Shown here piece by piece: positions 1-64,000 of a stretch of 64,000 bases of DNA. Origin of the DNA: Candidatus Bathyarchaeia archaeon (lineage in GTDB: Archaea > Thermoproteota > Bathyarchaeia > Bathyarchaeales > Bathycorpusculaceae); the NCBI GenBank assembly GCA_038882955.1, contig JAVZNC010000001.1:160001-224000 (forward strand), written 5' to 3'. A program made the position numbers and the translations under genes. The notes beneath the pieces are model-generated. The model saw only the letters and a program-made list of their open reading frames with translations, searched no databases and was not told where the DNA came from. Each line of letters begins with the position of its first letter. Position 1 is the first letter of the stretch.

Positions 1-324
1 TTCGATTATGTAACGGGCGCGTTTTCGAAGTTTAACTTCGAAGTTTCCGGCTTCGCCTTCCACGCCTAAAATTTCCGTGTTAGTCAAAATTGTTATGTTC
101 GGATGCCTACCGGTAGCCACAAGTTTAGGCGAGAGAATGCACATTGAACAATCGTTTGTCGGAAAAGTCTTGTCAAGCTGAGCCATTACGCCGCCGATGC
201 TTGCGCCCTCGTCGATAAGGTACACTTTGAAGCCAGAATCAGCCAAGTCCAAGGAAGCTTGGATTCCAGCAACTCCTCCGCCGACAACGAGAACTGCGCC
301 AACTTTTTGGTTCTTGTCTGCCAT
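1..324 (-). CDS. hdrA: HdrA-like FAD/Fe-S protein, N-terminal part (runs off window start)
   Basis: Manual translation from ATG at 324: MADKNQKVGAVLVVGGGVAGIQASLDLADSGFKVYL...DKTFPTNDCSMCILSPK, the HdrA FAD and FPTxDC motifs. It starts at the Rossmann fold with no N-terminal Fe-S domain. Confidence 0.85.
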   Translation of the reverse strand, partial: MADKNQKVGAVLVVGGGVAGIQASLDLADSGFKVYLIDEGASIGGVMAQLDKTFPTNDCSMCILSPKLVATGRHPNITILTNTEILGVEGEAGNFEVKLRKRARYIIE

Positions 325-325
325 C

Positions 326-1069
326 CTACTTCACCTCCAACGCCTTATAAAGGGGCGTTGTCTTCACAAAACGTTCTATCGTTATCATGTTCTTCCTACG
401 CATGTTCACAATCTGCTTAAGAACATCTGCAGGCTTAATTCCAAGCGCTTTAGCCAAATCTTTAACCGAAAGCGGCTTTGTCTTGGTCAGCAAGTGGATT
501 TTGTGGCGTAGGAAATCTTCCTTAACGATTTCGTCCATCAAAAAGTCGAATTCCTCTTGCGAGATTTTTTCTCCATAAACGTTTATGCTTTCCGTAAGCT
601 CTTTTTCCCTTCCAAGCAAAACTCTAAGCCTAAAGTCAGAAGCCGCGTTTTTAGCAGCCAAAATGTTTAGCATAAGTTCTGATTCTGGAGACGCTTTTAT
701 TGGAGATTCTCCAAGCCCAGTTATAACGGTGTTAAACTCTTTCAAGTGTTGGATGAAGCTTTCTCCTTCTAGCGGTGTGTACCATTCAAGCTTTACGCGT
801 TCCGGCTCCAAACCAGCAAGTGCAACAAGCTTCTTTAGAAGTTTAACGGCTCTTTCCGCATGAAGATTTCCTTCAATATAGTGGCAGTCTGGCGGTTTAC
901 AACCAACCATTAAAACGCCGTCAGCGCCATTAGCAAGCACGTCAAGAACAATGGCTGGGTCGAGCCTTCCAATGCACATTACACGGGCGACGTTAACGTT
1001 TTTTGGAATTTCCATTTCTTCTAGGCAGAAAGCCCAATTACACATGAAACAAACAATTTTTGCGCTCAT
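326..1069 (-). CDS. mvhD: MvhD-like [2Fe-2S] protein with C-terminal winged-HTH-like extension
   Basis: CNW...VMCIGR...GADGV..GCKPPDCHY motifs; tail KPLSVKDLAKALGIKPADVLKQIVNMRRKNMI is HTH-like. Confidence 0.8.
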   Translation of the reverse strand: MSAKIVCFMCNWAFCLEEMEIPKNVNVARVMCIGRLDPAIVLDVLANGADGVLMVGCKPPDCHYIEGNLHAERAVKLLKKLVALAGLEPERVKLEWYTPLEGESFIQHLKEFNTVITGLGESPIKASPESELMLNILAAKNAASDFRLRVLLGREKELTESINVYGEKISQEEFDFLMDEIVKEDFLRHKIHLLTKTKPLSVKDLAKALGIKPADVLKQIVNMRRKNMITIERFVKTTPLYKALEVK

Positions 1070-2787
1070 GTTCTCGCCTCCTCAACTTGCAAGGCAAGGC
1101 TTAATATGCGTTCATTCGAAAACTTCTTCATCGAAATTGCTTGTTCTGGACACCGCGCAGCACATATTCCGCAGCCCTTGCAAAGCTCCTCGTTAACTTG
1201 TGCAATTTCCTTCTCGTTCTTTTTTATCGCTCCGAATGGGCATACAACAGCGCAGACATTGCATCCAACGCACAAGTTTTCGTCAACGACAGCCTTGTCG
1301 CCCTCGCATAAGTCCAGCTCTGCTAAGCATTCTGCGCATGGTCCGCAGCCTAGACAGCGAAAAGCCTCAAAAACTGCCTCACGTTTTAACTTTTCAAGGT
1401 AAACTTTAGCCTCTTCAAAGCTTAGGTGAGGCTTTTCTAACGGAGGCTCGTATCTGCGCTCCTTCTTTTTGATGTAGCCCCAATTCTTAACCCAAGTCGT
1501 TTCCTCAATTTTTTCTTCTCTTGCGCTTCTCGGGTCCTGTCCGCGAAGGTAAAGGTGAATTGAAACTGCCGCTTTTTTGCCTGCCCCAACAGCCTCAATT
1601 ATGCTTGCCGGTCCAGTAGCCATGTCGCCGCCAGCAAAAACGCCTTTCACACTTGTTTCCATAGTTGCGAAGTCAACTTTTATTGATGGCGTTCTTGCCT
1701 CTTTGTCTAAAAGTTCTGGCGGCACGCATGACAATTCTAGGACTTGCCCAAGCGCGGGTATAACCATGTCAACCTCGTATTGATGCTCTGAAAAGCTTAT
1801 TGGGATAGGCTTTCTTCTTCCACTCTCGTCTGGTTCTCCGAGACGCATCCTTATACATTCAACAGCCTTAACCTTGCCATTTTCGCCTATTATCTGCTTT
1901 GGAGCGACCAAAAAGTAGAATTTAACTCCGTCTTTTTCTGCTTCCGCCACCTCGTGCGGCAGTGCGGGCATCTCTTCGCGTGAACGCCTATACAATATCA
2001 TTACTTCTTTTGCGCCAAGCTTCTTTGCGGTTCTAGCCGCGTCTATGGCTGTGTTCCCGCCGCCTATCACGGCGACTCTTTCACCAACTTTTATAGGTTC
2101 GCCCAGCGATATAGCCCTCAAAAAGTCAACAGCATTTATTACGCCTTCAAGCTCCTCGCCTGGAACGTTCAGCTTCATGCCCTTCTGCGTTCCGATTGCG
2201 AGGAAAATTGCCTTATACCCATCTTTGCGCAGGCTCTCAAGCGTTATATCCTTTCCAAATTCCACGCCAGTCTTTATTTCCACGCCCAAATCCTTTATGT
2301 AGGCGATTTCGTTTGCCACAACAAACTTTTCGAGGCGGAAGTTTGGTATGCAGTAGCGCATCATTCCGCCAGGCTCACTCATTCGCTCAAAAACGGTTAC
2401 TGGATAACCAAGTTTCGCAAGTTCGTAGGCTGCCGTTAAACCCGCTGGTCCAGCACCTATTATGGCGACTTTTTCGCTGTACTTCTTTGGGATTGGTTCT
2501 GGTTTCACGCGTCCCTGCTCTCTTTCAATGTCTGCGACAAGCCTTTTTAGTGCGCGTATTGCCACGGCTTGGTCAACGTTTGTTCTTGCACATGCATCTT
2601 CGCATGGGCTGAAGCACACGCGTCCGCAGATGGCAGGGAATGGCATGTCCTTGCGGATTATTTCAACTGCTTCTTTGAATTTGCCTCTTTGAAGCAATGC
2701 GACATATCCTTGAACGTTGACGTGTGCTGGGCATGCGGAGCGGCATGGCGGTAGTTTCTTTACTTTTGTTTGGTTATTCTTTGTCAT
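1066..2787 (-). CDS. GltD/NfnB-family FAD/NAD(P) oxidoreductase with C-terminal 2[4Fe-4S] ferredoxin
   Basis: PCRSACPAH, CGRVCFSPCEDAC, GAGPAG, GGGNTA, YRRS, and two C-terminal CxxCxxCxxxCP motifs. Start taken at ATG 2787; the ORF is open to GTG 2823. Confidence 0.85.
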   Translation of the reverse strand: MTKNNQTKVKKLPPCRSACPAHVNVQGYVALLQRGKFKEAVEIIRKDMPFPAICGRVCFSPCEDACARTNVDQAVAIRALKRLVADIEREQGRVKPEPIPKKYSEKVAIIGAGPAGLTAAYELAKLGYPVTVFERMSEPGGMMRYCIPNFRLEKFVVANEIAYIKDLGVEIKTGVEFGKDITLESLRKDGYKAIFLAIGTQKGMKLNVPGEELEGVINAVDFLRAISLGEPIKVGERVAVIGGGNTAIDAARTAKKLGAKEVMILYRRSREEMPALPHEVAEAEKDGVKFYFLVAPKQIIGENGKVKAVECIRMRLGEPDESGRRKPIPISFSEHQYEVDMVIPALGQVLELSCVPPELLDKEARTPSIKVDFATMETSVKGVFAGGDMATGPASIIEAVGAGKKAAVSIHLYLRGQDPRSAREEKIEETTWVKNWGYIKKKERRYEPPLEKPHLSFEEAKVYLEKLKREAVFEAFRCLGCGPCAECLAELDLCEGDKAVVDENLCVGCNVCAVVCPFGAIKKNEKEIAQVNEELCKGCGICAARCPEQAISMKKFSNERILSLALQVEEART

Positions 2788-2844
2788 TGTCAAACCAGCT
2801 TGAGAATTAATCTTATGAAACACATCGGATATATTAGTGCATTC

Positions 2845-2860
2845 GCGTTAAGTTTAACGC
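2845..2860. promoter_or_regulatory. Perfect palindrome GCGTTAA-GT-TTAACGC, candidate operator
   Basis: 7-2-7 inverted repeat just downstream (minus strand) of a TATA-like TTTATG at about 2869-2874. Confidence 0.5.
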
Positions 2861-2896
2861 AAAAATAACATAAAGGTAAAGAAAAGGGGAAATAAT

Positions 2897-3487
2897 TTAT
2901 TCGCGCAGTCTACCTTCAAGCTTGCTTACCCACTTGTTGTATTCGCGGGCGCTCAACAACTTCTTAAGTTCCTGCTCTAAAGTTAACGAGTTGTTCGGCT
3001 TAATCTCCACAATCCAGCCTTCGCCGTATGGGTCTTCGTTAACGAGGTTTGGCTCGTTCTTCAGCTTCTCGTTTACTTTGACTATTTTGCCGCTTACTGG
3101 CGCGTACAAGTCGAACATGAACATCCATGTTTCCGCGACGCCGAATGGCTCCATGTGGCTTATTTCTTTTCCAACTGGTTCGGTCATTATGTTTGCTATG
3201 CCCTTCAAATGCCTTTGGGCATAGTCTGAAACGCCGACGCGGATGTTCCCTTCAGGTGTTACTTGTGCCCATGTGTGTTTTGGCGTGTAGAGGAGAAGTT
3301 CAGGTGTTAGGAGCAATTCCTTGCGTTTTTCTGCAGGTATGCCTTCTGCGCGCATTAGATCTTCGAGGCGTAGGCGGATGGCTTCTGAGACGAATTCTGA
3401 TATGCTTCTGTAGCGCCCTGTTTTGATTGCTTCTTCAATCTGTTTTATTAGTTCTTGTCTTATGCTTACGGTTTTCCATTCAGACAT
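2897..3487 (-). CDS. Ribbon-helix-helix domain fused to GcvH-like domain lacking the lipoyl lysine
   Basis: N-term KTVSIRQELIKQIEEAIKTGRYRSISEFVSEAIR is RHH/CopG-like. C-term VGVSDYAQ, DLYAPVSG, VNEDPYGEGW are GcvH motifs. ETWMF replaces ESVKA. Confidence 0.85.
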   Translation of the reverse strand: MSEWKTVSIRQELIKQIEEAIKTGRYRSISEFVSEAIRLRLEDLMRAEGIPAEKRKELLLTPELLLYTPKHTWAQVTPEGNIRVGVSDYAQRHLKGIANIMTEPVGKEISHMEPFGVAETWMFMFDLYAPVSGKIVKVNEKLKNEPNLVNEDPYGEGWIVEIKPNNSLTLEQELKKLLSAREYNKWVSKLEGRLRE

Positions 3488-3565
3488 TTTCCATCAACCT
3501 CCTTTACATCTGAAGCATATATAACATAAACCAAAGATATATACTTGATGCATATATTTTACGCA

Positions 3566-3582
3566 ATAGTAAATACCATATA
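3566..3582 (+). repeat. 17-bp direct repeat copy 1 (ATAGTAAATACCATATA)
   Basis: Identical to 3905-3921; imperfect palindrome. Confidence 0.8.
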
Positions 3583-3591
3583 TAAAATCGC

Positions 3592-3804
3592 TTAATGCTT
3601 CAACTCTCTCCCAAACCCCAGCAAGTTCCAAACGCGCTCATGAAAATAATAAACAACAGTCTTCAAAACAAGCTCTGACATTCCAACAACCCCGCCTAAA
3701 CTCCAATCGCCCTTACTAAATATTACGACCAACAAGATTGTTGTTAAAGTTGCAACAATTCGCCAAGAAATCGCCTTCACCAAACTTCTAATTGGTTTCT
3801 CCAA
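3592..3804 (-). CDS. DUF2061-like small membrane protein
   Basis: RSLVKAISWR...YYFHERVW signature. Confidence 0.8.
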   Translation of the reverse strand: MEKPIRSLVKAISWRIVATLTTILLVVIFSKGDWSLGGVVGMSELVLKTVVYYFHERVWNLLGFGRELKH

Positions 3805-3904
3805 ACCAGAATCTCTCCTCTATTCAAATAGAATGCAAAACTACAATTAAGGCTTGTTATCGACAGAAACGGAAAAATATAGGCTATGCGTTAAACTGGC
3901 GTGT

Positions 3905-3921
3905 ATAGTAAATACCATATA
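3905..3921 (+). repeat. 17-bp direct repeat copy 2
   Basis: Identical to 3566-3582; ends 4 nt before the GTG at 3926. Confidence 0.8.
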
Positions 3922-3925
3922 GACG

Positions 3926-5008
3926 GTGAAGCTTTTGGAAAGTAGAAAAGTGCAAAAAGTTGGCTACTCAACGCTGACTGTTTCACTTCCAAGCGAATGG
4001 ACAAAACAAAACAACATAAACCCTGGAGACCTAGTTTTCCTAATGCCAGAAAGAGACGGCACACTAAAGATTATGCCAAGCCACTTCGCCCTAAAAGAGG
4101 AAGCAGAAGAATATATCATTAACGCCGATGCCTGCGACGAGAAGGGCATGCTCGAGAGGATAATCGTCGGAAGCTACATGCTTGGAAGGGACGTTTTAAG
4201 GGTTGTATCCACAACAAGAATAAGCAAGGAACATGTTGACGAGATTAGGCGGATAGTTCCAAAACTAATTGGTCTCGGAATACTTGAAGAAACACCAAAA
4301 AACATACTACTCCAATGCTCAGTAGACCCGTCAAAATTCAAACTTGACATGCTTGTTAGACGCTTGTCGCTAATCGCATCAACAATACTTTTAGAGGCGA
4401 TGCAGGCGTTCCAAGAAAATAACGAAGATTTAGCTATAGAAGCCATCAGCCGCGAGGATGAGGCTGACACCATTTATTATCTTGCTGTTCGCTTGCTTCT
4501 TTCTGCGCAAGTTAAACCCGAAATTGCTGAGCAGATAGGCGCGACGGATGTGCTCTTTATACCAGCTACGAGGCTGATACTTCAATATTTAGAGTTGATT
4601 GCGGACTATTCAGAAGATATAGCCAAAAAAATCGTTGAGTTAAAGGTTTATCGCAACCGGATTCCATCAGACGTTGTGCAGAGAATTTTCCACATGGGCG
4701 AGTTAGCCCAAACCATATTCCAGAAAGCCCTAGACTGCATTTTCACAAGAGACCTTCGCGTGGCTAATGGCGTATTAGAAATGAAGGAAGTTCTCGAAAG
4801 GGAAGCTGAAAGACTGATGCGTGAAGCCCCAGAAATTCCGTATTTAAGGGCTTACATTTCATGCCTAACCAAAATTGCGGATAAGGGAGCGACAATTGCT
4901 GACATAGCCATAAACAGAGCATTGGAACAGCCCAAAAAAGAGGTTGAAGACATTGTCCGCGTGGTAAAGCATGTGCGGTCTATCCCATTAACTGCAAAGA
5001 ACGCTTGA
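3926..5008 (+). CDS. phoU: Archaeal AbrB-PhoU family regulator
   Basis: RKVQKVGYSTLTVSLPSEW AbrB domain; PhoU helices EDEAD, LELIADYSEDIA. Confidence 0.85.
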   Translation: MKLLESRKVQKVGYSTLTVSLPSEWTKQNNINPGDLVFLMPERDGTLKIMPSHFALKEEAEEYIINADACDEKGMLERIIVGSYMLGRDVLRVVSTTRISKEHVDEIRRIVPKLIGLGILEETPKNILLQCSVDPSKFKLDMLVRRLSLIASTILLEAMQAFQENNEDLAIEAISREDEADTIYYLAVRLLLSAQVKPEIAEQIGATDVLFIPATRLILQYLELIADYSEDIAKKIVELKVYRNRIPSDVVQRIFHMGELAQTIFQKALDCIFTRDLRVANGVLEMKEVLEREAERLMREAPEIPYLRAYISCLTKIADKGATIADIAINRALEQPKKEVEDIVRVVKHVRSIPLTAKNA

Positions 5009-5100
5009 TTTCTTGCTTCAAATGTGATTTAGTTTTAATTTAAGAAGCTTTAAATCGTTCAAAGTAAATATTGTAAATATGAGGAAGAGGCTTGAGGTAA

Positions 5101-5571
5101 ATGAGCAGTTTTGAGGAAGCCCTCCGAAACATAGATGTTTTCTGCAAGGTTCTGGTAAAGAAGCTTATTGAAAACGAAGCGGAAGAAATAAGCGACGTTG
5201 TTGTGGAGCCCATGGAGAAACTCATTTATAAAAAATACGTAATCAGCGAGCAAATAGAGCCAAGTCCTGTTAAGCATTTAATTCCATTACCACAGCTTGA
5301 AGAGCCCTTGATAGACGTGTTTGAGGACGAGAATTATGTAAGAATCCTTATACAGTGCAAATGCAAAGACCAAAAAATAACTGTTCACACGGACGTGGAT
5401 GGCATAGAAATATGCAACAAAGTCTGCTACAAGAAGGATGATGGAAATGAGGTTTGCGTTGACGAGTGCCGAAAGGTAACTCTTCCAGTTGATCACTTGA
5501 AAATTGAAAACATGGTTACGAAATGCAACAACAATGAGGCGCTTGAAATAGAGATTCCAAAAGAAAACTGA
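5101..5571 (+). CDS. Cys-rich Hsp20/alpha-crystallin-like protein
   Basis: EPLIDVFEDENYVRI...VTLP...NNEALEIEIPK resembles the sHSP core; 8 Cys. Confidence 0.55.
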   Translation: MSSFEEALRNIDVFCKVLVKKLIENEAEEISDVVVEPMEKLIYKKYVISEQIEPSPVKHLIPLPQLEEPLIDVFEDENYVRILIQCKCKDQKITVHTDVDGIEICNKVCYKKDDGNEVCVDECRKVTLPVDHLKIENMVTKCNNNEALEIEIPKEN

Positions 5572-5576
5572 CCCAT

Positions 5577-5777
5577 TTACGATTCGCTTGCCTCTCGACG
5601 TTTTATCCTAATTTTGCACCTCTCTTCATCGCTACATTTTATGCAGGTGTAAATAACGTCGAATTCGCTTTTACTTGGGTCAGATGGATTCACGAAAAAG
5701 GCGAAGCACTCCTCACCGCGCTTTATTGGTGCTCCACAACAGAAGCACTTGTGCTCTTTTAGGGCGGTCACCTTCAT
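5577..5777 (-). CDS. Small zinc-finger protein
   Basis: HKCFCCG...YTCIKC; SD-like GGAGTGG upstream. Confidence 0.6.
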   Translation of the reverse strand: MKVTALKEHKCFCCGAPIKRGEECFAFFVNPSDPSKSEFDVIYTCIKCSDEERCKIRIKRREASES

Positions 5778-5874
5778 ATGCCACTCCCAAAACTGTGATA
5801 GTGCAATTCAAACTATTAACGCTTATCTAGCAAGCTTCAAAAATAAAAATGATAAAAAGGGAAAGGAAAACGTT

Positions 5875-6750
5875 CTAGCCTATTTTGCTTAGTACTGGGT
5901 CCAATTTTACCTTGTGGAAATCGAGTGCAAGCTCTTTTGGGTCTACTCCTAGGCTTACGCTCAAAAGTTCAGCGTAATGAATTACTGGTATGTTGTATTC
6001 TTCCTTGTATGTGGTTTTTATTAGCATTTGCCCAAGGTCCAGTGTTAGGAAGCAGAATGGACAGAGCGTTGATATGCAGTCTGCGCCAGCCTTTGAAGCG
6101 TTTACTATTTTGTCTCTTGCTATGGCTAAAGCCACGTCGTCAGCGTAGCCCCGCAGTAAACCGCCACAACACTTCAACTTATTCCTATACCAAATGCTTT
6201 TGGCGCCCAACACTTCAATCAAATCGTCAAAGATTTTCGGTCGTTCTGGATCATCAAACCTCAAGAGCGCGCTTGGTCTAAGCAGGTGGCAACCAGAAAA
6301 GGCTGCTACTTTAAGCTTGCTCAGCGGTTTTGCAACGCTTTTCTTTAGGTTGTTCAAACCGACATCGTTCATCAAAACTTGAAGGTAATGCCGAACTTCC
6401 CTGTTTCCCTTAAACTCTTTCCCAACAGATGCGAGAATCTTGTTAACCCTTTCCCTAAGCTCATTTTTTTCCTTCAGAAGGGTGTTAGCCATGGCAAGCG
6501 ATTCGAAGCACCCAGTGCACAACGTGACTATGTTTAGGTCCGCTTCTTCGGCTAGGCAGATGTTGTACGCGGCGATGGCAAGGCTTGTTTCCAAGTCTAT
6601 TGACTGCAGTGGCGGCGGGGCGCAGCACGTCATGTTCTCCAAGTCGATAAGTTCTATTCCAAGTTTTGTTAGGGCTTTACGCGCCGCCAACTCATAGTGT
6701 GGTTGCCGCGCGGGTATGGTGCATCCTAAAAACAGGGCGTAACTTGTCAT
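5875..6750 (-). CDS. hdrB: Heterodisulfide reductase subunit B
   Basis: FLGC, CCAP, CTGC, SGCH, CCGG, CPFC: two CCG-type domains. Confidence 0.92.
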   Translation of the reverse strand: MTSYALFLGCTIPARQPHYELAARKALTKLGIELIDLENMTCCAPPPLQSIDLETSLAIAAYNICLAEEADLNIVTLCTGCFESLAMANTLLKEKNELRERVNKILASVGKEFKGNREVRHYLQVLMNDVGLNNLKKSVAKPLSKLKVAAFSGCHLLRPSALLRFDDPERPKIFDDLIEVLGAKSIWYRNKLKCCGGLLRGYADDVALAIARDKIVNASKAGADCISTLCPFCFLTLDLGQMLIKTTYKEEYNIPVIHYAELLSVSLGVDPKELALDFHKVKLDPVLSKIG

Positions 6751-7265
6751 TGCGCTTCACTCTTCTTAAACTGGATTTTGTCGAATCCCGTTGCCGAGAG
6801 AATACGCCTAACAGCTTCGACATTTGCTGGCTTGAGTTGCGGCAAACCGTATTCGGCGCGCTTTTTCTCGAGAAACTTTGATATTGGGACTATGCGTCCT
6901 TCGTTCATTAGTCCAGCTGCAAATTCTGCGTAAATGTTTGGCACGTTTCCCTCGCGGATGGCAATGTTCCTCAAGGCGTAGATTACGTCGGCTATCTCGA
7001 CTTTCTGTGGACAACGTTCTTGACAGTTGTAGCACGAGGAACAAAGCCAGATGGCGCCGCCAGATAATACATCATCTCTTAATCCAAGCAGCGCAAGCCT
7101 AATAATTTCTCTCGGATTATATTTATCAGTAATTTTTGCCACTGGGCAGCTTGCAGCGCATGTTCCACACTGGTAGCATAGCGTTATTGTTTCTCCGCCG
7201 AGCCTGCTGGTTATTTCCTTGGCGAATCCCTTTGTCGACACTTTCTTTTGTGCTTCCTCAGCCAT
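6747..7265 (-). CDS. hdrC: Heterodisulfide reductase subunit C
   Basis: CYQCGTCAASCP, WLCSSCYNCQERCP; overlaps hdrB start. Confidence 0.92.
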   Translation of the reverse strand: MAEEAQKKVSTKGFAKEITSRLGGETITLCYQCGTCAASCPVAKITDKYNPREIIRLALLGLRDDVLSGGAIWLCSSCYNCQERCPQKVEIADVIYALRNIAIREGNVPNIYAEFAAGLMNEGRIVPISKFLEKKRAEYGLPQLKPANVEAVRRILSATGFDKIQFKKSEAQ

Positions 7266-7288
7266 GGGATTACCGTCCTTTTCTTGGT

Positions 7289-9709
7289 TTAGGCTAGTTG
7301 GAGTGCGCCAAGCCTCTCCACTTTTTCAGTCATAGCCTTTGCGGCTTCGGCGAACTTGTCGCCTTCTATGTAAACCATGTTGAACATTTCGAGACGTTCT
7401 GGTTCAATGCCATACTCTCTTAGCAAAACCTTTGCAAGCTCCACCTTCTTCTGTGCCTTCTGGCTTCCAACCTCGTAGTGGCAACCGTCTGGCTTACATC
7501 CGACAACCATGACTCCTTGAGCGCCAGCCTTGAAAGCTTCGAGTATGTGCTGTACTTGCAGTACGCCAGTGCATGGCACACGCAGCACGCGAACGTTTGC
7601 TGGATAATCCAACATAGCCATTCCAGAAGAGTCAACAGCGGCGTGACCACACTCCGAACAGCAGAAAGCCAAAACAAGCGGTTTTGATGCTCCATTAACG
7701 GACAGCAGCGCTTTCATCTGGGCTGAAATTTGGCTTGGCTTCAAGTGGCGAAGCTCAATTGCTCCGACGGGGCATGTGCCAACGCAGACGCCGCAGCCCT
7801 CGCATAAGAGGTCATCCACATGAGCAACCATGTGTCCGTCAGCCTTTTCCGTTAGTGTTATCGCCCCGTATGGGCATATGACCGGGCAGAATTCGCAGTC
7901 TCCGCAATAATCCTCGTTTACGTAGGCTGTTTTTTGGTCTTTGACGATTTTGCCGTTCAATAGAAACTTGGCAGCCTTAACAGCGGCCGAATGAGCATGA
8001 AGCGAAGTTGTAGGCGCATCTTTGGGAAATATTGCTCCACCGCAAATGAATATACCTCGCTTCTTTGTTTCTGTAGGTCTAAGTTTGGCATTGTATTCCT
8101 TAAAGAAGCCGTCCTTGTCCAGTTCTAAGCCGAGCAAATCTGCAAGCTGCTTTGCGTCTTCAACTGGCACCATTGCGGGCGATAAGACGACAAGGTCTGC
8201 TTCTAGTTCCAAGAACCTTCTTAAAAGTTCATCTTCAACATCGACGATTAGCAGGTTTGCTTCTGGGTCGTGCAAGATTTCTGTTGGTCTCCCCTTCACA
8301 AATTTTATTCCCATCTCACGTGCGCGTTCATAATAGTATTCGTGTTCCCTTCCAGTGGTTCTTATGTCAATGTAGCATATTGTTACGTCAGCATCTGGAA
8401 AAGCCGACTTAATCAGTGTGGCATGCTTCAGCGATATCATGCAGCATATGCTTGAACAGTACGGGTTCCAGCGTCTATCTCTAGAACCAACGCATTGAAT
8501 GAAAACTATCCTTTTTGCTGGTTTCTTGTCTGATGGCCGTATTATCATGCCCTTTGTTGGACCGAAAGCATCAATCATCCTTGCAAGTTCAAGCTGCGTT
8601 ATCACGTCTGGATACTCGCCGTAATGATACTCCTTTATCACGCTTGGGTCGTACTCCCTAAAACCAGTGGCAACAATTATGCTGCCCACATTAAGCGTAA
8701 CCTTCTTGCTCTTCTGGTTCAGCTCAATCGCCTTTGTCGGACAAGCTTCAACACACTTGCCGCACTCAGCGAATTTGCATGCATCAGCGTCTATGACGTA
8801 CACTGGCGGATAAACAAGCGGCGTGTTAATGTAAATCGCCTTCCTATTCTTCAGCCTCGCGTTATATTCATCTGGAACTTCAACTGGACAAACAGAAGCA
8901 CACAAATCGCATGCAACACACTTTTCCTCATTAACGTACCTAGGCTTTCTTTCAACTGTCACCTTGTAGTTTCCAGGCGCGCCATCGACTTTCACAACTC
9001 TAGAGTTTGTCAGCACGTTTAGGTTTGGAATTTCTGAGAAGCCAGAACGGTAAACGCATTTCCGCGAAGTATGCGTTATTGTCTTCACATCTGAAGCTGG
9101 CGACTGAATGCATATTGCACAGTCATCCGTCGGGAAAAACCGCCCAGCCTTCGCAGCTAACCCGCCGAGAAACGGCTCCTTCTCGACGAGGTAAACCTCA
9201 AAGCCCATGTCCGCTAGGTCTTCTGCAGCCTGCATTCCCGCAAGTCCGCCGCCTATAACGAGAACAGATTTTACGGCTGGAAACTCCAGTTTCTCAATCG
9301 GCTCTGCAAGTTTTACGCGCTCTATCGCAGCCAAAAGCATTGCCTTTGCCTTTTCCGTGGCTTCTTTAGGCGCGTCACGGTGTGGCCATGCGCAGTTATC
9401 CTTTATGTCTATGACTTCAACGAAGTTGGGGTTAAGTCCAACAGCTTCCAGAGATTCTGCGATGTTTATTTCACCGATTTTTGGTATGCTTTCCGCAACG
9501 ACTACACGGTCTATTTTGCCGCTTTTCACGGCTTCAACTACCGTTTTTAATCCTTGACCTCGCCAGAATTCGCTTCCGACAGCCACAAGAGAAACTTGTG
9601 GAACAATTTTCAGATGGTTCGCTATTTCCTCGAAGTTTAGAATTGCGGATAGCTGTTTTCCGCAGTCGGATAGGAATACTCCAATTTTTGCCTCTTCCAT
9701 TTCCGTCAC
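7289..9709 (-). CDS. hdrA: HdrA-MvhD fusion
   Basis: GGGLAG, FPTDDC, CVGSRD, CSSICCM, ferredoxin motifs, and an intact C-terminal MvhD (CCSEC, VPCTG, GCKPDGCHY). Confidence 0.9.
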   Translation of the reverse strand: MTEMEEAKIGVFLSDCGKQLSAILNFEEIANHLKIVPQVSLVAVGSEFWRGQGLKTVVEAVKSGKIDRVVVAESIPKIGEINIAESLEAVGLNPNFVEVIDIKDNCAWPHRDAPKEATEKAKAMLLAAIERVKLAEPIEKLEFPAVKSVLVIGGGLAGMQAAEDLADMGFEVYLVEKEPFLGGLAAKAGRFFPTDDCAICIQSPASDVKTITHTSRKCVYRSGFSEIPNLNVLTNSRVVKVDGAPGNYKVTVERKPRYVNEEKCVACDLCASVCPVEVPDEYNARLKNRKAIYINTPLVYPPVYVIDADACKFAECGKCVEACPTKAIELNQKSKKVTLNVGSIIVATGFREYDPSVIKEYHYGEYPDVITQLELARMIDAFGPTKGMIIRPSDKKPAKRIVFIQCVGSRDRRWNPYCSSICCMISLKHATLIKSAFPDADVTICYIDIRTTGREHEYYYERAREMGIKFVKGRPTEILHDPEANLLIVDVEDELLRRFLELEADLVVLSPAMVPVEDAKQLADLLGLELDKDGFFKEYNAKLRPTETKKRGIFICGGAIFPKDAPTTSLHAHSAAVKAAKFLLNGKIVKDQKTAYVNEDYCGDCEFCPVICPYGAITLTEKADGHMVAHVDDLLCEGCGVCVGTCPVGAIELRHLKPSQISAQMKALLSVNGASKPLVLAFCCSECGHAAVDSSGMAMLDYPANVRVLRVPCTGVLQVQHILEAFKAGAQGVMVVGCKPDGCHYEVGSQKAQKKVELAKVLLREYGIEPERLEMFNMVYIEGDKFAEAAKAMTEKVERLGALQLA

Positions 9710-11163
9710 CTTTCAATTTTCTTTATTAACTGCCTCTCGGAATTGTAAATTTCAACTTGCAACGGCATTTGCCCAACTGCAAAGTGTGTGGCACACGCGA
9801 AACACGGGTCATACGCCCTAAAAGCCATCTCAACCATATTCAAAATGCCATCGTTAACCCTGCCATTTTTTATCAGCGCCTTCGCGGCGTCTTTTATTGA
9901 TATGCATATGCTCGGCGCATTATGCGTCGTAGCCACGATGAGGTTGACTTTTTTGGCTAATGCCTTCTCGTCAAGTATGTAATGGTGTATAAGCGTTCCA
10001 CGTGCAGCTTCAACTATGCCAACGCCCTCGCCTGGTTTTTCTGGCTTATTCCGAATATCCTTGCTTGTTATTTCTGGGTCTGTTACTAGTTCTAGTGCGC
10101 GTTCAGCCGCATACAAAAGTTCTATTAGCCTAGCCCAGTGATACGCCAAAGTATTGTGGACTGGTTTTCCGCCAAGCGTCTTATACATTCTTTCATATTC
10201 AGCCTGCGCTAGGGCTGTTGCCATCCCGTCTGCAGCGTTAAGCCTTCCAAGCGGTCCAACACGGTATAGTCCACTTTGGGGTCCGCCGACCAAGCCTTTC
10301 CATCCAACCTTCTTTAGGTATGGCAGCTTCACGTATGTCCATGGTTCCACATGCTCTTCAATCACGTCCAAGTATTCTTTTGGCTTGAATTTGACGAACT
10401 CTTTTCCGTTTGGGTCTACAACGCGTACGTCGCCATCATAGAAGTTCACGTGGTTGTTTTTGTCAACCAAGCCCATGTAATAGGTTGGGAGCGTGTATGC
10501 TTCGCTTTTTATTAGGTTGACGTAGTCCGTGTTTTTCAACACTATGTCGTCGAAGAGTTTTAGGCTGAATTTCGCGAATTCAAGGCAGCTTCTCGCCATC
10601 TTCTCGATTTCGCGTCGCTCTTCTTCTGAAAGTGGTTTTGAAACGCCCCCGGGTATGCACGCGCTAACTGGATGTGTCGCCTTTCCGCCCAAAATCTCCG
10701 TTATCTTTTGCCCGTAAGCCCTATGTTTTATGACTCCCTTGCCTATTTCGAGTCCAGCTTTTTCAATGACTCCTATAACGTTTCTTTTTTCTGGTGGAGC
10801 ATCGGGTCCAACGACGAAGTCTGGACCGCCAAGGTAGTAGAAGTGTAATGTGTGGTCGTAGAGGTAATAGCCGCAATACATTAGTTCGCGAAGTTTTTTG
10901 GCGGTTTCTGTTGGTTCAACGTTAAACGCTGCGTCAAGCGCCTTTGCGCCTGCCATGTGATGTGCAACTGGGCAGACGCCGCAAATTCTCGTTGTTATTA
11001 TTGGTAGGTCTTCGGCTCTTCTTCCTTCGCAGAATCTTTCGAAGCCTCGCAGTTCTGGGACTTGGAAGTAGGCTTCTTCCACATTTCCAGCTTCGTTTAG
11101 GAATATTGTTATTTTTCCGTGTCCCTCAAGCCTCGTTATTGGGTTTATGACTATTTCCTTCAT
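9706..11163 (-). CDS. mvhA: [NiFe] hydrogenase group 3c large subunit
   Basis: TRLEGHG, RICGVC (L1), DPCFACATH (L2) plus cleavable C-terminal tail. Confidence 0.93.
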   Translation of the reverse strand: MKEIVINPITRLEGHGKITIFLNEAGNVEEAYFQVPELRGFERFCEGRRAEDLPIITTRICGVCPVAHHMAGAKALDAAFNVEPTETAKKLRELMYCGYYLYDHTLHFYYLGGPDFVVGPDAPPEKRNVIGVIEKAGLEIGKGVIKHRAYGQKITEILGGKATHPVSACIPGGVSKPLSEEERREIEKMARSCLEFAKFSLKLFDDIVLKNTDYVNLIKSEAYTLPTYYMGLVDKNNHVNFYDGDVRVVDPNGKEFVKFKPKEYLDVIEEHVEPWTYVKLPYLKKVGWKGLVGGPQSGLYRVGPLGRLNAADGMATALAQAEYERMYKTLGGKPVHNTLAYHWARLIELLYAAERALELVTDPEITSKDIRNKPEKPGEGVGIVEAARGTLIHHYILDEKALAKKVNLIVATTHNAPSICISIKDAAKALIKNGRVNDGILNMVEMAFRAYDPCFACATHFAVGQMPLQVEIYNSERQLIKKIER

Positions 11164-12099
11164 CTAGCGCACCTTCCTTTTTAGGATGGAGTTTGCAAGA
11201 GAATACTTGTAGAAGGTTCCAACTGGGTCAACGATTTGTTCGATAACGCTTGGGTCCGCGGCTATCGACGCGAAGGCGCTTATCATGGCTGCGCCTTGGT
11301 CTGTTACTCTCGGCGTTGGTCCACCGCATCCCGTGCATGGCACATTAGCCTTTAAGCATTGGGCGCCGCATCCGCCTCTTGTGGCTGGTCCCATGCAGAC
11401 GACGCCTTGGTCTAGGAAGCATGTTTTGAAGTCGTCTTCTATCTCGTAGATTCTCTTTACTTGTGTGATTTTTCTGTCCTTTTTCTCTCTTGGGCATTCG
11501 TCGCATATCGACTTGTTCAGTAGGAAACTCGCGCCCTTTGGCGGCAGTTTTCCGCTTACTATTGCCTCTAAAGCTTCTATTATGTGTGGAACAGGTGGCG
11601 GACAGCCCGAAATGAAATAGTCAACATCAACCGTTTGGGCTAGGGTTTTAACAGTGTCGTAAAACTCTGGAAGTTCAAGCTCGCCTTCCTTAACTTTTAG
11701 GCGTGGTTGGGGAGTAACACCCTGCGGGTTTTTCGTTGAAGGCGTTTCGAAGTAGGCTCTCTCAAAGATTTTCTGCCTATCCCAGAGGTTCCCAAGTCCT
11801 ATGACGCAGCCATCGCATGCGCATGAACCGAAAGCCACAAGAACCTTTGACTTTTGCCTTAACAGTTTAGCCATATATTCCTGTTCGCTGTTACGAATTG
11901 CGCCGTTGAAGAAGCACACGTCTATGCTCTTGTCTGGCATTGCCTCAACGTCTTTGTATTTTATGTCCATTGCTACTGGCCAAAAGACGATGTCGGCTTT
12001 GGCTATGACGTCTAGGATTTTCTCGTTTATATCCAGAACGGCGATTTCGCAGCCGCCACAACTCGCAGCCCAATAAAACGCAAACTTTAGCTTCTCCAT
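11164..12099 (-). CDS. mvhG: [NiFe] hydrogenase group 3c small subunit
   Basis: ASCGGCE, GSCAC, GCPP, CDEC, CFLDQGVVCMGPATRGGCGAQC. Confidence 0.93.
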   Translation of the reverse strand: MEKLKFAFYWAASCGGCEIAVLDINEKILDVIAKADIVFWPVAMDIKYKDVEAMPDKSIDVCFFNGAIRNSEQEYMAKLLRQKSKVLVAFGSCACDGCVIGLGNLWDRQKIFERAYFETPSTKNPQGVTPQPRLKVKEGELELPEFYDTVKTLAQTVDVDYFISGCPPPVPHIIEALEAIVSGKLPPKGASFLLNKSICDECPREKKDRKITQVKRIYEIEDDFKTCFLDQGVVCMGPATRGGCGAQCLKANVPCTGCGGPTPRVTDQGAAMISAFASIAADPSVIEQIVDPVGTFYKYSLANSILKRKVR

Positions 12100-12220
12100 C
12101 TCCGCACCAGCTTGTTTTAATGGAAAGTTGATAATTGCACTTCTGTGATTTAAATTTAGCCATAGTAAATAGAGAAAAAACTACGTGCATTATATTTGAT
12201 TTAAATGTAGCATATAAATG

Positions 12221-15019
12221 CTAGGCGCCAATGGCTTCTGCTTCTCGATGTTCTTCCCTTTTGGGACTTAACGCTGAACTCTCCGCTTCTTGAAAGTTCT
12301 TAGTTTCTTGGCATTGCGCCGCAGACTCTTCCTCTTTCAGGTTTAGGGTGCCCTTGACTGTGCCGTCCTCTTGATATTTAAGCGTAAAGCCCATCTTTCT
12401 CGTTAGGTTTATAGCCCGATAATTGTCTGGAAGCATTATAGCGTAAAGCATTTCCACGCCCATGTCCTTGCAAACCTCAATTGTGTAATCCACCATTTTT
12501 GTGCCTAAACCCAAGCCTTGCCACGGGTCAGCAACTATGAAGGCTATTTCGCCTGATTTTCTATCTGGTTCTAGGCTTACGCGGGCAACTCCCAATATTC
12601 GCCTTTGTCCATTCTCGTTTAATTCGGCTACGATGGCTATTTCTCTGTCATAGTCGATGTTGCAGTAGCGCACACGCACCTCATGCGGCGTGTCCTTGAT
12701 TATTTGGAAGAACCTGTAGCGTATGGATTCTTCTGAGAAGTTTTTGAACATTTCAAGCCACAGGGGCTCGTCTTCAGGCTTTATCGGCCTCAGTAAGACT
12801 GTTCGCCCATCGCGCATACGCCATAGCGTCTCGTATTTCTTCGGGTATGGGCTTATGACTAAGTGCTGGTGAGGCTCAAGCCTTTGGAAGACAAGCTCTT
12901 TATCAATTACGATTCGAGCGTCAAGCGCGCAAGCATCTTTATCGTTAATCAAAAGCGGGTTTATGTCGACTTCCTTAAACTGTGGGAAATCAACGAGCAA
13001 CTGCGAGAAGCGCAAAATTACCTCTTCAAGAAGTTTAGTGTTTGCTGGAGGCACGTTCCTATAGCCCTTCAAAAGCTGGTAAACCTTTGTTTCTTCCATT
13101 AAGCGTCTAACCAATGTTTGGTTTAATGGTGGGAGCCCTATGGAAAAGTCTTTGAAAAGTTCAACTCCAACGCCGCCCATGCCGAAGAGTATTACTGGTC
13201 CGAAAAGCGGGTCTTTCTTTGCTCCAAGTATAACCTCGTATCCTTTCTTCTTAATCATGGGCTGAACAGTGACGCCGAGAATCTCCGCTTGTGGATTATA
13301 GCTTTTCGCGTTACGCATAATCTGTTCAAATGCCTCCCTAACTTCAGTCTCATTTTTTAGGTCTAGGAAGACTCCGCCAGCATCCGTCTTGTGAACAATT
13401 TGCGGAGACAAAATTTTAAGCACAACTGGGTAGCCAATCTGTGAAGCACATGCTACTGCTTCATCCGCCGTTGTTGCCACTAGGGTTTTGGTAACTGGGA
13501 AACCGTAATATTCAAGCAGTTTTTTTGCTTCGGCTTCTGTTAGAAGCTCGCGGTTTTCTAGGGCTGCGTTTCGCATTATGACTTGTATTGGACGCTTTGG
13601 CGGGGCAGCGTCAACTGGAAGCTCTTCTGGAGTTTCATAAAGCAGTTCGAGGTTGCGCTTGTACTGGTACATGTAAAGATAAGTCTTTATGGCTTGTTCG
13701 GGAGTTGCGTATGTTGGAATGCCATTTTCGTTAAATATGCGGTTGGCTTCTTCAACGGCACCATAACCCATGAACGATGTTAACACTGTCTTATTCTGGT
13801 ACGCCATGCCTTTATAGACTTCAACTATGCCCTTCGCGATTTCAACTGGCTCGGCAACCGCCTGCGCAGTGTAAATTATTAATATGCCGTCAACATTCTC
13901 GTCTTTTAAACAGGCTTCGAGAACAGCCTTATAGCGGTCAGCTCTTGCGTCGCCCAAAATGTCTATTGGGTTACCGCGACTCCAATAATGCGGCAGTATG
14001 CCGTTAAGAAACTCCATTGTTTTTGGACTGAGTTTGGCTAGTTTTCCGCCTCTTGCTATGAGCGCGTCAGTAGCCATAACTCCTGGACCACCAGCATTTG
14101 TTATTATGGCGAGGTTTGGACCTTTGGGAAGCGGTTGTAAGCCCAAAACTTCGGCACAGTTGAATAAGTCGGCTATTTCTTCTACGCGTACTATGCCCGC
14201 ACGTTTGAACGCAGCGTCGTAAACGTCATCTTCGCCAGTCATCGAACCAGTGTGTGAGGCTGCCGCTTTTGCGCTTTCTCCGAATTTTCCAGCCTTAACA
14301 ACTATTATTGGCTTTGTTCTTGCGAAGTGGCGGGCTGCGCTCATGAATTTTCTCGCGTTTGTTATTCCCTCGATATACATGAGGATGCTTCTTGTTTTTG
14401 GATCTGTTCCAAAATAGTCTATTAAATCGCCGAAATCAACATCTATCATTGAACCAACAGAGACGAAGTTGCTGAAGCCAATGTTTTCATACATAGCCCA
14501 GTCGAGAATCGCCGAGCCCAAAGCGCCGCTTTGGCTTATGAAGGCTATATTCCCCTCTTTAGGCATCTTGTTTAGGAATGTTGCGTTCAGCTTGTTGCTT
14601 GGGCGGATTATTCCCAAACAGTTCGGTCCAACAATACGCAAACCATACTTGCTTTTTATTTCTAGGATTTTGTCTTCTAGGGCTTTGCCCTCTGGACCAA
14701 CCTCTTTGAAGCCAGCGCTTATGATTATTATGCCCTTTATCCCAGCCTTTCCGCATTGTTCAACAATGTCTGGAACGGTTTTGGCTGGAGTTGCAATCAC
14801 CGCCAAATCAACAGTTTCTGGAATCTGCTCAACTGACGGGTAAGCTTTTAAACCCAAAATCTCGTTTTTGCGAATGTTAACTGGGTAAACTCTACCCTTA
14901 AAACCAAAATCCAAGAAATTCTTCATAAGCGCGTATCCAACGCTTCCTTCTTCGTCGCTTGCGCCGATTACTGCGATGCTTTTTGGATTGAAAATTTTGT
15001 CAAGATATGTGGTAACCAA
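12221..15019 (-). CDS. ADP-forming acyl-CoA synthetase (alpha+beta) fused to GNAT (Pat/Pka-like architecture)
   Basis: CoA-binding N-term, GPNCLG, SQSGA, ASHTGS, ATP-grasp HKTDAGGV, C-terminal GNAT WQGLGLG. Confidence 0.88.
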   Translation of the reverse strand: MVTTYLDKIFNPKSIAVIGASDEEGSVGYALMKNFLDFGFKGRVYPVNIRKNEILGLKAYPSVEQIPETVDLAVIATPAKTVPDIVEQCGKAGIKGIIIISAGFKEVGPEGKALEDKILEIKSKYGLRIVGPNCLGIIRPSNKLNATFLNKMPKEGNIAFISQSGALGSAILDWAMYENIGFSNFVSVGSMIDVDFGDLIDYFGTDPKTRSILMYIEGITNARKFMSAARHFARTKPIIVVKAGKFGESAKAAASHTGSMTGEDDVYDAAFKRAGIVRVEEIADLFNCAEVLGLQPLPKGPNLAIITNAGGPGVMATDALIARGGKLAKLSPKTMEFLNGILPHYWSRGNPIDILGDARADRYKAVLEACLKDENVDGILIIYTAQAVAEPVEIAKGIVEVYKGMAYQNKTVLTSFMGYGAVEEANRIFNENGIPTYATPEQAIKTYLYMYQYKRNLELLYETPEELPVDAAPPKRPIQVIMRNAALENRELLTEAEAKKLLEYYGFPVTKTLVATTADEAVACASQIGYPVVLKILSPQIVHKTDAGGVFLDLKNETEVREAFEQIMRNAKSYNPQAEILGVTVQPMIKKKGYEVILGAKKDPLFGPVILFGMGGVGVELFKDFSIGLPPLNQTLVRRLMEETKVYQLLKGYRNVPPANTKLLEEVILRFSQLLVDFPQFKEVDINPLLINDKDACALDARIVIDKELVFQRLEPHQHLVISPYPKKYETLWRMRDGRTVLLRPIKPEDEPLWLEMFKNFSEESIRYRFFQIIKDTPHEVRVRYCNIDYDREIAIVAELNENGQRRILGVARVSLEPDRKSGEIAFIVADPWQGLGLGTKMVDYTIEVCKDMGVEMLYAIMLPDNYRAINLTRKMGFTLKYQEDGTVKGTLNLKEEESAAQCQETKNFQEAESSALSPKREEHREAEAIGA

Positions 15020-15212
15020 AGCAGATGACCATCCCCTAGTTAGATGTGGATGTGGACGTGCGCGGAAATTAAAACTTTATGTTGTGTAAATCAAATTTCG
15101 CTTGAACGCACCAGAAATACTAGAGGAAAGAAGCCGCTATTGGCTTTTTCCCAAACCAAAAAACGTAGATAGGGTATCCATTTTATGATTTAGCAGACGC
15201 CTAAATTTGACA

Positions 15213-17451
<2,239 letters not shown>

Positions 17452-18690
17452 TTACTTTGCCTCCGCAACCTCAAGTCTCAATGGCGGCATAGCTGCAATT
17501 TTTTTGAAGAACTCCTCAAATTTCTGGTTGAAATCGCCTACACAGCGAGGGGAAACCGTGAAAAGCTCGAAACGCTCGAGCAAACCATTCTTTTTAAGAT
17601 AATCTTTAAGGACTTCCATGTTTCTTTCAGCTGCTTCCCTTCCCTCTTGAAGTTTGCAGTCTTCAGCTGAGCAGACAACAGCCATGACGCCGTCGAAGCC
17701 GCCGTGTAGGGCTTCAACAACATGAACGGGGTCAAGAGCCTTGAAACATGGGATTTCCATGGCTACGGCTTTCTTCTTGAAAAGTAGGCATTCTGGGTCG
17801 TCTAGGCAAGAGAATTCTGACCATTGACAGCAAAAGACAAGTATTGACGGAAAGCTGGCTTCGCCCTTCATTTTCCTTGCGGCTTCTCCATAAAGTCTAA
17901 CAAGTTTACTGATATTTTCAAACTCGAAACCCTTAACCTGTATTGCCAAGTGTGGACAAACCAAGGCGCACGCTCCACAGCCCATGCACGCTTCTTGGAT
18001 TATCCGTGGCGTTGCGAACTCTTCGGCTTCTATTGCGCCGTAGGGGCATATGAAAACGCACTTGTCGCAACCAACGCACTTTTCTGTGTCGTAAACAGCT
18101 TTATGCGAATACTTTATCACTTGTAGGGCGTCTTTGCTGAAGCCCAACTGCTCCAGAACGGCTTTTCCAAGCATAAGCCTCCTAGTGTTAATTTTTGTTC
18201 CCCTTTTGAAGCGACAAAACTCATCCTCGCATTGAATTGAAATCACGTTTTTGATGCCGGAATTCAAAGCCTTGAAAACAAATTCTGTTGGCACACGACC
18301 AGAACACGGAATCCGCAAAGGAATATAATCCTTCACGTTCAAGCCTTGAACCTTCAAGATTTCTTCAATCTCGCAAGTTGCGGGAGAATTGCCACGACAC
18401 ATCAAAACAAGCGTTTCGCTCTTGTTTCTCTCGCGCATACACTCCAAATATTCCATCAAATTTTCGTAGTTGTAGTAGACAATTTCTATGGCTAATGATG
18501 GGCAAGCGCTGTAACATATCCCGCAGACTTGGCACTTTTGAATGTCAATCTCGAAATTGCCGCTTTCTGGATCCCGCTTTATAGCCTCGTAGGGACAAAC
18601 AGCATAGCAAACCGCACATTTGCTGCAATAATCCTGATTTATGCGCACTGCGGCGGCGCATGCAGCTTCATTCATGCACCATTTCTCCAC
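17452..18690 (-). CDS. Tandem ferredoxin-MvhD-ferredoxin-MvhD protein
   Basis: Two 2[4Fe-4S] units, each followed by an MvhD-like unit (IPCSGR/QCEDEFC; IPCFK/VCSAEDC). Confidence 0.75.
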   Translation of the reverse strand: MEKWCMNEAACAAAVRINQDYCSKCAVCYAVCPYEAIKRDPESGNFEIDIQKCQVCGICYSACPSLAIEIVYYNYENLMEYLECMRERNKSETLVLMCRGNSPATCEIEEILKVQGLNVKDYIPLRIPCSGRVPTEFVFKALNSGIKNVISIQCEDEFCRFKRGTKINTRRLMLGKAVLEQLGFSKDALQVIKYSHKAVYDTEKCVGCDKCVFICPYGAIEAEEFATPRIIQEACMGCGACALVCPHLAIQVKGFEFENISKLVRLYGEAARKMKGEASFPSILVFCCQWSEFSCLDDPECLLFKKKAVAMEIPCFKALDPVHVVEALHGGFDGVMAVVCSAEDCKLQEGREAAERNMEVLKDYLKKNGLLERFELFTVSPRCVGDFNQKFEEFFKKIAAMPPLRLEVAEAK

Positions 18691-18779
18691 TGTCTAGCGT
18701 AAACTTGCCTCACGCCTAACGCGAGGGTTAGAAGATTTTTGATGACAGTTCCAATAATATAATGGTTTTGGAGCATAAC

Positions 18780-19715
18780 CTAGGGTTTGTAATAGTAAGG
18801 TCTGCGGATATAACCATAAGCCTCAAGTGCAGCGGTTATGCCCTGCCCAACAGCCGTTCCAACCTGCTTCACCGGATGGTTTGTGACATCTCCAGCCGCG
18901 TAAACCCCTGTAATGTTTGTTCTCTGGCGGATGTCAATTGTTATGTAGCCTTCCTCGTTTACGGCTACGCCTGCTTCTTTGGCTAGTTGGCTGTTTGGGT
19001 CTTCGCCAACTTGTATGAATACGCCATCTACAGGCAACTCGCTGGTTTCGTTAGTTTTGTTGTTGAAAATCACAGCCTTGTTCACGAGTTTTTCGCCTAT
19101 AATCTCCTTAACCTCAGTGTTCCACAAAATTTCCACGTTGGCTTTTTCCTTCAATGCCTTAACGAGCGCTTCCTCAGCCCTAAAAGCGTCTCGCCTATGA
19201 GAAACCTTGACCTCGCCAGCAATTTCAGCCATATACAAAGCTGTTACAACAGCGGAATTGCCGCCACCAACGACAAGGACACGCTTGCCTTTAAATAATG
19301 GTCCATCGCAGATGCCGCAGTAGCTTACGCCTCTTCCACGAAACTCTTTTTCGCCTGGAACACCTAATTCGCGATAATGCGAACCAGACGCAATTATGAC
19401 CGCTTTAGCTTCATAGGTGGCTTTGTTTGTCTTTATCAGCTTGACTTCGCCTTTTAAGTTCATGCTTAAAACTTTTTCAAATTCGCGTATTGTAACGCCA
19501 ACTTTTCTGCAGTGCGCCGCCATTTTCTGGGCTAGCTCAATGCCACTTATGCTTTTGAATCCTGGATAATTTTCAATTAGCGGGGCGTCAGCCGTTGTGC
19601 CCCCAGCCATTTTCTCCTCTAAAACCAGCGTTTTTAGTCCACTTCTTGCGCCGTAGATTCCAGCCGCTAAACCAGCGGCGCCTCCGCCTATAATAATTAG
19701 GTCCCAATTTTCCAT
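18780..19715 (-). CDS. trxB: Thioredoxin reductase
   Basis: GGGAAG, IENYPG, GVSYCGICDG, GGGNSA, HRRD, AGDV; ATG at 19715. Confidence 0.92.
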   Translation of the reverse strand: MENWDLIIIGGGAAGLAAGIYGARSGLKTLVLEEKMAGGTTADAPLIENYPGFKSISGIELAQKMAAHCRKVGVTIREFEKVLSMNLKGEVKLIKTNKATYEAKAVIIASGSHYRELGVPGEKEFRGRGVSYCGICDGPLFKGKRVLVVGGGNSAVVTALYMAEIAGEVKVSHRRDAFRAEEALVKALKEKANVEILWNTEVKEIIGEKLVNKAVIFNNKTNETSELPVDGVFIQVGEDPNSQLAKEAGVAVNEEGYITIDIRQRTNITGVYAAGDVTNHPVKQVGTAVGQGITAALEAYGYIRRPYYYKP

Positions 19716-19772
19716 GGCGACATCCTCTTCTTTAGTATTCTGTTGCCTAGTTCTTATCAAGTTTGCATATGT

Positions 19773-19919
19773 TTAATCATCTTCGTCAATTTCGAAGTCA
19801 AGTTCGCTTATTTCCATTTCGTAGCATTCTTGGCATAAGCCATCAAAAAGTTCGTATTCCTCCTGTGAGATTTGCTTTCCGCATAGTAGGCATCTGTAAA
19901 CTTCTGCTTCATCGCCCAT
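19773..19919 (-). CDS. 48-aa acidic CxxC zinc-finger microprotein (not in ORF track)
   Basis: Manual translation MGDEAEVYRCLLCGKQISQEEYELFDGLCQECYEMEISELDFEIDEDD; abuts the stop of the upstream paralog. Confidence 0.75.
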   Translation of the reverse strand: MGDEAEVYRCLLCGKQISQEEYELFDGLCQECYEMEISELDFEIDEDD

Positions 19920-20111
19920 TCACATGACATCTCCAAACATGTCTTCGGATTCTTCTGTCATCTGATCGTCCCAGCACTCCCAACACATACCATCAAAATT
20001 CTCGTACTCGTCCTCGTCAATTTCGCAACCGCAAACCTCACAGTAAAACTTCTTTTCGCTTTCCTCTCCAGAAGCCTTACGCTTCTTTTTCTGTTTCTTC
20101 AAGCAGATCAC
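19920..20111 (-). CDS. Acidic CxxC zinc-finger microprotein with basic N-terminus
   Basis: YCEVCGCEIDEDEYENFDGMCWECW; start uncertain (GTG 20111 or TTG 20102). Confidence 0.7.
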   Translation of the reverse strand: MICLKKQKKKRKASGEESEKKFYCEVCGCEIDEDEYENFDGMCWECWDDQMTEESEDMFGDVM

Positions 20112-20173
20112 TAAATAATTTAACTGTCGCGTTGATGTAAAAACATTTTGAAGCACAAATCAATAAAAGTTCG

Positions 20174-21283
20174 CTAGATTGCTTGAGCAACGAGCTCAGC
20201 AATGTCTAAAACTTGGATTTTACCCTCATTACCAGTTGTTTTAACAGCATCCTCAATCGTTAATAGACAGAATGGGCAAGCAACAGCCAAAATTTCAGCG
20301 CCAGCGGCAACAGCGTCTTTAACGCGCATCTCAGCCAGTCTTGGTCCTGGAATATCAACCCACATTCTTCCGCCTCCTCCTTCGCAGCATAGGCTTCTGG
20401 CTCTTGAACGGTCAAACTCCAGAAGCGTTACGCCTGGAATGCTCTCAATTATTTTGCGCGGTTCTTCGTATATGCTGTTTTGTTTGCCCAAGAAGCATGG
20501 ATCATGATAAATTACTTTCTTTTTTACTTCTTTTGTAAACGTCAGTTTTTTCTCATCTACGAGTTTGGCTAGCAGTTGCGTGTGGTGGAGTGGCTCAAAG
20601 CTTGTTTGGTTGTAGCGGTTTTTGAAGGCGTGGAAGCCGTGTGGACAGTTTGTTACGGCTTGTTTGATGGCGTATTTGTTGAAGATTTTCATGTTCTCCT
20701 CAACTAGGAACTCGAACAGTCCTTTCTCGCCCATGCCGTAAACTTCGCTTCCGCAGCAGTTTTCCTCTTCGCCTAAAACGCCGAAGTTCACTCCAGCCTT
20801 TTGAAGGCATAAAACGAGGCTTTTTGCTACGCTTTGGACGCGGGGGTCGTAAGCCGATGTGCAGCCAACATAGTAGAGGATTTCGGCGCCTTGTGAAATA
20901 TGTTTGACGTTTAAGCCTTGGCTCCATTCAGTGCGTTTGCTTCGGATTCTAGCCCACGGGTTCCCATTCTTAAATATGCTTTCAAGCGCATCGCGTATCG
21001 TAGGCGCTATCTGCCCTTCTTCAACAGCCATACTTCTAATGTCAATTAGAAACTCGTAAGGGTTCAAGTCTTTTGGGCAGCGGACACCGCATGTGGAGCA
21101 TGTTGTGCAGCTCCATAACTCGTTTTGCGGGTGGATTGCTAACCGTCCAAGTGCGGAGACCTCGCGCATGTAACGTCTAATGTTTAGGTTGGCTTTTTTC
21201 GCTACTGGGCAGCTGCCCGTGCACATTCCGCATTGTATGCATTCGAGAAGCTTGTGTTTTTGGATTAGTTCTTGAACGTTCAT
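20174..21283 (-). CDS. Soluble HdrD/GlpC-like Fe-S oxidoreductase (2[4Fe-4S] + 2 CCG)
   Basis: CIQCGMCTGSCP, CTTCSTCGVRCP, NCCG, HDPCFLG, CCEGGGG, ACPFC; no TM segment. Confidence 0.85.
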   Translation of the reverse strand: MNVQELIQKHKLLECIQCGMCTGSCPVAKKANLNIRRYMREVSALGRLAIHPQNELWSCTTCSTCGVRCPKDLNPYEFLIDIRSMAVEEGQIAPTIRDALESIFKNGNPWARIRSKRTEWSQGLNVKHISQGAEILYYVGCTSAYDPRVQSVAKSLVLCLQKAGVNFGVLGEEENCCGSEVYGMGEKGLFEFLVEENMKIFNKYAIKQAVTNCPHGFHAFKNRYNQTSFEPLHHTQLLAKLVDEKKLTFTKEVKKKVIYHDPCFLGKQNSIYEEPRKIIESIPGVTLLEFDRSRARSLCCEGGGGRMWVDIPGPRLAEMRVKDAVAAGAEILAVACPFCLLTIEDAVKTTGNEGKIQVLDIAELVAQAI

Positions 21284-21383
21284 TTTAGATGTCACTTTGA
21301 CTGATTTCTGGGAGTAAGATTTTTAATAAGTGTTTTCCCTTCTATGAGTCAAAACATACATTGGAGAACGGAGATTACTCGTC

Positions 21384-23750
21384 ATGGAAAAGAAAACGCC
21401 GAGAATCGGAATTTTTGTCTGCGAATGCGGCGGAAACATAGGCGACGTGGTGGATGTTAAAGCTGTTGTTGACGCTGTTAAAAATTGGGAAGGCGTCGTC
21501 GTAGCCAAACAACACAAGTACCTTTGCTCAAAACCAGCACAAGAGATGATAATTGAAGCCGTAAAAAAGAACAACCTTGACCGAGTTATCGTCGCAAGTT
21601 GTACGCCGCGCATGCACTTACCAACATTTCAAAGTGTTTTGGAAAGGGCTGGACTGAACCCCCACATGCTTGAGTTTGTAAATATCCGCGAACAAAGCTC
21701 ATGGGTTCATGGTCCACACGCCTCGGCGGAAGCCACAAAGAAAGCCATAAGCCTAATCCGAGGCGGTTATGAAAGAAGCTTTGAGCTTGAACCTTTAGAA
21801 ACTATAAGTGAGAAAGGCTCAAGGGAAATACTAATAGTCGGCGGCGGCATCGCCGGAATAACAGCCGCTCTTGAGCTTGGATATTTAGGTTATAAGGTGC
21901 ACCTTGTAGAGCGAAAGCCAAGCATAGGCGGCAACATGGCAAAACTCACAAAAGTTTTTCCAACATTGGACTGCGCCCAATGCATTTTGACACCTAGGAT
22001 GGCGGAGGTGGGAAGAAACCCAAACGTGAACTTGCTGACGTATGCTGAAGTGCAAGAGGTAAGTGGAAGACCAGGCAATTACAAGGTTAAGGTCTTCATG
22101 AAGCCTAGAGGCGTGGACGTTGAAAAGTGCAGAAGCTGTGGCGTATGCGCTAAAGTTTGTCCAATAACTGTTCCAGACGAGTTTAATGAAAGCTTAATGC
22201 AGCGAAAAGCCGCATACATCGAGTTTCCACAGGCGGTTCCATCAGCCTACGTTATAGATTTTAACGCTTGCAATAAATGCCGAAAATGCGAGCAGCTTTG
22301 CCCAGCAAAAGCCATAAACATAGATGACGCTGGCAAGGTTGTTGAATTGAACGTTGGCGCGATAATTCTGGCTACGGGATACCAGCTTTACGACGCGCGA
22401 AAACTGGAGATTTATGGTTATGGCACATACAAAGACGTAATAACAATGATGGAGCTGGAGAGGCTAACGTCAGCAACTGGACCAACAGGCGGTTTTGTTA
22501 AAAGGGCTGACGGAAACGATGTCAGGAAAATAGCAATTGTCCTCTGCGCTGGCTCACGCGACAAAAATTACATCCCATACTGTAGCCGCATCTGCTGCAT
22601 GTACTCGCTAAAGCAAGCGTTTGTGCTAAAGAAGATGCTTGGAATAGACGTAACCATCTACTACATCGACATTAGGGCAACTGGAAAGGGCTATGAAGAC
22701 TTGTACTGGCGCGACCAAGAGGCAGGCGTAGTCTTCATCAAGGGCAAAGTTGCTGAAATCTACAAGAACAACGCAAATGGCAAGCTTGTGGTTCTGGCTG
22801 AAGACACTTTGACTGGCGAAATGCGAGAAGACGAGTATGACATGGTTGCTTTGGCTACACCCATGGTTCCGCCAGCAGGACTTAAGGAACTTGCCGAAAA
22901 AATGAAGGTGGCAATTGGCGAAGACGGCTTCATAACGGAGAAGCATCCGAAACTTGACCCCGTAGACTCGCTTGTGACTGGAATTTTCGCTTGCGGATGT
23001 ACCCTAAGCCCGAAAGACGTTAGGGATACGGTTTCAGACGGTTTGGGCGCAGCGGCAAGAGCGGCGCTTTTCCTCAAAAGCGAATATGTCACCACAAGCC
23101 CAGAAAAAGCTTATGTCATCGCGGACTTGTGCAATGGCTGTCAAGCATGTGTGCCAATTTGTCCCGTAAACGCTATAACAATGGTTGAAGGAAAAGCGAA
23201 AATAGACCCGTTCCAATGCGTCGGATGCGGGGCATGCATACCAGCGTGCCCACAAGAAGCTATAGACTTTAAGAATGCTACGACAAAGCAGATTCTCGCG
23301 ACGTTGAGGGGCGTTCTGGCGGAAAAACAAGCTGGAGAAGTAAGGATAGTAGCTTTTGTTGACAAGAATGTTGGTTACACTGGAATAGACTTTTTGGGAT
23401 TAGACAGAACAAACTATCCAGAAAATGTGCGTATAGTTGCCGTGCCATCAACGGCAATCTTGGGATTAAAACATATTCTCTACGCTTTTGCTTATGGCGC
23501 GGACGGTATACTAGTGATTGAAGGTTCAGAGGAGATAGACGAGAAGTTCACGAAGAAACGCATGATTGACATGGGAAGAGACCTAGCAAAATACGGCGTA
23601 GAATCGATGCGCTTGCGCTATAGTTATGTTCCACTGCCAGTTTACAAGAAGGCAGCAGAACTTTTCACAATGTTCACGGACAGAATAAAGAAGTTTGGAC
23701 CCCTCGCAGAGGAGAAAAGAACCAACATAAAGCAGCAACTAAAAATTTAG
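21384..23750 (+). CDS. hdrA: HdrA with Cys-less MvhD-like C-terminal domain
   Basis: VCECGG, ASCTPRMH, FPTLDCAQC, CAGSRD, CSRICCM; C-term YPENVRI...GADGILV has no Cys. Confidence 0.9.
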   Translation: MEKKTPRIGIFVCECGGNIGDVVDVKAVVDAVKNWEGVVVAKQHKYLCSKPAQEMIIEAVKKNNLDRVIVASCTPRMHLPTFQSVLERAGLNPHMLEFVNIREQSSWVHGPHASAEATKKAISLIRGGYERSFELEPLETISEKGSREILIVGGGIAGITAALELGYLGYKVHLVERKPSIGGNMAKLTKVFPTLDCAQCILTPRMAEVGRNPNVNLLTYAEVQEVSGRPGNYKVKVFMKPRGVDVEKCRSCGVCAKVCPITVPDEFNESLMQRKAAYIEFPQAVPSAYVIDFNACNKCRKCEQLCPAKAINIDDAGKVVELNVGAIILATGYQLYDARKLEIYGYGTYKDVITMMELERLTSATGPTGGFVKRADGNDVRKIAIVLCAGSRDKNYIPYCSRICCMYSLKQAFVLKKMLGIDVTIYYIDIRATGKGYEDLYWRDQEAGVVFIKGKVAEIYKNNANGKLVVLAEDTLTGEMREDEYDMVALATPMVPPAGLKELAEKMKVAIGEDGFITEKHPKLDPVDSLVTGIFACGCTLSPKDVRDTVSDGLGAAARAALFLKSEYVTTSPEKAYVIADLCNGCQACVPICPVNAITMVEGKAKIDPFQCVGCGACIPACPQEAIDFKNATTKQILATLRGVLAEKQAGEVRIVAFVDKNVGYTGIDFLGLDRTNYPENVRIVAVPSTAILGLKHILYAFAYGADGILVIEGSEEIDEKFTKKRMIDMGRDLAKYGVESMRLRYSYVPLPVYKKAAELFTMFTDRIKKFGPLAEEKRTNIKQQLKI

Positions 23751-23884
23751 GCTTTCAGAAACTGCTAAATTCGATACTCCCCTCTAGTTTTTTGGCAGCT
23801 AATGTTTGAAATGCAGCAGAAACAAGCAAAAGTTATATGAAAACGGTTTGTTATCAACTCTTCACAATTTGAGAGGGAAAAACT

Positions 23885-24673
23885 TTGGACATTATTGTTT
23901 GTGTTAAGCATGTTCCAGAAACCGCAGAGGCGGAACTGAAAATCCACGCAAGCGGAAAAGCCATAGAAAAAACGGGATTGGTCTTTGACATCAACGAGTG
24001 GGACGACTACGCACTTGAGGAGGCGGTGCGCATAAAAGAGAAGCTCGGCGGAACAGTCACAGCCATAACCGTAGGCGCAGAAGATTCTGACAGCACACTG
24101 CGAAAGTGCCTAGCACGAGGCGCAGACAAAGCCATACGCGTTTCAGACCCAAAATTTGAAGGTTCAGACGGCTATGCAACAGCAAAAATCCTACACAGCA
24201 TAATCAAAAACCTGCATTACGACTTGATTTTGACTGGTTTTCAGGCTGGGGATGACGGCTACTCGATGGTTGGTCCAATACTGGCTGAAATGCTTGGGAT
24301 ACCGCACGCAGCACTTGTTAAGAAAATTGAGTTGGGAGCTGGAACAGCGCGAGTTAACCGTGAACTTGAAGGCGGAATAGAAGAAGTCTTGGAAGTTAGG
24401 CTTCCAGCGCTTTTTGCAGTGCAAACAGGCATAAACGAGCCACGCTACGTTTCAATAATGGGCATACGCAAGGCAATGCAAAAGGAGATAAAAGTCGTAA
24501 GCTTGGCGGAAACTGGACTGAGCGAGGCGGATGTCGGCGAAGCAGGCTCATGGCTTAGAATAGAGAAGCTTTACGTGCCGCCAGTAGAAAAGCAAGCGGA
24601 ATTCCTCAAGGGAAGCCCAGACGAGGTTGCAGCGAAAATTGTTGAAATTCTCAAGTCGAGGGGGCTGATATAA
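23885..24673 (+). CDS. etfB: Electron transfer flavoprotein beta
   Basis: IIVCVKHVP, ALEEA, INEPRY. Confidence 0.93.
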   Translation: MDIIVCVKHVPETAEAELKIHASGKAIEKTGLVFDINEWDDYALEEAVRIKEKLGGTVTAITVGAEDSDSTLRKCLARGADKAIRVSDPKFEGSDGYATAKILHSIIKNLHYDLILTGFQAGDDGYSMVGPILAEMLGIPHAALVKKIELGAGTARVNRELEGGIEEVLEVRLPALFAVQTGINEPRYVSIMGIRKAMQKEIKVVSLAETGLSEADVGEAGSWLRIEKLYVPPVEKQAEFLKGSPDEVAAKIVEILKSRGLI

Positions 24674-25663
24674 ATGGCGGGAATATTCGTTTTAGCAGAG
24701 CATAGGCAAGGGCAAATACGGGACATAACGTATGAGATGCTGACAAAGGGTAAGGAAATAGCCGAAAAGGCGAATGCTGAACTGACAGCCATCCTACTAG
24801 GCAAGGACATTAGAGAAAAGGCGAAGACGCTTTCAGAGTATGCTAAAAAAGTTTTGGTGGTAGGAGACGCGAAGCTTGAAAACTTCAATTCAGAAGCCTA
24901 CCAGAAAGTGCTCTCAAGCCTAATCAAGGAAGAGAAGCCACTACTGACGATGGTTGGACACACTTCTTGCGGTGTGGAGCTTGCGCCTAGGCTTGCCGCC
25001 GCGTTGGGCATCCCGCTCGCAACAGATTGCATAGACCTGTCCTTTGAAAGCGAAAACCTAACGGTGACGAGGCAAATGTACGGCGGCAAAGTCAACGTCA
25101 AAGCTTCGCTTAAAAAGGCAGAAAGCTACATGGTCACGGTGCGCCAAGCAGCCTTCACAGCCAAAAAGCCAGAACCACCATTAAACGGAGAAATAATAGA
25201 AAAACCATCGCCACTAGCCGAAGAAATAACAACAAAACGATTCATAGAATATGTTTTGCCGCCGCCAGGAGGAGTGGACATAACAGCAGCAGAAAAGCTC
25301 GTTGGCATAGGAAGGGGCATAAAAGACCAGGCGAACATGCCGTTGATGGAGGAATTCGCAAAAACGTTGGGCGCAGTTCTCGCCTGTTCAAGACCAGTTG
25401 TGGATAAGGGTTGGCTTCCAAGCGACCGCCAAGTTGGCAGTTCGGGAAAAACAGTTAAGCCTAAACTTTACATTGCAGTTGGCATAAGCGGCGCCTTCCA
25501 ACACGTGCTGGGAATGAAGAACTCCGACCTAATCATAGCAATAAACAAGGACCCGAACGCGCCGATATTCAGCTTTTCAGACTACGGCGTGGTTGACGAC
25601 TTGTTCAAAGTTGTGCCAGCCTTAAAGAACAAGATAGCAGAGTTAAAAGGACAAAAGACGTAA
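24674..25663 (+). CDS. etfA: Electron transfer flavoprotein alpha
   Basis: SRPVVD, QVGSSGKTV, GISGAFQH, AINKD. Confidence 0.93.
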   Translation: MAGIFVLAEHRQGQIRDITYEMLTKGKEIAEKANAELTAILLGKDIREKAKTLSEYAKKVLVVGDAKLENFNSEAYQKVLSSLIKEEKPLLTMVGHTSCGVELAPRLAAALGIPLATDCIDLSFESENLTVTRQMYGGKVNVKASLKKAESYMVTVRQAAFTAKKPEPPLNGEIIEKPSPLAEEITTKRFIEYVLPPPGGVDITAAEKLVGIGRGIKDQANMPLMEEFAKTLGAVLACSRPVVDKGWLPSDRQVGSSGKTVKPKLYIAVGISGAFQHVLGMKNSDLIIAINKDPNAPIFSFSDYGVVDDLFKVVPALKNKIAELKGQKT

Positions 25664-25686
25664 AATCACTGGAGGAGAAAGCCAAA

Positions 25687-26841
25687 ATGGAATTTAAACT
25701 AACAGCGGAACAGCTTGAAATAAAGAAGGCAGCACGCGAGTTCGCAGAAAAAGAGTTCACGCCGGAACTCGCCTTGGAATACGACCAGAAAGAAGAGTTT
25801 CCAATGGCGCTGTACAAGAAGGCTGCACACCTCGGATTTACAGGCATGCGCATTCCACAAGAATACGGCGGACAAGGCTACGGCGTACTAGAAGAATGCA
25901 TTGTCGTTGAAGAATTTTGCCGAGTAGACCCGGGTTTGGGCGTGGCAGTGTCCCTAGGCAACCTTATGGTTCCAGACGTGCTGCTGAAACACGGCACGGA
26001 ACAGCAGAAAGAAAAGTATATTCCGCCGCTGGCGAAAGGCGAAAAAATAGCCGCTGCAGCCTTCACAGAACCAGAACATGGAAGCGACATAACACGCATG
26101 AACACAACAGCGGTGAAAAGCGGAAACGAATGGATAATAAATGGCGACAAACAGTTCATTACAAACGCGCCGATAGCAGACACGTTCATAATACTGTGCC
26201 AAACAGACCCCAACGCGCAGCCGCCACACCGCGGACAAAGCCTATTCCTAGTGGAAAAGGGCACGCCGGGGCTGGACGCAACAAAACTGCATGGAAAAAT
26301 GGGCATAAAACCATGCATTACGGGTTCACTTGCACTTTCCGACTTAAAAGTGCCAGAAACAAACCTTATAGGCGAATTGAACAAGGGCTTCTATTACGCT
26401 TTGGAACTTTTCGATGGAACACGCATAACTGTTGCAGCCCAAGCAGTCGGAATGGCTCAAGGAGCATTTGAACGCGCATTAAACTATGCGAAAACGCGAA
26501 AACAGTTTGGTCAACCAATAATAAACTTCCAAGGCGTAGCATTCAAACTGGCTGAAATGGCAATGAAGATTGAGGCAGCGCGCCTAATGACGTATAAGGC
26601 AGCTTGGCTTTACGACAAAGAAAAGCCGAACCCCGCGGCAACTTCGATGGCTAAAGCCTACGCTAGTCGCGTGGCAATGGAGGTTACCGACGACGCTATA
26701 CAGATTCTCGGCGGATACGGTTATTTAGCGGACTATCATGTGGAGCGTTTCCACCGCTGCGCGAAGATAACGGAAATCTATGAAGGAACAACCGAGGTTC
26801 AGAAACTCACTATAGTAAACTTCTTACAGAAACAGGCATAA
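25687..26841 (+). CDS. Acyl-CoA dehydrogenase
   Basis: FTEPEHGSD, FITN, RKQFG, GGYGY, IYEGT. Confidence 0.93.
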   Translation: MEFKLTAEQLEIKKAAREFAEKEFTPELALEYDQKEEFPMALYKKAAHLGFTGMRIPQEYGGQGYGVLEECIVVEEFCRVDPGLGVAVSLGNLMVPDVLLKHGTEQQKEKYIPPLAKGEKIAAAAFTEPEHGSDITRMNTTAVKSGNEWIINGDKQFITNAPIADTFIILCQTDPNAQPPHRGQSLFLVEKGTPGLDATKLHGKMGIKPCITGSLALSDLKVPETNLIGELNKGFYYALELFDGTRITVAAQAVGMAQGAFERALNYAKTRKQFGQPIINFQGVAFKLAEMAMKIEAARLMTYKAAWLYDKEKPNPAATSMAKAYASRVAMEVTDDAIQILGGYGYLADYHVERFHRCAKITEIYEGTTEVQKLTIVNFLQKQA

Positions 26842-26947
26842 CCAAATTTCGCCTTTTTCTCTTTTAATCCATAATTAGGCGCGTAATTTCAAAGCTTTTA
26901 TACGCTCTCAACGCATTATTCTATATTCTCTAAAAGGAGGAAGTATT

Positions 26948-28138
26948 TTGTCTATCGGAAAAATTCAAAAAGCGGCTGTTATCGGTTCTGGGGCGATGGG
27001 ACATGGAATTACACAGCTTTTAGCCATGACTGGACACACGGTTACAATGGTTGACGTAAGCGATGATTTTCTCCAAAAGGGGATGGAAAAAATCAGGTGG
27101 AGTCTAGAAAAATTTGTTGAAAAGAAAAGAGTTAGACGGGAAGATGCTGACGCTGCGCTGGCAAGGATAAGCACAACAACAAGTTACGAGCAAGCCGCGG
27201 GGGATATAGACCTAGCAATAGAGGCGGTTCCAGAAAACATTGACTTAAAAAAGAAAGTTTTCGCAACGCTGGACTCCATAGCGCCACCGCATGCAATTTT
27301 GGCATCAAATACATCAACGCTGAGCATAACGGAGATGGGAAGGGCCACAAAACGTCCAGACAAAGTTGCTGGAATGCACTTCTTCAACCCGCCGCAACTC
27401 ATGGCGCTGGTGGAAGTGATAAAAGGCGAAGAAACAAGCCAAGAGACGCTAAACACGCTTATAGAACTCGCCAAAAAACTTGGAAAAACACCAGTAACAG
27501 TACGAAAAGACGTTAGAGGCTTCATAGTAAACAGAATTTTAGGCGCAGTCTTTAATGAGGCGTTCTGGGCTTATCACAGAGGCGAAACAACAAAGGAGGG
27601 AATAGACGCTTCGGTGAAATATACGGGCGGTTTTCCAATGGGATGGTTCGAACTCGCAGACTTCGTCGGGCTAGACATAGCCTACGAAGTAGGAAAAATA
27701 TTGTACGAGGCTTATGGCGAAAGAATGAAGCCATGCATAGAAGTAATAGAACCACTAATAAAGGAACGCAAATTCGGACAAAAGACAGGCGTAGGCTTCT
27801 ATGACTGGACGAAAGGGAGACCACGCATACCATTCAACCTACTCGAAGAATACGACGTCGAAAGGTCATGGGCAGTAGCAGCAAACGAAGCAGCATGGCT
27901 AGTCCACGACGACGCAGCAAACCCAGAAGACATAGACACTGGAATGAAACTTGGCACATATTGGCCTTCAGGACCATGCGAATACGCTGACAGAGTCGGC
28001 TTAGACGTTATAGTTGGCAAGTTGAAGGAGTTACACGCAAAATATAACATGGAAATGTATAAGCCATGTCCACTCCTAGAAGATTACGTTAGCAAAGGTT
28101 GGACGGGTAAAAAGGCTGGAAGGGGGTTCTACCATTGA
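26948..28138 (+). CDS. 3-hydroxyacyl-CoA dehydrogenase
   Basis: GSGAMGHG, EAVPE, SNTS, GMHFFNP, GFIVNR; duplicated C-terminal domain. Confidence 0.92.
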   Translation: MSIGKIQKAAVIGSGAMGHGITQLLAMTGHTVTMVDVSDDFLQKGMEKIRWSLEKFVEKKRVRREDADAALARISTTTSYEQAAGDIDLAIEAVPENIDLKKKVFATLDSIAPPHAILASNTSTLSITEMGRATKRPDKVAGMHFFNPPQLMALVEVIKGEETSQETLNTLIELAKKLGKTPVTVRKDVRGFIVNRILGAVFNEAFWAYHRGETTKEGIDASVKYTGGFPMGWFELADFVGLDIAYEVGKILYEAYGERMKPCIEVIEPLIKERKFGQKTGVGFYDWTKGRPRIPFNLLEEYDVERSWAVAANEAAWLVHDDAANPEDIDTGMKLGTYWPSGPCEYADRVGLDVIVGKLKELHAKYNMEMYKPCPLLEDYVSKGWTGKKAGRGFYH

Positions 28139-29289
28139 AGTTTGAGCTGACAGAAGAACAAATTGGAATTGTGAACGCGGTTAGGGAGTTCTGCCAAAAA
28201 GAGTTCAAACCAGAAATAGCCCTAGAACTCGACAGAAAAGAAGAGTATCCAATGGAAATATACAAGAAAGCAGCACAGCTAGGATTCACAAGCATGTTCT
28301 TCCCACAAGAGTACGGCGGACAGGGCTATGGGTTGCTTGAAACATGCCTCGTCATCGAAGAAATGTGCAGGGCAGACTCGTCGCTTGGCGTAGCAGTTTC
28401 AAGCGGAAACTTTGGAAGCGAGCTAATACTCGCGTATGGAACAAAGGAGCAGAAGGAAAAATATTTGCCGCCAATTTGCAAGGGCGATTTTACATCAGCA
28501 GCAGCGTTCACAGAGCCGAACGTCAGCGGAAGCGACATAACGCGTATGGAAACGACAGCTACAAAATATGGAAACGAATGGTGGATAAACGGAACAAAAA
28601 CCTTCATAACAAACGCAACAATCGCCAACTTCATAGTCGTACTAACACAAACAGACACCAAAGTGAGACCAACATACAGAGGCGAAACGCTTTTCGTGGT
28701 GGACAAAGGCACGCCGGGACTAGAAACAACAAAGCTTCACGACAAGATGGGAATCAGATGCTCCGTCACAGGCGAAGTAAAATTTGACAACGTGAAAGTG
28801 ACAGACGCAAACATAGTAGGCGAACTGAATAGGGGATTCTACTACTCAATGGAGTTCTTCGACAAAACAAGAGTTGGCGTAGCAGCCCAAGCAGTTGGAA
28901 TGGCACAAGGCGCATGGGAAATAGCATTCAAATATGCAAAACAAAGGGAAGCCTTCGGACAGCCAATACTACAGCATGAGCTGATAGGATGCGGGCTAGC
29001 AGAAGCCATGACAAAAATCGAGGCGGCAAGATGGCTAACGTATAGGGCAGCATGGCTCATAGACGCTGGAAAAATGGACCCGATGGCAACAGCCATGGCG
29101 AAACAATACGCAAGCCGCGTGGCAATGGAAGTCACAGACTTTGCAATACAAACACTTGGCGGATACGGCTACTTAGGCGATTACCGCGTTGAACGTTATC
29201 ACCGAGACGCGAAAATAACCGAAATCTACGAGGGGACAAGCGAAATTCAGAAACTCACGGTGTTAAAGTATCTGCTGCGGAAGTTCTAG
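28135..29289 (+). CDS. Acyl-CoA dehydrogenase (paralog of 25687-26841)
   Basis: FTEPNVSGSD, GTKTFITN, GGYGY, IYEGT. Confidence 0.93.
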   Translation: MKFELTEEQIGIVNAVREFCQKEFKPEIALELDRKEEYPMEIYKKAAQLGFTSMFFPQEYGGQGYGLLETCLVIEEMCRADSSLGVAVSSGNFGSELILAYGTKEQKEKYLPPICKGDFTSAAAFTEPNVSGSDITRMETTATKYGNEWWINGTKTFITNATIANFIVVLTQTDTKVRPTYRGETLFVVDKGTPGLETTKLHDKMGIRCSVTGEVKFDNVKVTDANIVGELNRGFYYSMEFFDKTRVGVAAQAVGMAQGAWEIAFKYAKQREAFGQPILQHELIGCGLAEAMTKIEAARWLTYRAAWLIDAGKMDPMATAMAKQYASRVAMEVTDFAIQTLGGYGYLGDYRVERYHRDAKITEIYEGTSEIQKLTVLKYLLRKF

Positions 29290-29343
29290 AACTATGAAAA
29301 ATGATAATAATTATGCGCAACAAAATGTGTGCGTGGTGAAAAT

Positions 29344-30132
29344 ATGAGTAAAGCGTATGAAACGATAAAAGTGGAAAGAGAACAAAGCGTGTTGTGGATA
29401 ATACTGAACAGGGCGCATAGGCTTAACGCCTTCAACGACGTTATGCTTGAAGAACTTGGCGACGTATTAGATACTGCAGAAAAAGACCCATCAGTCAAGT
29501 GCATAGTAATAACCGGTGAGGGCGACAGGGCTTTCAGCGCGGGCGCAGATGTTACAATGTTTCCTAAGGCAACGCCAGCGAAAGCCGAAGAATTCTCAAG
29601 ATTTGGACAGAAAATCTTCGGAAAAATAGAGGAAATGTCAAAGCCAGTAATCGCGGCGATAAACGGCTTCGCCCTAGGCGGAGGACTAGAACTGGCATTA
29701 GCATGCGACTTCAGAGTGGCAGCAGAACATGCAGAACTCGGAAGCCCAGAAATAGCCCTGGGTTTAATTCCAGGATGGGGCGGAACACAGCGGCTTGTTA
29801 GAATCGTTGGTTTAGCCAAAGCCAAAGAAATGGTTATGCTTGGCGTGCGCGTCAAGGCAGAAGAAGCCCTAAAAATAGGTTTAGTCCACAAGGTTGTGCA
29901 CTTTGACAAGTTACGGGACGAGGTTAGAGCCTTAGCGAACACGCTTGCGGAAGGACCGCCAATAGCGATGAAATATGCGAAACACGCCTTAAACTTTGGG
30001 ACACAAGTGCCGTTGGAGGTTGGCTTGCGCCTAGAATCTGGACTTATGGGCTTGGCGTTCTCAACTGAAGACTTAAAAGAAGGCGTGGAAGCGTTCATGT
30101 CGAGACGCAAGGCTGAATTCAAAGGCAAATAA
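29344..30132 (+). CDS. Enoyl-CoA hydratase (crotonase)
   Basis: AFSAGAD, ALGGGLELALACD, PEIALGLIPGWGGTQRL; ATG at 29344. Confidence 0.93.
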   Translation: MSKAYETIKVEREQSVLWIILNRAHRLNAFNDVMLEELGDVLDTAEKDPSVKCIVITGEGDRAFSAGADVTMFPKATPAKAEEFSRFGQKIFGKIEEMSKPVIAAINGFALGGGLELALACDFRVAAEHAELGSPEIALGLIPGWGGTQRLVRIVGLAKAKEMVMLGVRVKAEEALKIGLVHKVVHFDKLRDEVRALANTLAEGPPIAMKYAKHALNFGTQVPLEVGLRLESGLMGLAFSTEDLKEGVEAFMSRRKAEFKGK

Positions 30133-30206
30133 AGCGGACAGCTAATCTCTTTTCCCATCTTTTTTCACACATCAAAATTCGCTTCAAAATTGAGTGTGGT
30201 GTCAAA

Positions 30207-31379
30207 ATGAGAAAAGTCGCAATTATAGGTGTTGGAAACTCAAAATTTGGAGTTAGAAACGACGTGAATATTGCTGAACTAGCATTTGAAGCAGTTAAGC
30301 CATCACTTGAAGATGCGGAAATAACCGCCAAAGACGTAAAGTTTGTAGCCCTAGGCTCTGTCGGCGCCGGCGCATGGTATGAAGAGCTTCTTCCAGCAGT
30401 TGTCACAGCGGAATATTGCGGTTTAACAAAAGCTGGTTTGGTTCGCTGTGAAGCAGCATGCGCAAGTGGCAGCGCCGCTTTTTTCACGGCTTATTCGGCT
30501 GTTGCCAGCGGTCAAGTGGAAATAGCCATGGCTTTGGGTGTTGAGAAAATGCGTGAAATTGATACGCCTACAGCCATGGAGTGGATTGGAAGGGCTGGCT
30601 ACTACCTTTGGGAGTTCCACAATTTCGGAATGACTTTTCCCGCATATTATGCGTTACATGCCACGGCGCACATGGCAAAGTTCGGAACAACAGAAGAAGA
30701 CCTGGCTTTAGTCGCCGTCAAAAACCACAAGTACGCTTCCATGAACCCTCTTGCGCACCTGCGAAACCAAATAACAGTTGACGACGTGTTATCGTCAATG
30801 GTTATCGCTTCGCCGCTTAAACTATTTGACTGTTGCCCAATGACGGATGGCGCTGCAGCGATAATTCTCGCCTCAGAAGAAAAGGTTAGGCAATTAGGCG
30901 TTGATACGCCAGTTTGGGTTGCTGGAATAGGCTATTCTTCTGGCACAGCAAACCTAAGCAGAAGGCTAGACTATGTGGGTTTAGAGGCAAGTGTTTACGC
31001 TGCGCAGATGGCATACAAGATTGCTGAGGTAACGCCAAACCAAATTGACTTCGCAGTGGTTCATGACTGTTTCACAATAGCCGAATTAATGGCTTACGAA
31101 GACCTTGGGTTCTGTAGCAAGGGCGAAGGAGCAAAACTAATACGCGAAGGACAAACGGAAATAGGCGGAAAAATCCCGGTAAACGTGGACGGAGGCTTAA
31201 AGGCGAAGGGACACCCAATAGGCACGACGGGATGCTCAATGATATACGAAGTTACGAAACAGCTCAGGGAAGAAGCCGTTGAAAAAAGTAGGCAAGTGCC
31301 ACTGAAAAACTACGTTGGACTGGCACATAACGTCGGCGGAACCGGACACTACTGTTATGTAACAATTTTGAGGAGGTAG
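30207..31379 (+). CDS. Archaeal thiolase
   Basis: EAACASG, DGAAA, HDCFT, GHPIG, HNVGG. Confidence 0.92.
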   Translation: MRKVAIIGVGNSKFGVRNDVNIAELAFEAVKPSLEDAEITAKDVKFVALGSVGAGAWYEELLPAVVTAEYCGLTKAGLVRCEAACASGSAAFFTAYSAVASGQVEIAMALGVEKMREIDTPTAMEWIGRAGYYLWEFHNFGMTFPAYYALHATAHMAKFGTTEEDLALVAVKNHKYASMNPLAHLRNQITVDDVLSSMVIASPLKLFDCCPMTDGAAAIILASEEKVRQLGVDTPVWVAGIGYSSGTANLSRRLDYVGLEASVYAAQMAYKIAEVTPNQIDFAVVHDCFTIAELMAYEDLGFCSKGEGAKLIREGQTEIGGKIPVNVDGGLKAKGHPIGTTGCSMIYEVTKQLREEAVEKSRQVPLKNYVGLAHNVGGTGHYCYVTILRR

Positions 31380-31383
31380 GTGC

Positions 31384-31812
31384 ATGTCAGCCATGCCATC
31401 AATAAAATCGAGGGAAATCAAAATTGTCCAAGAAATACCAATAGGCAAAACGCTGAAGTTCTGGGAAGGCTTGAAAGAAGGAAAAGTTTACGCATCAAGA
31501 TGCACAAAATGTGGAAAAATATATTTTCCACCAGTAGCGGACTGCCCAGAATGCCTAACATCAAACATGGAATGGACAGAACTAAGCAACGAGGCGGAAA
31601 TCGAAACTTTTACGCATGTTGTTGTTAGACCAACATCCTTCCAGCAGAACAAACCATACACTGTAGCTATTGGAAGACTCAAGGAAGGCGTTAAGGTGCT
31701 CGCTTGGCTTACGGGATTTAAGCTCTCACAAGTCAAAGTTGGCATGAAAGTTAAGCTTACGGCTAAAGTTACGCCAGAAGGAAACCTAACATACGAGTTT
31801 GTCCCACTGTAA
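31384..31812 (+). CDS. DUF35 Zn-ribbon/OB-fold thiolase partner
   Basis: CTKCG..FPP..DCPEC plus OB fold; directly follows the thiolase. Confidence 0.9.
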   Translation: MSAMPSIKSREIKIVQEIPIGKTLKFWEGLKEGKVYASRCTKCGKIYFPPVADCPECLTSNMEWTELSNEAEIETFTHVVVRPTSFQQNKPYTVAIGRLKEGVKVLAWLTGFKLSQVKVGMKVKLTAKVTPEGNLTYEFVPL

Positions 31813-31926
31813 TAAAAACGTGCACTTTTATCCATCGCATCTCACCACCCTCGCTTTTCAAACATGTTCGCTTATGGAAAGTGTTATTACAACCTTTAGT
31901 TGCATATTGGAAATGGTTGAAAAGGC

Positions 31927-33672
31927 ATGTCTCCGAGAAAGAAGAAGGAGAAAGAGAAAGAAGCCGAGAAGCCCTTGGAAAAGCCTTGGTTGAAGGTTTG
32001 GCCTGAAGGAATTCCGACGCACATCGATTATCCTGAAATTCCGCTTTTCGAATTTTTGAGGAAAAGCGCTGAGAAGTATCCAAACAACGTTGCAATTGTT
32101 TACTTTGACAACAAGATAACATATAAGGAGTTGGATTTGCTCACGGACAAGTTTGCAACCGCCTTAGCCGATTTAGGAGTTAAAAAGGGCGATAAGGTGG
32201 CTGTTTTTCTTCCAAACATTCCACAGTTTGTAATTGCGTATTATGGGGCGATAAAAACTGGAGCGGTTGTAACTGCCATAAGTCCGCTGTATAAGGAACG
32301 CGAAGTGGAGCATCAGCTAAATGATTCGGAAGCTGAAACAATTGTTGTTCTTGATTTGCTATATCCAGTTGTTGAAAAGGTTTGGGCGAAAACAAAGCTG
32401 AAACACGTAATTGTGGCTGGACTTAAGGATTACATGCCCCCAGCCAAAGCTTTTCTTGGCTCGCTGCTTGGAAAAATTCCTTCCTACAAGGTTGAACGTA
32501 AACCAAACGTTTACTTCTTCAAGGAACTTTTAGACAAGTACGAAGCGAAACCGCCAAGTGTAGAAATTAATCCAAAAGAAGATTTGGTGGCGCTTCAGTA
32601 CACGGGCGGAACAACTGGAACCTCTAAAGGCGCTATGTTAACGCACATGAACCTAGTCTCAAATGCCATAATGTGCAAAACTTGGTTTAAAGACGCCCAA
32701 GAGGGAAACGAAGTTTTCTTGGCTGTTTTGCCGCTCTTCCACATTTACGGAATGACAACTGGCATGAACGCGCCCATATACCTTGCTGGAAAAATTGTTC
32801 TGCTTCCACGCTTCGACCCACCAAGCACATTTGAAGCCATACAAAAATATAGGGTTACAGTCTTCTGTGGAGCACCAACAATGTATTCGATGCTTCTTGC
32901 ACATCCAGACCTTGGCAAATACGACTGCAAATCAGTGCGCTTCTGCATATCGGGTTCTGCGCCGCTGCCGCCAGAAGTGCAAAAGAAGTTTATGGAGGTT
33001 ACTGGCGGCGTACTCGTTGAGGGATACGGGCTTACGGAGGCTTCTCCAGTAACGCATTGTAACCCGCTGGATAAAACATTGAAAACAGTCAAGATAGGCT
33101 CGATTGGCATACCTTGGCCGGACACAGACGCGAAGATTGTGGATGTGGAAACCGGCGAAAAAGAGCTTGCGCCGGGCGAGATTGGAGAACTCGTTGTTAA
33201 AGGGCCACAAGTCATGAAGGGCTATTGGAAGATGCCAGAGGAAACAGCGGATGTTCTGCGGAACGATTGGCTTTACACTGGTGATATTGGGAAGATGGAT
33301 GAAGATGGCTACTTTTACATTACAGACCGCAAGAAAGACCTAATCAAGTATAAGGGTTACAGCGTCTACCCTAGAGAGCTTGAAGACGTGCTTTACGAAC
33401 ATCCAGCCGTTAAACTCTGCGCGGTTGTGGGTAAACCAGACCCCGTTGCTGGCGAGATTCCAAAAGCCTTTGTTGTGCTGAAGGAGGGCGTGACGGCGAC
33501 GGAGAAGGAACTTATGGATTTTGTGAACGAGAAGGTGGCGCCGTACAAAGCCATAAGGGAATTGGAGTTCAGAAAGGAACTGCCAATGACGCTGGTTGGC
33601 AAAGTACTGCGTAGAGTACTGCAGGAAGAAGAACGCACAAAAGCAGCAGCCGCGACAGAAAAAACACAATGA
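31927..33672 (+). CDS. fadD: AMP-forming long-chain acyl-CoA ligase
   Basis: YTGGTTGTSKG, EGYGLTE, TGDIG, DRKKD, PMTLVGK. Confidence 0.9.
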   Translation: MSPRKKKEKEKEAEKPLEKPWLKVWPEGIPTHIDYPEIPLFEFLRKSAEKYPNNVAIVYFDNKITYKELDLLTDKFATALADLGVKKGDKVAVFLPNIPQFVIAYYGAIKTGAVVTAISPLYKEREVEHQLNDSEAETIVVLDLLYPVVEKVWAKTKLKHVIVAGLKDYMPPAKAFLGSLLGKIPSYKVERKPNVYFFKELLDKYEAKPPSVEINPKEDLVALQYTGGTTGTSKGAMLTHMNLVSNAIMCKTWFKDAQEGNEVFLAVLPLFHIYGMTTGMNAPIYLAGKIVLLPRFDPPSTFEAIQKYRVTVFCGAPTMYSMLLAHPDLGKYDCKSVRFCISGSAPLPPEVQKKFMEVTGGVLVEGYGLTEASPVTHCNPLDKTLKTVKIGSIGIPWPDTDAKIVDVETGEKELAPGEIGELVVKGPQVMKGYWKMPEETADVLRNDWLYTGDIGKMDEDGYFYITDRKKDLIKYKGYSVYPRELEDVLYEHPAVKLCAVVGKPDPVAGEIPKAFVVLKEGVTATEKELMDFVNEKVAPYKAIRELEFRKELPMTLVGKVLRRVLQEEERTKAAAATEKTQ

Positions 33673-33681
33673 CTAATCAAT

Positions 33682-33882
33682 TTACTTTGTTTGCTCAAAA
33701 CCGCTGCTTTTCGAAACCTTTAGCAGTTTCCATCTACCCAATAAATCCTTCTGATAAAAGTGGAATAAGCCGCAAACTTGGCACCGCATAATCTTTGTCC
33801 CTCTTTTAACATCCAACTCAACAAGCTCCGTGATACCTCCACAATCGAAGCACTTACCAAGGTGTCTCTTTTCCTCAGCCAT
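33682..33882 (-). CDS. Small zinc-ribbon protein
   Basis: CFDCG...CQVCG. Confidence 0.6.
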   Translation of the reverse strand: MAEEKRHLGKCFDCGGITELVELDVKRGTKIMRCQVCGLFHFYQKDLLGRWKLLKVSKSSGFEQTK

Positions 33883-33991
33883 TCCAAACCAGCGCTCTGC
33901 ATATTCATCGCCGATTTCGACATTAAAACTTTTCCAGAAACATCAAAATGTATATTGAGTGGAGTTTTCCTTTAATAAAAGCTGATTTGAA

Positions 33992-36274
33992 GTGCGTGTC
34001 AAAATTAACGTGACGGGCATCGTTCAAGGCGTTGGCTTCCGCCCCTTCATTTACCGTATAGCTGTAAAGAACAGTTTGAAGGGGTATGTTAGGAACCGTG
34101 GCGACGCTGGAGTGGAGATACTCCTAGAAGGTTCAGAAAAGAATATAGAGGCTTTCCTGCGGGATTTAAGGGAGAAGAAGCCTCCGTTGGCACGAATCCA
34201 CGAAGTTGTGGTTAAAAGGCTGGAGGGCGCAGATGCTTATGAAACTTTCACGATTTACAAGAGTTCTGAAGAGGCGGAGTTTTCTGGTTCAGTTATTCCG
34301 CCAGACATAGCAATATGCGACGAATGCCTAAAAGAACTGCGAAACCCAGCAGACCCGCGACACAATTACTTTTTTATTACATGCACGGACTGCGGTCCAA
34401 GATACACAATTATTGAGAAGTTGCCCTACGACCGCGAAAACACGACCATGCGCGATTTCCACATGTGCAGCTTCTGCCAAAAAGAATACAAAGACCCGTT
34501 AAACAGGCGCTTCCACGCCCAAACAGTAGCTTGCCCAAAATGCGGACCAAAAGTTTACCTAACAACGGCAAGCGGCGAACCAATCGAAACAAAAGACCCA
34601 ATAAGGGAGACTGGAAAACTCATTTCAGAAGGCTTCATAGTCGCAGTTAAAGGTTACGGGGGCTTTCACGTTGCAACCTCAACAGTTAAGGAAGAACCCC
34701 TAACAAGGCTCAGAAAAGTTAAGCACAGAAACCAAAAACCGTTCGCGATTATGGCTAGAAGCCTAGAGGCAACAAAAACCTTCGCGGAAGTAAGCGAAAA
34801 AGAGGCTGAAATTTTAACCTCATACACTCGCCCAATAGTCGTGCTAAAGAAAAAAAACACATATTACCTCTCAGACCTTGTAGCTCCAGGACTGCACAAT
34901 GTTGGAGTTATGCTTCCATACACGGGCTTGCATTACATGCTCTTTGACAAAGTGGATGACGCGGCGTTTGTTATGACAAGCGCAAATCCGCCGAACCAGC
35001 CCATAATAAAGGATAACGATGAAGCTTTGCAGAAGTTAAGCGGAACTGTTGACTACTTTCTATTTCACAATCGCCAGATAGCCCACAGATGCGACGACTC
35101 CGTTATCCGCTTGCACGACGAAAACCTCGTTTTTATAAGGCGTTCACGCGGTTATGCACCAGCGCCGATAATGCTTAAAGAAAAAGCGGAAAAATGCGTC
35201 TTAGGATTGGGCGGAGAACTAAACAACACCGCGTGCATCCTGTTAGGCGATAAGGCTTTTGTTTCCCAGCACATCGGCGACGTTGAAAACATTGAAACAA
35301 GAGCCTTTCTGGAAAACGCCGCAAAACACTTGATTCACTTAACAAACAGCAAAGTGGACACTGTCGTGTGCGATTTACATCCAAAGTTTACAACAACACG
35401 TCTCGCCAAAGACTTGGCAGAACAAAACGGTTGGCAGCTAATCCAAGTCCAACATCATTACGCACATGTTGCAGCGCTTATGGCTGAGCACAACGTAAAC
35501 AAAATTGTGGGAATATGCTGCGACGGTTACGGCTACGGCGAAGACGGCGAAGCATGGGGAGGCGAAATAATACTTGGCAGCAGAGAAAGCGCAGGATTCA
35601 AGCGGTTGGCGCACTTTGAAAAGCAACCTCTAATCGGCGGAGACTTGGCAACAAAATACCCACTTCGAATGGCAGCAGCCATACTACACAAAAAAGCGAG
35701 CATAGAAAGTTGGCTTTTGGAAAATGCCTCCCACTTCCCGTACGGTGAAAATGAAATCCAAATAATCCTAAACCAGCTGGAAAAAGACAAGAATAGTCTA
35801 ACGCAAACCACTAGTTGTGGGAGAGTTTTGGACGCGGTTGCAGCGGTTCTGGGCGTCTGCTATGAACGTACATACGAGGGCGAACCAGCAATGAAGCTTG
35901 AAGCAGTAGCCATGAACGGCAAGAACGCGCTGAAACTCGAACCAATATTTGATGGAAACACTTTGAAAACTACGGATATGCTCATCGAAATCTTCGAAAA
36001 CAGAAGGAAAAAATCTATAAAAGATTTGGCTTACTCTGCACACGTGTATCTAGCCGAGGGGTTGGCGCAGTTAGCAATAGAGAAAGCACATGAAAGCGGC
36101 ATAAACGCTGTTGGCTTTTCTGGCGGAGTTGCGTGCAATGATATATTGACAAGGATTATGCGGGAAACTGTTGAAGCTGCTGGTTTACGTTTCCTTGTTC
36201 ACGATGCAGTTCCACCTGGAGATGGGGGCTTGTCATTTGGTCAAGCGGTTGTGGGTGGATTCTTCACTGTTTAA
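33992..36274 (+). CDS. hypF: Hydrogenase maturation carbamoyltransferase
   Basis: GIVQGVGFRPF, Zn fingers, QHHYAH, PPGDGGLSFGQA. Confidence 0.95.
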   Translation: MRVKINVTGIVQGVGFRPFIYRIAVKNSLKGYVRNRGDAGVEILLEGSEKNIEAFLRDLREKKPPLARIHEVVVKRLEGADAYETFTIYKSSEEAEFSGSVIPPDIAICDECLKELRNPADPRHNYFFITCTDCGPRYTIIEKLPYDRENTTMRDFHMCSFCQKEYKDPLNRRFHAQTVACPKCGPKVYLTTASGEPIETKDPIRETGKLISEGFIVAVKGYGGFHVATSTVKEEPLTRLRKVKHRNQKPFAIMARSLEATKTFAEVSEKEAEILTSYTRPIVVLKKKNTYYLSDLVAPGLHNVGVMLPYTGLHYMLFDKVDDAAFVMTSANPPNQPIIKDNDEALQKLSGTVDYFLFHNRQIAHRCDDSVIRLHDENLVFIRRSRGYAPAPIMLKEKAEKCVLGLGGELNNTACILLGDKAFVSQHIGDVENIETRAFLENAAKHLIHLTNSKVDTVVCDLHPKFTTTRLAKDLAEQNGWQLIQVQHHYAHVAALMAEHNVNKIVGICCDGYGYGEDGEAWGGEIILGSRESAGFKRLAHFEKQPLIGGDLATKYPLRMAAAILHKKASIESWLLENASHFPYGENEIQIILNQLEKDKNSLTQTTSCGRVLDAVAAVLGVCYERTYEGEPAMKLEAVAMNGKNALKLEPIFDGNTLKTTDMLIEIFENRRKKSIKDLAYSAHVYLAEGLAQLAIEKAHESGINAVGFSGGVACNDILTRIMRETVEAAGLRFLVHDAVPPGDGGLSFGQAVVGGFFTV

Positions 36275-36322
36275 ACCATAAATGATAAATGGTTCTCGCA
36301 TTTTGGTTTATGTTGATAAGTA

Positions 36323-36559
36323 ATGTGTTTGGCAATCCCAGCGAAAGTCATAAGCGTAGAAGGCGAAAAGGCAAAAGTTGACTTTGGAGAAGGCGTTTTA
36401 AGAGAGATAAACATAACGCTTGTAAACGCCAAAGTTGGCGACTACGTTTTGGTCCACGCTGGATACGCAATCCAAGTCCTAGAAGAAAAGGAAGCCTTAG
36501 AAACAATACGCTTATGGAACGAAATTCTCCAAGCAGAACTAGAAGCTGAAAGGAAATGA
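36323..36559 (+). CDS. hypC: Hydrogenase maturation chaperone
   Basis: MCLAIP, VLVHAGYAI. Confidence 0.95.
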   Translation: MCLAIPAKVISVEGEKAKVDFGEGVLREINITLVNAKVGDYVLVHAGYAIQVLEEKEALETIRLWNEILQAELEAERK

Positions 36560-37644
36560 GCGAAAAATTGCATTTTAGGGACCCCAAAATTGCAAAAAAA
36601 GTTGCAGAAAAAATAAGGGAAACAGCGCCAAAAAACGAAACAGTCAAAATTTGCCACGTCTGCGGCACACACGAGTGGACGATAACGCACTTTGGCATAC
36701 GAAGTCTGTTACCACAAAACGTCGAAGTCATCGCTGGTCCAGGATGCCCAGTATGCATAGTCCCAGCATCCGAAATTGATGAGGCAGTGCAGCTAGCCCT
36801 AAAAGGCATAACAATAACGTGTTTTGGCGACGTTTTGCGTGTTCCAGGCTCGAAAACTTCGCTTTTGGGCGCTAAGGCTGAAGGCGCAGATGTCCGTATT
36901 GTCTACAGCGTTAGCGACGCTGTTAAAATGGCTGAAATGGAGCCGAACAAGGATTTTGTATTTTCCGCTGTGGGATTTGAAACAACAGCTCCATCAACAG
37001 CCGTTGAAATTCTAAAAACGCCACCAAAAAATTTGGCGTTCTTAGTTTCTCACCGTGTGATTCCACCTGCAATGGAGCTTTTAGCTGGAATGGAAGACCT
37101 AAACCTAGACGGCTTCATAGCGCCTGGACACGTAAGCACGATTATTGGGCTTAAAGCCTACGAGATTTTTCCGATAAAGTACGGCATGCCAACAGTTGTG
37201 GCTGGATTCGAGCCATTAGACGTGTTGTTTGGCGTTTACATGATTTTGAAACAGCTAAAAAATGGAAAACCGCGTTTGGAAAACGAGTATGTTCGCGCTG
37301 TAACTTGGGACGGCAACGTGAAAGCTCAAGAAGTGATACACAAAACCTTTGATGTTAATGATGGAAGATGGCGCGGACTCGGCACAATAGCCTCTTCAAA
37401 ATTTACGTTAAAAGAAGAATATGCACAATTTGATGCACACTTCAAATATGACGTGAAAGTCGAGCATGGCGTTGACATCCAACATGGCTGTAAATGCCAC
37501 TTAGTCATAATTGGCAAGATAAAACCGACAGAATGCCCATTATTTATGAAGATATGTACGCCACAAAAGCCGGTGGGCGCATGCATGGTAAGCGTAGAAG
37601 GAACATGCCGAATATGGGCTAAAGCAAAAATCCAAAACGGCTAA
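36556..37644 (+). CDS. hypD: Hydrogenase maturation protein
   Basis: CGTHE, GPGCPVC, GFETT, PGHVS, CMVSVEGTC. Confidence 0.95.
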   Translation: MSEKLHFRDPKIAKKVAEKIRETAPKNETVKICHVCGTHEWTITHFGIRSLLPQNVEVIAGPGCPVCIVPASEIDEAVQLALKGITITCFGDVLRVPGSKTSLLGAKAEGADVRIVYSVSDAVKMAEMEPNKDFVFSAVGFETTAPSTAVEILKTPPKNLAFLVSHRVIPPAMELLAGMEDLNLDGFIAPGHVSTIIGLKAYEIFPIKYGMPTVVAGFEPLDVLFGVYMILKQLKNGKPRLENEYVRAVTWDGNVKAQEVIHKTFDVNDGRWRGLGTIASSKFTLKEEYAQFDAHFKYDVKVEHGVDIQHGCKCHLVIIGKIKPTECPLFMKICTPQKPVGACMVSVEGTCRIWAKAKIQNG

Positions 37645-37667
37645 CAAAGAAAAAGTGGAACTAAGCG

Positions 37668-38255
37668 CTAAGCGTATTTCTTACATTTGTAGCAGTACCA
37701 ACGCTGATACTGCGGAACATAAGTCAAAGGACCGCCACACGTCGGACAAACCTCAGCGCCAGGCGGCGGTGGAGGCGGCGGCGTGGCTAGAGTAAACTTG
37801 ATTTTGAGGAATGTTGGAAGCGGTATGACTTTTTCTTCCATGATTGCTGCGCAGTAAGCTCCAAGCGGGTAAAAGATTACTGCAAAAAGAAGCGATAAAG
37901 CCCACTGACCCATGCTAGTGCCGAGGTCTCCAGAGTAGATTGCTGTGCCAAATATTGACATAAACAGTGTAATGAACAAATGTATTATTATTGTCAGAAT
38001 GCCCACTGCTATGGCATCTGTCCTTTTGTCATCGGTTTTGTGCAAACGAAAGTTAAGATAACCCGCAACAAATCCGCCGGTGAGGTACCCAAATAATCCA
38101 GCAATAAATGTTTGTGCAGCAATACGTCCCCAGTCAACCCTAATCAAGCCGACATTGACGAAACCAGCGCCGCTGGCAATGGCTAGTCCGACGGCAAACC
38201 CTATGATTCCAGCGGCGATGTAGTCGTGTAAATAGCCTTCTTCTTTTATGCTCAT
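37668..38255 (-). CDS. 4-TM membrane protein with poly-Pro linker and C-terminal zinc ribbon
   Basis: Four hydrophobic segments, P7 linker, CPTCGGPLTYVPQYQRWYCYKCKKYA. Confidence 0.8.
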   Translation of the reverse strand: MSIKEEGYLHDYIAAGIIGFAVGLAIASGAGFVNVGLIRVDWGRIAAQTFIAGLFGYLTGGFVAGYLNFRLHKTDDKRTDAIAVGILTIIIHLFITLFMSIFGTAIYSGDLGTSMGQWALSLLFAVIFYPLGAYCAAIMEEKVIPLPTFLKIKFTLATPPPPPPPGAEVCPTCGGPLTYVPQYQRWYCYKCKKYA

Positions 38256-38433
38256 TTTGTTCCCTCATAATAGTCCGTTAGAGTAACAGTGTTTCATTTT
38301 GATATTTAACATTTGTTTAGGGTGTTAAAAGCCAAAATTAAGCCTAGATTCTGATGGGGAATTTGGGATAAAGGTAAATGGGGAAATTATTTAAGTTAAC
38401 GTAGATATACAATTATGCAAAGAGAGGTTTGTT

Positions 38434-38760
38434 ATGTCTAAACATGAAAAGGGTGTCACAAAGGACACGCTTATCGGAATGCAAGTCATAGATGCTGAAG
38501 GGCACCTAGTAGGAACCGTTAAGGACGTTTCGTTTATCGTTGGAAAAACTGGTGTGTCGCTTTACGTGGAAAGCAAGAAAGGCGAAGGCAGAAACATACC
38601 ATGGGAACAAGTACAAGCAGTGGGAGACTTCGTGCTTCTAAAGCCAGAGCAACTTCAAACTCCACAAGTCCCGCAAGCATGCCCAACATGCAACGGACCG
38701 CTCACGTATATTCCACAATACCAACGCTGGTACTGCTACAAATGCAAAAAATACGCATGA
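38434..38760 (+). CDS. PRC-barrel protein with C-terminal zinc ribbon
   Basis: LIGMQVIDAEGHLVGTVKDV...IPWEQVQAVGDFVLL (PRC barrel), then CPTCNGPLTYIPQYQRWYCYKCKKYA. Confidence 0.82.
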   Translation: MSKHEKGVTKDTLIGMQVIDAEGHLVGTVKDVSFIVGKTGVSLYVESKKGEGRNIPWEQVQAVGDFVLLKPEQLQTPQVPQACPTCNGPLTYIPQYQRWYCYKCKKYA

Positions 38761-38767
38761 AAGAAGC

Positions 38768-39835
38768 CTAGCATATCCTCGGAACAGGGTCGCCGACGGG
38801 TCTAGGAATAATTCTTTTTCCGCCGACAACCGTCTGCATAGCCACCCCATCAAAGTCCGCTGTTGCTTCGCCTATGATTTCCGCGTCCTTCCCCTCTTCA
38901 GTTGCCCTCAGAAAATCTAAAACCTCATTTGCCTTCTCCTTCACCACGCCTAGGATTATTTTTCCTTCGTTTCCAATCTCGAGTGGGTCTAAACCCAACA
39001 TTTCACATGCTGCTTTAACATCGCCCCTTACTGGAATACGCTCTTCATAAGCAAGTATGCCAACATGGGATTTTTCGCTAAACTCGTTTAGGGCGTCCGC
39101 CAAGCCGCCCCTTGTAGGGTCTTTCATTGCTACTATGCCGCCAACTCCGCCTAGCAAACGTTGGATTAGTCGATTTAATGGCTTAACATCAGACTTTATG
39201 CCGCTTCCAAAGTTTAATCCCTCTTGCGCTGACAAAACAGCCAAACCATGGTCGCCTATCGTTCCAGAAAGGATTACTTTATCTCCAACAGCAAGGTTTG
39301 AATCCAAAATCCAGCGTGCGTTAAAGCCCTTTCTAAAGCGCTTGACAACTTCAATATTGTGGTCCAAAGCTGCGGTTCTCTTGCCAATTCCAGAAACATT
39401 TATTATACATCCGCCGAGACTCCCTTTCTCTACAACCTTCGTGTCTCCCGTAACTATGCTTACGCTAGCCTCCAAGCAAGTCTGCTTCATACTAGCCAAA
39501 ATTCTTTCGAAATCAGACAAGACCAAACCTTCCTCCAAAACAAAACCACAAGCCAAAGCATAAGGTTCGGCGCCCAGAACAGCGATATCATTAACTGTTC
39601 CAGAAACAGCTAAACGCCCAATATCGCCGCCTGGAAAGAAAATTGGCTTAACAGCGTGGGAATCGCTTTTCAAAACAATGTCGCCTACAACCGCAGCGTC
39701 ATCCAAAGCCTCGAGAGACACCTCAAAATTTGATGCGCCACCAAAATATTTTACAACAAAGTTCTTAACCAAATCGTGCATCACTGTTCCGCCAGCGCCA
39801 TGCAACATGGTAATACGCTCATCTTTAATTGTCAC
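38768..39835 (-). CDS. hypE: Hydrogenase maturation protein
   Basis: HGAGG, PGGDIGRLAVSGTVND, GDTKVV, DPTRGG, C-terminal PRIC. Confidence 0.95.
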   Translation of the reverse strand: MTIKDERITMLHGAGGTVMHDLVKNFVVKYFGGASNFEVSLEALDDAAVVGDIVLKSDSHAVKPIFFPGGDIGRLAVSGTVNDIAVLGAEPYALACGFVLEEGLVLSDFERILASMKQTCLEASVSIVTGDTKVVEKGSLGGCIINVSGIGKRTAALDHNIEVVKRFRKGFNARWILDSNLAVGDKVILSGTIGDHGLAVLSAQEGLNFGSGIKSDVKPLNRLIQRLLGGVGGIVAMKDPTRGGLADALNEFSEKSHVGILAYEERIPVRGDVKAACEMLGLDPLEIGNEGKIILGVVKEKANEVLDFLRATEEGKDAEIIGEATADFDGVAMQTVVGGKRIIPRPVGDPVPRIC

Positions 39836-39956
39836 GCCTTTTCACACTCGCCTTCAAATATGAATACCCTACTTCACCGTTGAACATAAATAAATCGCAA
39901 AACTAAGCGGAAATTAACCCATCAATTTTTAAGTTTAGAAACGTTTTTGACTGACT

Positions 39957-40841
39957 ATGGAAAGGGCTAAGGGATACTTGCTAATCGCAGCAGCGTCGGT
40001 GATTTGGGGAACGATGGGCATATTCGGAAAAATGGCATTTGCGTATGGCGTACATCCAGTTACACTAACGGCGCTAAGAATAGCAATTTCATCCATCATA
40101 ATGTTGTTTTTGATAGCCTTCTTTAATAGGAAACTGCTAAAAATTAGGAGACAACACGTACCACAACTGATAGTGTTCGGCGTGTTTGCGGTTGCATTCC
40201 AAAGAGTAGCCTACTTTTACACCGTGAACTTGACGACCGCGACAATAGCAGCCATAATGTTTTACACTTACCCAATATTTGTCACAGCCTACACTGCAAC
40301 ATTTCTTAAAGAGAGGATAACCTCGCTAACGATAACTGCAATAACATTGGCGCTCTTCGGTGTTGCACTTGTCGTGAAAGCCTATGAAACAGCATGGCTT
40401 AACGCTAACATACTCGGACTAGCTTTTGGAACATTAACAAGCGTTCTTTTCGCGCTTTACTTTTTAATGGCGAAAAATCTGAGAGAACATTACACTAACT
40501 GGACTCTGCTTCTTTACGGCGACGGAATAGGCGCAATAGCCCTGGCACCAACACTCCTCTTTGTCTACCCCGAAATTACGAGTTACACGCCTGAACTATG
40601 GCTTTTAATATGCGTGATAGCGTTATTTCCTTCATTAACGGCTTACCTGTTATTCTCCTACGCCCTAAAATATGTTGAATCCACAAAAGGAAGCATACTG
40701 TCCCTAATAGAACCACTATCCGCAGCGGCATTCTCAACAACAATTCTAGGCGAAACTTTCGAACCGCTGCAAATTCTAGGTGTAGCACTTGCCTTGGTGG
40801 GAATACTGCTCCTATTTTACAAGCCGAAAACTAAAAGATAA
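39957..40841 (+). CDS. EamA/DMT-family transporter
   Basis: About 10 TM, IWGT, YTYPIF, LKER, IEPL. Confidence 0.88.
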   Translation: MERAKGYLLIAAASVIWGTMGIFGKMAFAYGVHPVTLTALRIAISSIIMLFLIAFFNRKLLKIRRQHVPQLIVFGVFAVAFQRVAYFYTVNLTTATIAAIMFYTYPIFVTAYTATFLKERITSLTITAITLALFGVALVVKAYETAWLNANILGLAFGTLTSVLFALYFLMAKNLREHYTNWTLLLYGDGIGAIALAPTLLFVYPEITSYTPELWLLICVIALFPSLTAYLLFSYALKYVESTKGSILSLIEPLSAAAFSTTILGETFEPLQILGVALALVGILLLFYKPKTKR

Positions 40842-41008
40842 CTTCATATTACCCGCGTCTCGCCCGCTTCAAGTTCAGCCAGAACCGCTTCTAAAGCAAA
40901 ATGGAAGGTCTATAAAAAGCCTACTTCTTCTGAAAAATGTTTACGCTAAAGGAAAACCATATAAATCGCATCGACGCTGTTCAATTGCACAGTTGGAGTG
41001 CGCATAAA

Positions 41009-41494
41009 GTGCCAAAATGGGGATACTCAATAGCAGAAGAGGAATTAGACCCAGAAAAAACCGTAAAGGCAAGTGGACGAGAGATTAGAGTATCCCATAA
41101 ATCCGCTCATGAAATATGTAAAACAATCAAAGGGATGACGCTTACCCAAGCAAAGCAATTTCTAAAAGAAGTTATAGCCAAGAAAAAGGCAGTTCCGTTC
41201 AAACGTTTTAAGAAGAAGGCTGGACACCGTCATGGAATTGAAAAGGCATACGCGGGCAGATACCCAGTAAAAGCTGCAAAGTACATACTGAAAATTCTTG
41301 AAGGCGCCGAAGCCAACGCGGAATATAAGGGCTTGGACACTGAAAGACTGAAGATAATCCACGCATGCGCCTATCCTGGAATGAAGGTTAAGCGTTTCAT
41401 GCCGAGGGCTCATGGAAGAGCAACTCCAGACTTTGAGACGCTAACGCACGTTGAATTAGCCCTAGAAGAGCAAGCAGAGTCAGGTGAAACTTGA
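41009..41494 (+). CDS. rpl22: 50S ribosomal protein L22
   Basis: VPKWGYS, GRYPVKAA, PRAHGRA; GTG at 41009. Confidence 0.93.
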   Translation: MPKWGYSIAEEELDPEKTVKASGREIRVSHKSAHEICKTIKGMTLTQAKQFLKEVIAKKKAVPFKRFKKKAGHRHGIEKAYAGRYPVKAAKYILKILEGAEANAEYKGLDTERLKIIHACAYPGMKVKRFMPRAHGRATPDFETLTHVELALEEQAESGET

Positions 41495-42174
41495 TGGCAG
41501 CCGTCAAACATTTCATATCAGAGTCCATGAAAAAGACGGAAATCGACGAATTCTTGCAGAAAAAACTTGAAAGGGCAGGTTATGGCGGAGTAACAATCTC
41601 CAGAACACCCCTTGGAACACACATAGTCATTTATGCCATGCGCCCAGGCTTGGTTATTGGGCGCGGCGGAGAAACAATAAAGGAACTTGCAACAATTTTG
41701 GAGGAGAAGTTTAAAGTTCCAAACCCGCAGATTTCTGTTTCTGAAATCGAAATTCCAGAGTTAAACCCCTACGTTGTTGCTTCCCGCATTGCATCAGCCC
41801 TTGAAAGGGGAGTTCACTTTAGAAGGGCTGGATTTTGGGCTTTAAATCAGGTTATGGAAGCTGGAGCATTAGGCGTTGAAATAATTATAAGTGGAAAGTT
41901 GAGAACGGAAAGGGCGAGATACGAAAAGTTTAGGGCTGGATACCTGCCGCGGTGTGGAGACCCTCCGCTGAAGTATATGCGAAAGGCAGAAGTTCACGTG
42001 CAACTGAAACCAGGAATATTCGGAGTAAAAGTCAGGATAATGCCGCCAGACGCTGTTTTTCCAGACAAAATCCAAATAGCTGAAGCCCCACAGCCAGAAG
42101 AAGCCCCAGTCGAGGAAGAAGCGAAAACCGAAGAGACAAGCGAGGAAGAGGCAGAAGAGGAGGAAAAGGAATAG
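41494..42174 (+). CDS. rps3: 30S ribosomal protein S3
   Basis: RPGLVIGRGG KH motif, GVHFRRA; acidic tail. Confidence 0.95.
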   Translation: MAAVKHFISESMKKTEIDEFLQKKLERAGYGGVTISRTPLGTHIVIYAMRPGLVIGRGGETIKELATILEEKFKVPNPQISVSEIEIPELNPYVVASRIASALERGVHFRRAGFWALNQVMEAGALGVEIIISGKLRTERARYEKFRAGYLPRCGDPPLKYMRKAEVHVQLKPGIFGVKVRIMPPDAVFPDKIQIAEAPQPEEAPVEEEAKTEETSEEEAEEEEKE

Positions 42175-42175
42175 G

Positions 42176-42415
42176 ATGCCAATACTGCGGGTTAAGGAAA
42201 TACGAGAGATGTCTTCTGAAGAAAGAATGGAGAAATTCAAAGAGCTAAAGACAGAACTTGTCAGACTCAAAACGATGATTAAGGCTGGAGGCACTGTGGA
42301 AAATCCATCGATGATAAGAGAACTACGCAAGACGATTGCCAGAATATTAACCATAGAGAAGGAAGAGAAAGCGAAGATGGCAAAGGCTGAAAAAGAGGGG
42401 GCGAAGAAGAAATGA
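42176..42415 (+). CDS. rpl29: 50S ribosomal protein L29
   Basis: ENPSMIRELRKTIARILT. Confidence 0.92.
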   Translation: MPILRVKEIREMSSEERMEKFKELKTELVRLKTMIKAGGTVENPSMIRELRKTIARILTIEKEEKAKMAKAEKEGAKKK

Positions 42416-42699
42416 AGGTTACACCAGACATAATTCGTTACGAATTTATTGGAACGAAGGCGAAAGTCGCAAAAAGCAGCAATCCGCGTTGTGTTGGATT
42501 ATCTGGCAAGGTAATAGATGAGACGCGAAACACTTTCACACTTTTACATGAGCGTGAAGGAAAAAAGAAGACCATTATAAAAGATTCAGCGGTTTTCCAC
42601 TTCAGCTTTCCAGATGGAACAGTTGTCGAAGTTGATGGCAAACTTTTGGTTGGTAGACCCGAAGACCGCTTGAAAAGACGTCTAAGGAGGCTATGGTGA
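42412..42699 (+). CDS. rnp1: RNase P protein Rpp29/POP4
   Basis: EFIG, GKVIDETRNT, LVGRPEDR. Confidence 0.9.
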   Translation: MKVTPDIIRYEFIGTKAKVAKSSNPRCVGLSGKVIDETRNTFTLLHEREGKKKTIIKDSAVFHFSFPDGTVVEVDGKLLVGRPEDRLKRRLRRLW

Positions 42700-43016
42700 T
42701 GTCACTCACGTTTAAAAAGCCTAAAAAAACATGTAGTGACAGAAACTGCCCATTTCACGGCGACTTACCAGTAAGAGGACGAGTTTTAGAAGGCTATGTT
42801 GTAAGCGCAAAGATGGATAAGACTGTTATCGTGAAACGCGATTATTTGCATTATGTTCCAAAGTTCATGAGGTATGAGCGAAGGCACAGCCGCATTCCCT
42901 CACATAACCCGCCATGCATAGACGCGAAAGAGGGAGACCGCGTAATAATAGCCGAGTGCAGACCAGTAAGCAAGACGGTCTCTTTCGTTGTTGTTGAAAA
43001 GTTGGAGGGAAAGTAG
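42693..43016 (+). CDS. rps17: 30S ribosomal protein S17
   Basis: CPFHG, VRGR, ECRPVSKT. Confidence 0.95.
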   Translation: MVMSLTFKKPKKTCSDRNCPFHGDLPVRGRVLEGYVVSAKMDKTVIVKRDYLHYVPKFMRYERRHSRIPSHNPPCIDAKEGDRVIIAECRPVSKTVSFVVVEKLEGK

Positions 43017-43017
43017 G

Positions 43018-43458
43018 ATGGCGGCGAAGGCAAAACAACGCGCACTTGTCGCAAAGGGGATGCTTGGACACGGACCGAAAATATCACGTGGATTGCCAAT
43101 GGGTTCGATACTGCGATGTGCGGACAATACTGGTGCAAGAGAATTACGCCTAGTCCAAGTAATGGGCTACAAGGGAAGGTTGCGCCGCTATCCATCAGCA
43201 GCAGTGGGCGACAGAATAACTGTTTCCGTTAGGCATGGAACACCAGACATGAGAAAGAAAATCTTCCAAGCAGTCGTTGTTAGACAAAGAAAACCGTTCA
43301 GAAGAGCAGAAGGCGTCTGGGTTCAATTTGAAGACAATGCCGCAGTGATAATAACTCCAGACGGAGAAATGAAAGGTTCCGAAATCCGCGGTCCAGTGGC
43401 AAGAGAAGCTGCAGAAAGGTGGCCGAGGATTGCAAGCGCCGCGACAATAATAGTGTAG
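43018..43458 (+). CDS. rpl14: 50S ribosomal protein L14
   Basis: CADNTGA, FEDNAAVI, GPVAREAAERW. Confidence 0.95.
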   Translation: MAAKAKQRALVAKGMLGHGPKISRGLPMGSILRCADNTGARELRLVQVMGYKGRLRRYPSAAVGDRITVSVRHGTPDMRKKIFQAVVVRQRKPFRRAEGVWVQFEDNAAVIITPDGEMKGSEIRGPVAREAAERWPRIASAATIIV

Positions 43459-43465
43459 GTGAAAA

Positions 43466-44098
43466 ATGATGCAAACAACAAAAACTATGCCGAGCAAACC
43501 CTCAAAACAGCGAAAAATGATTTTTAAAGCGCCAGACCACATACGCCAGAAACTCTTCGCAGCCCCACTCTCACCAGAACTAAGGACAACCCACAAAGTT
43601 AAAAATCTACCAGTTAGAAGCGGAGACACGATCCGCATAATGAGAGGAGACCATAAAGGATTTGAAGGAAAAGTAACACGCATTGACAGAAACAAGTACA
43701 GGATTTATGTGGAAGGCTTGACACGCGAGAAAGTTGATGGAACAACAATCTTTGTTCCAATACATCCATCAAAAGTTATGATAACAAAACTAAACCTAGA
43801 CGACAAATGGCGCAAACAAATCTTGGAAAGAAGAAAGGGCGTATCGGCAAAGGTTGAAGAAATCGTGGAAAAGCCTCCTGAAAAAATTGTGGAAGAAATT
43901 GTAGAGCCAGAAAAAGAGGCTGTTGCAGAAAAACTGCTTGAAAAACCTAAACCAAAGCGCAGAAAAAGAGTTTCAAAGAAAACACCAGCGAAAAAAGCCG
44001 AAAAAGAAGCAGCAAAAGAAGAGGCGCCAAAAGAGAAAAAGCCAAGGAAAACTAGAACAAAGCGCAAATCTGCAAAGAAAACTGAAGGAGAAACGTGA
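43466..44098 (+). CDS. rpl24: 50S ribosomal protein L24 with long charged C-terminal tail
   Basis: LSPELR, VRSGD, MRGDHKG, PIHPSKV. Confidence 0.93.
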   Translation: MMQTTKTMPSKPSKQRKMIFKAPDHIRQKLFAAPLSPELRTTHKVKNLPVRSGDTIRIMRGDHKGFEGKVTRIDRNKYRIYVEGLTREKVDGTTIFVPIHPSKVMITKLNLDDKWRKQILERRKGVSAKVEEIVEKPPEKIVEEIVEPEKEAVAEKLLEKPKPKRRKRVSKKTPAKKAEKEAAKEEAPKEKKPRKTRTKRKSAKKTEGET

Positions 44099-44100
44099 AC

Positions 44101-44868
44101 ATGGGAAGAAAAGGCGAGTCAAAAGGACTAAAACGCAAACCAGCTCCAAGATTTTGGCCTATTCACAGAAAAGAAAGCGTTTGGGTTGTGAAACCTTCTC
44201 CAGGACCGCATGCAACCGACAAAAGCTTGCCCTTAACCATAATCTTGCGTGACATGCTGGGGTTTGCCGAGACCAGAAAAGAGGCAAAAACAATAGTTGC
44301 CGATGGAAAAGTTTACGTTGACGGAAAAATCAGACGCGCAGACGATTTCCCAGTAGGCCCAATGGATGTTATATCAATACCAGAAGTCAACCAGCACTTC
44401 AGAATTTTGCCAGCGGAAAAAGGTTTAATTTTACACCCTATAAGCAAGGAGGAAACGACCTTCAAGCTCTGCAGAATCGAAAACAAAACCATCCTTAAAG
44501 GAGGACACGTGCAACTTCACCTTCATGACGGCTCAAACATTCAAATTAAAGTTGCAGATCCAAAAAATCCGCAAGAAGACGTTTACAAAACCTTCGACAC
44601 TCTAAAGATAAGTTTGCCAGACAAACAGATTCTCGAACACATAAAAATGAAGGAAGGAAGCTACGCCATAATTGCTGGCGGAAAAAACGTTGGAAAACAC
44701 GGCAAAATCGCTGAAATTGAAAAGGTTGAGAACAAGAAACGCAGAAACGCCCTAGTAACTATAGAAGCTGAAAATGGCGCAAAATACCAGACAATTCTAA
44801 ACTTCACCTTCGCACTGGGAGAAAACAAACCAATAATAACTCTTCCGGAGGTCACAGCGGTTGTCTGA
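44101..44868 (+). CDS. rps4e: 30S ribosomal protein S4e
   Basis: LKRKPAP, PSPGPH, FPVGPMDVI, LHDGSN. Confidence 0.95.
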   Translation: MGRKGESKGLKRKPAPRFWPIHRKESVWVVKPSPGPHATDKSLPLTIILRDMLGFAETRKEAKTIVADGKVYVDGKIRRADDFPVGPMDVISIPEVNQHFRILPAEKGLILHPISKEETTFKLCRIENKTILKGGHVQLHLHDGSNIQIKVADPKNPQEDVYKTFDTLKISLPDKQILEHIKMKEGSYAIIAGGKNVGKHGKIAEIEKVENKKRRNALVTIEAENGAKYQTILNFTFALGENKPIITLPEVTAVV

Positions 44869-45400
44869 AGATGAAATCCGCAAAATGTGGGAAACTCAAC
44901 CAATGCTTAAACCGAGAATAGATAAAGTTGCTGTAAATATCAGCGTTGGAAAATCCGGGGAACCCCTGGAAAAGGCAATGAAAGTTTTGAGAGAATTAAC
45001 TGGACAAACGCCATGCAAGAGGAAAGCAAAGAAAACCATAAGGGACTTCGGAATAAGAAGGGGCGAACCCATGGCATGCATGGTAACTCTAAGAAAACAG
45101 CGGGCAATAGAATTTTTGAAGAAGGTCTTGCCAGTGGTCGACAACAAAATTTCAAGGGAAAGTTTCGATACGCATGGCAACTTCACATTTGGCATAAAAG
45201 AACACATAGAAATTCCAGGAGTAAAATATGACCCAGAAATAGGAATATTCGGCATGGACATATGTGTCTCAATAGGACGCCCAGGATACCGAGTAAAAGA
45301 GCGTAGAATAGGAAAGGCGAAAGTGGGCTCAAAACACATCGTGCCGCCAGAGGAGGCCATGGTTTTCGTTAAAGATGCTCTTGGAGTTGAAATAGTATAA
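44861..45400 (+). CDS. rpl5: 50S ribosomal protein L5
   Basis: FGIRRGEP, GNFTFGIKEHI, YDPEIGIFG. Confidence 0.95.
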   Translation: MSEDEIRKMWETQPMLKPRIDKVAVNISVGKSGEPLEKAMKVLRELTGQTPCKRKAKKTIRDFGIRRGEPMACMVTLRKQRAIEFLKKVLPVVDNKISRESFDTHGNFTFGIKEHIEIPGVKYDPEIGIFGMDICVSIGRPGYRVKERRIGKAKVGSKHIVPPEEAMVFVKDALGVEIV

Positions 45401-45415
45401 GTGAGGGGCGCTTAA

Positions 45416-45580
45416 ATGGGTAAAATAAAAACTAAAAAGGAAAGAAAATATGGCAAAGGGGCAAGGCCATGCAGCAGATGCGGGTCGTACGGACCTGTTA
45501 TTCGACGCTACAATTTATATTTGTGTAGGCACTGTTTTAGAGAAGTTGCAAAAAAACTTGGATTTAAAAAGTATGAGTGA
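45416..45580 (+). CDS. rps14: 30S ribosomal protein S14, Zn-type (not in ORF track)
   Basis: Manual translation [54 protein letters not shown]. Confidence 0.93.
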
Positions 45581-45594
45581 AAGAGGATATCGCA

Positions 45595-45978
45595 ATGGAC
45601 ACTGTGTCAAATGGCTTAACAGCAATATTGAATAATGAAGAACGCAATAAAAGGGAATGCGTCATTAGCCCAGCCTCTAAACTTTTGGGCAGAGTCCTGC
45701 GGATAATGCAGTTAAACGGGTATATTGGCGAGTTTGAATTTATAGATGATGGACGTTCTGGAAAGTTTAAGGTTCAGCTTTTAGGCAGAATAAACAAGTG
45801 TGGCGCCATAAGACCACGTTTTCCTGTTGGAATTGACGAGATAGAGGAGTGGGAGAAAAAGTTTCTTCCATCAAGAGATGTTGGAATACTTGTAATTTCA
45901 ACACCAAAGGGTGTCTTGTCCCACAAAGAGGCAAAGGAAAAACACATTGGAGGCAAACTGATAGCATTCGTCTATTAG
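45595..45978 (+). CDS. rps8: 30S ribosomal protein S8
   Basis: GYIGEFEFIDDGRSGK, GRINKCGAI. Confidence 0.95.
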   Translation: MDTVSNGLTAILNNEERNKRECVISPASKLLGRVLRIMQLNGYIGEFEFIDDGRSGKFKVQLLGRINKCGAIRPRFPVGIDEIEEWEKKFLPSRDVGILVISTPKGVLSHKEAKEKHIGGKLIAFVY

Positions 45979-45989
45979 GAGGCAGCTAA

Positions 45990-46538
45990 ATGCGGACAAT
46001 AGAAGTTTCTAGGACGATTCGCGTGCCAGAAGACGTTGAAGTTACATTGGAAGGAAAGAAGGTAACAGTTAAAGGTGCCAAGGGGACATTGACGCGAGAC
46101 TTTTCATACGCGCCAATATCAATTGAACTTAAAAATAGGGAAATTAACATTTGGGCTGAATGGCCAAGCAAAAAGGAGGCAGCCCTTGTAGGCACGATTT
46201 GCGCCCACATTCAAAACATGATTAAAGGCGTGCAAAAGGGTTTCACCTATAAACTCAAAATAGTTTTCTCCCACTTCCCAATATCAGTTAAAGTTAAGGA
46301 CAATCATGTTTTAATAGAAAACTTTACTGGTGAAAGAAACCCGAGAAGGGCAAAAATAATTGGAAACCCAAAAATCAAAATTCTAAGCGAAGACATCCTC
46401 ATTCAAGGTATAAATTTGGAAGATGTCAGCCAAACAGCAGCAAACATTGAACAAGCAACAAAAGTGAAAAAGAAGGACCCACGAGTCTTCCTAGATGGCA
46501 TATACGTTTACGAAAGAACCGAGGGAATGGAAGAGTGA
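45990..46538 (+). CDS. rpl6: 50S ribosomal protein L6
   Basis: SHFPI, QTAANIEQ, DPRVFLDGIY. Confidence 0.95.
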   Translation: MRTIEVSRTIRVPEDVEVTLEGKKVTVKGAKGTLTRDFSYAPISIELKNREINIWAEWPSKKEAALVGTICAHIQNMIKGVQKGFTYKLKIVFSHFPISVKVKDNHVLIENFTGERNPRRAKIIGNPKIKILSEDILIQGINLEDVSQTAANIEQATKVKKKDPRVFLDGIYVYERTEGMEE

Positions 46539-47080
46539 AAAAACCAAAAGCACCTGCTGCCGAAAAAGCATTAGAGATTAGAAGACGAATAAAAGCCAAA
46601 AAACCAGAGTTCGTTAGGCAAGAAAGTTGGCGATACAAACGCTTGAAAGAAAACTGGCGAAGACCGAAGGGCATAGACAACAAAATGCGAAGAAAAATAA
46701 AGGGATGGCCGCAGACCGTGAACACTGGATATAGGGGACCGAAAGCAGCAAGGGGGCTCCACCCGTCTGGTTACCAGGAAATTCTCGTTTACAATGTTGA
46801 AGACCTTAGGAAGGTTGACCCTAAAACGCAAGCCATAAGAATTGCGCATAATGTTGGAAAGAAAAAGCGTGCCCAAATTCTCACTGAAGCAAGGAAAAAG
46901 CGGATAGTCATCTTGAACGTTAAGGAAGTTAAAGAAGCAAAAGAAGTTGCTGAGGAAGAGGAGGAAAAGGTAGAGGAAAAACTTGAAGAAAAAGAAGAGG
47001 AAGTAAAGGAAAAAGCGAGAAAGCGAAAACCAAGAAAAAGGAAGGTTGAAGGAGAACAGAAGGACAATGACGCAGCTTAA
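46535..47080 (+). CDS. rpl32e: 50S ribosomal protein L32e
   Basis: FVRQES, WRRPKGIDNK, GLHPSG. Confidence 0.93.
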   Translation: MKKPKAPAAEKALEIRRRIKAKKPEFVRQESWRYKRLKENWRRPKGIDNKMRRKIKGWPQTVNTGYRGPKAARGLHPSGYQEILVYNVEDLRKVDPKTQAIRIAHNVGKKKRAQILTEARKKRIVILNVKEVKEAKEVAEEEEEKVEEKLEEKEEEVKEKARKRKPRKRKVEGEQKDNDAA

Positions 47081-47522
47081 AAGTCAAAGGCGACTAGCAG
47101 CAAAGATACTTAAGGTTGGCGAGAGCAGAGTCTGGATAAACCCAGAAAGAACTGATGACGTAGAAGCTGCAATAACAAGGGAAGAAATTAAGAAACTTAT
47201 CCACGAAGGCGTAATAAAGCCAATACCAGAAAAGGGGGTAAGCCGCGCAAGAGCACGAACCTTACATGAAAAAAAGAGACGAGGAAGGCGACGCGGCACA
47301 GGAAGCAGAAGCGGTGCAGCACACGCGAAAATTTCGAAGAAAGAGGCTTGGATGACTAAGATTAGGGCTTTAAGAAAGAGGCTCCGCGAGTTAAAGGCTA
47401 AGAAAATTATCACTGAAAGCGCTTATAGAAAGCTCTACACGATGGCAAGCAGCGGAAGATTCAGCTCCGTCTCTGACATGGAACGCTATCTGGAAGCTCA
47501 TGAACTGTGGAGGAAACGTTGA
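47067..47522 (+). CDS. rpl19e: 50S ribosomal protein L19e
   Basis: QRRLAA, RVWINP, KKEAWMTKIRALR. Confidence 0.95.
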   Translation: MTQLKSQRRLAAKILKVGESRVWINPERTDDVEAAITREEIKKLIHEGVIKPIPEKGVSRARARTLHEKKRRGRRRGTGSRSGAAHAKISKKEAWMTKIRALRKRLRELKAKKIITESAYRKLYTMASSGRFSSVSDMERYLEAHELWRKR

Positions 47523-48127
47523 TGGCGAAGGGCTCAAACTATTGCGTGCCATTCCGCCGCAGAAGAGAGGGAAAGACGGACTATAGGAAAAGGAAAGCCT
47601 TAATAATTTCTGGTAAGCCGCGCCTTGTGGTTCGCCCATCCCTAAAAAATGTGACCGTACAAGTTATTGTGGCTGAACCAGAAGGCGACAAAGTTTTAGT
47701 TTCAGCACACAGCAAAGAATTGGAAGACTTCGGGTGGAAGGCCCCTAAGGGAAACATTCCCGCAGCCTACTTGACTGGTCTTCTCTGCGGGTTAAGGGCG
47801 AAATCAGAGAATGTGGATGAGGCAAATTTGGACATAGGGCTACATTCACCCTCAAAGGGTGCAAGGGTTTTCGCTGCCCTTAAGGGATTTTTAGACGCTA
47901 AAGTTGAGGCCCCGCACAGCGAGGAAAAACTGCCAGACGAGAAAAGAATAAGCGGCGAGCACATCGCTGAATACGCGAAAATTTTAGCCTCAAACCCAGA
48001 AAATTATCAGTCAAGATTCTCGCACTATTTAAGAAATGAGGTTCAACCCGAAAACATCGTGAAACATTTTGCCCAAGTTAAGGCAAGCATTTTAGCAGCA
48101 TTTAAGGGCGGAGGCAAAAAGAAATGA
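47522..48127 (+). CDS. rpl18: 50S ribosomal protein L18
   Basis: RRRREGKTDY, NIPAAYLTG. Confidence 0.95.
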   Translation: MAKGSNYCVPFRRRREGKTDYRKRKALIISGKPRLVVRPSLKNVTVQVIVAEPEGDKVLVSAHSKELEDFGWKAPKGNIPAAYLTGLLCGLRAKSENVDEANLDIGLHSPSKGARVFAALKGFLDAKVEAPHSEEKLPDEKRISGEHIAEYAKILASNPENYQSRFSHYLRNEVQPENIVKHFAQVKASILAAFKGGGKKK

Positions 48128-48774
48128 TGGCTAGAAAAGAGGAAAGAGGAAGATCTGAAGCACTGGAACAGTGGGTTCCCAAAACCCGCCTTGGAAAAAT
48201 GATTCAAGAGGGAAGAATAACATCAATCGAAGAGGTTTTTGCGGGTGGTTACCAGATACGCGAGCCCCAAATTGTTGATGTTCTACTTCCAGAGTTGGAG
48301 GAGGAAGTCATAAACATAAACCTTGTTCAGAAACAAACGGACGCTGGCGAAAAGTCAAGGTTTAAAGCCATAGTCGCTGTTGGAAATAGGGACGGTTACA
48401 TAGGTTTAGGAGCGGGGAAGGCAAGTCAAGTGCGAACAGCCATTGAAAAGGCTGCGGCTGAAGCCCGCTTAAACATAACACCAGTAAGAAGGGGTTGCGG
48501 AAGCTGGGAGTGCGGCTGCGGAAAACCACATTCAGTGCCATTCCAAGTTGACGGAAAATGCGGCGGCGTAAAAATTGTAATCGTTCCAGGTCCAAGGGGA
48601 TTGGGTCTTGTTGCAAGCGAAGTTTCAAAGGTAATTTTGGGTTTAGCGGGAATAAAGGATTGTTGGACTAGAAGTTACGGTTCAACGAGAACCGTTCCCT
48701 CTTTTGCTTATGCCGTTTTTGACGCTTTGAAGAGAACGTACGGTATGATAACACCGATGGATTGGGTGAAATAG
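48124..48774 (+). CDS. rps5: 30S ribosomal protein S5
   Basis: WVPKTRLG, QTDAGE, RRGCGSWE. Confidence 0.95.
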   Translation: MMARKEERGRSEALEQWVPKTRLGKMIQEGRITSIEEVFAGGYQIREPQIVDVLLPELEEEVININLVQKQTDAGEKSRFKAIVAVGNRDGYIGLGAGKASQVRTAIEKAAAEARLNITPVRRGCGSWECGCGKPHSVPFQVDGKCGGVKIVIVPGPRGLGLVASEVSKVILGLAGIKDCWTRSYGSTRTVPSFAYAVFDALKRTYGMITPMDWVK

Positions 48775-49263
48775 GTGGCTGAAAAAGCAGAAGAGCACAA
48801 ATGCATAATCGCAGTGAGGGTGCGCGGAACAATCAGCGCCCCGCTGGAAGTACGGGAGACCCTAAAAATGCTCCGCTTGACAAGAAATAACTATGCTGTA
48901 TTAATTGATAATCGCCCCTCATTTGTTGGCATGCTGAAAACGGCGCAGAACTTTATAACATGGGGAGAAGCCTCCAAAGAGACGATAACAGCGCTGATAA
49001 AGAAGCGTGGAAAGCTTGTCGGCAGCAAGAAGTTGACTGACGAGTATGCACAGAATTTGGGCTATAAGTCGCTTGAAGAGCTTGCAGAAGTCGTCTTAAA
49101 TTGCAAGGTTGAATATTGGAAGCTGCCGAAAATTCAGCCTGTTTTTAGGCTTCACCCGCCCACAAAGGGTTTCAAGGGAAAAATAAAGAAAGGTTATAGT
49201 GTTGGCGGTGAGCTTGGATATCGTGGGGAAAAAATCAACGAGTTAATCAAGCGAATGATATAG
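48775..49263 (+). CDS. rpl30: 50S ribosomal protein L30
   Basis: ITWGE, FRLHPP, GELGYRGEKIN. Confidence 0.93.
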   Translation: MAEKAEEHKCIIAVRVRGTISAPLEVRETLKMLRLTRNNYAVLIDNRPSFVGMLKTAQNFITWGEASKETITALIKKRGKLVGSKKLTDEYAQNLGYKSLEELAEVVLNCKVEYWKLPKIQPVFRLHPPTKGFKGKIKKGYSVGGELGYRGEKINELIKRMI

Positions 49264-49345
49264 TCCATATTCGTTTTAACATTTTCTTTTGCGATACATT
49301 TTATAGTAACTTCTGGAATGCCATTGTATCCTAGAGGAGAAAACG

Positions 49346-49810
49346 TTGAGCGCGAAGTGGCGGAGAAACAAGAAAAATTCGAAGTGGCTAAAATCCTTTA
49401 GGGAAGATAAAGATTTTACTGACATTAAAAGGCACATGAATGTGAGGAAGATTAAAACGCACAAGAAAACACACGCCTATAAAATCTCAATAAACTTGCA
49501 CAAAGCGAAAACGTGGAGAGAGCCGAAGCCCTTGGTCGATGTTTTTGAAGAAGAAGATGAAATAGTGGTTGTGGCGGGGCTTGCGGGTTTCTCCAGAGAA
49601 AATCTAAAGGTCACGGTGAAAGAGCAGCAGCTGATTGTTTCAGCAGAAGCTTTTGATAGGCGTTACCATAAAAGTTTAAATCTTCCTTCGCAAGTGATTC
49701 CAAACACTTTGCGCACAAAATATAAGAATGGTGTGCTTGAGGTACGCTTAAAGAAGGCTGCCGAAAAGAAGGTAATGGACAAAATAGCTGGTTTAGAGAA
49801 TGCCACATAA
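49346..49810 (+). CDS. Hsp20 small heat-shock protein
   Basis: PLVDVFEEEDEIVVVAGLAG, LNLP, KYKNGVLEVRLKK. Confidence 0.85.
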   Translation: MSAKWRRNKKNSKWLKSFREDKDFTDIKRHMNVRKIKTHKKTHAYKISINLHKAKTWREPKPLVDVFEEEDEIVVVAGLAGFSRENLKVTVKEQQLIVSAEAFDRRYHKSLNLPSQVIPNTLRTKYKNGVLEVRLKKAAEKKVMDKIAGLENAT

Positions 49811-50240
49811 GCTTAGGAAAACCAGAAAGAAACGCGGTTCAAGAACATGTGGCTACGGAAGAGTAGGACAGCATAGAAAAACTGGCTCTAAGGGATATCG
49901 CAAGGCTGGGAGACACAAGCACGGATGGAGCTACGTTATAAAATACGAGCCGGAATACTTTGGTAAAAAGGGGTTCACCTCGCCAAAAAGCCTCAGAAAA
50001 AAGGAGAAAGTCATAAACGTTGGAGAACTCGATGAAATAGCCGAAAAAATGGCGCAATCAAAGGATGAAGAAAAAATATTCATAGACTTAGAGAGTTTGG
50101 GTTACACTAAACTTTTGGGCTCTGGCAGGGTGACGAAACCACTTAAAGTGAAAATTGCAGCTTGTTCAAGCTCCGCGGCTGAAAAGATAAAAGAGGCTGG
50201 CGGAGAAATTATAACAGCAAGCGAAGAACAAGTGGAATAG
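49800..50240 (+). CDS. rpl15: 50S ribosomal protein L15
   Basis: RGSRTCGYG, FGKKGF, KLLGSG. Confidence 0.95.
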   Translation: MPHKLRKTRKKRGSRTCGYGRVGQHRKTGSKGYRKAGRHKHGWSYVIKYEPEYFGKKGFTSPKSLRKKEKVINVGELDEIAEKMAQSKDEEKIFIDLESLGYTKLLGSGRVTKPLKVKIAACSSSAAEKIKEAGGEIITASEEQVE

Positions 50241-50252
50241 GGCTGTTAAACA

Positions 50253-51686
50253 ATGGCTGGAAGATTCCTAAACGCATTCAAGCCAATTGCAAGAATTATA
50301 CCAGAAATTAAGGTTCCAGAAAGAAGAGTACGCTTCAACGAAAAGCTGTTCTGGACAGCGCTCGCGGCAATAATATACCTAGTAATGGCTGAAGTCCCAC
50401 TCTTCGGCGTCCAAAGTACAGCCCTAGGAGAACTTGCAGCATTAAGAATAATCTTCGCATCAAACCGCGGCACACTAGCAGAGTTAGGCATAGGTCCAAT
50501 AGTTACCGGCGGGCTAATACTGCAACTTTTGGCCGGCTCAGCAATGATAGAATGCGACATGTCAAAACCAGAGGACAGACAAATGTTTACAATCGCAAGC
50601 AAAGTGTTCGCAATAGTATTAACTGGCGTCCAAGCATCAGCCTACATAATTGGCGGGATGTACGGCACATTACAACCATCAATGGCTATAATAGTGTTCC
50701 TACAACTTTTAGCGGCTGGAATCATAATCTTACTCCTAGATGAACTCATACAAAAGGGCTGGGGCTTCGGCAGCGGAATAAGCCTATTCATATTGGCAGG
50801 CGTTGCACAACGCATATTCTGGGACTGCTTCGCTGTAACAGCGCCGGTAGATGAATTTGGAAGCACAGGCTTTTTTGTAGCTTTATTCCAAACAATATCA
50901 AGCGGACAGCCCATAACTGGACTCTTGGTAAGGGGGCAGTACCCTTCAATGCTAGGTTTCATAGCAACAATCGCCGCCTTCCTAATTATAATCTACGCTG
51001 AAGGAGTAAGAGTGGAACTGCCACTTTCCTATGCGGGTTATAAGGGGTTCCGCAGCCGCTACCCAATAAAACTCCTTTATGTGTCAAACCTGCCAGTGAT
51101 ATTTGCTTCAGCGCTATTCGCAAACATATACTTCTTCTCACAACTTTTCTGGAGCTTCTACAACAGAAACAACGAAATATTCTGGTTCAACCTACTAGGC
51201 ACATTTTCACCAGTATATAACAGTGAAGGCACCCTAACTGGTTATAGACCTTCAGGCGGCTTAGTGTACTATGTAACTTCGCCTGGAAATTTTGCCACGG
51301 CTATGGAAGACCCAATAAGGACAATTGGTTATATAGCAATTCTGGTGGCTTTCTGTGTAGTTTTTTCGCTTACATGGCTTGAGGTTGGTGGGCTTGGCCC
51401 ATCCACTGTCGCCAAGCAGCTTGTTGACGCTGGCATGCAGATTCCAGGTTATAGGCGTTCTGAAAAGGCTGTGGAGTCAATCTTGAAACGCTACATTCCA
51501 ACAGTCACTGTTCTAGGCGGAATAATCGTTGGGTTGATTGCTGGAGCTTCAGACATATTCGGCGTTTTCGGTTCTGGAATAGGCATACTGCTTTCTGTTG
51601 GCATAATCTACCAGTACTACGAGATTTTGACACGTGAAAGAGTCTCGGAAATGTATCCAGCGTTTAGAAGAATATTCGGCGAATAA
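50253..51686 (+). CDS. secY: Preprotein translocase SecY
   Basis: ELGIGPIVT, GSGISLFI, YPIKLLYVSNLPVI, IPGYR. Confidence 0.96.
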   Translation: MAGRFLNAFKPIARIIPEIKVPERRVRFNEKLFWTALAAIIYLVMAEVPLFGVQSTALGELAALRIIFASNRGTLAELGIGPIVTGGLILQLLAGSAMIECDMSKPEDRQMFTIASKVFAIVLTGVQASAYIIGGMYGTLQPSMAIIVFLQLLAAGIIILLLDELIQKGWGFGSGISLFILAGVAQRIFWDCFAVTAPVDEFGSTGFFVALFQTISSGQPITGLLVRGQYPSMLGFIATIAAFLIIIYAEGVRVELPLSYAGYKGFRSRYPIKLLYVSNLPVIFASALFANIYFFSQLFWSFYNRNNEIFWFNLLGTFSPVYNSEGTLTGYRPSGGLVYYVTSPGNFATAMEDPIRTIGYIAILVAFCVVFSLTWLEVGGLGPSTVAKQLVDAGMQIPGYRRSEKAVESILKRYIPTVTVLGGIIVGLIAGASDIFGVFGSGIGILLSVGIIYQYYEILTRERVSEMYPAFRRIFGE

Positions 51687-51774
51687 CCATTTCGGCACGT
51701 TTTAAATTCGCAGTGTGCCAGCAATAATAGTTATTAGGCTGAAAGTAAAACAAAAAAGAAAAGGATGCTGCAAA

Positions 51775-52230
51775 ATGTCAGAAGCCCTAATTCCACAAGC
51801 CACACTCATTGTAATGCTAATATGCATGGCAATATCATTTACAAGCTCATCCATCAACCGCCTACTTATAGGCAGATTTGTCGGTTGGGAACAATATAGA
51901 CGAATGCAAAAAGAGATTGCAGAATACCGTTCCCAAACATCCATGGCGATACGCACCAAAGACAAGAAACTCCTTGAAAAATTGAAGAAAAAAGAACCCC
52001 AAATCTTGAGTATGCAAGCAAAAATGGCTAAACCACAGATGATTCTATTTGGATTCTCTTTCAGCTATATCTTCATTTGGTGGTTTGTGCTAATACCATT
52101 ATATGGAACGGAAACCTTAGCGTATATTCCAGGAATCATGCCAATTTCCGTAGTTTGGTGGTACTTCATCTGTTCATTCTTCTTCGGCACAATTTTTAAC
52201 AGGTTGTTGGGCATAATGCCAATAGAATAA
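51775..52230 (+). CDS. DUF106/EMC3 (Oxa1 superfamily) membrane protein
   Basis: TM-coiled coil-TM layout, WWYFICSF, conserved position after secY. Confidence 0.8.
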   Translation: MSEALIPQATLIVMLICMAISFTSSSINRLLIGRFVGWEQYRRMQKEIAEYRSQTSMAIRTKDKKLLEKLKKKEPQILSMQAKMAKPQMILFGFSFSYIFIWWFVLIPLYGTETLAYIPGIMPISVVWWYFICSFFFGTIFNRLLGIMPIE

Positions 52231-52246
52231 GGAGGGCAGCGTCAAA

Positions 52247-52516
52247 ATGCCTCAACCTCACCTGCGAACAAGAAGCGAAAAACGATTAACAGTAGCACTG
52301 CCAGGCGGCAGAAACAAAACACATTACAAAAATGAGTTGACAACAACACCAACATGCGTCTTATGCAAAAAACCATTGGCAGGAATCCCACATCTAACAA
52401 CAGTTAAAATACGCAAACTCAACAGGACAAAAAGAAGAATATGGCGCCTACACGGCGGAAAAATATGCCACAACTGCCTAAAAAACGCCTTAAAACAAGC
52501 AGCAAGAGCAATTTAA
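52247..52516 (+). CDS. rpl34e: 50S ribosomal protein L34e
   Basis: LPGG, CVLCKKPLAG, GGKICHNCL. Confidence 0.88.
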   Translation: MPQPHLRTRSEKRLTVALPGGRNKTHYKNELTTTPTCVLCKKPLAGIPHLTTVKIRKLNRTKRRIWRLHGGKICHNCLKNALKQAARAI

Positions 52517-52537
52517 GCGGCTTCGAGGCTAAAAAGG

Positions 52538-53149
52538 ATGAGGAAAGGCAGAAAAGCAAAAAATGAGGAAACTATAATTATCTGTGTTTGCGGATTAGCT
52601 GGAAGCGGAAAAAGCACACTTGCAAAAAAAATAGCTGAAAAATACGGTTTAACATATTACTCAGGCGGAGACGCGCTGAAAGCCTTAGCCATAGAAGAGG
52701 GCTACAAGCCATCTACACGTGGATGGTGGGAAAAAACAGAGGGAATGCGTTTCCTAGAAAGACGAGGAAAAGACCCGAAATTTGATAAAATGGTTGACGC
52801 GAAACTTTTGGAACTTGCGAAGAAAGGAAACGTAGTCCTAGACAGTTGGACGATGCCGTGGCTACTCGAAAAGGGGTTCAAAATATGGCTTGAAGCTTCG
52901 CCACGTAAAAGGGCCGAAAGAATTGCAAAAAGGGATGGAATAAGCATTGAAGAAGCCCTAGAAGCTTTAGAAAATAAAGAAAAGCAAACAAAGGAAATAT
53001 ATAAGCGACTTTATGGCTTTAGCCTTGGAGAAGATTTTGCGCCATTTCACCTAATTTTAGATACTGAAAATCTCGGGGCTGAGGAGGTTTTCCAAACCCT
53101 CTGCAGCGTAATAGATAACATGGTTCTTCGAAAAAGAGGAAAAGAATAG
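52538..53149 (+). CDS. cmk: Cytidylate kinase
   Basis: P-loop GLAGSGKST; conserved position after L34e. Confidence 0.88.
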   Translation: MRKGRKAKNEETIIICVCGLAGSGKSTLAKKIAEKYGLTYYSGGDALKALAIEEGYKPSTRGWWEKTEGMRFLERRGKDPKFDKMVDAKLLELAKKGNVVLDSWTMPWLLEKGFKIWLEASPRKRAERIAKRDGISIEEALEALENKEKQTKEIYKRLYGFSLGEDFAPFHLILDTENLGAEEVFQTLCSVIDNMVLRKRGKE

Positions 53150-53294
53150 CACCGTTTAGTACATTCATGAAGAATTGCGCAAATTTTAAAAACTTGAATA
53201 ATTTTCTAGTTTTGTCTTCTAGAATTAAATTCTAAAAATTACGGGGGAGGGAACAATAATCAAGTGCAAAAAGGCGATAGCAGTCGCAGCTTCA

Positions 53295-53630
53295 GTGATA
53301 GGAAGCGCTTTATCCCTGTTTCTATCAGCAACTTTCATAAACACGGAATCAGCGATTATGCTTGCCGTTTTTAACGCACTCTTTGTTACTTTAACATTTT
53401 ACTTAGAAGGCTCTGGAACACGTAAAGCCTCTCTCATACTTTTAGGTAACGCCTGCGGTTTCTGTTGGAATTACCTTTTCTTTCTCTTCTCCTACTTTGG
53501 AGCGTATTATATGGGAGAACCTTTCAAAATTTTATACGCACTTACCAACCCATTCCTAAATATAATGTGGACCGTTTTCTTTTGGTCAATAAGCCTAACA
53601 GCACTATCAAGAAAGGGCGAAGTCGCTTGA
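53295..53630 (+). CDS. Small multi-TM membrane protein
   Basis: Hydrophobic; TGATG coupling to the GT2 gene. Confidence 0.65.
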   Translation: MIGSALSLFLSATFINTESAIMLAVFNALFVTLTFYLEGSGTRKASLILLGNACGFCWNYLFFLFSYFGAYYMGEPFKILYALTNPFLNIMWTVFFWSISLTALSRKGEVA

Positions 53631-54925
53631 TGACTGAAATTTTAGAAGCTTTGTTCATTGTTTTCGCAATTTTAATGACAGCCTATCTTGTAAGACACTA
53701 TATTTTCACATTAACCGTTTTGAAAAATGCGAGCAAACACCAAAGAGCCACTAACAACAGTGAGATGAACCATCCCAAAGTTTCGATATTGATTCCAGCA
53801 CGCAACGAAGAAAATGTCATCAGAAGAATACTTCAAAGAATGACAGAGCTAACTTACCCAAAGAATAAAATGGAAGTAATAATTATCAACGATGCATCAA
53901 CAGACAAAACTGGCGCAATAGCAAAACAGTACACAGCAACGTACAGCTACATCAAGGTTATACACAGAAGCGAAAAAGAGGGCGGAAAGGGAAAAGCATC
54001 AGCATTAAACGCTGGCTTAGCGCAATCAAGCGGCGAATTCATCTTCTGTTTCGACGCGGACTACTACCCGCAACATGACATAATTGAAAAACTTGTAAAG
54101 GAATTTGCAGATCCAACCGTTGGAATAGTGCAAGGAAGAATCACGGTTCTAAACGAACCACAAAACGTTGTAACAAGACTCGTCTCGCTAGAAAGGATAG
54201 GCGGATACAGAATCGACCAAGAAGCAAGAAATGATTTGGGGCTTATCCCACAATTCGGAGGAACCGTAGGCGGAATAAGACGCGATTTGCTTGAGTTTTT
54301 GGGCGGATGGGACGAAAACATGCTCGCAGAAGACACGGACTTAACTTTTCGCGCCTACCTTGCAGGCTATAAGGTGCGTTATGTAAATGAGGCAGAATGT
54401 TATGAAGAGGCTGTTGAAAGCTGGCAAACCTATTGGAAGCAACGGTACAGATGGGCCAAGGGACACATGCAATGCGCCTTCAAACACACGCTGAACATTT
54501 TAAAAAGCAAAAATTTGAATTTAAAAGAAAAAATTGACGGTTTCCTCCTTCTAAACGTGTATTTCATGCCGATAATTGTACTATTCTCACTCATCATAGG
54601 AGCTACGCTGTTCATACTTAAACAACAACCACCACCCATACTCTGGTCGACAATTCCCATCTCAATCTACAGTTTTGTAGGAAACTTCGCCCCATTTTTC
54701 GAAGTTGGAATAGGAACGTACCTTGACGGGAGAACAAGAGCACATTGGCTTCTCCCACTCCTAGTTTTCGCCTTCATATATAACATACCCATATGCACGA
54801 AGGCGCTGGTAGACCTGTGTATTGAAAAGTTGCTCAAAAAAAATGGAAATAATTGGGCGAAAACATTTCATTCTGGTAATGGAAACAGTTATATTTTGAA
54901 TCATGGCATACCATCAAAAAGATGA
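53630..54925 (+). CDS. Processive GT2 glycosyltransferase (PgaC/IcaA/cellulose synthase-like)
   Basis: PARNEE, GKASALN, DAD, AEDTD, QRYRW, TM helices; ATG at 53630. Confidence 0.88.
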   Translation: MTEILEALFIVFAILMTAYLVRHYIFTLTVLKNASKHQRATNNSEMNHPKVSILIPARNEENVIRRILQRMTELTYPKNKMEVIIINDASTDKTGAIAKQYTATYSYIKVIHRSEKEGGKGKASALNAGLAQSSGEFIFCFDADYYPQHDIIEKLVKEFADPTVGIVQGRITVLNEPQNVVTRLVSLERIGGYRIDQEARNDLGLIPQFGGTVGGIRRDLLEFLGGWDENMLAEDTDLTFRAYLAGYKVRYVNEAECYEEAVESWQTYWKQRYRWAKGHMQCAFKHTLNILKSKNLNLKEKIDGFLLLNVYFMPIIVLFSLIIGATLFILKQQPPPILWSTIPISIYSFVGNFAPFFEVGIGTYLDGRTRAHWLLPLLVFAFIYNIPICTKALVDLCIEKLLKKNGNNWAKTFHSGNGNSYILNHGIPSKR

Positions 54926-55185
54926 CCGTTCCGAATCTGAACTCAACAGAATTTTCAGCGCTAATCATAGGAATTGCAACCTTCGTTTTCATAATGCTCC
55001 TACCAGCACTTATCGAAATTAAAAAACCCAAGGACGCTGGACCAAGAATAATAGAAAATTCTAACATAACCCCGCAAGCGAAGGAAAAACAACTTTTCAA
55101 CATGGAAGAAGAGCATCATTTTGACCAACAATTAACAAGGAAAGTTGCAGGAATACTCAGCTTTTTGTACAATTTGGAAACCTAA
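54922..55185 (+). CDS. Single-TM small protein
   Basis: One TM helix; ATGA overlap with the GT2 stop. Confidence 0.6.
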   Translation: MTVPNLNSTEFSALIIGIATFVFIMLLPALIEIKKPKDAGPRIIENSNITPQAKEKQLFNMEEEHHFDQQLTRKVAGILSFLYNLET

Positions 55186-56225
55186 TCTCTCTTCAAAAAA
55201 AGTTTTGCGCTCCGCCACCTATCTCTAGCTATCTGCATGTTGCCAACGACGCTTCCATGAATAGAATAGAAAATATAACAAAGATAGGTACAATCACGGC
55301 ACTTGCTGTAGGTTTCCCTCAAGTAATCAAACTTTTTGCTGCTCCAAACCTTCGGTAACTCAAAAATTGAGGCAACAGGCTTGTGAAGGTGACAACCAGA
55401 AACCTCGCCTAGATGGTTTACCACAAAAAAACTCCGCAAAGCGCGGCATCTCCATGTTCTTTTACCAGTCGCATAAAGGGATTTAATCGCCTCCAAAACC
55501 TTAGTTGTCATTAGAATCTTGCCGTTTTTATGCTTCAAATCTGCTAGAGAATCGCATAATTCAACCATAGCCTTATTATCCTCTATAATAAACTCGTCGT
55601 TAGCTTTACCTATGCCAAAAAGCGAACTCGCTTGGTCTGAAAGGTCAAAAGAGTATAGGCAATACCATAATGGAATATCCTTTTCCAAGAAGTATTTAGT
55701 GAGATCCATGATTTCATAAAGGTTAAACTGCGAAATTGTTGGCGAAACACTTACGTTAATTCCTTCGCTACGCAGTTTTTCAACAGCTTCCACAGCTTTT
55801 TTCCATGAACCCTTAACACCTTTAATAACATCGTTCTTCTCTGGGTCTAGACTGTCTAGTGAAATTGCAACAAAATCCGCGTTACGCAAGGCGTCAATTC
55901 TTTCCGCCGCCATACTCCCATTATCATAAACCGTCGTTATGAAAAAGCGAGACGCATACTCAATGATTTCGTCAATGTCCGATCTCAAAAGCGGATTGCC
56001 ACCGGATATCACGATTTCTAAAACGCCAAGTTTTCGGAGAATATCTAAGCCACGTTTAATTTCTTCCGTAGATAACTCCTTTGTGTCTCGTTCTCTCCAA
56101 ACGTTGCACCCCGCGCATTGATAGTTGCATCTTCTTGTAACCATCCATTGCACGTGGTATGGTCTGTTCGGAGTTAATGCTCTGGACATTACGCTTAACG
56201 CTTTTCTAGGGGACATCGACGGCAA
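55182..56225 (-). CDS. Radical SAM protein with C-terminal SPASM/twitch-like Cys
   Basis: CNYQCAGC, SGGNPLLR, ISLDS, C-terminal C...GC...CRDCTYLC. Confidence 0.88.
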   Translation of the reverse strand: MPSMSPRKALSVMSRALTPNRPYHVQWMVTRRCNYQCAGCNVWRERDTKELSTEEIKRGLDILRKLGVLEIVISGGNPLLRSDIDEIIEYASRFFITTVYDNGSMAAERIDALRNADFVAISLDSLDPEKNDVIKGVKGSWKKAVEAVEKLRSEGINVSVSPTISQFNLYEIMDLTKYFLEKDIPLWYCLYSFDLSDQASSLFGIGKANDEFIIEDNKAMVELCDSLADLKHKNGKILMTTKVLEAIKSLYATGKRTWRCRALRSFFVVNHLGEVSGCHLHKPVASIFELPKVWSSKKFDYLRETYSKCRDCTYLCYIFYSIHGSVVGNMQIARDRWRSAKLFLKRD

Positions 56226-56365
56226 TTTTTACACCGCACTTTTGTCTAATTAATCGTAAAATGCTTGATTTAAATATAAACTGTTAGCAACTTGCAGCCA
56301 ATTCCACTTATCGAACAATAAAAGGTTTTAAACAGCCACAGTTCTAGATTTGTGCGTGTTAACCG

Positions 56366-57064
56366 TTGGAAACAGAAACTCTTAGGAAATTCGGCGAAGA
56401 ATACTTCGCCCACCTAAAATATCCAAAAAGGGAGAAGGCAATTAAAAGCCACGTATTGGAATTGCTCAGATGGGGATCCAAAAATTTGGGGTTAAATTTA
56501 CTTGATGGAAGCGGAAAATCTGCTTTGGATGTGGGTTGCGCTTTTGGATATGGTGTGAGCCTTCTTGCGTCGCTTGGTTATGAGGCTGTAGGTGTGGATG
56601 TGTCAAAGTTTGGCGTGAGGCAAGCCAAAAAAAGGAATAGGGCAAATGATTTTGCCATTTGCGATGTGCAGTGGAATCTCCCATTCAAAAGGAAATTTGA
56701 TTTGGTGATATGCCTTGAAGTTTTGGAGCACCTCCAAAATCCCCTTCTAGCACTGCAAAACATGTATGACGTTTGTGATGACATAATCCTTTGTACAACA
56801 CCAAACAAAACAGTCGAACGGATTGTAAAGAAAATTTTAAAGGATTTTGACAAGACGCACGTGAACGTGAAGACTCCGAGCGAGTGGGAAAGGCAAATCA
56901 AAAATGCTTTAGGGGACAGCCTTGTCAAAGTTGAATGCTTTGTGGACTTTACTTTTAGCGTAGCTGACAGATTGTTTTTTAAGTCCTTTAGGCTACCATT
57001 CGGGATGGATACGCGGATACTGATTAAAAAAAAAGGTGTATCCGATGAACAACGAGTCCATTGA
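56366..57064 (+). CDS. Class I SAM-dependent methyltransferase
   Basis: LDVGCAFG, GVDVS, EVLEHL. Confidence 0.88.
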   Translation: METETLRKFGEEYFAHLKYPKREKAIKSHVLELLRWGSKNLGLNLLDGSGKSALDVGCAFGYGVSLLASLGYEAVGVDVSKFGVRQAKKRNRANDFAICDVQWNLPFKRKFDLVICLEVLEHLQNPLLALQNMYDVCDDIILCTTPNKTVERIVKKILKDFDKTHVNVKTPSEWERQIKNALGDSLVKVECFVDFTFSVADRLFFKSFRLPFGMDTRILIKKKGVSDEQRVH

Positions 57065-57803
57065 CGTTGTTATGCTTACAAAAAACAGCGAGAGGATGCT
57101 GGAAAAATGCTTGGATTCTGTTTACAGAAATGTACCAGTTAACCGTTTGATAATTGTTGATGGCTACTCAACGGACTCAACTCTAGAAATAACAAAAAAA
57201 TTTCATGAAAAATATGGAAATGTTGTTTTAATTATGGATAATGGTACACGTGGCAGTGCGAGAATGAAGGGAATAAAGGAGGTCAAAACAGACTGGTTCA
57301 TCTTTGTTGATAGTGACGTAACCCTATGTGACGGATGGTATGAAAAAGCAAAACAGCTTATGAGCAAAGATGTTGGCGCAATCTGGGGTATAGAAATTTG
57401 GGAAGGAATACAAAACCCAAAAACACTAAAACTTTTCCTGAAAATAACGCGGAAAATTTTCGAGTTAAGAGGGGGAACACATGATTTGCTTGTGCGTTAC
57501 GACGCAATAAAGGACATAGAAATTCCGAGAGACCTACATGTGTTTGAAGACATGTTTATTAAGGAATGGATAGAGCATAAGGGTTATAGACTGGTGGCAA
57601 CTTACGACCCGTATTGCATACATTATAGACCACCAGAAACTTGGACAATAAAGGGGAGCATAAAGATACTTGCTGACAATCTTCGCTTCGGGTCTTTTCA
57701 AAAACTACCAAAACTGTTTGTTGCCTATGCTTTTTACACGGTTTATGTTCTTTACAGAAGTTTATCCCAGAAAATTGACCGCAAAACAGCGGGTAACAAA
57801 TGA
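57045..57803 (+). CDS. GT2 glycosyltransferase
   Basis: VDGYSTDST, FVDSD, ED. Confidence 0.85.
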   Translation: MNNESIDVVMLTKNSERMLEKCLDSVYRNVPVNRLIIVDGYSTDSTLEITKKFHEKYGNVVLIMDNGTRGSARMKGIKEVKTDWFIFVDSDVTLCDGWYEKAKQLMSKDVGAIWGIEIWEGIQNPKTLKLFLKITRKIFELRGGTHDLLVRYDAIKDIEIPRDLHVFEDMFIKEWIEHKGYRLVATYDPYCIHYRPPETWTIKGSIKILADNLRFGSFQKLPKLFVAYAFYTVYVLYRSLSQKIDRKTAGNK

Positions 57804-58591
57804 GTACCAAAAAGCAAGTTTCAGTTGTAATTCGAACAAGGGATAAGGAAAGATTTCTAGAAAACCTTTTAGAAAGGCTGGCTATGCAGACGCTGTCACC
57901 ATCAGAAATAATAATTGTAAACAATTATTCTTCAGAAGAGGAAAGAAGGTTTCTCGAGAACCAAGTGTCAGAGTGTTTTTGGAACTTTTTCCGAGAAAGA
58001 AAGAATGCCCTTAAAATTATCGCCTTATCAGATGCAGAGTTTTCACATGCATATTCCACAAACCTAGGCGTACATGCCGCAGAAAACGAACTAGTCTGCA
58101 TAACAAACGCGCATTCTCTCCCAACGTCGTACCATTGGCTCCAAGATGGCGCAAGACACTTCATAAATCCAAGCGTCGCAGGAGTAAGCGGCTTCTTTTT
58201 GCCACACAGCGAAGGCAAGGTTTTTGGAAATTTGGATAAACTGTTGTACTATTTTTCGCAAAAATTTGTTTTGCATCAAGACTGGTGTTCCACGATTAAC
58301 TGCATAATTAGGAAATCATTATGGCAAGTTTACCCCTTCGACGAAAACCTACCGAAAATTATACCGCAAACTCGAAGGTATGGATTGGAGGATTATGATT
58401 GGAGTAAAGAAATGATTTTCAGAGGATACAAAATAATTGTTGACCCCTCATTCAGCGTTTTTCATTCCCATGGAAAAGGCGTTGATGAAATAATAAGAAA
58501 TGTTAGGGGCTACTTTGTTTATCGGCGGTTACAGCAAAAAATAAACCAGTTAAAAAGACCTAGAAAATCCTTCAGCAAGCTCCTAGCCTAA
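57800..58591 (+). CDS. GT2 glycosyltransferase
   Basis: VSVVIRT, EIIIV, FDENL, LEDYDW, VFHSH. Confidence 0.78.
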   Translation: MSTKKQVSVVIRTRDKERFLENLLERLAMQTLSPSEIIIVNNYSSEEERRFLENQVSECFWNFFRERKNALKIIALSDAEFSHAYSTNLGVHAAENELVCITNAHSLPTSYHWLQDGARHFINPSVAGVSGFFLPHSEGKVFGNLDKLLYYFSQKFVLHQDWCSTINCIIRKSLWQVYPFDENLPKIIPQTRRYGLEDYDWSKEMIFRGYKIIVDPSFSVFHSHGKGVDEIIRNVRGYFVYRRLQQKINQLKRPRKSFSKLLA

Positions 58592-59596
58592 CTTCTCCAA
58601 TACTAGCCATAAATGGTCGCATTCTGGTCTAACCAGCTCTTTTTCGCTTCCGTCCCTGCATTTGATTAGGCGCTCACCCGTATTTGGCGAAAATTCGCCG
58701 ATAATATTTGCAGGTATTCTATTTTTCTTCAAATTCTGCAAAACAATATTAGCCGAATCTCGTTCAGCAGCAATTAAAATGCTTCCAGAGGCAATCAAGC
58801 AAAGCGGGTCAATATCAAAGAAACGGCAAATTTGAAGGGTTTCTTTGGCGACTGGAATTTTCTCTTCATAAATTTTAAAGCCAAGTTTTGAAGCATCCGC
58901 CATTTCATGTATGCCGCCGGCTACGCCGCCTTCTGTGGGGTCATGCATGGCGTGAACTGCACTTGTTTTGAAGGCAGTTAGTGCATCTTTGACAACGCTG
59001 ATTTTTTCAAAGAAATTCTTGGCGTTAGCTAACGTTTCTTCGTCAACAGCCCTTTTTAATTCTTTTTCCATGTCTGAAGCGAGGATTGCAGTTCCTTCAA
59101 TTCCAGCGCTTTTCGTCAAAATTATTTTATCTCCAGCCTTAGCGTTTCCAGCAGTCACATAATTTCCTTTTTCCGTAACCCCCATCGCACAGCCGACAAC
59201 TATTGGATGAGTCAGCTCAGGTGTTACTTCGCAGTGTCCGCCAGCAATCGCTACCCCCAAATTTTTCGCCGCAGCATCCATTTGCGTGCATATAGTCTCA
59301 AGCATTTTTCTATCAGCCCTTTCTGGAAGTAGTATGCAAGAGAAAAAGAATGCTGGTTCAACGCCAAAAGTAGCAATATCATTCGCGTTAATGTTTAAAG
59401 CCAACCAGCCTATGCGCTCTAAAGCTCCAGTAATAGGGTCCATAGAAACAATCAAGGATTTATTGCCAACATCTATAACCGTGCCATCAAATCCTATTGA
59501 AGGCCCTAAAACGACTTCTTCACGTTCAAAACCTAGGTTTTTAAAAACAACATCTTGGAGAAATTCTATAGGAATTTTCCCAAGCGGCAACTTCAT
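58583..59596 (-). CDS. PurM/AIR-synthase-fold protein (HypE/ThiL/SelD superfamily), not HypE
   Basis: DPITG, NANDIA, GGHCE, HDPTEGG, LIASGS; lacks the C-terminal PRIC. Confidence 0.85.
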   Translation of the reverse strand: MKLPLGKIPIEFLQDVVFKNLGFEREEVVLGPSIGFDGTVIDVGNKSLIVSMDPITGALERIGWLALNINANDIATFGVEPAFFFSCILLPERADRKMLETICTQMDAAAKNLGVAIAGGHCEVTPELTHPIVVGCAMGVTEKGNYVTAGNAKAGDKIILTKSAGIEGTAILASDMEKELKRAVDEETLANAKNFFEKISVVKDALTAFKTSAVHAMHDPTEGGVAGGIHEMADASKLGFKIYEEKIPVAKETLQICRFFDIDPLCLIASGSILIAAERDSANIVLQNLKKNRIPANIIGEFSPNTGERLIKCRDGSEKELVRPECDHLWLVLEKLG

Positions 59597-59626
59597 TTTT
59601 GATCCTCTGAAATATAATTTCTTGTT

Positions 59627-64000: not shown

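Follow-up and report, generated by a model that had tools for sequence, protein, structure and literature searches.

To our knowledge, how the Hdr/Mvh electron-bifurcating machinery of uncultured Bathyarchaeia is regulated has not been described. The locus presented here raises the question of what a protein named GcvH in the databases, but carrying an additional N-terminal domain and no lipoyl lysine, might be doing at the front of such an operon. The gene lies near one end of a 64,000-nucleotide stretch of contig JAVZNC010000001.1 (positions 160,001 to 224,000; ‘the window’ in what follows). Since it is placed just ahead of the Hdr/Mvh genes, we believe that it probably encodes a local regulator and not a GcvH; and on balance we favour a ribbon-helix-helix (RHH) transcription regulator, the lysine-less H domain of which would serve as an effector and/or higher-order assembly module. 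The gene and its product divide as follows (window coordinates throughout):

2897-3487, (-) strand: RHH-H fusion gene; ATG start, 196 codons and a TAA stop in a single uninterrupted frame
3498-3505, (-) strand: Shine-Dalgarno sequence of the fusion gene, AAAGGAGG, ahead of the ATG
3347-3475, (-) strand: ribbon-helix-helix domain, residues 5-47 (Pfam RHH_1, family profile against the PDB, model helices)
3296-3346, (-) strand: linker, residues 48-64, with a helix at 52-60 in the model; the least constrained part (dN/dS 0.21)
2924-3295, (-) strand: H-protein (GCV_H) fold, residues 65-188 (Pfam, Foldseek)
3113-3133, (-) strand: hairpin ETWMFMF, residues 119-125, with the Met122 codon (3122-3124) in place of that for the lipoyl lysine

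Within the full-length protein, residues 6-42 match Pfam RHH_1 at 20.6 bits against a cut-off of 20.5, a margin of 0.1 bit; scanned alone, the first 55 amino acids score 24.9 bits, and 12 of 17 N-termini taken from relatives and paralogues match the same model (best 5.3e-7). Searched against the PDB, a profile built from the 17 N-termini gives its best matches to the RHH domain of H. pylori NikR (E 0.012) and to a CopG-family protein (0.019). The RHH part comprises a putative strand, WKTVSIR, and two helices, spanning residues 9-22 and 29-47 in the AF2 model. Across the family S30-E31-F32 and E35-A36 are invariant, with T6, S8 and R10 alternating along the strand; a pattern that agrees with the DNA contacts of RHH proteins. 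Stand-alone relatives of the first 45 residues, 54-144 aa in length, are present elsewhere in the phylum.

The remainder of the chain has the fold of an H protein: residues 65-188 match GCV_H at 1e-31, over profile positions 1-120 of 122, and the AF2 model (mean pLDDT 85.7) contains two RHH helices, the linker helix and the H-protein fold. The architecture put forward in the first-pass annotation, an N-terminal RHH domain joined to a complete GcvH fold, is thus borne out by both Pfam matches and by the model (TM 0.94, detailed below). In this monomer model residues 1-8 are coil, which would be unsurprising if the strand takes shape only on dimerisation. Prediction of a two-copy complex (alignment A2), run without controls, scored 0.30 and 0.19, the mark being 0.42, and weighs neither for nor against dimerisation.

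A phmmer search of the PDB aligns the E-S-T-K of M. tuberculosis GcvH with E-T-W-M of the fusion, making Met122 the equivalent of the lipoyl lysine, as had been proposed from the hairpin ETWMFMF. A word-indexed search returned 1352 proteins, the best 120 of which (196-202 aa, 86-99% identical; source names pointing to Bathyarchaeia/Bathyarchaeota) were treated as close homologues: all of these 120 have methionine at the lipoyl position, and 115 keep ETWMFMF in full. More widely, 150 representatives at 50% identity comprise 16 with the RHH part and 134 without. Lysine occupies the lipoyl position in 106 of the 134, and in none of the 12 fused representatives that have a residue there (M, L, W, F, N, C or A); the other four are three fragments and one deletion. 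A tabulation of this kind had been suggested at first pass, and with the RHH part kept and the lysine absent it speaks against a one-off fusion or decay; by these counts, the missing lipoyl lysine is a trait of the family. One distant paralogue among the 19 locus-encoded copies (L029) has a hairpin lysine one residue out of register, within VEAASKRLF.

Substitution is not confined to the hairpin lysine. Positions conserved in canonical H proteins and altered in the fused group include E72 (the Glu of the HEW motif, part of the cleft in which the lipoyl arm lies once loaded), T87, D88, L102, P103, S120, A123 and V124, with H71, W73, G85, G106, E119, P130, G133, N139 and W158 being retained in the fusion. 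Lysine-less H domains were also seen in two other settings: P0132 (1391 aa) has three of them alongside FAD_binding_4, FAD-oxidase_C, Fer4_8 and two CCG domains, and P0255 (264 aa) joins a TIR_2 domain to a GCV_H with leucine at the lipoyl position, a non-metabolic context.

Across ten orthologues, dN/dS is 0.08 for the RHH, 0.21 for the linker and 0.045 for the H domain, values to be read with the caveat that dS is saturated and that 33 (RHH) and 10 (H domain) of the 45 pairs were usable. Conservation across homologues and the low dN/dS together indicate a maintained family; a pseudogene or decaying gcvH was considered and is ruled out on the same grounds. Among 401 genomes sampled from the phylum, long frames that include the RHH part were confined to the family and order to which the window belongs; we take the putative regulator to be specific to one order of Bathyarchaeia.

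Some relatives encode tandem RHH-H paralogue pairs (L022, 6001-7166; L025, 2191-3366; L026, 6001-7272), and P0121 is a single 417-aa chain with two RHH-H units; an arrangement that suggests hetero-oligomers, or may be an artefact of gene calling or read-through. In genome G029 (L027, 6001-6584), two overlapping frames encode the RHH and H parts separately, with no GltD-like orthologue nearby, the result of either gene splitting, a frameshift or faulty assembly.

The first-pass annotation had remarked on the absence of glycine cleavage and lipoate ligase genes. This stands for the window, within which there is no gcvP, gcvT or lipoate-ligase-family gene, but not for the genome, which encodes a full canonical set together with lipoate-ligase-family genes. 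A canonical gcvH is found on contig C5 (136 aa, ESVK, TIGR00527 138.1), and a whole-genome search places gcvT on C2 and C19 and gcvP on C4 and C30; the gcvP, gcvT and lipoate-ligase-family genes are together distributed over C2, C19, C4, C30 and C8, plus C1:145519-145884. Two BPL_LplA_LipB (lipoate-ligase-family) genes are present elsewhere in the genome. The nearest (C1:145294-145956) lies 14 kb outside the window and 17 kb from the fusion, and was rejected as a linked partner on account of that distance and of the AOR- and fumarate-reductase-like genes in between.

Turning briefly to the canonical genes themselves, gcvH (G000:C5; L001, 1465-3236) is followed by a CoA-disulfide-reductase/NADH-oxidase-like flavoprotein that falls below all NCBIfam cut-offs and is not a classical dihydrolipoyl dehydrogenase. 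The gcvT gene and two gcvP subunit genes each occur twice, on contigs C2/C19 and C4/C30; given an estimated contamination of 6%, this may represent a second strain instead of true duplication.

The fusion gene is bordered by the following genes:

1-324, (-) strand: 5' portion of an HdrA-like gene, in an operon that runs on beyond the window
326-1069, (-) strand: MvhD-like protein with a C-terminal extension (Pfam)
1066-2823, (-) strand: GltD-like NAD(P)-binding flavoprotein with a C-terminal 2x[4Fe-4S] region; start probably ATG 2787
3592-3804, (-) strand: DUF2061 small membrane protein, upstream of the fusion; missing at that place in several relatives
3926-5008, (+) strand: AbrB/MazE-type DNA-binding domain plus PhoU domains; a divergent, conserved neighbour

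Past the HdrA-like gene, and beyond the window, the operon continues on the same strand through MvhD, HdrC, HdrB, MvhG, MvhA and HycI. In 14 of 16 relatives' loci, the fusion sits directly upstream of the GltD-like orthologue and its MvhD/HdrA set and on the same strand, down to 43-60% identity; the exceptions are the two-frame arrangement of L027 and the distant paralogue L029, carried on a 3.3-kb contig. Fusion and GltD-like orthologue (at least 66% identity) occur together in 17 of 41 related genomes, with G029 having only the (two-frame) fusion, G001 no more than a fragment of the orthologue, where a contig ends, and the others neither; as these genomes are kin and not independent, we read the co-occurrence as linkage and attach no statistic to it. 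The adjacent Hdr operon, of which the fusion had been proposed as controller, is therefore real and tightly linked to it (14 of 16 loci, 17 genomes), but is a GltD-like/Mvh/Hdr operon with its own promoter-like block and not an sHdr/LbpA system. The AbrB-PhoU gene is an equally conserved neighbour of the operon/fusion region.

Several other features of the neighbourhood may be recorded here. The C-terminal extension of the MvhD-like protein (326-1069, (-) strand), some 125 aa in length, has weak winged-helix-type matches (PF0610-like_N, 7.2e-4; IF2_N, 1.1e-3). Between AbrB-PhoU and a second hdrB are two conserved open reading frames with no Pfam family (5101-5571, (+) strand; 5577-5777, (-) strand), both syntenic in most relatives, the 66-aa product having two Cys pairs as in a zinc ribbon. 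The regulator region lies between two paralogous HdrA-HdrC-HdrB-MvhG-MvhA clusters (5875-12099, (-) strand; L040 10498-17808, (-) strand), with more Hdr/MvhD-type genes at 17452-23750.

The intergenic regions on either side of the fusion gene contain a set of candidate cis-elements:

3906-3919, (-) strand: second copy of box A, between DUF2061 and the divergent AbrB-PhoU gene, beside the AbrB-PhoU start
3567-3580, (-) strand: box A, TATGGTATTTACTA, some 90 nt ahead of the fusion start codon; candidate operator
3498-3560, (-) strand: promoter-like block, conserved in the alignment, with two TATA-like boxes, AGTATATAT and TTATATAT, and the Shine-Dalgarno sequence AAAGGAGG
2862-2896, (-) strand: T/pyrimidine-rich tract 3' of the fusion stop codon, presumably terminator-like for archaea
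2845-2860, no strand: exact 16-nt palindrome, GCGTTAAGTTTAACGC, upstream of the TATA-like box of the GltD-like gene; partly conserved in relatives
2829-2837, (-) strand: TATA-like box of the downstream operon, CTAATATAT; consensus in relatives TTAGATGRCTTAATATAT

Alignment of 13 orthologous upstream regions reveals box A, two TATA-like boxes and a Shine-Dalgarno sequence in common. Box A reads TAGTA-TT-TACTA in relatives, where both placements are kept, and the 14-mer has exactly two copies in the 1.54 Mb genome; the palindrome has one copy genome-wide at 0 mismatches, plus two one-mismatch copies on C2 and C16. Genome-wide scans gave no further convincing copies of either element. The operator candidates named at first pass (2845-2860 and 3566-3582) are hence real features, the one a unique exact palindrome and the other covering a 14-mer with two genomic copies. 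A degenerate 10-mer scan of the loci produced many background matches and provides no site count, whilst a scan for bacterial sigma-70 promoters and terminators found no excess over shuffles, its models being bacterial and inapplicable to archaea. Because the two elements differ, and because two other proteins of DNA-binding type are nearby (AbrB-PhoU and perhaps the MvhD extension), neither candidate site can be assigned to the fusion. The pyrimidine tract, followed by the conserved palindrome and TATA-like block, suggests that fusion and operon form separate transcription units. A look-up of sequencing runs for RNA found none listed, and just two runs, from one study, with a small word share (0.16).

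In the reading we favour, a DNA-reading beta-ribbon would be formed by a pair of N-terminal RHH domains; the H-protein fold, no longer able to carry lipoate, would then act as an effector and/or assembly module, like the C-terminal domain of NikR. The protein would most likely control its own promoter and that of the GltD-like/MvhD/HdrA/MvhD/HdrCB/MvhGA/HycI operon, which starts ~75-110 nt downstream. We infer dimerisation and DNA binding, as we do the bound site, the target, the sign of regulation and the signal. A more specific proposal, and one that we consider doubtful, has the Trp-Met hairpin mimicking a lipoyl arm: the H domain might dock as a pseudo-substrate onto an enzyme whose usual partner is a lipoyl-H protein, perhaps the operon's HdrB (CCG) or the GltD-like flavoprotein, with the repressor reading the occupancy or redox state of the complex encoded by the genes under its control. 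The lysine-less H domains of P0132, borne by an HdrD/GlcD-like enzyme, are a hint of contacts between H domains and Hdr. Were the mimicry true, lipoyl-H protein would also have a physiological role in non-methanogenic Bathyarchaeia as the thiol/disulfide partner of Hdr.

Alternatively, the H domain might sense nothing and simply tetramerise or stabilise an RHH regulator, the W-M-F-M-F hairpin being buried in a dimer-of-dimers interface; we regard this as possible, if rather unlikely. In nearly all fused subfamilies the exposed lipoyl hairpin has turned markedly hydrophobic or aromatic, as an interface would be, and the tandem pairs (L022, L025, L026) and two-unit P0121 chain suggest oligomers; yet the hairpin varies among subfamilies, in places with insertions (ETVARWPLVIH, ETPGWWYLR), and the dN/dS of 0.045 for the remaining H fold is seemingly beyond the needs of a plain oligomerisation module. 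Somewhat less probable again, to our minds, is that the protein binds no DNA and instead serves the GltD-like/Hdr/Mvh complex as an accessory subunit or in docking or assembly, its RHH-like part being there for dimerisation only. A subunit or chaperone role would account just as well for the tight co-occurrence of fusion and operon; and to this near-perfect co-occurrence and adjacency can be added the covalent attachment of lysine-less H domains to the HdrD/GlcD-like enzyme P0132 and, in the portion of the source consulted, the partnership of lipoate-binding H-like proteins with Hdr-like complexes in sulfur oxidisers (PMC6067878). Set against these are the terminator-like tract and promoter-like block that separate the fusion gene from the operon, conservation, within the RHH, of the S-E-F helix cap and of polar and basic residues on the strand, and an architecture resembling RHH-plus-module regulators such as NikR.

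That most database names are right, and the protein functions as the H protein of glycine cleavage or as a carrier of lipoyl groups, strikes us as highly improbable. The fusion passes the NCBIfam subfamily model NF002270 (123.2 against a cut-off of 117), and it is this looser model that leads to the name GcvH in source databases; but its TIGR00527 equivalog score of 103.7 is below the cut-off of 115.85, the attachment lysine is found in none of the best 120 homologues, a canonical gcvH is encoded in the same genome, and no gcvT, gcvP or lipoamide dehydrogenase gene adjoins it, the neighbours being Hdr/Mvh/GltD-like. Hundreds of database entries name the fusion GcvH, and inferences of glycine cleavage or of the reductive glycine pathway in these genomes are inflated as a result. 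Equally hard to credit is a CopG/ParD-type antitoxin from a toxin-antitoxin pair: ParD models do match weakly (NCBIfam TIGR02606 at 1.1e-5, below its cut-off; Pfam ParD_antitoxin in 7 of the 17 N-termini), but there is no toxin-like neighbour, synteny with a metabolic operon extends over 14 loci, and the C-terminal part is a 125-aa folded domain and not a toxin-binding tail.

No description of the RHH-H fusion was known at first pass, and none was found in full-text literature searches, covering main texts, or in term look-ups in PMC11237513 and 10.1101/2025.01.14.632903. As a putative RHH regulator, the fusion provides a concrete candidate for control of the Hdr/Mvh machinery, with two defined candidate operators. 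Cofactor-less reuse of the H-protein fold, on a DNA-binding domain here and in TIR and HdrD-like proteins elsewhere, also widens the roles supposed for this fold.

With regard to known systems, LbpA of the sHdr system is likewise an H-like protein encoded beside Hdr-type genes; in the portions of the sources consulted, it keeps its lysine and is lipoylated, with no DNA-binding domain mentioned (PMC6067878; 10.64898/2026.10.01.755906). The operon here is by contrast Mvh/Hdr/GltD-like, and its fusion is without a lipoylatable lysine. Dedicated sLpl ligase or LipS genes are not in the fusion cluster, the nearest BPL_LplA_LipB gene being 17 kb off behind unrelated genes, and no sulfur-oxidation genes were seen in the annotated stretch. 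The likeness to GcvH itself (PF01597, TIGR00527) is one of complete fold: Foldseek superposes the model on E. coli 3ab9 with a target-normalised TM of 0.94 and an rmsd of 1.0 Å over 128 columns at 37% identity. GcvH nonetheless keeps the lipoyl lysine and the HEW Glu, whereas the fusion has methionine, an extra N-terminal RHH and no linkage to gcvT/gcvP. The stand-alone repressors CopG, Arc and MetJ, and the ParD antitoxins, share the RHH motif but are single-domain proteins or have short tails, in place of the fusion's 125-aa H fold. NikR is similar to the fusion in sequence only weakly, over ~37 residues, and its C-terminal module is an ACT-like nickel-binding domain where that of the fusion is the barrel-sandwich fold of an H protein. 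Both are nevertheless small and one-chain, with an N-terminal RHH followed by a folded C-terminal module; by analogy, then, the putative regulator follows a known plan, that of an RHH plus C-terminal module as in NikR.
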